60,338 nt of DNA from Klebsormidium nitens (lineage: Eukaryota > Plantae > Klebsormidiophyceae), in contig DF237150.1 in assembly GCA_000708835.1 (NCBI GenBank), positions 1-60,338 of the forward strand, given 5' to 3'. The position numbers were made by a program, and so were the translations under genes. The notes below the pieces were generated by a model that searched no databases, had not been told where the DNA came from, and saw nothing but the letters and a program-made list of their open reading frames with translations. This document shows positions 1-60,338 of the stretch, piece by piece. Every line of letters starts with the position of its first letter. Position 1 is the first letter of the stretch.

Positions 1-1005
1 TTGGAGTTGTGGAAGGTCGCGCCAACTGGCAACTGGGGGCAGCGGCGACTTCAACGCAGACGACCTTACCGCCTGTCTGCTAACAGTGCTATGCTGTCGC
101 AATTTGCAAAGCAAGGTCCAAGGATACGAGCTGCGTCATGCTGTCACGCAAGAGGTGGTTCCTTGGCGGCTCGTGTCATCGAATTTGAAGCAAAGCGAAT
201 GGTGAGCTTGATTAGTGAATTCAACAGGGCAGGGTCTGACATTTGCTCCTCGTTGCTCTTTCCAATCATCAAAACTCAGATCACAATGTCCTTGTCCACG
301 CCTTTTTGCCCAGCGCCAGCAATTTTGGCGGGAAGCGGGCTGAGGGCTGTTTCAAGCAGGAGCAACTCTAAGGTGAGCAAATGGGGATGTCCTTTTATTC
401 AAAGCCAGCCGTCCGTGCTATGCGCAGTATCAGAGAAGCTTCTCTGATACTTGTGGTCGGCTAAGCATTAGGGGCGTGCTGCCCGAGCAAGAAGCTGGCA
501 GAGGGAAGCTCTGCTAGAATTCTCTGCAATCGTCAGTGATGCTGAGGTCGAAGCGGTTATTCCTTTCTTTCTGCTACATGAGGATGTCTGTCTTCAGACA
601 CTTAGGGTGCCAAGGCAGGTGGGGAAAGTGCCAACAGGGCGTTGAAAAGTTTTGAACTTCAGGGGTGTGCCTTTTCTGAGGCAATTGATCATCATGTCTC
701 AACGACTTCCTCAATTCTGCAGGAAAGAACATGCTCGCTGCTGCGTACTCGCTGCGTCCACCAGCAGGAGCGATCTTCAAAACCAGCCATCCAGGTCAGC
801 CAGAATCAGCTCGCTTATTTCCATTAGCAGACCATTTATGGAGTGTTGATATCGGTCTCCAGACATGTTCTTTGGATGCCAGATTATTGACAAGCCGCAG
901 ATCTTGTATTTCTCCTTAGGATAGCTCCTGACACGAAGGTTTGCTGAGCAGTGGTCTGAGTTGCTCCTGGGACATGGTTTCACTTCTCTTGTGCTATATG
1001 TGCAG

Positions 1006-1828
1006 CGGAATCACAATGCTTCCTCAGCACCCCAAGACTTAACCGCTGCTGAGCAAAAACGCGACCCAATACTGTCTATGGCGGCAAAGCTGAAGGCTGC
1101 GCCCGTGAGCAAACCCGTTGTGCGGAGCAGAGAAGATCTGGAGGTAAAGCTGAGATGTCTCCAACTTTTTGTTTGGTCTACGGCGTTTGCATGCCAATCT
1201 GGACTGCTGCTCTTCTGTTGTTGCGGACAAACTACTGCTTTTGCTCTTCAAGTGCCGTATGACTCTCTAAGAAGACGCTTGTTCTTGGACTTTATGGCGC
1301 TCGCCAAGGGGTGTTGCTGTTGACTTCACTTCCAAAGTGCACATCCTTCCGCAGCCGATAGTCACCGCTTGGAACCCTCTGCTTGCCGAAGGGTTGATTG
1401 TGTCTTCCTTGAGGGGGAGAAGAGGTTGCAGGAACTTGAGCAACTCTCTACCGTACTGAGCTAGCTTGGTTGCTCTTCTTGCAACACTTTCTGGTTGACA
1501 GAACCCTGATGAAAGCATCGTGCAAAGTTGATTTTACTGCTGGTCGTCTGTCCTAAGGGAGTTGATTGGGACTCGCTCAGGGGAAAAACCATAGAATTGC
1601 TGGTCTAATGTCTAATCAAGATTGGGTTTTTGGAAAGATTGGGTTGAGGGAAATGCAAAGTTGCTCTGGGGATTCTTCCTGGAGTTCTATGCAGAGAAGA
1701 AGCTGAGACTGTCTCGGCAACTGCTGCGAGCAAGCTTGCGCAGTTTGTACAGGAAACTGTTGTTGGACTTTTTGTTCCACAGCCTGGGTTGCCAGTGCTC
1801 AGGAAGGTTGTTTCACATCCCCGTTTTG
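1006..1828 (+). CDS. Possible exons of an unidentified spliced gene upstream of (or joined to) the PIN frame
   Basis: TGCAG|1006..1143|GTAAAG is a clean 46-codon exon-like block (RNHNASSAPQDLTAAEQKRDPILSMAAKLKAAPVSKPVVRSREDLE). A second stop-free block ~1650-1828 (..VALGILPGVLCREEAETVSATAASKLAQFVQETVVGLFVPQPGLPVLRKVVSHPRF) ends in G|GTAAG. I could not chain a complete model, and no family was recognised. Confidence 0.25.
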
Positions 1829-1989
1829 GTAAGGGCAATTGGCTTTGCAATTTGCGCCTCAAGGTCAGCACTTTATCGCCCTGTAACCCACTGTTGGACC
1901 AGCAAAGCGGTCTGGTCATATAAGCGCTTTGTCTGTTTGCGACTGCAGAGCATTCTCAGCCAGGCAATCGAGCCAATATCCGAGGAGCT

Positions 1990-2565
1990 TTGGGCGGTAA
2001 TGATCGAAGAAGGACTCGCGGAAGAGGAGCAAGCGCAGGCGCGGGCGCAGGTAGAGGAGTGGAAACGACGAAACTTAATGTAGCGCTGGGAGGTGATGTC
2101 ACAGTAATAGTCGATGCAAACATCATGGTGTCTCATGCATTAAGTGGGGCGTACAAAAAGGTATTTGAAGGGCACAAGACAGGGCAGTTTGAAGTGGTAA
2201 CGGTGTACCCGGCGCTCGTAGAAGCGGTGAAGAACATCGGTCGCTTAGCGGGGCCAGAAAAGGCTGCAAAGGTTTACGGGAAGTTTTGGGGGGATGATTC
2301 AAAGGGCGACCCGCAGCCGATCTACACGTATGAGTACCAGCCGGAGTACGAAGAAGAGGCCCTTAGACTCCTAGATGGGGCATGTAGGTCTGACTACAGG
2401 GTGGTGGCAGCGGTTTGTGGCCTGAAACTGCCGACAAGCGGGCAGAAGATGTTCATCACTGCCGACAAGCGGCTAGTAAGGGCGCTGAATAAACACGCCA
2501 AGCAGCTCCACGCTCGTTTGAACTTGACGATTCTGGACCCCAAGGACTTTGTAAAACTGCTGTAA
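1990..2565 (+). CDS. PIN-domain (VapC-like) ribonuclease; 5' end uncertain
   Basis: Open frame with the PIN acidic quartet in canonical order and context: VTVIVDAN (D, beta1), PALVEAV (E), RSDYRVVAA (D), FITADKRL (D), ending TILDPKDF..LL*. The first in-frame ATG lies after the first catalytic Asp, so the start must be GTG 2059, a splice acceptor (TTAATGTAG|2084) or a frameshift. Confidence 0.75.
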   Translation: MGGNDRRRTRGRGASAGAGAGRGVETTKLNVALGGDVTVIVDANIMVSHALSGAYKKVFEGHKTGQFEVVTVYPALVEAVKNIGRLAGPEKAAKVYGKFWGDDSKGDPQPIYTYEYQPEYEEEALRLLDGACRSDYRVVAAVCGLKLPTSGQKMFITADKRLVRALNKHAKQLHARLNLTILDPKDFVKLL

Positions 2566-3698
2566 TATTTGTCTTGCATGTTATGTTGAGATACTTGGAC
2601 GTCCACAGAAAAATGCTTTTTGTGTCATGGGTGGTGCATGTTGGCGCATGTTGCTTGATGCCATAATCCAGATGATACAATATACTTGTTGCATGAGTCG
2701 TGGGCCAGGTATATCGTGCTCCAGTCAAGGTTGTCGGTTTGCGTATGTATGTAGTCGGGTGATCTCTTGCGGATGCATGAAAGGGCCCGGGCCGGTCAAT
2801 CAGAGACGACAGGACATCATGGCATATATTCAAATGCAATAGAGATCCAATCGAGGTGCAGGTTGCAGGCTCATGCATGAAAGTGCATTGTACTATACTG
2901 AGTCCATTGCGTGACCAAGGAAAATTACAGGAATACGTAATTGGATCCAAGCAATTACAAACCAAACTTTTCTCTAGAGTCGATATCGAACTGGCCCGAC
3001 GAATGCACGCATGCAAGCATGCATGGTATATATGCACTGCAGCTATGCGCACGGAACTATCCGAAACTCGACTGACGTTGGCTGCGCATGCATGAAGGGA
3101 GTACGATAAGATTGATTGATCTATAGTATGATTTGCGCGTGCATGCGCTCATCATTGTTGTAATGCATCGGAATGCAATGCGTGCTTCTTCATAAGAAAG
3201 AGGACTCTAGCTCGCCATCATGGGCATAAACTGGCACAGACTCGGATGCAACATGTCACGCGTACTATGTACAATTCCTGTAGCAGCTTTGCCATATACA
3301 TACCAGATGCTGCCAGCTAGAGGGCTCCCGGTCCACATTATATATGCAGGGGACGTACGGGCTGGACGAAGACAATAGACTTGATCAGCGATGGGAAGCA
3401 TGGTCAAATATGATGATGCAAGTTAAATCTCCAATCAAAGCAAATGCGCAGTTCGTCTCAGATGGCGCCAGCTTCACTTCTAGAATTGGCAGACTACGCA
3501 GAGAACCCCGCGCTCTTTAGCACTGAGACTCAATTTGATACTCGAGTCCAATAGGAAAGGATTCTGCCCGCGAGCTGATGTACACCGTTCTTCTCATCTT
3601 CTTCTTCGACATTGACCTCCGCGCGTTTCCTACATTCGACGTGCTCTTTCAGCTTGAAGACAAGACTCCGTCTGGCCCTTGACCATCAACGTCAAACA

Positions 3699-4260
3699 AA
3701 GAATCGCCTGACACTGGGTACGCTGCGTGAGTGGGGCGACGGCCATACCAGGCAAGATGGAGCGTACCCACTGCCGGGCATTTGTCTTCAAGAAAGAATC
3801 GCCTGACACTGGGTACGCTGCGTGAGTGGGACGACGGCCATACCAGGCAAGATGGAGCGTACCCACTGCCGGGCATTTGTCTTTATGAAAGAATCGCCTG
3901 ACACTGGGTACACAACCATATTCTGCAACGTTCGCTTAAAGTTGATCGAGCGCACCCACTGCCAGGCATTCGTGTCTAAGAATCAACTTGCTAGGACTAG
4001 GATACGCTGCGCGAGTGGGGGGACGGCCAACCCAGGCAAGATGGAGCGTACCCACGGCCAGGCATTTGTCTCTAAGAAAGAACTCTCTGACACTGGGTAC
4101 AACGTTGCTTACAAGTAATCGAACGTACCCACTGCCCGGCGTTTGAATCTTTGAAGAACTGCCGGCCGATGGGTACCCTGTACCAGACGAGCATGGCCCG
4201 CAAATGCTGCTTAAACCTAGTTGGCTGTACCCACTGCAAGACATCAAATCTTAAGAACGA
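3699..4260. repeat. Array of ~53-bp hairpin scaffolds (GTACCCA...TGGGTAC) separated by 24-50 bp spacers
   Basis: Scaffolds at 3764-3816, 3859-3911, 3952-4005, 4048-4100 and 4125-4176, plus partial copies ending at 3721 and starting at 4227. Consensus is approximately GTACCCACTGCCGGGCATTTGTCTYYAAGAAAGAATCGCCTGACACTGGGTAC. The period is 95 bp in the first units. Confidence 0.9.
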
Positions 4261-4469
4261 AAAGGGCCAGCACTTGGAACATGTGCGGGAGGGACGCTCG
4301 CAATATGAACTCTTGAGGCCCTCGTATTAACTCGAAAGCTGCTCATGGCACTCGACACTGACCTGCTCGCTGTCCCGCTCGCCGCTGCCGCCTAACACAA
4401 GCGCCTGCTCCAGCTCTTGGGGTTGGGCTGGCGAGCGGGTTGATTCCTCTCCCCTAGAATCGCGGTTCT

Positions 4470-5030
4470 GTGCATGAGAAAAAGAGGATCAACTCGCAAC
4501 TCATAGAAAGGTGCAAGTTGTGCAGTGCACGCGAGTGCCAAATCAATCACAAATTGCACAGGCTTGAGGGATCGTGCATGCGAAATAACATTGCTTCAAG
4601 GAAAGGCCATACCCACGAGCAATTACCTTCTTCCACTCTTGAAAGAAGTGCTCAGTGTCAGGAGGTTTTGGCCGGGCACTCTCCTGAACCTCCTGCATGA
4701 CACGGAGTGCTTGATTAGTCGTCATTCGTGAATCACCCAATCACTACGTGGACGCTCAGCAGATGCCGGTGAGAAGGGGCATGGTGATTCTGACAAATGG
4801 CACACGTAGCCTGGCGGTACTTCGTGGCAACCTGGGATGGAGGCATGAGGCGGAAGGTAACTTGGCCTGGCGAATAACTCACCTCCAAGGTCGGAAGCTG
4901 AATCAGGGGCCGCCCGCGTGAGCTGCTCGGGGTGCCGGAATCGTGTGTGGGCCACCCCGGGTTGCTCTCCACGCCCCCGATCATCAGTTGTGTCGCTGCG
5001 TCGCACCAAACGAATCCCTCAATCAATCGT
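4470..5030 (-). pseudogene. Decayed retroelement-like ORF: 2A-like motif followed by PHD-like Cys/His fingers
   Basis: Minus strand reads FVWCDAATQLMIGGVESNPGWP (~4950-5010), then ..TCAICQNHH.. and, after a frameshift, CYFACTIPQACAICD*FGTRVHCTTCTFL*..LMH (C-x2-C...C-x2-C...H) with in-frame stops. Confidence 0.5.
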
Positions 5031-5374
5031 GCTCAGAATGGCATGCCCTTCAAGACAGACTCGCCTGATCAGAGTTTGATCATGCCCGAAATGACAAGCC
5101 TTCAAGTTGCATCCAAGCATTTGCTGCCCTATCTGCAAAACCAATCGAAGCCAACGACAGTGCTAGGAGATTTGCCACCCTACCTATCAGCGCCCTGCTC
5201 TTTGGTGCCGAAGAGTAGAAGACCTTGTCCGACCCGCACTCGTGGGCTGGAAATCCTGCGCGAGCAGGAGGTTGGCAGGTTAGAGTCGAGAAACCTGTCA
5301 AAGTTTCAGCGGGCCTGCGAACTTATGGAATCTGACAAAGTCTGCGCTCGCAACCGGGCAAAGGTTCACACCGT

Positions 5375-5660
5375 TCCGAAGGGCCCGGCCATACCCTGCA
5401 GGATGTACCAAAAGCGTACCAGCAAACGCCCAGTTGTTTCTTAAGATGTAACACAGACTTTCCTGGTACACATCCGCTCAACCTGCAAAGCTTCATGTGC
5501 ACCGTGTTGGAGGGTCCCCGGCAATGCCCTGCAACCTGAAGCCGTACCAGAAAACGCCCAGTTGATTTAGGAAGTATTACACAGTTTCTTGGTACAAATC
5601 CCCGCGCTCTGCAAGACCTCACACAGTGTTCAAGGGGCCCCGGCCATACCTTCCAAATAT
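5375..5660. repeat. ~128-bp diverged tandem repeat (2+ copies) containing GTACC...GGTAC scaffolds
   Basis: ACGCCCAGTTG at 5426 and 5554; GGCCC(C)GGC(C/A)AT(A/G)CC near 5380, 5510 and 5635; scaffolds 5416-5469 and 5544-5595, with a further dispersed copy at 6171-6225. Confidence 0.75.
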
Positions 5661-6234
5661 ATGACCCGGCTTCTGATGCCTTTTCCCCAAAAGAAGACGT
5701 GCTACTTCCCCAGCACTGCCAGATTCCAACACGAAATGAGATACATGGGTATGTCGCTGGCGAGACGGCTTGTCGCTCACCTTGGAATGCGCTCCTCGCC
5801 AGCACGCTCACCCTGGCAGCGGGCTGAACTCCAAACCTCGCGGGAGAGCTCCCGCTTGAAAGGGCGCACAGGCCCTCTGCGCGACGGGGGACGAAAGGCT
5901 GCCCGGGCTGCGCATCGTCACTGGCGGCGTGCGGAGGGCGGGCTGCGCCAGGACCGCAATCCGACCCGGGGGCGCTGGCGATCGCACGGAGGCCGGTTGT
6001 GGGGCTGTGGTGGGCGCCGCGGTCAGCGTACGCGGACTCTGAAAAGAAGGCGCTCAATGTGTCAGGAGTGCTGCGCTGGGAACGTCGCAATCGACCCACC
6101 AGGTACCCTCGAATTCGTGAGACGGGTCAAGGGCATGCACCCTGCCCCGGCCTTACCTGACAAGATCTGTGTACCAAAAAACACCCATTAACATTCTTAA
6201 GAAGTGATAGGTTGTTTCCTGGTACATATCCGTG

Positions 6235-6486
6235 ATGAGAAGTAGACCTGACGCACCACAAAGACGCTCTTCCTTGATACTCTGCTTTTGGGGCGCGGAA
6301 TCAAACCCCCTCCAGATGTTGCAAACCACAAAAACCACCTTCCAATTGCAGGCGAACCAGTCTGTCAGCTGGAGCTCGGCAGAGTGTCGACTCCAGTGGT
6401 CGTCTGACAATTCTGACAGGTCCGGGTGCTCACCAACTGTCGCCGTCCATGACCGAGGAGCGGCAGATGGCCCAGGCCCCTTCTGA
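6235..6486 (+). pseudogene. Short ORF starting with a degenerate 2A-like motif
   Basis: ATG 6235: MRSRPDAPQRRSSLILCFWGAESNPLQ, resembling (C)DAxxxxLLLxGD(V/I)ExNPGP. It begins 10 nt after a GTACC...GGTAC scaffold. Confidence 0.3.
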
Positions 6487-8541
6487 TGCTTCTCGGGCTC
6501 AGGGGAGGCAGGGTTCACCATCCTTCGCGCCATCTCGCGCCCCTGAAGCCCAGAATCTGCCCCAGAAATCTCGTCGAAATCTTGAACAGACGGCCGGGCC
6601 ATACTAGGAGATGTAATCCCATTCAAAGAATCGATTCTCCTCGTCTGACTGGCTTCGATTGACGCCACTCACTACATTTGTGGCCTCTTCAGGCAGAGAT
6701 GTATGTCATCACCGCCGCCTGCTAAATCTTCTCAGGATGGCAGAACATTCAAAGCTGAGACGACGGTAACAGCGGGTGGCTCGAGGAACCTCTGGGCGCC
6801 CATTGAAGGCGCGATTGTGCCGCGGACGTAGATTGCGCGAAGCGAAATCGCTCCGTCGAAGCTGAATAAATGTTGATGATCGCGGTGTACTTGAACAGCC
6901 AGCACAGAAATGGAAGCACCGAACGGGTCGCTCCAGAAGCGGCTCGCCATCCTGACCCCGTTTGATTTCTTGAATGCTGCGAGAGATGGGCGCTTTTGAC
7001 TCAAATCAAAAAGCGCGTGACGCTGACGTTGTCTGATCAACAAGGCACCGCACCTGTTGAACCTAACCCATAGCCGACGGTTTGCCTGTCCTGGGCGCAA
7101 AGAGGCAACAGAGACAACGACGTTACAGAGAAACCTTGAAAGCGCTTCTTTGGCGTGGGATATTGTGACCTGCGACGGAATCGATCTCAGCGAAGAATAA
7201 CAAGGAGGTGGAATTGATTGACGGCTTCTAATCACATTCTCGTGCAAACATCTCCTGGTTCTATTGGTGGGCCAATTCGAGAATTTTAACACAGCCGCCG
7301 CCATCCAGATTCAGAATACGAGGTCAAGCTTTGAACATGGCCTTTTTCTCTGAAGAAATACGACAAAGAAGGCTGCGAATGGACACCGATCGTCGACCAG
7401 CGACCGTTTGCTGTGCTATAGATTCTGCGTTCAATTGACCTATGCACCCCTTTTATGTGGACTAAAGCGCGCCTCTTATGAGTCTACAAACTCGCTCTAT
7501 TGTGCACGTCTGCTCCAACATATCTGGCCTTCACGAGACCAAAAGTTAGCAACCTGAGGGCATCATTGCCAGCGCTTCTGAAACAGAAGGGAGGCGTACT
7601 TGACGCCCAACTGAACCGCTTCCAGGTGCAATCGTACGGTCAGGCGGACCGCAGAACCGCAGAATAGCTGGGGGACGACCAAGAATCGCAGCGCTGCCGT
7701 CCAGATTTTGACGTCAAAAAATGAACGCGCGAGATTTTTCGTTTATCCTCAGTTAGGCCCGGTTTGTCCAAACCCGAGTATCGGAACCTGTCCTGCCAAA
7801 GCTTGCGACCCCCTAGCTAAACTTTGCAGACTGGAGTCCTTATGTTCAGATCGGACGGTAGCGCTGCGATTTCGTCCATCGCGAAGTTCTGCGGTCCGCC
7901 TGCAGTGCAGCGCGCAATGGGCGGTCGTTTGAGATGTCTTCGCTTGCCTGAAGGACTTCTTGAGTTCAGATGATCTCCAACTTTTATAGTGTTCTGGCTT
8001 CTTCTCTAATCATGAAGTCCGAAAAGATTGCAGTTTACGACAGACCCAAAAAGGCGGCTTCGGAGCGACTTCAAGGATATTGATTAGCCGGTGATTCTTC
8101 CTTAAGAAACAGCTCGAGATTATGCGCCGCGGTCCCTTAATTGACATTGGCTAGATTGGCTCTGAGCAATATTAATCCAGGCGTGTTGCTGAGATCTGAA
8201 AAGAGAAGGGATCCGAAGCCTTTAGTGACATAGCAAGAAAGCGAAGTCAGCGCCCCATTGCAGAACCGACAACTAAAAAGCATGGAAGTCTCTTTCCTAC
8301 TCAAGCTGTAGCCGGTATCTTTAAAGCAACTACTGCGCTGATGGCTCTGAATCACCTGGATGGGCGTGGCCTTTCAGTGCAACCACAAAGACGCTTCACC
8401 ACTGCCAGCGTCTGCACTTCGTCCGGAACGCGCACGCGGCGGCTTGCGGTTAAACGAGAGTAGTGCACTGGCATCGCGCCAACAGATGTCTACTATTGAC
8501 ATTATGCAAGACATACATATATGAAGTTCGAACGATCATTT

Positions 8542-8641
8542 ACTGGGTATTAGTAAATGGGTATTAGGAATTAGTTAAATGGGTATTAGGAATTAGTTAA
8601 ATGGGTATTAGGAATTAGGACTTGAGGAACTGGGTATTAGT
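8542..8641. repeat. 22-bp tandem repeat x3 (TAAATGGGTATTAGGAATTAGT)
   Basis: Copies start at 8554, 8576 and 8598, bracketed by ACTGGGTATTAGT at 8542-8554 and 8629-8641. Confidence 0.9.
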
Positions 8642-8899
8642 TGGAACGCTACTTTTTTCCCTACTAGTCATATCTGTAGTGGCATCCGTCATAGTGCACG
8701 CACGCGGCGGCTTGCGCACGCGTCCTCGGTTCACAAACTCACTCATCCAGAACACCAGAGCAAGCATTAAAACATACTGTGTCGTTTGTTGCATCACATA
8801 TTGTGCCGCGCCATACTGACGCTCGAGTATGTGCGACGACGTGTGACGCAACCGCCTTGTATGATGTGCAAAACTTGGTCTCGGCTTCGTTTACCCTCT

Positions 8900-11800
8900 G
8901 CAGCTCGATCGTAACGCTTGCCGTGCTTAATCACATGGCCTTGGCAGCCAACAGCAGATGTCCTCACAGCCGCCATCCAGGTTTTTTCTCTCCTTCTGTC
9001 GATGCTCATGGCGCTCCTTCCATAGAGCCAAGCTAGCTAGGCCGCATGTGGGCGCCAGGTCGACGAAATAAGCGCGCACGACAGGCGCCGCGGGAAGCGC
9101 GCGCCGCCGGGTTCCTAGATTTCTGATGCGCATACGCGGCGCGGCCGCCCGCGCCCTGGCCTTCAGCGCACGCTGCGCTTGGAGTCCATCATAAGTGCGC
9201 GCAGTAAGGCACCCGTGAGGAAGTGCACAGATACGAAACATTTTCGGAAGATTGATAATTGCACTGCCCGGCCGTCTCGGACGATCCAGGCTGTCGACTC
9301 GCTCAGCGCTTCCGCGAGCGTCTTGGATCAGTCGAAGGGCAATGATTTGCGAGCATCTTCTCGCTAGTGGTTTTCTCGCCGGACCTTCTGAAGCAATTGA
9401 TTCTTAAATTAAAGCGGGGCCGACTCGAAACGGCTTCGTTGAGACCGTGACAAAGTTCTTCTTCGCCAGCGCTCGAGAACGGCTCCCGAAAACGTCACGT
9501 GACCTCCATCATGACGCCCTTCCCAACATTATCATTGAACCGACGTGAATCGACGTATTCATCGTTCGCTCAAGTTTTGAGACGCACCGGCTGGAATCCG
9601 AGAACTGTCAACAACTTCAGCCGCGTTGATAGGGATGCAAAGGTACATAAGACGCGCATTTCGATACGGATCGGTTTGATCAGAGCAGAGACAGTGCCCA
9701 TTGAGTGCAAAGGAGGCCAGCAAGTCTGCCCATGCACTGGACACTATTTGGAGCCACAAGACTGAGGTCCATTCTGTGTTGCGCCAAAACGGAGCGTTCA
9801 ATGGTACTTGCCTCAATGAAGCATAACGAAAGGGCGGACGTAGAGACAGCGACTTGCTAGATAAGGTTTGTGCTTTTTCAAGCGTGACCATCTCACGAGC
9901 GAAGGGACTAATGTGCTTTTGCGAATGGAACGGCTCGGATCCTGTTTACCACTTTATCGTTGAGCTCCGTACACATGTACTGGCTCAAGATCAAGAACTT
10001 CCTCACTAACTTCGCATGGTTGTCCCGAAATCAAAGCTATCAAGCGCTGCATTTATGGAACTCACTATAAATCAATACCCGGTTTAAGATCGTTTGCTGA
10101 GGCCGTTTTGATCTCAGAAATTCAGCTTTTAAGATCAAAATGGTCTGACACAACGTTTAAGACCAAAATAGCCTGAAATCCTGAATAGGTTTAAGATCGA
10201 AGTGGCCTCACAACGATCTTAAACCGGGCTATCATTTATAGTGACTGTAGGTTTAGTGTCTACTTATTTCGAATTCTTAGTAGCAGCGGCCTGCAAAGGA
10301 AATGTGCCTGAGGTGAAAATGCGACAGCGTCAGTTGGCACTGCCTGGCTACGGCCCTCTGGCAGCTTTGAACACGTCGCGCGCATACGAGCTGATCCAAG
10401 ATCAAGTTGGACGTCAAGAGTGATCCATCAACAAAGACTATAATCAAGAAAGAACCAAAGACGCGTGTAAACGCAGAGCCTTCTTCTTGTGACGATTGCG
10501 CGAGCTTTGGAAACCCCCAACCTGAGCGTACAAGAAACTCATCGGGAATATAGCGGCTTCTGAAGATGCCGCGCTGGACAGACGTTGGCGTTCCTGACGG
10601 GCCAGTCCTCACAAAATCGTCTTGGCCACTCACCCCGTGACCTCATATTTACTTTTCCTGAAGCAATCACCGGGAGAAGTTACTCAAGAACCGGCTCGAC
10701 GCCTTCCATCAGAGGCTTGTACTTTCTAAGAAACCGGGCCAGGTCCATCTATCATTCTGAAAAACGCCAGTCGTAAGGGGCGTGGCCGTTGCTTTTCATT
10801 TAACGGCAAATTTTGCTGGCTCGGCTTGAGTCGGCACGGCGATTTTGACCTTCGGGTCACGGCAAGCTTCATCACCGCCAGCTATGACTGCGGTGCTCTT
10901 GAGAAGCGTGGAACGAGAAAATGAATGGAGCTTGTTATATCGATCTTAGAGAGATTCCTCCAATGGGATTCTCGCGCTCTCCCGCACATCTTGTCCGCAA
11001 AAGGATTGACGAATGGAAGTCTGATCTTCTTCGGTACACGAGCAAATTAAAGCTCCAGTGTGCAAATACGGCCTAATTCTGGTTGCTTAAGCAGAACGAG
11101 GTGGGGCGCAGGAAAAAGGACATCAACCAAACGGAACATAAGACGGCAGGCTGGGTAAGTAGAGTGTAACTCAACAGTCCGATGTGATGATTCACAATCA
11201 CAATACGGGGATGTCCCCATTTGTCAGACATCGAGACATGGGTTCGTCAGTCTCCGCTCGATGCTGAAATTTTGGAAAACGGTAGCGTCGAAGAAGAAGA
11301 AAGTTCATAGAAGCCCTTCAATGCCGATTGCGCGAGTGAACGGCTCCAGCCCGCAGTCGATATGTCGACAATGTATTGGTCTCGAGCTACTGAGCGAGTC
11401 AAGTCACTGCCGTCCTTAGCTCAACGTACCACAAACAGCTCTACAGTTCACCACCGAGAAGTACCAAAGAAGAAGCGAAGGCACACCCGTTGAACCTGCA
11501 GCCGTTCCTCGCATGACAAGCTATAAGGCGCCCCTGCCCACGTGAGCGTCTCTATTAGAATGGCTTCAAAGCGCCCCGCACAGTTGGAGCGCGGCCCATT
11601 CCAAGTACTCACGTGGCCTCGGCAGCCACAGCAGATGTCCTCACAGCTGTCGGCGCAAAACCGTTTCTCTTCTTTTGTCGCTGCCCATGCCGGCGCTCCT
11701 TCCATAGAGGCCGCGCTAGGCCGCCTCTGGGCGTGCGACCGGCGCCGGCGGCCGGAGTGCGCGGTCGGCAACCGTTGCGCGCGGTCCCCTCTAGTTCTTC

Positions 11801-14800
11801 AGCATACCCTGTATGGCAGCCCATGTTGTACATTGGCCTCAGTGAGGCCGTGACAAGATTCATCGCCAGCGCTCCAGATTAACGGGTCTCGAAATCGTCA
11901 CATAACATCCATCATGACGCCCTTCCCAACATCGTTGACTGAACCGACGTGTATCGAGGCCCACCGTTCGGTCAACCTTTTTGATATGCACCGGTTGATA
12001 AGTTCTGACTGAATGACAATATCAGCCGCGATTGATTGGGAAGCGAAGATACAGGTTACGCGGCACGGTCAAAGTTACGGATCCGGTTGAAACAAGCAGA
12101 TGACAAAACAAAGCAGATATTATGCTTCGAAATTCTATTTAAAGACAAGGCGGCCCACGCATTGCTGCCAAAGCGCTCGATGAGTGGCGGGAGCGCCGGA
12201 GACCAGCAATTCTGCCCACTGGAAAGGTACTTGTAGCCACAGGAATCGAGGTCCGTTAACGTTCTGGATTGTGCCGAACCGGAGCTTCAGGGGATGCCCC
12301 GAAGAGGCATGATCAAGGGCTGCTAGAGTTTGGACCGCGAAGTGCTAAATAAGGTTCGTGCTCTTTCAACCGTGACTATCTCATGAGCGGAGGGACTTAC
12401 TAGCTGCGATTCTGCGATCGGAACGGCTCGGACTCCGTCTACCATCGACTCATTGCGCTTTGTAAAAAAATTTGTAGCTCAATATCAACATTCTTCACTA
12501 CCTTTGCATGATGGTCCCATATTAAATCCTGTCTTGCATTGTGGTCACGTAAACATAGATTCTGACCCGTCCATTGAACCCTAGAGTAGCAGCGACCGGC
12601 TAAGAGACCTTGCATAAGTTGAATAACGGACAGCATCAGCTGGCGCTGCCAAACTTCGGGGTTCCGCTAGCCTACGGCACCCTGGCAACTCTGACCGCGC
12701 GCGCCGACCAGTTCAAAAGTTGAATTGGACGTTGTGCTGACGTGATATCAAAATTAGACATCGAAATACACAAGAAAATGAAGACCGTTCTCTCTGACAA
12801 CGATCCGCGAGTTCCCCGCTAAGCGTACGCGAGACGTTCTGGGGATAGAGCGGCTTCTGAAATTGCCGCGCAAGGCCTCGGACCATTGCCTTTTCCGCCA
12901 GGCCAGTCGTCGCATATTCATCTTGGCCGCTAATCCAGACTCAATTTCACCCTTTTTCCTACTCGAAGAGGGAAATAATCGAATCAAACCCCGCGCGATG
13001 CTTCCTTTCGAGGCTCGTTCTTTTCACTGGAGACCTGCCACGTCATTCTATCATGTGCAGGCAAAACGTCAGGGGCGTGGCCGATGCCTTTCTTTAACCT
13101 TATTTTTGCTGCCTGATTGACTGATCACAGCCTACGTGACCTTCGGGTCACGATAAGCTTCGTCACCTCCAGCTAGTCGTGGGGTGCTCTCGAGAAGAAT
13201 GACGCGAGACGATGGATGGAGCTTTCGATTTCCAACTCAGATAGATTCCTTCAAATACGGGAGCGCGCGCTCCCCCTCCGGAAAAGGATTAATGGATGGA
13301 AGTCTGATCTTCTCTGGATACACGAGCATAGTTCCAGTGCATGTGCAAAGACGGCCTTTGTGTTGCAGAAGCAGAATGAGGTGGGGCGCAAGGAACAGGA
13401 TGACAACACGAAAGAAACATGAGACGGCCGGCTGGGTGAGTAAAATCCAACTGAATAGTCCGATGTTATGGATTTCAAAAATACAAGATTGGGCATGGGT
13501 TCGTTAGTCTCCTCTCGATGCTGACAGTCTGGGAAATGGTAGCGACGACAAGAAGAAAGCCCAGAGAAGCCCTCCTATACGGATCGCGCGAGTGAACGGC
13601 TCCTGCCCGCAGGTCAACATCTCGAAAATGGCATTGGTCTCGAGCTACTGAGCGATCTAAGTCATAGCCGTCCCTAGCTTACCACACCACAGATTCAAGA
13701 TTTCACCTCGGCGAGGTATCAAAGAAAAGCGAAGGCACACCTGGAATCGCAGCAGTTCCTTGATTCCCCGCATGACGACTTACGTAGCTTCCCTGCCCAC
13801 ATGAGCAAAAAAGCGCCCCGCACAGGATCTTGTGGTCATGCGGCCATGACACGCTTGATCATTGCCGCCACCACTCCTGCACCGCTCAAATCGTGCAAGG
13901 AACCATTAAAAGTCCAATGCAAGCAAGCCAGAATCAACAGCTCCGCCCGCCCGCCTTGGCAGTTTCTCATGCTTGTGAACGAATCAGTATAGAGGAAAGT
14001 ATCCCTTGCTCTGTTATAGTTTTACGACGTGGAAATGGGTAACGTGTTAGGTTGGAAACGGAACGGCGCCTCGCGGAATTGTAGCGGGTCGGACATTCGT
14101 GGTCCAGCAAGGCTGCCCATTTGCAAAATCAATCGGGCGACTTCAACCGGTATTCAGCGCGATGAATGCAATCAAAAGCCCCGATACAGGGTCGAAGAGT
14201 AAAGGAATCCCTTTTCTCCTGGTCTGGCTCTGACAAACTATGTCTCCGTAGGATTGTTGGCCTGGGGAGGCCGAGAAGGGCGTCGCCCTGGCCGAGTATT
14301 GTGTCCTAGTCAATGATCGTTATGCACGTTTTACTTTGTGATGACAGCCCATCAAAGCGGGTGGCTCACGGAACTCGATCAGTGGGCGCCCAACAAGACA
14401 TCGTGCCAAAAATAAAAGCAGCTCACGAAGCTGAGAGTCTCATCAAAGCCTCATGTAGAGCGCGCATAGCTGAATGCATTACCGAACCGCTCGAAGCAGA
14501 GTCAATCAGAGGAGAAACAGAATCCTTGGAAGCATCATCCGATGGGTTACTTAGAAAAGTTGCTAGCTCTTTTCCCGAACCGCTTCTGAAGTTCGCAAGA
14601 TGTACGTGCGTTGATCGGGAAGTAGAAATGGAAGGCGCTGTTTCATAACCAATCATATTCCTCGGTGCGCATCCGACCCTTGACCGCAGATGTGCAGTGG
14701 GGCTGAAAAATGCATCAATTCGCGATTGACGCCAAAGCGCTAATGAGGGATCAGTTGGTTTCTGGCTTTAGTCAATCAACACGGTGTTCCCCCCTGGTCC

Positions 14801-17800
14801 TTGACAGGCCAGCTTTTCTGACTTCATGATGGCCGGCGGCGCTCTCACTGCAACATTCTCTACTAGAAGCTGGATCGGACCATATTGCAACGTCTGTCGG
14901 GCCCGACCCAGACATTAGATATTCGACGTTGATCAACCCGCAAGCTGTTCCATTTGTTGGTCAAGGAGCAGTTACCTTAGAGCACTTCCCCTGCTGGTAG
15001 TCTCCTCGACTAGAGGCGACCGAATTCTACAGCAGCGCCGGTCAATTCGGATGAGCAGTCTTGCGCTGGCGTGCCCGTGTTGGTCACGGGCACGTTTGAC
15101 TGGAACGAGCGTCGTCATTGCCAGCGCTATAGAGCGCGCGACTCTCAATCTATTTGCAGGTTATGCTTACTTTGACGCATTAGTTTCGATATATGCCACG
15201 TAGATCCCTTGTCCTATCGCGGCTACTGAATCGCTTTGGCAGAACCTAGAATTGATCATCGACTTATTCTCGAGTGACGTATTAAGCACGTGTGACGCAC
15301 AGTCCAGACGTACGTAAATATATGTGACGTTGGAAAAAAGCTCGATGACAAGTAGTTGTCGCTCCCCTGTTTTTCCCCAGAAAAGAATGGCCCTTGCTTT
15401 GCTGTGAAAGTGTTAGTCATGTTGGGGAGGACTAGCAAGCAGCTCAGAAGAGTAACTCTGACCATCATTGGAATGAGGCTGGTTTTTTTGTGCCGAATTC
15501 ACATCTGCTTTGCCCTAAAAGAAGAGAATTTTTAGGACACCTTACAAGGTCAGACGTTAAGATAGGGCCGTGATCTCCAAGATCAAAACCTTTGAGCGAA
15601 AATGTCAAAAAACAATTTGCGCTCGTTGGACCGGCTCAGAGTTTGACGTTGTCCGGATGCACTCATGAACTGTGACCATGCAGAGCTCCGCATGTGACTC
15701 ACAGTGAGGGACTTCGTCACAGCCTTCACACGGTAAAGCTAAAACTTGAGCCTCCTTCAGTGTTGCAATCCGTGTAACAAATACATGGATCCAAACTGCC
15801 CATCAAACTCTCCAATAGCACCGGCGTGCAAGATAAGACTCCAGATACTTTCGGAAGGAGAAAACGAACTGTGCCGGTTGGCAATCCCCGAACTTCGAGG
15901 TGCGCTGGCGGCTCATCATTGAGAATCTGCTGGAAAGTGACCTGGCCGGAATCAGATCAAATTGGGGACCGAAGATCAGCAGAAGTATGGGCGATGGCCC
16001 GGTATTGTTGAGCCAGCTTATGAATTAGACGTGACGCTTTGATCTGGATTTGAATGGGACTTTGCGCAGCAGATGGAAACGCGAAGTATAACACATCTGA
16101 ACAAGCTCCGTTTGCGAAAACTGACGATTCTGACGACAGTAATACCAATAGGCGAAGCATATAGGGACCGGCTCTGAAACGAGATGCTGAAGCCACCTTC
16201 TCTGAGCTTCCAACTGGAAACCCGTGAGAGCTCGTCATTGCCAAAAATACGCCTGCAACAATGAACCTTTGTTTAACAGCCAGGGCTGGCAGACTATACG
16301 TGACGGCCATCAGTGTTCTCGATGCGGGCTGCATTACGAGTTCAGGTTGTCGCAGAGACGCGATTTCAAAAGAGGCGGGTCGTTCCTTAGCAGAGGCAAT
16401 TATAATAAACTTAGTAGCTCTGTCGCATCTCCAAAGTCTCGAGTGAAATTGCGCGTGGTTGCGGGAACTCACGCCGCCTCAGATGATCATGTTGGCAGTC
16501 GCAGGAGCAATTGCGGCGTGTTGCGTGGCAAGTACTCCACCGACTCGAACAAGCCATCTTTTAGATTGGTGTCATTTACATGAACGGCCCCGAACATCCA
16601 ACAAAGGCTTGTTTTGCTCCAGACATGTTTTTCTAGTTCCGTAAACTTACAAAACAAGCTTCAATCTTCTGGTTTTGTGGGAGAGCAAAAGCCTGCGCCC
16701 AGATCTCCGAAATTTGTCACGGGGTTAAAAGGACGTTAAGATCAAAAGTACTGTCGCTTCAGCAATACTTATGAACACGCTTTAATATCGAACTCTGAAC
16801 GCGCCGGCGCGCATACGAGCTCAAAAAACGAGTTGAAAGTTATGCGGACATGAATTCTCAACAAGGGACAACCTGGAGGCACAAAATAAAGCCACTCCGC
16901 TTTGTCCACTTGTATGCGCACGATCCCCGTCGACTCAATATGACACGAACATAGTTCTTGCGTTGGCGGCTTCTGAAATGCCTTTCAACATCGAGCATGG
17001 CCTTTTTCTTGGCAGGCCAGTTTTCAAGTGCCTCGTAGTTGCCACCATATCTTCCATCGCTTACCTCACTTTACCCCGTGGTGAATTATAAAAATCCGAA
17101 GGCGCTAGAGCCCAATGATGAATATTTCTCCTGGTCTAAGTGTTAAAAACAGTCTGTTACCCCGACCGCTGCTTTCGAGAACACCATGTAAGCGGCGCTT
17201 TGGATATGCTTCTTCCACCAAGTGCTCTGCTGGCTCTGGTTGACCCAGCCACTATAACGTGACCTCCGGCCGGGCCACGACAAGCTTTGTAACCTGCAGC
17301 AAACCTAACCAGATGTCTTAGACAGACTTTGACCGGCAGAAAAGCTCGGTCTGTTTTATACACGAACATGATAGTCAGAAGATATACATGAGTCTGGGCA
17401 GTGGCTGCTTCCGGTGATCATGCAGGAGAAAATTCCTAAAAAGTTCAGATGTTTTGGGCATCAAACCAATTGTATTTACTCGGATCTCGAGAAGCTAGCC
17501 ACCCAAGCATCAACAAAGAGCCCAAAGCCACAGAGTGAACGGCTCCGGCGCCCGCAACCAGAATTCACCCGGCAAGCGATGGTCTCCGAGACCAGCTCGT
17601 CGGATCTTTCCTTGCCTTGCCCAGCCGATCAACGTCGCGCTACAAAAAGTTTCAGTTTCTACCACCGAGCATCGCGAATGAATATGGCGAAAGCAGATCT
17701 ACTTGTGCAGCACGTGCCCCGACGCCCTGAAACTTTAACGTTTCCAAAACAACTCCGCCCACATGAGCAACCATTATTGGCTTGGCTTCAAAATCCTTCT

Positions 17801-19950
17801 CAAAAAAGTGCTTGGCCGTCCGGCCATGACACGCTCGATCATTGCCGCCGCTACTCCGTCAATACTGCTGATCCTCATAAGAAAGACACGCGCCACTTCG
17901 ATAATCAAACGCCCTCTTCCCATGCTTGTGAACAATTCTGACCACCCGTTGCATGAACTGCAAGCTCTAAATCGGTGACGGAGTGCTGCCAGATACTCTT
18001 CAATGATTTGAATGGCGGAACCTCGTGGAAAGCGAAGTGGGTCGAGAGACAAACCCCAGCAGTAAAAGCCGGCGCCCACTGGTTCCAACCATGTTGAAAC
18101 GAAGCTCAGCCCGGTCGCATTCAAGGTCACAGCTTCCGCAAGTTCCTAAGAGGTCGTCAGTTTTACAGCTGTTGCTTTGAATACGGCCAGGTTTTGACAT
18201 CCAACTCTGACTGCGCGCCTTTACCAGCTTCTACGAAATTTGAAGCCAAGTTGGACGTTAGGCTGACATGACGTGTCAACGAATATGGTTGAACGTTTAG
18301 GTTATAAAACGACGCCCCGCTCTCTCTGCCGAAAAGGTCAATGTTTGCAAGAACATTGTGAACATTGCGTCGCGAACGGAGTTGGTTCAGTGGTCGCAAG
18401 TACTAGCTTATATGTAGAAACGGTGCGGCTTCTGGAGTTGCCCCTGTGGTGTTGAAGCCTGGCCTCTTTTGGCAGGCCAGTTTCACTATTTCGTCTTCGC
18501 CGCTAGTCATTTAAACTCCCGATGTCCTTCCGTTGATAGCAAAAACAGAATAAAAGTCAGTACCATTGATGATGCCTGTTGAAATCGAGCCTTTCCTCTC
18601 AAACAGAACCGTATTCGGCCACTAGCAAGATCGTGTACAGTTCAATGGCACCCGACATGCGGCGTTGCTGGTACGTTCTTTTTTATGGATGTTTTTGCTG
18701 GCTCAACATTTGCCCATCAAATACAAGTGACCTTCGGGTCACGACAAACCTCATCATTGCCTGCTAGTCATTCGGTGCTCAGCAAACTTGAAGAAGGCGC
18801 TTTTTTCCTACTCAGTACAAATGCAAACAGTCCTCCCCAAGCCAGACCGCGCTCTGCCTTGCTATGTTGTGGAACGGATCGTCGATGAATGGAGCAATCT
18901 AGTTCGATTTCCCTTCCCTCACGTGCACAGCTGTAGTACGACTAGTAAGGCCGAGGTGCAAAAATGGGACGAGTGAGATTCTAAGACCTTCGCCGGGCTT
19001 CAGGAGCTAACCCAATGAATCGCCGGCAGGCTGGCATGGAGACCATCAAACAGAGCAGCTCTTTCTTTCATTGGAAAGTGTTGTGCAGCTGCAGCCTGCA
19101 TGAATCATAGTGCTGCTTCCATTCTGCACATTTCGGCGGATCCATTTGCTGGATTGGGTTGGGCGCTTGGACATCCCGAAGCAAGCTCGCGTCCTCGATG
19201 AAAGCAACTTGAAGAAGCCAGAACCGAAGCTAGACTGAATGGGTCATCGCTGATTGTATGCACGACCACTCGAGGTTCTAGGAAGCAAAATTGTCTGGAG
19301 GTACCCCATTTGTTGGTAAGATACGCCCTGTTTGTAATCAACCTGTGTTTGTTGATGAGAAGAAGCTAAGAATCATGGCCGCCAGGCTCGTCAACTCCAA
19401 GGTTACTACTGTAAGCTGTGATTGTCTTGAATAGCATGTCACTCGGGTTCAACATATACCCCAATTATTTAGCGGTCAATCATCAGCTTAAGTCAATCCA
19501 TCGCCGGCCCCTGCCCATGTCGTACTACAGAATTGTCCACCATCAAGCGCACGTTCCTGAATGCCCTGGATAAATTGCGAGGTCCTTTCAAAAGACATCC
19601 CGCCTAATCGAGCAAAAATTATGTATTAGTATTTTGGCCTCAAGCAAACCGAAAGAGAGTCTGGCCACTTTGCGGCCAAGACATGCTTCATCACTGCCAC
19701 TGCGACCGTCCTACGTTGAGCTGACAAAGCAAAGCTAGAGCGGCGACATTGGAGATCAACGCAAGCAAGTTAGTCAACTCGCATGGTTTGGGGCTTCGTG
19801 CCGATAAAGGTCGACTGAAGCGTTGAAACACTACCCACTGCTCTGCGGACCTTAGTAGAAAGGCAAAAGTACTTTAGGCTGGCACCTCGTGGAAAGCGGA
19901 GAGTTTGAGCGACCCGCCTTTCACAGGGGCCGTCTTTGATCCAGGCAATA
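8900..19950. pseudogene. Tandem cluster of 4-5 decayed paralogous units (~1.9-2.4 kb each)
   Basis: Shared anchors: CCATCATGACGCCCTTCCCAACAT (9506, 11909); GACCTTCGGGTCACG (10847, 13138, 18729; variant 17261); AGTGAACGGCTCC (11335, 13591, 17534); GCCATGACACGCTxGATCATTGCCGCC (13843, 17823; variant 22716); CCTCGTGGAAAGCG (18021, 19885). All copies carry stops and frameshifts. Confidence 0.75.
10063..10243. mobile_element. Non-autonomous CACTA (EnSpm)-type mini-element / MITE, 181 bp
   Basis: Termini CACTA...TAGTG; ~32-bp imperfect TIR (CACTATAAATCAATACCCGGTTTAAGATCGTT / AACGATCTTAAACCGGGCTATCATTTATAGTG); 3-bp TSD ACT (10060-10062 and 10244-10246); internal TTTAAGA(T/C)C subterminal repeats. 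It is absent from the paralogous unit near 12530-12590. Confidence 0.9.
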
Positions 19951-22900
19951 TTCGACCAGACTTCACCTATAGATGCAGATCTTTGATCAGGACCGCAGAT
20001 TATTGTATCGCTCTTATCAGTGAGGGTAAAAACTGATCTTTTATTCTGCATCAAGAAACTTCAGCAACGAATGGACGGCTCTTAAAAGTGTTTCTGAAAT
20101 GGTCAAAGCTGCTTTGACCATGTGGGCTACCCCAAAGTGGGTTCTAGCGCAACGTATTATCATGTCCTCTTGATCAATTTTGAAAGACGAAAGTAGATCA
20201 CGCTCGCACATCTGTTGCACGGGAGCGGGTATGTCAGCAAGCGAAAAGCAAGACCGAGCGCGCGCGGGCGCGTGGCGCGGCCATGCCAGAATGACTGGCC
20301 AGCGGCAAAAGCAGCAACCCTTTGTTAATCGATCCTCGCTGCGTTTTGCAGCCAAGCATTGGGAGATTAACTTCGATAATGTACACCTCATCAAAGAGTG
20401 CAACGTTCCAGTTTCAGAGTACTGTGTCAGATGTATGGTCGTGGCGAGGCGGCAGAAACTGGGCCGCATCTCGTCGAGTTGTAACCATGACTAGCAACGG
20501 GTACACACTGCAGGCGTACTTGTATTCATCCCGAGTCCTGAAGATTCCGTCCATTAACGGCGACTTTTAGCGCGGCTCCGTCAAAGACTGGAGGTGTTTG
20601 GGAGTTCAACGGAACTCCCAGGAAAGCGATTCTTCGTTGCCTCTGCTAGATGTTACGCGAGTTTTGATGTGCGGCTCTGCCGAATACGTTCCTTGGAGAC
20701 TAGATTGGAGCTCCCAGAAAAGCACGTCGTCATTAGTGCCTTTGCGAAGCCCCCAATGATGGGTCTTCGAGTCGCGCAATCTCAAGCAGATGCTGTAACA
20801 ACAGCACGGATCCTGCATGCCGACGACAGCCGGATAAGAGTAGAAGATTCGCATGCGCATGCATGCATGCACCAGAAAGAGGAAGCAATATTACCTAGCC
20901 GGAATAATGAAACCAGTAGACACACAAGAGCTGGATCCAGATCGTTCAATGCTGAGCAAAGCGGGAGGTTCCAAACGGCTCCCTTTCTTTGTGGCTCGCT
21001 TTCAACCAGCTGCAAGACCTAGATGCACGACTTTCAAAACGAATACTGGCAGATCAGAAGGATGCCGGGCCGGGACGAGAAGGGGCCGGGACGAGAAGTT
21101 GTCCGGCGCTCAAATCTGTGTACGTCTGCTAGCATCCATGGATCAGCTCGTGTCAACGAAAGCGTCATGACCAGAAAGTACAGTACTTGACTCCATTTCT
21201 GGAGTTAAAATCATGCCTTGAAGCCCAGTTCATATACAGATTGGTCATGCAGGATAGAAGCCGCTGGGAAAGCTGATCTCTCGTCTTTTACACATATTCC
21301 AACTCTTACCAGCGCGCGTTTCAGATGCTCATGACAGCATGATTCGGATGTTGGGCTGACACGCCGCAATACTAGTGTTGATGAAAAAAGCTAGGGACGC
21401 TCTGATTACATTCGGAAGAGCCACAGGAGACGGATTCAATGTGCAAGTCGTGTACTCTTGGACTGCTTCTGAAGTCTTAGTCCAGCGTCCGCTGTGACCT
21501 TGTTGAAAGGCCAGGGTTACTATTGTCGTCCTAGCAGATCTCCTATCACATAACATCCTCGATCAAAGCACTTGAAAACCAGATAATGGACGCAGAGGAA
21601 CGTTAAGATGCTGTTGAAGAAATCCGTTTTTTGCATCGACTCCGAGGATCATTCACCTTTGAAAGAGAACGGGCACCACGACCGTGCCTGTATTCAAGCA
21701 CCCCGGAGCACCCGGCGCAGCCGATGCATATTTGATTCCGGCCCCAATCCTCTGCTGGCTCTGCTTGGCCTTCAAATCCCCCAATGGTTGAACTTCAGAG
21801 CCACAGACGGCTTCGTCATAGCCAGCTGCATTCCCCCTGCTCTCGAAGATTGGACGAAGCAACAGTAAACGGTAATATCGTCGTCGGGCAGATTCTACTA
21901 AACACATCATGTTCTGCCCGGTTCCGGATGAGCGCGAAGTCTTGACAAAACATTTGCATCCAAAGCTTGTCACGGGCAAGGGTCCATTAGAGGACTCCGG
22001 GTAACATGGTTCTTGACGACTGCCAGATGCATGAAGCTGTGGGCATTACTTACACAAAAGAAGGGGCCAAGCAGAAACTTCCATCATAACAAATCTGCAA
22101 GTGATCCGTTCCTTTTCGAATGCGAAAGGAGGGTGCAGCAGCCCACGAAACGATTACGCTGCTTTCAGCATGCACACTTCAATCCTAGTCACGGTGCATT
22201 GTCAGCGTTCCTCCAAAGCACCTTCATTTCTGCACGCGTTTCCTTTGCGTTAAGCAGAAGAATGCAACCGAAGCTCTCGTAAGTTCCTCCTTCGAATTCA
22301 GAATGATTCTTAGGAGGAAACCGGAAGGATCGTGTCCACTTCCGGAGGCAACTTCACCTTTGTATAAAGGCTTAGGAAGTATGCCTTGAAGTTGAGGTCA
22401 GTCGATTTGAGAAGGTTCGGGATGTAGAAGAGCCCTCAAAAGATGCCCGGCTTCTGTAGACCGAGGATAAGGAAAGTGGGTCCCAAAGGCCCAGTTCGAG
22501 GAACGTCATTGCCAGCCTTGCCTTGATATGTACGTGCACTGTAAGAGCAACTCCCTAGCAGCCCCACCCAAAGAAGAAGCGAGAGCCGTTATGCAAAACC
22601 TCCACCTCTGAGACACTGTGACGATTCTAACGGGTGTTTGAAGTTATGCAGCCACGTTATGATCCATATATTGCACTGGCTTCAGAGAGCTACCGGTGAG
22701 ATGCTTGGCTATGCCGCCATGACACGTAGGTATCATTGCCGCCATTGTTTCCAGATCGCTGAGCTTCAAAGCAAATAGCATACCTAGCAGGGAAAGAATT
22801 CAAGCAAGCCCAACGAGGGCTCGACGGCCTTGCGAAGGCTGACGGCGGTCGACAACGCCTTCTGTGGAAAAATTGAACCACTCCTTTCTCGCAGCCTCTA

Positions 22901-25200
22901 GTATGTAAACAAAGTACCGTTTGCCAGAAAGATGGGGAGCTTTAGGGATGTCGAGCGAGCGGAGGCTTCAACCCGAGACCAGAATGTACCAAATCGAGGC
23001 CACAGAATGATTAGAATAAGCAGGTCGTAATGTATTGTGCAGACGACTAATCCGCGACTGTTCCTTGACCCTCAAACGAAGAAGAAAACGACAAACTGTT
23101 CAACCCAGCCCAAGGCACTCAGCTGCAGATCGCTGCCATTGACCAGTCAGAATGAACGCGAAGTAGCAATAGAATTGATTGACGAAGATGAGCACCTGTC
23201 ATGCTCACTTTGAGCTCGAGAACTAGGAAATGGCTTTCTATTCCAGAGCCAGAAGTTGGAAGGATTGGCAAGGCGCGGGGAAGCCTACTAGTCGAAGGCT
23301 ACCGCTGCCAAAGGTCTTCAAGAGCTTTGGATCGCTACAATCAAACATCAAAAGAAGGTACCTACAGCTCTGAAAAGCTTGCTAAATACTATGCAAAAGT
23401 AAAATCAACCGGTGCCAACTGATCAGGGCCGCAGAACCATCGCGGGACTCGGATAAGATCTGAAACGTACAAGCACAACGTTAATAAACCCCTGCCAGCC
23501 CTTACCCGTTGTGATGTTTGCATGTTTCAAGAAACCGGCCTTCAAGTCGGGCGAAATCTTGTGCTAACTCATAATCGAACGAGCAATTGAACAATCGAAG
23601 GAATTGCATGCCCTCAAGCAGAGTATCGTGATGGCACTGGATCGAAGCGGGATGAAACGTCAGGGCCCCGCAGGAATCCAACCTCGCTGGGTAGCCTGGT
23701 TCGCCCTGATCAGGTCTTATGTATGACAAGCCCGACAAGACATCCTTCCTCATTATATTGCACGATACCACGTGTATAAAGGGCTCTGCTTGCTCCACCC
23801 TAGGAAAACCCTCTTTGGCAAGGCGCCAGAGTCTGCGGTGTCATTGCCTCATGATCAGCTCTTGCAAAGATATACTTCTGAGCGACCAGAGGCGGCAGAT
23901 TATAAAGCGGGCCTGCGAAACTGACGGCTTACTCGGTCTTAACTTCGATGATGGACTAAGATGTATACGTGGCTCAACCGCGACCGCATGTTCCTTAAGC
24001 TCGTCCGCAGACTGAAGGCGATGGAAGTCTAATTTGTTTGCGCAACCAGTAAGGCAGATGTTTCAATTCGAGCGCCGCTTTGCTTATACAGATCGTTGAA
24101 AGACCTGGGCCTGTCTTTTCCAACGAGAGCTGCCGTGCAACGCACTTTAAAGCAAGCGTTGGCGCTTTTTGTGTGCTTCAACCTTTGGTCAAATTCTGAC
24201 GCGATTGAATCGGCAAATGCACGTATCACATTGACTTTCAAGATGAACAAGAACCACTAAATATAGCTTACAAATTCTTCACCAGTTTCTCAGACCAGAA
24301 TAGAAACGTTGACATTCATATCATCGATAGTTGGTTCGAGTTTCGTCAAAACGCGATTGAAAGCAAGTGAAAATATTATTCGATTACTGGAAACGGCAAC
24401 ACAATGGAGGACTCTCAACAGGCTTCGCCGCGATCATTATCCACGGAAAACACGACATGGAACGCATGATTAAGTTTCTCGCACCATGTCCGATCAATTG
24501 AGGCTATGACCGAGCCTCAGCTCCTCAAGAACACGCATCGCACACTGACAAGCTGACCAGAGAACAATCTCATAACTTTATCATCCACGGGCGATCTGAC
24601 CACGACGAAGTCGTAGGCCTTGGCCTCGGATTGAAAAAGACCGCGTGGGATGGCGTCGTCGTTACGCACCACTGCTGGCAATGATCGAAACCAGAGACAC
24701 ACGACCAAAGTCCAGAGAAGGCGGACTTCAAACGATGGTCGAGGCAGCAGCTCACAGAAACACGTAAATGAAAGTAGCCCTCCGCGCTCATCACGAGAGT
24801 CGATTGGATGAAGTTGAGCTAGGGTTAATGCAAGATATGGAAGATTGTCCGATCGTGAGCACTGCTCAACTCGACAGTCAGAAAACCAAGGCGGTAGCAC
24901 AGAAGTCAAACGGCAACCGCAAGGATCCAATCAAATACGACCCATCTTCCAACAGCAATCGCTCCTTCAGGCCTGCATGCAGCTTAAATCACCACGCCGA
25001 GTCGGCACCAACAGTAAATCCCAGATTGAGCAAACGCCCAAACATTGTTGAGTCCAAACTTCAGGGCCACCCGCAATACGAAGTCGAATGCCGTTCCAAA
25101 ATACTGGGCAACTATATTGCCCTGTCACACCAGAGAGCAGAAATATCGCAATGATTCCGGCTTCTGCGGCTATACGACTTTTCCGACAGATTGATTTCAC
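19950..25200 (-). pseudogene. Heavily decayed coding-like tract, family not recognised
   Basis: Protein-like minus-strand stretches broken by stops, e.g. DAIPRGLFQSEAKAYDFVVVRSPVDDKVMRLFSG (24.6 kb), RVEQAEPFIHVVSCNIMRKDVLSGLSYIRPDQGEPGYPARLD (23.7 kb), LFYIPNLLKSTDLNFKAYFLSLYTKVKLPPEVDTILPV (22.4 kb) and the 20041-20469 ORF. Confidence 0.35.
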
Positions 25201-25359
25201 CTGGTGAAGTACCAATAGCAAGTGACGAGCCAACCTGGTGAACAATAGATTGAAGGCGCACCCCTAAAGAAGAAGCAATCGATTCAGCAGTGATATGACT
25301 GGCCTGTGTCACTCCAAGCAAAGAGTACGTCACGGAGTTATCGAACGTCGGAGCCCTTG

Positions 25360-38051
<12,692 letters not shown>

Positions 38052-38864
38052 CTCTAGGAGCTGCACTTACGGCGCACGAGGTTGCCTTTACAAGGTGATC
38101 AGTCAGGGACTTTCTAGCCCAACACAGGTAGCCAGACCTGGAACAACTTGCAACCCGTGCTCAGAACCCCCAAGCTGCCTCTTGGGGCTAAGGGGGGCCT
38201 CTGCCGTCTCTGCCCCTCTTTCTCAGACATGCCATGGCGCAGGCAGCGCCGAGCTGCATTGAATTGCATTGAATTGCATGGGGCCCAGCCGACTGGCCTA
38301 CTCGAAAGAGTTTGTGCATGGAGGCACATGGAGGGCCAGGCCAAGATTCGGAATCTTGACACCAGCGAAGCCAGTTCGATCTTCGGCGTTCGCCAATCAT
38401 AGACTGGTGTTAAGAGCTCTGCAGCAGGGAATCGCTGCATTCGCTGCATGATATGTACATATGTACGTAGCTTTCAAGTTTCAGGAGATGGTTCACCTTG
38501 TTCAGTGTTCACCTTGAAGGGCGAGAGACGAGGTGCAGGAAGTGAGGGGCGGCTTCCTGTAGATACGGTTTCCTGTTCATATCATTGCACGCCAGAAAAC
38601 CTCGAAGCAAGCAGTAGCTGCGGCTTGCAGTGCGATTGTGATTTGATCTGCTTCCACCATTCTTTAGCCAGTTGTGGGCCAATGAGCATTGTTCTGTTGA
38701 TGGGCTTTGGATCCCGTAGTGAGTGCTGCCACATTTGATTGGTGCTGCTGAGTAATCCTATGTGCAAGGCAGCGGACAGAGGAGCAGTGAAATTCTGCGG
38801 GCAAAGTGCAGCTCCGCTTGGGCTGTGACTTGTCTCAACAAGAAATTCAGAAAAGCTCTTCACA
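38052..38864. promoter_or_regulatory. Putative bidirectional promoter/5'UTR region between NVL2 and the divergent gene
   Basis: Divergent ATGs at 38051 (-) and 38865 (+). Site-II-like GGCCCA at 38282, TGGGCC at 38675 and TGGGCT at 38701; (TGCATTGAAT)x2.5 at 38255-38280. Confidence 0.5.
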
Positions 38865-40022
38865 ATGGCTGGCTTTTTTAAGCGATTCAAGGATTTCTTC
38901 AGCAAGCCGGCTCAAGAAGATGAAAGGGAAGATGCAGAGGAAGATTCCAGTGGCCCTTCCATTGGATTTGGCGGAGGTGTCAGGCAAGGATTTAGCGTGA
39001 AGAGGGCAGTTCCTGCAAAAGGAGGGCAGCAGCCCGTGGTGCAGGGGGTGTTGACAGATGGGGGGATTCAGGTAAGCAGATTATGCTGGCAAACCCTAAA
39101 TCAGAAGAATCGAAGGTTTTCACTGATGAGAGCATATGATGTGGAGGTGCATAAGGACTGAGAAAGCAGGAAACGATACACACTTGGACAAATGATCGAG
39201 GGAAACCCATCTTGGCGGGTTTGAGTGCCCAGGTACTTTTTAAGGGACACAATTGTAGAGAGAAGTCGGTTTTATACAAAGTACTTTTTCATCTTCGGCA
39301 GTCATGCCGGAATTTCCTAAATGTTGTTCAGACTTTCCAGAAAGTCACCAATATACTCAAATTGACGTGAGAGGTTTGACAAACATTTGAGTTGTTCTTG
39401 TCGCAGTGCTACAATCCAACATGTCTGTTGGTCTTGTTTGTCGCCCTTGCTTGCCAAGAAAATGCTGCAATCAATTGTAGAAGATGATTTGTTAGCAATG
39501 GTCTGTCTAGCAGATCAGCTGCACTTGCACCACGGAAGCTCGTGAACTAACTTTTCCTACATGGGTGTGGAGTACCTGACTTGTATTGCCCCCTGATTGT
39601 TTCCATTGCTTTTGAGCGGTTTCTTTCTGTTCTCATGTACATCCATAATTGGTCCAAGTTTTCCAGGAGTATAGAGAAAGGAGAAGACACAACATTGGAG
39701 GAGGTGCACGTTTCATTGAGTTACTTACTAAGCCTCACGAATCTGCTCAAGTTGATTGTTCAATCTCAACCAGAGAAACATTTTGCAGGGACTGAATTGG
39801 TATGCGCAACTTTTACGGCAAGATGAAGATGGAGATATTGCACACGAATTCTTACGAGAGACGGCGCCAAGGGTTAGTCGGAGGGGAAATCTTATCATAC
39901 CTTCACTGGAAATTGTACAAAAACTGTCACCAGTGACAGGTAGATGGAAGATTGACATCAAAGATGGTAATATCTTTGAGATCCTAGAATCAGCGTGGCC
40001 ACGAGATCGGAGGAGGAGTTGA
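38865..40022 (+). CDS. Uncharacterised small protein (146 aa), 2 exons; resembles a plant family with the motif GGxQGLxWYAxxLRxDEDGDxAxEFL
   Basis: Exon 1 38865-39071 (MAGFFKRFKDFFSKPAQEDE...LTDGGIQ|GTAAG); exon 2 TTTTGCAG|39789-40022 (GLNWYAQLLRQDEDGDIAHEFLRE...DRRRS*); phase 0. The family resemblance is from memory, not from a search. Confidence 0.8.
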
Positions 40023-41525
40023 CAAGTCTATCATGGCCAAGCATCGCAGCTTTCTGAGGAGAGCAAAGCGATATCAAGAGTTTCACCCCGCCGAGAAGTG
40101 CGTGTCAAAAGGCGAGCATACGTACGTTGAGGTTTATATCTTGTGTATACGGCTAGTTGACCATGCCCTGAAGAAGTACCTTCTATGATATGTCGAGGTG
40201 GTAGCGGCCTGAGCTTCATCATGGCGGCCAACAATTACATGCTTTGGACGCCTTCGGTCCATCATCCGAACAACTTGAACAATTCCGGTGACAGTAGTTA
40301 CAATCCCGTTAGCCGTCTCAGTCTCTGCTCATTGATATGACAGACGTTATCCAAATCAGCATGACTAGTGCGAACTTCCTTTCCGAATGTGAATCATTTA
40401 GGCCAACATCTGATCTCATGCGCGTTCGCGCACATGTGTAGGGAAATCAATCACTCGTCTGTAAATAGCTTTGCCTGTCATAGAATGCAACGGACCGCTC
40501 GAAGCTAGCAAAATTGTCCTGCATGCTGTCGTCAGTTATATGCATTCAGCAATGCTAGGCACTTGCATGTACCCCGTTCAGGCTTATTTAGTTTCACAGA
40601 GAATCCACCACCGTCAACGTTGCTGAATTCCTAATTCGGAGAAGCAACTATGCTGGAAACTGGCAATTATGCGGGGATACTGGCGAATGTTCTCCAGCGA
40701 CTTCTCAGGATAGCGCGAAACTGGACATGGCATACGCGTCGAGCCAAGCACCCCGTTTGTTAATAAGGTTTCAAATCGAAGCTAACCAGCAAGCATCCAG
40801 CAAATGATTTCGGCAACAGGAATGCGCGATTATTTCGACAAGGGAGCTTTTGGCAACAGCCACAAAAACTGTCTGATTCATATGTTTCAGGCTATTCCTT
40901 TGAGTTTGCTAGTTTGCTAACCATCGGAGCCCAGTTTCGGGCAAGAGATGTCAGACGTTCGGTTGCCACTTTGACATTTAATTGATTTCAGTGGGATCTG
41001 TGGCCTTCGCCGCTGTTAGAGGGTAAGCAAACGGGACAATTCCTTCACCTTATCCCCCAAGATTCTAAGCCCCATTACAACACTCCTCTCGTCCGTCTGA
41101 TTGTCACCATTGTACGTCTTGAGGAGGCACGGGATGCACAGTGGAGACGGAACGTTGTCCTTATTCTTGGATCGAGCCGAGGAGCTTCTTTCTTGGGGAA
41201 GCTCCGATTCTTGCGGCTCCTCCTGCCAGAAGTCAGTTTTGAAGGTTCGCTTCGTTTCGCTTTGGCTAAATCCGAAATAAAGGTATCATAAGATCGATCT
41301 GCTATAGACGTCCCGCATCCCAACCTTGCCGGTGATTCAGGTGAAAGTCCATTCCGTTTAAATTAAGGGCACGTTAAGGGCACGTTAAGAAGAGGGTATC
41401 AATGGCCAAAACTCAACTGAGATACTGGAAGATCCCCTGAAAAGATACAGGGACTGCTTCTTCTCAGGTTGTGAACGGGCAGCCATCTCTAACAAAGCAT
41501 GCAAGGTGGACGTACTAAAAGGTTA

Positions 41526-44286
41526 CTACAAGAAAGCGGTTGCACTTGCTTCGAGACTGTTGTTCTGCAGAAGTATCCAACAGCGTCTTTCAAGAGGCGC
41601 ATTCTTTTCCAACGTTACTGACATGAGCTTGCAAATCAGGACCCACTAACCATCACATGACCGCTCTCGATGATATTCTCTGAAGCACTTTTGACGATCA
41701 GAGTGCATGAGCCAGCTGATCTTACATCTAGGCAGCTGGTGCAGATCGCCTGAAAGTCCTTGCTTCGAAACTCGTCCAGCGTCATCTCTTCGTACTTGCA
41801 GGGGCAGAGAGTGTTGAAGAATCGGCAGCGGTCACAGACTGGCTTTTCGCAGTAGACGCATGGCTCATGCCGCGACGCATCGCATTGGGGGCATACTTGA
41901 GCCCCACACTCTCCGCACGTAAGAGGCCTGTAGGGAACAAGGGGAGGGTGATCTAAGTTGGTGGAAAACACAGGTCGAAACTCCAGCTTATCTCCTCTGA
42001 GCCGGCTGCTGGACCAGACGAAGAGCAACTCTGCTTTCAAAGGTTGACTCCAAGTATGCCACCGCAGCCAAGGCTTGAGTAAGAATGTACAAATCGTAAT
42101 TTCCAATCAAGCACGGACCACTTCTCTCCGCGTCGGTGACTTGAATTCTTGACCGGTGACGGTCGAACCAGACGTTATCAGATGAAAGGGAAACAGAAAT
42201 CTTTGCTGTGAAACGAAGAATTGATTAGGAGGAGGTCCAAAGGTAACCCTTTCTTTACCAATCAAGCATTGTCAGCAAATTTGAGAGACACTCGACTCGT
42301 CGCAATTGCAACAAATTGTGAGGCCGGTCTCTCATCTCAAATACGACAGAGAGCGTTCCTTTGGTCGTCGGACTCATGCCTTTGAGAACGCTGCGCAGGC
42401 TTGGAGCCTGGGCATAGTCCCATGCTGACCAGTTTCGTGCCCGGTTCACGTCCCCACTTCGCCAATTGAGAGCATTCATTGGAATCAGTAGTAGAAAGGA
42501 CACATACTGCCAAGAGTCGGTTCCTCAGAGCTTATATTGAACTAGAGACGTAAAGCACAGCTGTTGGGCTGGGGGTACTTACAGTTTGTTGCTGCAGTCT
42601 TGGCACAGCCCATGGAAGCAAGGAGGACCTTGCCCATCAAAATGCTCTTCGCAGCCTACCCCCTGGCAGGCGCCACACAGCTTCTGCATAAATGAGATAA
42701 AACTTCTAATTGTTGGGGGACTCCATGTTGGGGACAGGTTAGAAACCCGATGATTAGGGCCCACAGAAAGAAGGTGAAGTGCCACACAACCACCCGACTT
42801 ATGGTTCTTGCGCATCTGGCATGGCATACGTTGTCCTACTAAACATTCAAAGACCATTTCCCCAGGGCCAGGAAAGAATTAATCATTAGTAACTTGTGGA
42901 GTACATTAAGAATAAAGAAAGAACACTGGTTTGGGTTTTGATGCCCATAAGTTAGCAGAGAGGATTGGCTTTTCCTTCTACGGAAATGCCTAGTTTGGAT
43001 TTCGTTCGTGTCGCTCCATACTTGATGATGATTAGGAAGATCAGCTGCAAAGCTTAACATGCGCTCCAACGGCCAGAATTTATTAGGGCATATACCTAAT
43101 CTGACTCTTATCAGCTTGATTGGAACGGAGCTGAAATTCTGTGAAGCTCACATAGCATGCCCCAAATAAGTCAAAGCCATCCACGTTGTTTACTCACCGT
43201 CTTCCACCAACAAACCCCTTCGGGCCCGAGCACCTCTTGGCAAAAACTGCACTCATGCGTCTCCTCCACCATATGGCACGAAGGGCAGATGCTTGCATCG
43301 TCGAGGTCATCTTGGAGGGGCGTGTTCTCAAAGCACTCTTTGAACAGATCCAGAGGACACTCCAGCCATTCGACACCATTTAGGTGCAGAACATAGTGGG
43401 GCAAAACACCTGTAGCAGGGTCAGAGTGCCTGTCAGTAGGGGGAAACGCAAAGCAAGGAGCGGCGTGGTTGTTCGATTGAATTCCACTCAGATGTCTTCT
43501 TCTGGCTAAATCTTGGTCCAGCGCTCCTGATTTTGCCAGATTGCAGTGCAATCGACAAGGAAGAGAGTCGGTAAGTGTGGGTGAAGGAAGAGGTTCCATT
43601 GCTGAGAGTGCGGGTGAAGGAACTGGGCACCGCAGTGGTTCCTGGACTTCCTCACAAACAAAGACTCAAGTCACATGGTGGCTGCGGACTGTAGAGGGCG
43701 CTGATCAGATGCTGAATACAAGGCCGCACTTGTTGAAGTCGGTGACACCCAGCTAATTACAACATGTTGACTACAAAGTGAAAGCAAAGCAAACTGAGGC
43801 ACGATTAGACATGGTTTGCTGGAGACAATTGGTCAAGAGCTTACCACCACAAGTCGCGCCTGCTTTCTTCGTCCGAAGTAGCTTGAGCATGTGTTGGGCC
43901 AGTGGAATGACACTTCTCCATGTGAAAGGCCCACACTCGCTGATATTCACAAATTCTGGAACGTCCTTCAAACTTGACACAATATTGTGAACAGAGTGAT
44001 CAGTCAAAAGCCGGCAACATGAGATGTCAATGCTGACCAGGCCCTGACCGTTCAGGTTGTCCAGAACAGTTGCTAATTTCTCATCCGTGATCTTTGTCTT
44101 CAGGCCCTGAGGAATGCAGATTTCTGTCCACAGACTGGGGTCTGTTGTCGCAGCTTCCTTCCATTCGCGTGAAACACAGCAGACTGTCAAAAGTGTGCGC
44201 AGGTCTTTTGCAAAGTAGGGCAACAAACAGGACAGTGCTGGGCTTGGGAACTCAAAATCTGCTTTCAGTTGTTTGTTGACTTCCAT
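41526..44286 (-). CDS. F-box/LRR-like protein with Cys-rich C-terminus (SKIP14/SKIP28-like)
   Basis: Exons: 44286-43845, 43409-43198, 42683-42583, 41927-41726, and a tentative last exon 41564-41526; phases are compatible. F-box PSPALSCLLPYFAKDLRTLLTVCCVSREWKEAATTDPSLWTEI, then LRR-like LVSIDISCCRLLTDHSV, then multiple CxxC pairs (CPSC, CSFC, CGAC, CQDC, CGEC, CPQC, CVYC, CDRC, CTSC). Confidence 0.75.
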
Positions 44287-44867
44287 TTTGTATTGCACAA
44301 GAACACTTCGCGCACAGCTCCCCGGCAACTTTTAGATACACAGCAGCCTTTGGCCTGGGGCTTTGCGCACTTTCTCTTGCAATAGCCTTCTTATGGCTGC
44401 AGCAACTTGGTCACGCACTCGCATAGCTGCTTGGGACGTTTTTATGAAGCGGCCACACGGCAAAACCCAATGGCAAAGGCAAACGTGGGCGTCCTTCTCC
44501 GCTGATTTGACTCTTGAGGGGAGTACCTAGGTATTAGACATCCAAAACGCAGGCCACCAATCAGCGAGCAATCAGCCAGTACTGACCTGCTCACCTGCTC
44601 CTTCGCTAGCACAGACACCACTGGCTGCAGGACCCACCTGCTCACTCCGAGTCCGAGTACGAGTCAGGCTTTTGTCATTGATCTTTTTGAGAAACTGGCG
44701 CGAATGCAAAGTAATCATTGCCGTCCGATGTGATCTGTTGTCTTCGATCTTGACCAGTGCCAGTTGGCAGACGTAAAATCGTCGGATACCATATCCATTC
44801 GACGGCCAAAAGCTAATCGAATATCCTCACTCCAATACTAGCCTGACGATCGCGTCAACATTCTAGT

Positions 44868-45081
44868 TTGAAAGCTGTGCATATCATCGTTCAGGCTTGC
44901 ACGGGTGGCCAAGCACACCCGAGTGAGACAGGGCCGGGGGCGGCAGCTTGGCTGTCTGCGGCTCCTTTGTTTCAGGCACTGACGATTGAGGACGAGTGCT
45001 TCCGGACGGCTTTGCGGATTTGGCTTGGTTTGCCGCATCCGATGGTGGCGGGCATTGCGTTGTGCGAGTGCGGGCAGTCAC
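44868..45081 (+). mobile_element. Fragment of an RLE-type (CRE/NeSL/R2-like) non-LTR retrotransposon, running into the gap
   Basis: GAAAWLSAAPLFQALTIEDECFRTALRIWLGLPHP...LCECG matches the linker (GxWLxAxP...L...FRxALRLRLGLP) leading into the zinc knuckle that precedes the restriction-like endonuclease in these elements. Confidence 0.75.
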
Positions 45082-45588
45082 NNNNNNNNNNNNNNNNNNN
45101 NNNNNNNNNNNNNNNNNNNNNNNNNNNNNNNNNNNNNNNNNNNNNNNNNNNNNNNNNNNNNNNNNNNNNNNNNNNNNNNNNNNNNNNNNNNNNNNNNNNN
45201 NNNNNNNNNNNNNNNNNNNNNNNNNNNNNNNNNNNNNNNNNNNNNNNNNNNNNNNNNNNNNNNNNNNNNNNNNNNNNNNNNNNNNNNNNNNNNNNNNNNN
45301 NNNNNNNNNNNNNNNNNNNNNNNNNNNNNNNNNNNNNNNNNNNNNNNNNNNNNNNNNNNNNNNNNNNNNNNNNNNNNNNNNNNNNNNNNNNNNNNNNNNN
45401 NNNNNNNNNNNNNNNNNNNNNNNNNNNNNNNNNNNNNNNNNNNNNNNNNNNNNNNNNNNNNNNNNNNNNNNNNNNNNNNNNNNNNNNNNNNNNNNNNNNN
45501 NNNNNNNNNNNNNNNNNNNNNNNNNNNNNNNNNNNNNNNNNNNNNNNNNNNNNNNNNNNNNNNNNNNNNNNNNNNNNNNNNNNNNNNN
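45082..45588. other. Assembly gap (507 N)
   Basis: Run of N characters. Confidence 1.
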
Positions 45589-45658
45589 CACGCTTCTTCC
45601 TGTATCAGACTTAGAGGCGCCCCCTGCTGGTCCTTCAAGGATTGCTGGACATCCTCGG

Positions 45659-48600
45659 ATGGGCTGTGCCGCTGTCGCGAGCTCTGCCATCACCCTGCGC
45701 CACCTCACAATTGCCTTGGCAACTTCGCGAATTGCTCACGATTCGACTCGGAAGGCGTTGTGCAAGGGGTTCGCCAGCCAAGGAGCTTTCTTTGGAGCTC
45801 CGCTACCCAGTCCTATCCGTGCAGCTCCGTCCTTCTTCCTCCAGAAGCGGGAAGCTTCTCAGCAAGCAAGCATGGCCGTTACAAAGATTAAGGTGGAGAA
45901 CCCGGTGGTGGAAATGGACGGGTGAGACTGGTGGCGTTCGTTGCCAATTGCTAACTGTTTCTGTTTGGACAGCCAGTATGGTTGTCAATTGGAAGATTGC
46001 AATTGTGGTATTATCATATCCTGGCATCCAGAGGAATATTTCCTGTACACTTATCGCATCGGACTATGTACTGTTAGATTCATTAGGATGGCATTGAAGA
46101 ACATTGCTTTGCAGTCTGCATTGCCACCTTTGGTTGAGCATTAGTGCATGTTGCCACCAGGTCAATATACAAGAAGCAAGTCGGCAATGATGGCCATGGG
46201 AATCTGGTGGCGTTTCTGCATGTGCTATCAAAAGAAGAGCACCGATCTGCTCTTAGCTTGGGAACTGCTATAAGGGCGTTAAATGGGGTTGCTGTTAGAG
46301 CTGTACCTGCCTTGCAGTTCAGCAATCAGGACAGCAATCAGGTCACACTGGGGATCACCTCATGGACGCTCCTTTGGCACAGATCAATGAGAATAGTTTG
46401 GGTCTCCCAACAATCTGCGTCAATTGACCACTGGATTCCTCCAATAATTCTGTACTCAAAACTGTGATGTGGATGGTGTTTCCAACCTTCTGACTCAGGT
46501 TGAGTGGCCTTTCTGAGAAGTGTGCAAGTTCAAAATTCCTACTTGAAAGCGCGTACTGTTTTTTGAAAGTTGGAACAGAAAGGCAAGTTTGTTTATATGC
46601 GCACTCGATTGTGCAGGGATGAGATGACAAGAATCATCTGGCAGATGATCAAGGACAAGGTAAGTGCTCACAGTCAAGTTGCAGAGTTGTTGGTATCAAA
46701 GTATTGTCTGCTGCGCATCCACCTCCATGTCCTTTGTCACTGATTGATTCTGGCTGCTAGTGCGCCTTGTGTCAGAATCGTCAGCATTGTTGGAGCTTCA
46801 GACCGTTGAATGTTCTCGTTTTATCGCGCACTTTGCTTTGTCCAGGTTTTGCCTTAGTCCTTGCTTGCATGCCAAAGTTGCAGGCCAACGGGGATTGCAA
46901 TCAGGTGCTGCCTAACATCTTCAAAGCGAGCCAACAAATCCGACTGTACGCTGTTATGCTGTGTCGTAGCCCTGCGAGCAGCACCACTTGCACCCAAGTT
47001 TACGATTCTATATTGAAAGTATGCCGCAGGCTTAGTGAAATGTGATGTTATTGCTGCAGCTCATCTTCCCTTTCCTGGACCTGGACATCAAGTACTTTGA
47101 CTTGGGAGTTGAGCACCGTGATGCGACGGACGACAAAGTAACCCATGATGCGGCTGAGGCCACCCAGAAGTGAGTGTTACTGTGTTATCAGGAGATTGAG
47201 AGAGTTGCACATCGTTTGAGGTTGCTTTAAGATGCGGTCGAATTGTGCTGCTCTCCAGGTCTGTTGGGTTACATCGATGTCAGAACACAGAAGCTAGTCG
47301 ACTTCACAATGCTTTGTATCAAATATAAGTTGGATTCCTTCACTCATGAGGAGCTTGAGCAAGCACCACAAGTTACTTCTAAAATCCGCTGTGGCTTTTG
47401 AATCTCTCCTCGCATCCTGCTTTCACATGCATTTGCGTGCTGCTTGAAAACAATGATTAGCGTCCACTGCTTTGCAGTTTTCAGCATGCACTCTCGTCAA
47501 CTGTCATCAACCTTCTCACAGGCAGTCAATCACAAATCTACATGGTAGCAAGCCCGATTGATTTGTCAGGCTTGGAAGAAATCATGCTAGGGCCTTTGGT
47601 AGAGATTTGAAAAGCTTCAAAGCACTACTCTGGCCGTCAAATCCATAACGGATTTGCCAGATCTTTGACTAGCCTCTGTCGCCAATATGGGTTAAGTGGA
47701 GAGCCTCCGTGTTCTTTCAGGTACAATGTGGCGATCAAGTGCGCCACCATCACCCCCGACGAGGGCCGCGTTAAGGAGTTCAAGCTGAAGCAGATGTGGA
47801 GGAGCCCCAACGGAACCATCAGGAACATCCTGAACGGAACGGGTAGGTTCCAGAGATTCGAACAAACTCTGTCGCAGCCTGGTCAAAAGTTACCTGGTCA
47901 TGTTTTATCACATCGTCCTTGGTCGGTGGCAGCCAAGGTCAGCCAAGATTGGGCCTCGTCCTCTTTGAAGCTTATGCTTTGGAATGGCTCGCCGGTTGTG
48001 AGGTGTTGCCAAGCAGTTAACTCGAGTTTCCTACCGCTTCTAATGTATATTGCTCGCTGTTTGTCTTTGAAGATAAGGAAACTTCGTCTGCTTACTAGTG
48101 CTGAAGTCTGATATCCAGGGTCACCATTTGTGTGTGCAGTCTTCCGTGAGCCCATCATCTGTAAGAACGTGCCACGGCTCATCCCTGGTGAGTGCAGTCC
48201 TTAGAGCTTGCAATACTCCGGTGCTCGATTTGCTTGGAACAATACTGTCGAGGGTCCAGCCTAAACGAAAGCCCTCATGGCTTTGGAAGCAAAGAGACTT
48301 GCAGTTGGATGTTTTGTCTGCGACCTGGGGACTAATTCTTGGTGCTTGGACTAGGTCGGTCAACGGGAATAACAGCCCAAATGCACAAAACAATCTACGC
48401 CTTTTCGCAGCACGTTGTCCGAAAGACTCCGATTGAAGTAATGCAACGGCTCACGGGCCATGTCTTAAATCTTGAAAGAAGTTCCTTCATTTCCCCTTGT
48501 TGTGATGATGAGGTGGCACTTTGTGCTGCAGGGTGGAAGACGCCCATCTGCATTGGCAGGCACGCGTTTGGTGACCAGTACCGCGCCACCGACTACGTCG

Positions 48601-51600
48601 CCAAGGGGGCGGGGAAGCTGAAGCTCGTGTTTGGTATGTTCTCCAACTTATGAGATGGATATCTCAAACTTCTGGTTTGACGATTCGATTGTCAGGGCTT
48701 TCCCTAAGACGCAGCGGTTGAGGAGGCAAGGCTAGAAGTGTGAAGGCTTACCTGAGCTGAGGTTTTTCTTGCAAACTAAAAGCGTGCAGAACGGTGGGCC
48801 ACTTAAATGTCCAGAAGCTTCGTGTTCCACTTTCGAGACTAGGGATTCCTGCAATTCCCCTTCTAATGACGATTTCAGAGCGGGGGGCCCGGACTGCCTT
48901 CAAACGCGGTGTAAGCAGCTCGGCAAAAGGACGGAGGCGACTAACTGATACCTCCCTTAGCGGGCAGCCTCGCGGCAGCCAGACGGCTCGTCTGCAGCAA
49001 ACTCGTAGCCGGAGTGCCTGCGCATCTGTTTTAAAACTCTTACATCTATGTATGGTCGCCTCCTCACACCGTTGGTTGTTGCAGAGCCCGAGAACGGGGA
49101 GGCTCCCACCACGATGGAGGTGTACGACTTCAAGTCGGACGGAGGCGTTGCGCTCGCCATGTACAACACGGATGACGTAAGTGGCGCTCCCGAAGCTTAC
49201 AAAAGGCCGTATTTCTGACGTGGACGCAATGAAAAGTCGTGTCTTTTCCAAGGCGTTTCGTTGAGGAAACCGTGAGCGGCAGCCGGTCTCTCGAAGCAGC
49301 AGTCTGGAAAGCAGCTTCGGGCAGGAGCAGAAAGTCGAGCAGATGGCGGCACAGCCATCTTTTGCAGACCTATTAGTTGAAGTGAAATAACGACCGTTGA
49401 TCCGCCTGGAATCCAGTCCAATCACACCAGATCTCCGTTGAGAGAGTCTCCTCCGTTGATGCCCGCCCTAGATTTTGGCCATCTCTCCGATTGCTGCCAC
49501 TGTCCGTGCAGTCCATCCGCGCGTTTGCCAAGTCGTCCTTCACGGTGGCCTACTCCAAGAAGTGGCCCCTGTACATGAGCACCAAGAACACCATCCTCAA
49601 GAAGTACGACGGCAGGTGAGCCGTCACATCAGATGCTTTTCTCGCGCTTGGGATGCTCTTCTCGGGTCCGTTAAATGCAGGGTCAACATGTTGCAGCGCC
49701 AGTCTGCGATGCAATGGTTGCGAATTCTAGAAAATTCGTTTATATATTGGACTCCTGGCCTTTCTGATACGTATCGAACACCCCGTCGAAAACAACTTGT
49801 TGTCCCTCCGTTCAAGGGGTCCAAGCTTTGAGGACGTGATATGAGAAAGCTGCAGTCCTCCACTATGAGGGTGATCTCAAAAAGACCTGAGAATCTGATA
49901 TTAGTCCTACAAAACGCAGCGTAGAATCTTCGGCCACGTGGGTTCTCAAGGCGATTTTGGAGGGATTTGGAGATTGCGCACAAATTTGGTTTTCCGTCGC
50001 TTGTGGCCATGATTTTATTTTTTCTTTCAGCATACTTGCTAGCGTTCAAAGTCGAGCTGGGGTGGTGTTCGCCGGTTTCAAAAGCCCTCATCTGTTATGT
50101 GTGCCAGGTTCAAGGACCTGTTCGAGGAGGAGTACGAGAAGAACTGGAAGGACAAGTTTGAGGCCGCCGGCATCTGGTAAGGCGTGCAACCCGTTCTATG
50201 CACGCGCTTGTCATTTTGAGCACGGCTCCTAAGAATTTGCACCAAGCTCGGTCCTTCGTGCAGTATCCTGCCTTTCGTAAGCCCTGTCCAGGACGATTTA
50301 GAGCTCTGGGGGGATTTGTTTGCTCGCTTCGAAACTGAATTGGATGAGAACACCGGGTCTGTACCTCTTACTTTTGACCAATCTAAAGCTCGACCAACAA
50401 TCGTGAATTGAGGGATCCTCGCTGTGAGAAGATGGGCGGCGATCCCACCTTGCATACTGAGCAGTCGAGGTTTCCTAGAAACGACCGTTTATGACATGCT
50501 GCACTTGTGTCGGAGGGCTTTGATCTTCGTCCGATGGTGTCATCTCTGGTGCACAACCACACTAAAACTTGTCGCCAGTAGTTGGTGGTTTTGGTGCCTG
50601 AGTAAAGGCACGAACTGCACCTCTCGTTCTTGTATCAGTCGCTGACGTCCTTCTTACCACTTGCTGACGTCAGCCCTGGCTGCGCAGGTACGAGCACCGG
50701 CTGATCGACGACATGGTGGCGCAGTGCATCAAGAACGACGGCGGCTACGTGTGGGCGTGCAAGAACTACGACGGGGACGTGCAGTCCGACATGCTCGCGC
50801 AGGGCTTCGGCTCGCTCGGCCTCATGACCTCTGTCCTGGTGAGTGCTTATTACCAACTTTTTGTAATCATTGCTTTACGATATGTCCAATTATCTGCTTT
50901 GTCACCCATGCGCCGGCCGCTTCTCCTTGTAGCCGACATGCTCGTGGAGGGTTTTGGCTCGCTCGGCCTCATGACCTCCGTCCTGGTGTGAGCAATTCCT
51001 TCAGTTATCTCTCGTTTGGGTCCATTTTGGCTTTCCTTATCTTGGTTCTGGTCTTTGGTTACGTGCGCGCCGGCAACTTTCAACGGTGTGCGACGTGCTG
51101 GCACATAGTTTCGGCTTATGAACTCCGTCCTGGTGAGGGCCGTTTTCCGATCGTTTCGATTCCTCTTCACGTTTACTTTCTTATGATTTCTTCCTTGCAA
51201 TTTGACAAGCTCGCGCAGGAGTTCGGCTCGCTCGCCCTCGTGACGTCCGTCTTGGTATGTGCAAACTTTTTGGGGCTCGTCTGTCGTCTTTCGCTTGCTT
51301 GGAAGGTGATTGCAGAGAGCGGTTTTGTAAGTAAGGAGGAACGATTTCAGGCTCCTCATCCTTTTGAACGTCGTTTCTGTAAACCCACAATATTGGCCCT
51401 TCAAATGCTTTCTACAGTCGTCTCAGTCTGATGGCCTCCGTCCTGGTGAACCCGCAAGAGTCCAGCCCCCCTGAAGGCCCCTCATCCCTCCGATCTGGAC
51501 GCAACGAACGTTTGGACGCACACGCCGGACGTCCGGCTGCATTGCTGACCCGTCCGCTCTTTTGCAGGTCTGCCCCGACGGCAAGACGATTGAGGCGGAG

Positions 51601-53263
51601 GCCGCGCACGGGACTGTGACGCGCCACTTCCGCGTGCACCAGAAGGGCGGCGAGACCAGCACCAACAGCATCGCGTCCATCTTCGCATGGACTCGGGGAC
51701 TCTCCCACAGGTAGGGGCTCGTCTCTTCTCTGTATGAGGAGAATATGTGTGCATGTTCACGCGTATGAGTCGGTGAGTAATGAGGCTCGTGCAAGCTGGC
51801 GAGAATGTGCAAAAGCACAACCTACTGGGTTGGATTTCGTACTTCTCTGCTGATTGCAAAGGCAGACAATCCGCATCTCTGCGGGTACCGTCCAGATTTT
51901 ATGGTGCATTTTAAGCCTTTAATTTTTGCACTCGATATCCCAACCAGAGTAAGACGCTGGGTCTCCGTCTGTGCGCTTGCTGTGGCCCCACCTCCGATTT
52001 CGCACTCCTTGGATACGATAAGACGAGTTTGCTCGATCCGTCTCACACACCGTCTTCCTACGAGATGCGATCCAGATTCTGTGGTGCGGATCTGGTGATA
52101 GTTCATCAGTTTGCGGTCCCACGTGATGACCGAGATTTTGACAGCGGCATACTCGGGCGTGATCAACCTTTTTAGAAGACTCTTCTGCTTGTTGGCCGTT
52201 TAATCGAAGGTGCACTCGTAAGCGCAGAGCCACTGCGTCCATTGGCGAGCGTCGGATCCTGTTCACTCGCAAGGCGGATGCAAACGCATGTGTATTTATC
52301 CTTCCCGTTGAGAATCAAAATGTGTCGCACTTTCTTTCCAGGGGCAAGCTGGACAACAACTCGGCTCTGGTGGAATGGGCGGAGAAGCTGGAGACGGCGT
52401 GCATCGGCACTGTCGAGGACGGCAAGATGACGAAGGACCTCGCGCTGCTCATCCACGGGCCCAAGTAAGCCGCGCCAGCTTTCGTTGAGCCGTATCGCTG
52501 TTGGGCAATGGCTTCCAAGCTTTCTTGTTCCCCGTGAGGGAACAAGAAAAACTGTGAACGAGTTTTTGTTGCTGAGACGTCAATCATTGGTTTGCGGAAC
52601 CGAAAAACTGACTCTTCTCTGAAGTGCTCTGGAGATGAAAGCTGCTCTTAGACGTCACGTTCAACTTGGATTGCCCAGTTCCAGATAGACGATCTGGTGA
52701 TTTTACCATGGGCGTGGATGTGAGTCTTTCTTGAGCATAAGGACACCAGAACTGATCAGATTGGGAGAGCCATCGGGCAGCCATTGGGGCAGCCATTGGA
52801 CGGAATTGAAAAAACTAGTCGATCTGGCGGGAAGGAATTGCAACGCAGAGCGGCCCCAAATGAAAGAAGCTTTCGCGGGGTTACGTCCCAACGAATCACC
52901 GGCGTGGCTTGCTCTGGGTCGTTCTAGACGCTAGTACGAGCATCCTTTGATGCGGGGTAGCTGTACCTGCTGAGGAGCGTTCGGAAATGGTCGAGAATGT
53001 TTTAACGATGTCCTTGAAACAGTTGACGGGGCTATGAGGCGCCAGGATTGTGGAGCTGGGTCAATCATTTGGCTATGCGTTGTCCTTTATTCAACAGACT
53101 GCATTCGCATTTTACTGTCTCTACTGCTTCAAAGGAGGGACCCGTCCAAGGGTTTGGGAGTTAAACGTGTGCTTCTCCTTGCAGGATCTCCCGCGAGCAG
53201 TATCTGAACACCGAGGAGTTTATCGATGCTGTGGCAGCCAAGCTGGAGAAGAGTCTCCAATGA
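45659..53263 (+). CDS. ICDH: NADP-dependent isocitrate dehydrogenase (eukaryotic homodimeric type), 13 exons, with a putative N-terminal targeting extension
   Basis: Exons: 45659 (or 45872)-45921, 46617-46659, 47060-47169, 47721-47842, 48140-48187, 48532-48633, 49085-49176, 49512-49615, 50108-50176, 50688-50838, 51568-51710, 52342-52464, 53185-53263; all GT-AG and in phase. Motifs: [113 protein letters not shown]. Confidence 0.97.
50933..51445 (+). repeat. Four decayed intronic copies of the 3' end and donor site of IDH exon 10
   Basis: Copies at 50933-50985 (|GTGTG), ~51110-51132 (|GTGAG), 51204-51254 (|GTATG) and 51427-51445 (|GTGAA), all resembling ...TTCGGCTCGCTCGGCCTCATGACCTCTGTCCTG|GTGAG (real donor after 50838). 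Confidence 0.85.
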
Positions 53264-55669
53264 CTATCTTCGAGATTGTAGACGATGTCGCGTGCGCGCT
53301 CACTCAGATTCGAAGGGCTATACTATGATTCGTGGAAAAGACGTTTGTTCTTCTGTACCGTACGGTAGACTTTGTAGCAGTGCTGTCTTTCGAATCTGAT
53401 ACTGACTGTCAATGGCGGGCTGCAAAGTCGAGGACGTTCGCTGGAGGCACGTGTAAGGAGTTGGCTGCACATAAGTTTTGAAGGCGCAGACTATCCATGT
53501 AGAAGCTTAACGTTGCAGTATGTATTATGTGGATGAGACGATTGCAGTTAAAGCTTACTGTAGAGGGTTGTCTTGTATTGGGCGCATGTATTCGTGTCCG
53601 GCCATGCATCATTGGCCTGGCATGGATGATTGCATTGAACAGTGTTACTCCGATTGCAATAGCGTGCGACTTTGCAACATGGGAGTCTGGTCGAAACCTG
53701 TTCTTCATTGTTGAAGTACGAGCTGTCGAGCTCTTACATCAAGTGCATGCCGATGCTGGCGCAGTAGCATACCACTAAATAATTCGCACCAGGCGCAGCA
53801 TGGATATGGCCGGGATTATTTTCGCCTGATGATCGGATTTGCCCATGCGAACGCGGCAGGCAACTTACCGGCAGAGCTCTATAGCTACTTGTTTCTCGCA
53901 TGGTGCATATATCTAATCCTATCAATGCGCGCCAAACTATCTATCTCTGTGCTCAATTGTAATCAGGCGATCGGACGTCCATTTAGTTGACGATCGGTGT
54001 CCTGCAGAATCCACGTTTAATCGTCCTGCTGAAACTTTCATATATACTATAAAGGTGCCTGGCTGCCGCGGGATGTCCGGTCCTGACCTTTTAATTGCAT
54101 GATTACCTCTGGTACAAACAGGCTCTACGCTCAGATTCCCTAACGTTTATCAAACATGTACTGTACTGCGACTCGATCGCCGGAGATCCTTAATAGATTG
54201 CAATGTTGCCGAGTTACCTGCATCCTGAGTAGCTGAATATGCTACCCCACCTTGACGAATTTTTGCGCACTTAGCATTTGCTTTCATCGTATCTCTATGT
54301 TACTTGACTTTACAAACAAGCTTGTGCGAGTGGAAGTCTGCTTTTTGGCAATCTTTTGAGCAGTACCGTGCTCGCTTGCAGCCAGCGCACACCATGAGCC
54401 TCACTCCGGACTCCCTCTCCACAATGCACCCTTCTCGCGAACACCTCTGCATGAACAAATCCAGATCCGTTCAGCGGCTTCTGCAACTCAACTGATGAAA
54501 GTACTCTGGTTCCGATCACATGCTTCGGGCAGAAACTTTGCAATTTTCAATCAGAGGTTCAATTGTAGTGAATGCGGGGTTGATTTGTTCGAGGAGCTTC
54601 CCACATTCACTCCCATTTGGCGGTTCAAAGGAATTGGCATCCCTCCGGCTGTTGCACAGGAGTCCGGGTTTTCGATATCGTCATGCTATGTGTCAAATCA
54701 TGTGTCAAGGATTCGTCGAAAAACGCCCGTGCAATCGGCTCACAGTGCTGAGCCTCTTCAACATGTGCGGTTACTCTGAATTGCTCGTCTCTACCGCACG
54801 GGCAGAGGAGCCCGCAGAAATGTTGGGATGCTCCACGCACCAAGGATACTCAAATTTCGAAAAGGAGAGATCTGATTCAATATCCGGCTCCTAGTTGCCA
54901 GGTCATAGAATGGGGGATCAAGGAAGCGACCCTTACCACCCTTCGTCTGTCAGCCTTCCGCTGCAGAGCTTCCTTTTCCGATTTGCTGCCCGGCGGAAAG
55001 GTCGTGGTGGCACTGACTTCTTCAGCAGGAACGCTTTTCGCACCTGCGAAACGAATATATTATAAGAACACACGATATAATCAAGGAGCGGCGGGTAACT
55101 CTGAGTACAGCTACTCACTGAAACCTGGATCATTGCTGATTCAGACTGCACACGACTTGATTCAGCTGAGCTCTGCTTGATTATAGCATAATTCCGAGCC
55201 CGGACATTCAACGGTTGAGAAAATGAGTCCGCACTGCCAAGTAACGTTCGGCAAAAGCGTTCGTCACAATGATTGCACTTTTGTTACACGAAACGTCGTG
55301 TTGCAGGTGATAGGATCACGGAAATCTTCAGACTCGGTTGCAAGTTGACTAGGAAGCGTTCGAAAGTTCTAAGCGTTTGCTCGAAACCGCCTCAACCATG
55401 AGCTCGCCACTCTATCGTTCTCGTTGTGGTCCGAGGCACTCGCGTACGTGCTTCGAACCTACATTTAAAAACCCAGAAGCAAAGCTTTTGGGCGAAGGGA
55501 TCTTCCTCTTGTCTCCCTCAATCACCTTGACGTCCCTCACCAGGTTTCGGCCGATTGATCTCCTTTGGTAGCACTGCGCATTTTACCGACATTGCCACGA
55601 CGAACCAAACTGCTCATCGTCAGCGTCCAACATTAGTGACGCAAGCACCCTGTCTTCCGGTTTTCTCGG

Positions 55670-58600
55670 TCACGGCTCACCTTCGTGCATGACTTCGTCT
55701 TCCGCACAATCGCCATCCGTCTTCTTCTCTTCATCGACCGTGCTCTTCCCTTGCGTCTTGCTTGACCGCTGCCGTCTCGTTCCGTTCTTCTGCTCTTCCG
55801 TTCCGGCGCTTTTCGCTGGAGGCTCTTGCTCGACGGAACACAGCTCTTCGTAAAGCTGGCTGCCGATCCGCGTCCCCCACCCCTTGCCAAACAAGTCGCT
55901 GTCGATGGCTCGAAGCTCGATCAGGATCCCGTGAGCGGCCGCCTTCAACGCTGACGATTTGCTGATGGCTGCATGCACTCTGCACGAGGAAGTCTTACGT
56001 TTGACAACAGGACTCGAAGACAAGTGAAGGCGAAGTTTACTGTGTTGGCCGCACTTCATGACAAAAATCCATGGCTGTCAACCAGGAGTCCTCTCGAAGG
56101 TCGATGACATATCTTATGTGCGACCACTTTCAGAGCGGGCGATCTGCTGGCTATCGCATGCACCCTGCACAAGGAAGTCTTAGTGTTGACAATAGGATTC
56201 AAATCGAAGCAAATGCGAATTGTTCTGCTGTTGTCCGTGAACTAGGACCGTGAAGCAGGCACCCCCTCGAAAAACGAAGAGAATCTCGTAAGCGAACGTC
56301 TTCAGAGCGGGAGTGCCCCCCGCAAAAGGGGTGGTGAGGGTCTACAGGACGACAGCACAGGCCGGAACTTGCTTGGGAAGTCAAGTTTGAATGTAAGGCG
56401 GATTCGGAGAAAGCCAACTGTCAGCCAAGGCCACATGTCAAACAAAAAGCAAATATTGTGAGTCGGGCAGCTTAAGCTTCGTCGAAGACTGGGGAGAGAG
56501 GTCTCAGATTGGGTGAATCTGCTCTTGTCGAAGACCAAGCGAATCTTCTTTAAAAGGCATATTCAACAAGCAGGTAAAGATGCGACATCCCAACGATGAC
56601 AGTTATCGCACCAGAACGTTTCAACCCTGTTCTTCTTCCAACGACACCTCGTCATCAGGCACCATTGATCTTTTACCAAAATAACAAGTTCCAGAAATAT
56701 GGCGGTTATCCCAGAGATATGTCGATTATCCTATGTACGCTCCAGGCAGCCTCACATTAGCACGGCAACAACAGGAGAGTGACGTTGAGAGTGCCCTTAC
56801 GCCGGGTTCTCGAACAGCCGGTAGACGCACAGCGCCGCCTCTAGGTGTCCGCTCCGCATCCTGTCTGCCGGCAAATACTGCAGAATTTTCCTCACGGCTT
56901 GCAGCGCGCCTTGCTCTAACAACCACGCATGGTTGGCGGCTTCTGAGCTCAGAGCGCTAATTAGGCGCAGTGCGGCCGTAAGCAAACGGTACCACACCCC
57001 TTCCGTGAATTGCTCAACCACTTTCCATTGGGCCTTTCCGGGGTGGAACAAGTCGGATAGGCGGCCCGTCAAACGGAACGAAGCGCACGCTAGTCTTAAT
57101 CTCTGTGACGCCGACCAAGGAACGTAGTAAGCGCGGACGTGAATAGCTGGGCATGGGGCGTCCCTGGAGGAGTTGCTAGCTGGGTTGCTACTGAGACTTG
57201 AAGCTCTGTGTTTCTTGCGCGCAGTGCTGAGCTCTGATCGCTGGTAGCCGAGATCGGTCGAGTTGAAATGCGGCTTGAAGTTCAGCGCTTCTTCTTCTGC
57301 GTATCGCCGGCAGGAGTGCCCCAGCGAAACGGTCGGCTTCACGAGACCCGCGATGATGGAGAAGAGGCGCTCGCCCTTGAGGAAAGAGCCGATACCTGCA
57401 ACACGGATGACGAAGCTATTACAGATGTCAAAAGCTCAGGGTTTCGAGCTTTTAGGGTTTCCTTCGTAGGACCTTGCAGTCTCGGAAGACACTCAACACC
57501 CTACAAAAAGAACGAGAGAATGATCACCTACTTCTATTCCGCCAGTCGGCGTCAGTAACCTCGCGATAGCGGTGCAACAATTCATGCCCACTGTTATGGA
57601 ACGGTAGATCTCTGGGACTCTGGACTTTTTGTGAGCATACTTACCCAAAGTGTCATCGGAACAACCAATCTCTCCCCTCTAGAAGCGCGGTCGACTGTCC
57701 ATTGCGCTGGGTACAGATGAACCACTGAATCATTTCGAGGATGCTTCTCGCTTTGATTCTGTGAGAAGGCCCTTGGACGAAAAAGTCCCAAGAAGGAGAG
57801 GATGGGTTTCTTCGAGACCCGTCACGCTGATCCAGTTTGCACAGCACGTCCAGAAGGAAGCTAAGAGGCTGCCAAAGTTGACCAAGGGTTCCAAAAACCC
57901 CCGGCTTGAAATGGGAATCTAATTGCGACCCGAGAAAAGTCTTTCGTTACAGTGATGAGTAAGCCTTGACCGTGAAGCCCCCTTTGTGTCTTCTTTAAAG
58001 GATGCTTAATGACGTGCTCCACGCATGAGTCGCCAGCAACAACCCAGCTTTGGGCGTCTTTAAATGACCAACAGCTGTAGACTCAAGTCAAGAACGTTCG
58101 CAGTTCGCACAAGGGCAGCCTAATCACCAGCAAAGCGTACCTGGGTGGCTTAACGCCAGGTTCGCCAGGCCCGTAAGTCCTATTTCCAGACTGTGAACGT
58201 AGTCGATGCTCTGATCTTCCTCTAAAGTGACCCGGCACATGCGCACAAGCTCAGTCGCCAGAAAGAGCTGATCCCCGGGCACTAGAGCGAGGCTTTTCAG
58301 GTAGGTCAGTTGTGCCAACGCCTCGAGCGCGTCTTCCTTGCGAATGCCGCTGACCGAATCGCTGTGCACGCACGCCGCTATGAGTGCGGCACTCAGCGGC
58401 CGCTTCTGAGCGTCTTTGACGGTCTTCGCTGCGCAGATGAAATCCAGGTCTTCGGTGTCTACGGTGTTGTCATCGAAGCTTGGAGCGATCTTGAGGTTGT
58501 CGGCACGGACGTAACTGCAAAAAGATGGAAGGTGGATCGGCAAACATGTACCTTCGAGACAAGTAAGCAGGTTACCATCTCTTGTGGTCAGCTTGACCAA

Positions 58601-59862
58601 GATTACTGGTCTCGTCGCAAACCTTTCCAAAGGGTACAACCACTCTTCTACCCAAAAACGAACTCTTTCTGCTGCTATCCGGTATGCCTGTCTCAATTCT
58701 GTACTCACCTGTCTAGTTGGTGATCAGCAGCTTTGTTCCTCTCCTCGCTCACTCTGCGTGCAATCCATGTGCACGCCTTCTCGCTCTTGGAGCCTCCAGC
58801 AGACAGGGCACGGACAACCCACGACATCTCCAGAGTCAGTCGCAACCAGGTGAAGTAACTCCAGATTTTCATACAGAAGTGTTGTAACCGCCTGCATCAT
58901 CAGGATACAAGGGTCGATCCCAGTCTGCTCTTTTCTGGCAGCAATGTTTTCAGTGCAGTCAACTGGCGAAGGGGTTCTATCCAACATCCAAATTTCTTGA
59001 TTCGCACCATTTACACCTGGGTGAAAGCTTCAGATTGAGTCTATGGATTTCGTTTAGTTCTTGAAGGACGGCCAATCAACAAAAAAGGACAACACGCAGA
59101 GTGCTGCTCAAAGAAGAAAAGTTGCAAGTCGGCAGATGCAATGCCTTAGCGAAGACCAGGGACTCTGAATAGAGGCCAACCAAGCCAAACGGTAGACTTC
59201 AATCTTCCTGTTCTGCAACACGCACTCACATATGCGCCGAGATGCTCTGCTGCATTTTATAAAAGTGACCAAAAACTGTTTCAGCATTGAAAGCAATGGC
59301 TCCTCACCTGTCTGCCCATTCAATCCCCGTGCGCAGACGTCCTTGAGACACCCACTGAACCAGCAACGGCAGGCAACAGTAGAGCACGTTGAGCGCAGCA
59401 AGCTTCCATGACTGCTTCCCCGCCAAGCTGGGATAGACCTCTGAATGTAGCAGCAAAGTACCCAGGGAGGCTGGACACGGAAAGGTCTGCATCAATCCCG
59501 TCCAGGTCAGCAAGAACTGCAAGGAGTCTCGCACATATCGACGATAAAGAGTACTCACTATCGATCCTGCTACGCGCGCGCATGTCTTTTCAAATTTGGC
59601 TGCTGAGAGGAAAAGAAAGAGTGCTAGGTGTAGCGACCATGGTGTGCGAGACAGGTAGGACTGGAAGCAGGGCTCTGACATGCATATGGATACTAATCCA
59701 CAGATAGACATTCTTGTGAATGTGAAAACCTAGACTGTACAGCACCATGTAAGTAATTAACAATGTTGGCAGTGACAATATTCCACGTCCAATTAAGGTT
59801 GCGGCCCGGAAAAGGTCAGTCGATGCCCAGAACGCAAGCCAGCTAAGCAGCTTCCACTCCAT
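55670..59862 (-). CDS. Multi-exon protein of unknown function: hydrophobic (possibly membrane) N-terminus and helical ARM/HEAT-like C-terminus; 5' end uncertain
   Basis: Phase-compatible GT-AG exons: 59602-59308, 58891-58709, 58514-58141, 57395-56801, 55979-55670 (TGA), plus a tentative upstream exon ~59862-59695. Junctions read WADR|RLQH, QLDS|YVRA, SHPG|IGSF and NPA|VHAA. ARM-like segments: LTGLANLALSHPGIG and ALRLISALSSEAANHAWLLEQGALQAVRKIL. Confidence 0.65.
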
Positions 59863-60338
59863 TGCTTGCACCCTCTGCGTCCTTCTCGCCCTCTGTTCTA
59901 TCTGGATTTCGACTTATGTGATAGCTTTTTTGAATGGCCCCCTCTGTGCTTCTCTCTTTGTCGCCTGCACGCTGCTGCAGCCCAATGTGCCGTCACATTG
60001 GGCTGGTGTGAGCCCTACCATTTTGAGCAGATGATCGTTCAACGACGGTCAGCTCAGGTGGCCTGGCAAGGCAGTCGTTTCACTTAACTTTCAGCCGTCC
60101 AAAGATCATCGGACGGAGTACCGCCAGCTGGAGAGTAGAGGCTGTGGTTTGAGGGGTCCCCCGAAGGAATCTTACGTTAGCCGCAAGCCGTTAGATAAGC
60201 CCGTCTGGTTATCGGACGCTCCCTTGAAGCTCTCGCATGGGGTGTGAATATGCCCGCGACATGCAAGCCTGCAAGACCCATCTGGCATCTGGAAAAGCGC
60301 GCTGAAGTCGTTTATAAGGGTAAGGTCATTTTGTAGTG

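Follow-up and report, generated by a model that had tools for sequence, protein, structure and literature searches.

A VapC-like PIN domain behind an out-of-frame acidic ORF in Klebsormidium nitens: a possible two-frame, toxin-antitoxin-like module

Analyses of the start of Klebsormidium nitens scaffold DF237150.1 (the window, a stretch of 60,338 nucleotides) identified a two-part module at positions 1949–2565 of the plus strand, in which a small acidic helical ORF is followed, one base back (-1), by an intact VapC-like PIN domain. Our best reading, which we hold tentatively, is that this is a conserved, lineage-restricted, toxin-antitoxin-like two-frame unit occupying the final exon of a nuclear gene that is spliced, and that its products may be made by a switch of frame. 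The original prediction had called a PIN frame behind an acidic ORF; the ORFs were located as it described and the overall observation was confirmed. The window also contains a split AAA ATPase exon and an F-box-like ORF, which fits a eukaryotic nuclear genome. The locus sits at a gene-poor, repeat-bearing scaffold end, and no terminal repeats indicative of a transposon were found flanking the module. Coordinates are listed in Table 1.

Table 1. Features of the acidic ORF and PIN locus (window coordinates).
Position	Strand	Feature	Evidence
199–1143	+	Annotated upstream coding exons 199–201 (ATG only), 723–794 and 1006–1143	Public model
1695–1828	+	Candidate upstream exon in the PIN frame, donor TTG/GTAAGG at 1828/1829, phase 1	Phase check
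1927–1950	+	Pyrimidine-rich 3' splice region with tandem acceptors CAG/AG/ (AG 1947–1948 and 1949–1950)	14/20 pyrimidines, TGCAG, used by public annotation
1949–2083	+	Acidic helical ORF segment, 44 codons and TAG 2081–2083, pI 4.3	GC by codon position, similarity to the L002 ORF
1979–2017	+	Conserved block SEELWAVMIEEGL, counterpart SEKEWAAIIEGL in L002	Alignment
2051–2160	+	110-nt intron of public model KFL_002010010 (GAQ84685.1)	Mapping of model exons
2084–2112	+	29-nt stretch, acidic stop to catalytic Asp codon	Equal length in L002 (9428–9456)
2098–2565	+	VapC-like PIN domain ORF, strand 1 (VTVIVDAN) to TAA 2563–2565, pI 8.8	Pfam, AF2, Foldseek, VIA-align, L002 alignment
2113–2115	+	Asp 11 codon GAT, first catalytic acidic residue, end of strand 1	Alignment, AF2 model
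2221–2223	+	Glu 47 codon GAA, motif ALVEAVKN, second acidic residue	Alignment, AF2 model
2392–2394	+	Asp 104 codon GAC in SDYRVVAAV, third acidic residue	Alignment, AF2 model
2464–2466	+	Asp 128 codon GAC in FITADKRL (T-x-D after strand 4), fourth acidic residue	Alignment, AF2 model
2536–2538	+	Invariant Asp 152 codon	Alignment with L002

The AF2 model of the 2084–2565 frame (pLDDT 75, pTM 0.74) had alternating strands and helices, and nearly all of its top Foldseek matches were PIN domains. The best VIA-align match was Rickettsia felis VapC2 (Z 11.5, rmsd 2.7 Å over 127 of 134 residues), with about 15 other VapCs at Z 10–11; among eukaryotic PINs, yeast Nmd4 scored Z 10.8 and SMG6 Z 8.9. The sequence itself matched Pfam PIN_2 at E 8.7e-4 (20 bits, under the gathering score of 22.4) and PIN_3 at E 0.025. 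These were the only families returned by a Pfam scan to E 10, and models of NOB1, UTP24/Fcf1, SMG6 and Swt1 gave no match. Nothing usable was obtained for the PIN from NCBIfam, PADLOC, PHROGs or the PDB sequences, searched singly and by profile, the PDB matches being spurious, and its only homologue had no match in Pfam. The nearest language-model cluster was a bacterial PIN_3 cluster, taken as a lead only, and the PIN classification confines PIN_2 to bacteria and archaea (PMC5499597). The PIN nature of the sequence is thus real, yet not obvious from the sequence, with clear fold-level support from the predicted structure for the VapC-like call. The fold is not enough to decide where the domain came from because, in these model-based comparisons, yeast Nmd4 lies within one Z unit of the top VapC. 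According to the original prediction, eukaryotic PINs as best homologues would refute a transferred or toxin-antitoxin origin; among the PIN-fold matches found, the best homologues were not eukaryotic PINs in either sequence or structure.

All four of the acidic active-site residues that had been claimed are present, and D11, E47, D104 and D128, together with D152 (counted from 2083), are invariant across both members of the family. In the predicted structure these four residues take the places given by PIN topology: D11 follows strand 1, E47 lies in the helix that succeeds strand 2, D104 is at the start of a helix, and D128 comes after strand 4. The motif around Asp 104 resembles the D..IAA.A motif of VapC. 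Mismatches between the PIN and its homologue were distributed 70/53/103 over the three codon positions, with pN 0.41 and pS 0.79 (saturated), and at the level of these two sequences the PIN is under purifying selection. Its product would be a metal-dependent RNase.

The homologue lies on an 11.7-kb Logan contig (L002) and its PIN is 43% identical to that of K. nitens. In collections of 1.8 and 5.8 billion proteins the family comprised two members, the K. nitens annotation and the L002 protein. The same pair came out of exhaustive HMMER searching over 1.84 billion representatives, alongside two low-complexity false matches; word-indexed searching, first with the PIN and next with a two-sequence profile, yielded the K. 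nitens model, a single Logan protein and nothing else. There were no prokaryotic, viral or metagenomic relatives in the 1.8–5.8 billion proteins, the genomes of 185,579 species or the JGI metagenomes, and none in IMG/VR or the GTDB genomes. When an exact DNA pattern derived from the conserved strand 1 was searched for, the 104 metagenome stretches that it hit were all chance matches. The Logan contig and the window were close in GC content (.509 vs.507) and in observed/expected CpG (.88 vs.90). No Pfam-bearing genes and no Rfam family were found on the contig, and no synteny or DNA similarity to the window was detected beyond the module. The literature yielded nothing relevant on PIN or toxin-antitoxin genes of Klebsormidium, or under the run accession or the gene identifiers.

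Analyses of the two loci indicated that the layout of the module is shared. In the window the acidic ORF uses the frame with codon starts at 2 mod 3 and ends ...AIEPISEELWAVMIEEGLAEEEQAQARAQVEEWKRRNLM at the TAG of 2081–2083, with 29 nt separating this stop from the Asp codon. Between 1924 and the TAA of 2563–2565 the PIN frame (1 mod 3) contains no stop, a stretch that takes in the entire acidic ORF, and it reads ..ALGGDVTVIVDANIMVSH.. in this region. As had been stated, it has no ATG upstream of the Asp codon at 2113–2115, the first in-frame ATG being at 2125. The Logan contig likewise has an acidic ORF upstream, one base ahead of the PIN frame, with a TAG exactly 29 nt before the Asp codon; its PIN frame is open from about 9224, intact, and has a coding-type substitution pattern, and ATG is absent throughout 281 nt. 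The same layout in a second alga-like contig argues that the arrangement has been kept by selection. The shared stop position taken singly is weaker evidence than it looks (we estimate the chance of it at roughly 0.1–0.2), because the acidic frame is rich in stops from the start of the PIN domain onward. The 29-nt stretch is poorly kept as protein (ALGGDVTVIV in the window, VSGLPELIVL in L002) and contains no in-frame ATG, with an in-frame CTG at 2086 and, in L002, a TTG at 9445. Length differences between the conserved anchors of the two loci were all multiples of 3 (15 and 24 nt), and both have an AG at matching position and phase. The suggestion that a single ORF had been broken by a mutational -1 frameshift was rejected, as the same -1 offset and stop-to-Asp distance occur in the 43%-identical homologue with its intact PIN ORF. 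Of the reported overlap of about 25 nt, the acidic stop and the open PIN frame are firm, but the figure hinges on the PIN start that is chosen.

GC at codon positions 1/2/3 of the acidic frame was.68/.36/.64 in the window and.67/.43/.76 in L002, with.59/.36/.63 and.60/.33/.60, respectively, in the PIN core. When the acidic segment was read in the PIN frame, the values were.64/.68/.34 in the window, and GC3 was.41 in L002. In composition, the stretch ahead of the TAG resembles coding sequence when read in the acidic frame, at both loci. The acidic ORF and its L002 counterpart had a Smith-Waterman score of 40 (z 3.0), reached by 10 of 500 shuffles, a p of about 0.02 for a similarity that was spotted after the fact in two sequences only, so that the statistics are thin; motif similarity in the other same-frame pairs had z of 1.6–1.8. 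The similarity is concentrated in a conserved block (Table 1), in which 8 of 12 aligned acidic-frame codons specify the same residue, compared with about 2 of 13 in the PIN frame, and nucleotide differences fall mostly at acidic-frame third positions. Since synonymous sites are saturated, any similarity that is left implies constraint. Outside this one 12-codon block, the substitution pattern and dN/dS do not separate the three frames over the acidic segment. The codon-shuffle chance of the PIN frame staying open over the acidic segment was 0.46 in the window and 0.04 in L002. The acidic peptides (pI 4.3 in the window, 4.7 in L002) are accompanied by PINs of pI 8.8 and 7.0, and they had no usable match to an antitoxin or DNA-binding domain (AbrB, RHH, Phd, HTH) in Pfam, NCBIfam, PADLOC, PHROGs or Atlas. 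We speculate that the acidic peptide might be a partner or inhibitor of the PIN.

No AUG within the exon is conserved for either ORF; L002 has none, and the PIN frame of the window has none before the Asp. The acidic-frame ATGs at 2000 and 2078 are unmatched in L002, from which we infer that the acidic ORF would be started from an upstream exon. An exon beginning at 1949 places the acidic frame in phase 0 and one beginning at 1951 does the same for the PIN frame. L002 has strong acceptors at 9175/9176 and 9250/9251, and in both loci the acceptors are in phase 0 with the acidic frame; the frame-toggling tandem acceptor has no counterpart in L002. Upstream, the donor at 1828 has two possible partners: splicing to 1949 would remove a 120-nt intron and split a GAG codon, and splicing to 2084 would remove a 255-nt intron and split a GCG codon. 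The exons were each analysed on their own. The candidate exon that ends at 1828 had no Pfam match and no L002 counterpart, and its GC3 in frame is only.39; no homologue of the annotated upstream exons, or of the N-terminal 105 residues of the annotated protein, was found anywhere searched. No canonical GT-AG intron within 1975–2112 of the window could connect the acidic frame with that of the PIN; a small number of GC-AG or AT-AC pairings could, none of them common to both loci. A U12-like ATATCC at 1976, which would give a frame-keeping 108-nt intron, is absent from L002 and was rejected by inspection.

Based on these observations, we propose that the module may have descended from, or converged on, the type II toxin-antitoxin layout, and that one locus could give two products by a switch of reading frame. 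In K. nitens this switch might be a choice of splice site, as CAG/AG/ at 1948/1950 would toggle the frames from one phase-0 donor. Different upstream start codons could have the same effect, in which case the region would be dual-coding. A further route would be initiation at a conserved near-cognate codon within the conserved motif: the Trp codon of the block creates a TTG in the PIN frame (1990–1992), L002 has a GTG at 9298–9300, and both have G at -3 and +4. The fuller proposal, in which one exon of a streptophyte alga maintains a domesticated toxin-antidote pair, an acidic inhibitor and a VapC-like RNase, and a frame switch at splicing or initiation chooses between them, we regard as unlikely.

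Conventional expression of a single product must be weighed against this two-frame reading. An ordinary spliced gene whose terminal exon is read in the PIN frame only, the acidic ORF being a meaningless frame of GAG/GCG-rich DNA, is possible although we lean against it. Translation could run from the 1948–1950 acceptors, giving a basic Arg/Gly-rich linker (pI 12) before the PIN, for example through donor 1828 (120-nt intron) or through the annotated donor 1143 joined at 1951; alternatively, it could run from the TAG/2084 acceptor. Splicing of this kind is by far the commonest expression route for a eukaryotic domain without its own ATG, and donor 1828 (G/GTAAGG) is phase-compatible with both 1949 and 2084. 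It would also account for the AG and the multiples of 3 shared by the two loci and for the PIN frame being open from 1924 and about 9224, the latter unexpected if the frame were unread (p 0.04). However, GC3 of the upstream segment in the PIN frame is.34/.41, compared with.60–.63 in the PIN core, and the acidic-frame signature is normal in both loci; the sole clearly conserved block is kept as acidic-frame rather than PIN-frame protein; and the upstream exons are neither conserved between the loci nor matched by homologues. The TAG acceptor is purine-rich, with 7/20 pyrimidines in both loci vs 13–16/20 for the TGCAG-type acceptors of this locus. The original prediction had offered a splice from 1828 to 2084 as one alternative; it is phase-compatible, with a split GCG codon and a 255-nt intron, but the acceptor is weak, the upstream exon is absent from L002, and the splice would put the coding-looking segment inside an intron. 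The deposited model, GAQ84685.1, departs from all of these in that a 110-nt intron joins the acidic segment to a PIN without strand 1 and the first Asp, and would make a non-catalytic PIN-like protein of 239 aa. Although it has GT-AG borders and restores a single frame, we give the model scarcely any credence. The open frame itself has no internal intron, as originally observed. The 37 codons that it removes hold the catalytic Asp and the best-conserved DNA (GATGCAAACATC.TGGTG, identical in L002), and the residues lost with strand 1 and Asp 11 are conserved there. The matching L002 site lacks the GT, the acceptor AAAAG has 6/20 pyrimidines, and the model begins with a 3-nt coding exon. Such traits are typical of a gene predictor bridging a frame change, and the 2051–2160 intron is probably an artefact of bridging the two frames.

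A toxin-antitoxin-like cassette, horizontally acquired or virus-borne, was another of the alternatives first offered. It is the best fit to the layout and gains from the second locus, but no prokaryotic or viral relative was found to bear out an acquired or viral origin, strong splice acceptors lie ahead of the acidic ORF, and neither ORF has a conserved ATG. One form of this idea, a non-functional, unexpressed relic of a transferred prokaryotic vapBC-like cassette, would explain the intact frames by selection in the donor lineage and recent transfer. The match in layout and size to a type II pair, the lack of a eukaryotic start codon before the Asp, the bacterial identity of the top structural and language-model neighbours, and the gene-poor, repeat-bearing scaffold end are all consistent with it. 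We nevertheless consider a relic improbable: no prokaryotic, viral or metagenomic relative exists in the searched proteins, the 185,579 species' genomes or the JGI metagenomes; open frames of 160 codons and every acidic residue are preserved in two copies that differ at saturated synonymous sites; the surrounding DNA of each is eukaryote-like and gene-sparse, with the same GC and CpG content; and good bacterial starts are absent too, with strong splice acceptors preceding the acidic ORF. Programmed -1 ribosomal frameshifting, in which most ribosomes would stop at the TAG of 2081 and a fraction would slip to make an acidic-PIN fusion, draws on the -1 relation conserved in both loci and on the PIN frame being open over the whole acidic segment. 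It is very improbable, however, as neither locus has an X_XXY_YYZ heptamer in register (the window has a loose AAACTTA, L002 none), no stable RNA structure lies downstream (z -0.72 in the window, +0.26 in L002), and the loci share no conserved sequence at which a common slip could occur.

Comparison with VapBC systems (R. felis VapBC2, 3zvk; S. flexneri VapBC, 3tnd/5ecw) revealed a single-domain PIN of about 130–160 aa with D-E-D-D residues (Z 10–11.5), a small acidic ORF directly upstream that ends a few codons before strand 1, and an acidic partner paired with a neutral-to-basic nuclease, as judged from the pI values computed here. In contrast to those systems, the context here is nuclear and eukaryotic with splice acceptors. 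The start codons that each VapBC gene has in its operon are missing, with no PIN ATG before the Asp and none conserved in the acidic ORF. The AbrB, RHH or Phd DNA-binding domain that antitoxins carry besides a toxin-binding tail was not found in the upstream ORF, and no prokaryotic protein is detectably similar in sequence to this PIN, which also exceeds VapC by about 28 residues owing to an insertion around residues 68–86. The RNA-decay PIN proteins yeast Nmd4 (8rdd) and human SMG6/SMG5 (2hww/2hwy) share the PIN fold at a nearly equal structural score and a eukaryotic host, but have no sequence similarity to this PIN, which had no Pfam match to their families. SMG5 and SMG6 are large multidomain proteins, and we know of no out-of-frame upstream acidic ORF for these two or for Nmd4.

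Two further systems bear on the proposed expression of the module. The wtf drivers of fission yeast, which are poison-antidote genes, make two antagonistic products from the overlapping coding sequence of one gene via alternative transcripts, and these products are membrane proteins, not nucleases; the likeness is one of concept only, with no homology, and any antagonism here is conjectural. In the bicistronic loci of chlorophytes a single nuclear transcript carries two ORFs that often differ in frame (PMC11291117 and works it cites), with short inter-ORF spacers, one of 14 bp, and some overlapping stop and start codons (PMC11291117). ORF 2 of these loci begins with an AUG, the next one to follow the start of ORF 1, reached by leaky scanning (PMC11291117), whereas neither locus described here has an in-frame AUG before the catalytic Asp. 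In addition, that work (PMC11291117) covers chlorophytes, and Klebsormidium is a streptophyte.

A VapC-type PIN toxin with an adjacent acidic partner is a hallmark of prokaryotic toxin-antitoxin systems, and no such compact pair has been established in a nuclear genome of the plant lineage. The K. nitens locus has an intact PIN under selection, in a two-member family, linked to an out-of-frame acidic ORF, a tie that normal eukaryotic gene expression does not explain. At the least, these findings correct a public gene model from which the catalytic strand is missing, and they point to dual coding or initiation at a non-AUG codon as possibilities in a streptophyte alga. If both products are made and interact, the locus would show operon-free regulation of such a module. 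If the toxin-antidote reading is true, the locus would represent a eukaryotic counterpart of type II toxin-antitoxin systems, gated at splicing or at translation.

The original prediction described an acidic ORF, a PIN frame and the absence of an ATG before the first catalytic Asp, and the sequence bore out each of these. The acidic ORF ends ...SEELWAVMIEEGLAEEEQAQARAQVEEWKRRNLM* with a TAG at 2081-2083. The PIN frame, one base back from the acidic ORF, has no stop between 1924 and its TAA at 2563-2565, reads ALGGDVTVIVDAN..., and has no ATG ahead of the Asp codon at 2113-2115. By sequence alone its PIN identity was only marginal. Pfam PIN_2, a toxin family of toxin-antitoxin (TA) systems found only in bacteria and archaea (PMC5499597), matched below the Pfam cut-off (E-value 8.7e-4, 20 bits), PIN_3 gave 0.025, and sequence searches of NCBIfam, PADLOC, PHROGs and PDB with the PIN returned nothing. 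The nearest language-model cluster, which we treat as a lead only, was a bacterial PIN_3 cluster.

Support for the PIN assignment came from the predicted fold. The AF2 model, built from a two-sequence alignment, had alternating strands and helices (pLDDT 75, pTM 0.74), and its top Foldseek matches were nearly all PIN domains. The best VIA-align match was Rickettsia felis VapC2 (Z 11.5, rmsd 2.7 Å, 127/134 residues), with about fifteen further VapC toxins at Z 10-11, yeast Nmd4 at Z 10.8 and SMG6 at Z 8.9. The four predicted acidic active-site residues (D11, E47, D104 and D128, counted from 2083), together with D152, were invariant in the sole homologue and placed at canonical positions. The PIN is very probably real and under selection.

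The PIN peptide matched a single named protein, the Klebsormidium nitens hypothetical protein KFL_002010010 (GAQ84685.1), whose gene spans 199-2565 of scaffold DF237150.1. These coordinates agree with those of the locus in the window, which is therefore the scaffold's first 60 kb. The first 20 kb of the window has few genes, tandem repeats and no Pfam-bearing ORFs. Further along lie AAA ATPase and F-box-like ORFs, evidently belonging as exons to ordinary nuclear genes, which fits a eukaryotic nuclear genome.

Features of the window outside the PIN gene
Feature	Position	Strand	Observation
Decaying ~95 bp tandem repeat with internal palindrome	3695-4260		just 3' of the PIN gene
Neighbouring annotated gene	4327-6602	-	no Pfam domain
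Direct repeats of ~122-133 bp, three copies	5367-5655 and 6194-6232		65-77% identity; inside the annotated gene 4327-6602
Partial AAA ATPase (C-terminal AAA domain part and lid domain)	32309-33433	-	split exon
ORFs	35847-37399	-	no Pfam match
Strong local GC skew	36001-38000		-0.23, over the ORFs at 35847-37399
F-box-like ORF	43774-44328	-	evidently an exon
Low-GC region	44001-46000		GC down to 0.40, ~0.50 elsewhere
Long overlapping ORFs	44868-46097	both	ORF 44996-45922, the one scanned, without Pfam match

Exhaustive HMMER searching of 1.84 billion representatives left two genuine members once two low-complexity false positives were set aside: the K. nitens model and a 206-aa protein (P0002) with 43% identity. 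Profile searching of 5.8 billion proteins brought in no further member, and scans revealed no relative in IMG/VR, in JGI metagenomes or among 185,579 prokaryotic species represented by one genome each. Consequently, the donor cannot be named, nor can a tree be built.

The key new sequence evidence is the locus of P0002 (L002), on an 11.7-kb Logan contig (SRR23617307). The contig looks eukaryotic, as none of its called genes had a Pfam match; its GC content and CpG o/e were.509 and.88, compared with.507 and.90 in the window. The gene caller set the start of P0002 at a GTG, and its first ~45 residues are the PIN-frame reading of an upstream next-frame ORF ...YSEKEWAAIIEGLPSDAQDAAWDEVRRAQARLKEQGTQKGESEAKGP*. 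At both loci the PIN lies at -1 relative to the acidic ORF, the TAG of the acidic ORF is exactly 29 nt ahead of the Asp codon, and no ATG precedes that Asp in the PIN frame. The 281 nt at L002 9176-9456, covering the acidic ORF and PIN start, contain no ATG in any frame (~4 expected), whereas the equivalent 164 nt of the window hold three, so this depletion is not common to both loci. The original prediction had allowed for one ORF broken by a -1 frameshift. Mutation or assembly error is ruled out as the cause because the PIN cores have diverged to saturation at synonymous sites (pS 0.79, pN 0.41; mismatches by codon position 70/53/103) and yet both are intact, with the same layout and spacing.

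The acidic ORF is probably coding, based on similarity, GC composition and phase-0 splice acceptors. The acidic-frame pair from the two loci had a similarity score of 40 (z 3.0; reached by 10 of 500 shuffles), compared with z 1.6-1.8 for the remaining same-frame pairs and at most 1.1 for cross-frame pairs. In the block SEELWAVMIEEGL / SEKEWAAIIEGL, noticed after the fact in a comparison of two sequences, most DNA differences were third-position changes that are silent in the acidic frame, and the PIN-frame reading was not conserved. Whole-segment dN/dS did not separate the frames. The GC1/2/3 signature of the acidic frame (window.68/.36/.64, L002.67/.43/.76) copies that of the PIN core (.59/.36/.63 and.60/.33/.60), whereas the acidic segment read in the PIN frame has a GC3 of only.34 (window) and.41 (L002). 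Acceptors with 14-16 of 20 pyrimidines are in phase 0 with the acidic frame at both loci. The 155 open codons of the acidic frame (1616-2080) begin far upstream of the likely acceptor 1948/1949; their upstream portion, rich in Leu, Arg and Cys, is without a homologue and not protein-like.

Several routes to PIN translation were considered. The annotated 110-nt intron (2051-2160) would remove Asp 11 and strand 1, both conserved; pyrimidines make up 6 of 20 positions at its acceptor, and L002 has no GT at the matching site. We consider it an artefact, and both it and the ATG-only 3-nt coding exon that opens the public model (199-201, donor GTGAGC) look like prediction artefacts. No canonical intron exists between the two frames in the window, and canonical -1 frameshifting found no support, neither a slippery heptamer nor downstream structure being present. 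The originally proposed splice 1828/2084 held up in being phase-compatible, with an AG there at both loci, but its acceptor is purine-rich (7 of 20 pyrimidines) and its upstream exon is not conserved (GC3.39). Donor 1828 also fits the strong acceptor 1949 (120-nt intron), a junction that would place an Arg/Gly-rich linker in front of the PIN. That the locus is an ordinary spliced gene read in the PIN frame only is a serious, if somewhat improbable, rival. In L002 the PIN frame is unexpectedly open across the acidic segment (codon shuffling, p 0.04; window, 0.46), a hint that reading of this frame starts upstream. A tandem acceptor CAG/AG/ (exon start 1949 or 1951), found in K. nitens and not in L002, would let one phase-0 donor lead into either the acidic or the PIN frame. 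A further candidate is near-cognate initiation at a conserved Trp codon, which gives a PIN-frame TTG at 1990 (window) and GTG at 9298 (L002) at homologous positions, each with G at -3 and +4. Chlorophyte nuclear bicistrons show that one algal mRNA can carry two different-frame ORFs with very short spacers; in these, leaky scanning gives access to the AUG of ORF 2 (PMC11291117).

The layout, sizes and charge pairing of the module (pI 4.3 and 4.7 for the acidic peptides of the window and L002, 8.8 and 7.0 for the PINs) match those of VapBC pairs, and to that extent agree with the TA-like character of the cassette that the original prediction suggested as horizontally acquired or virus-borne. In contrast to VapBC, however, the acidic ORF lacks a DNA-binding domain, neither ORF has a conserved start codon in the exon, and the PIN has no prokaryotic homologue in the databases searched. 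A putative functional toxin-antidote relation is plausible, although we regard it as rather unlikely. Because several defining features of TA systems are absent, we assign the PIN to the VapC-like PIN fold, as a new and lineage-restricted member, and call the whole locus a toxin-antitoxin-like module instead of placing it in the VapBC system.
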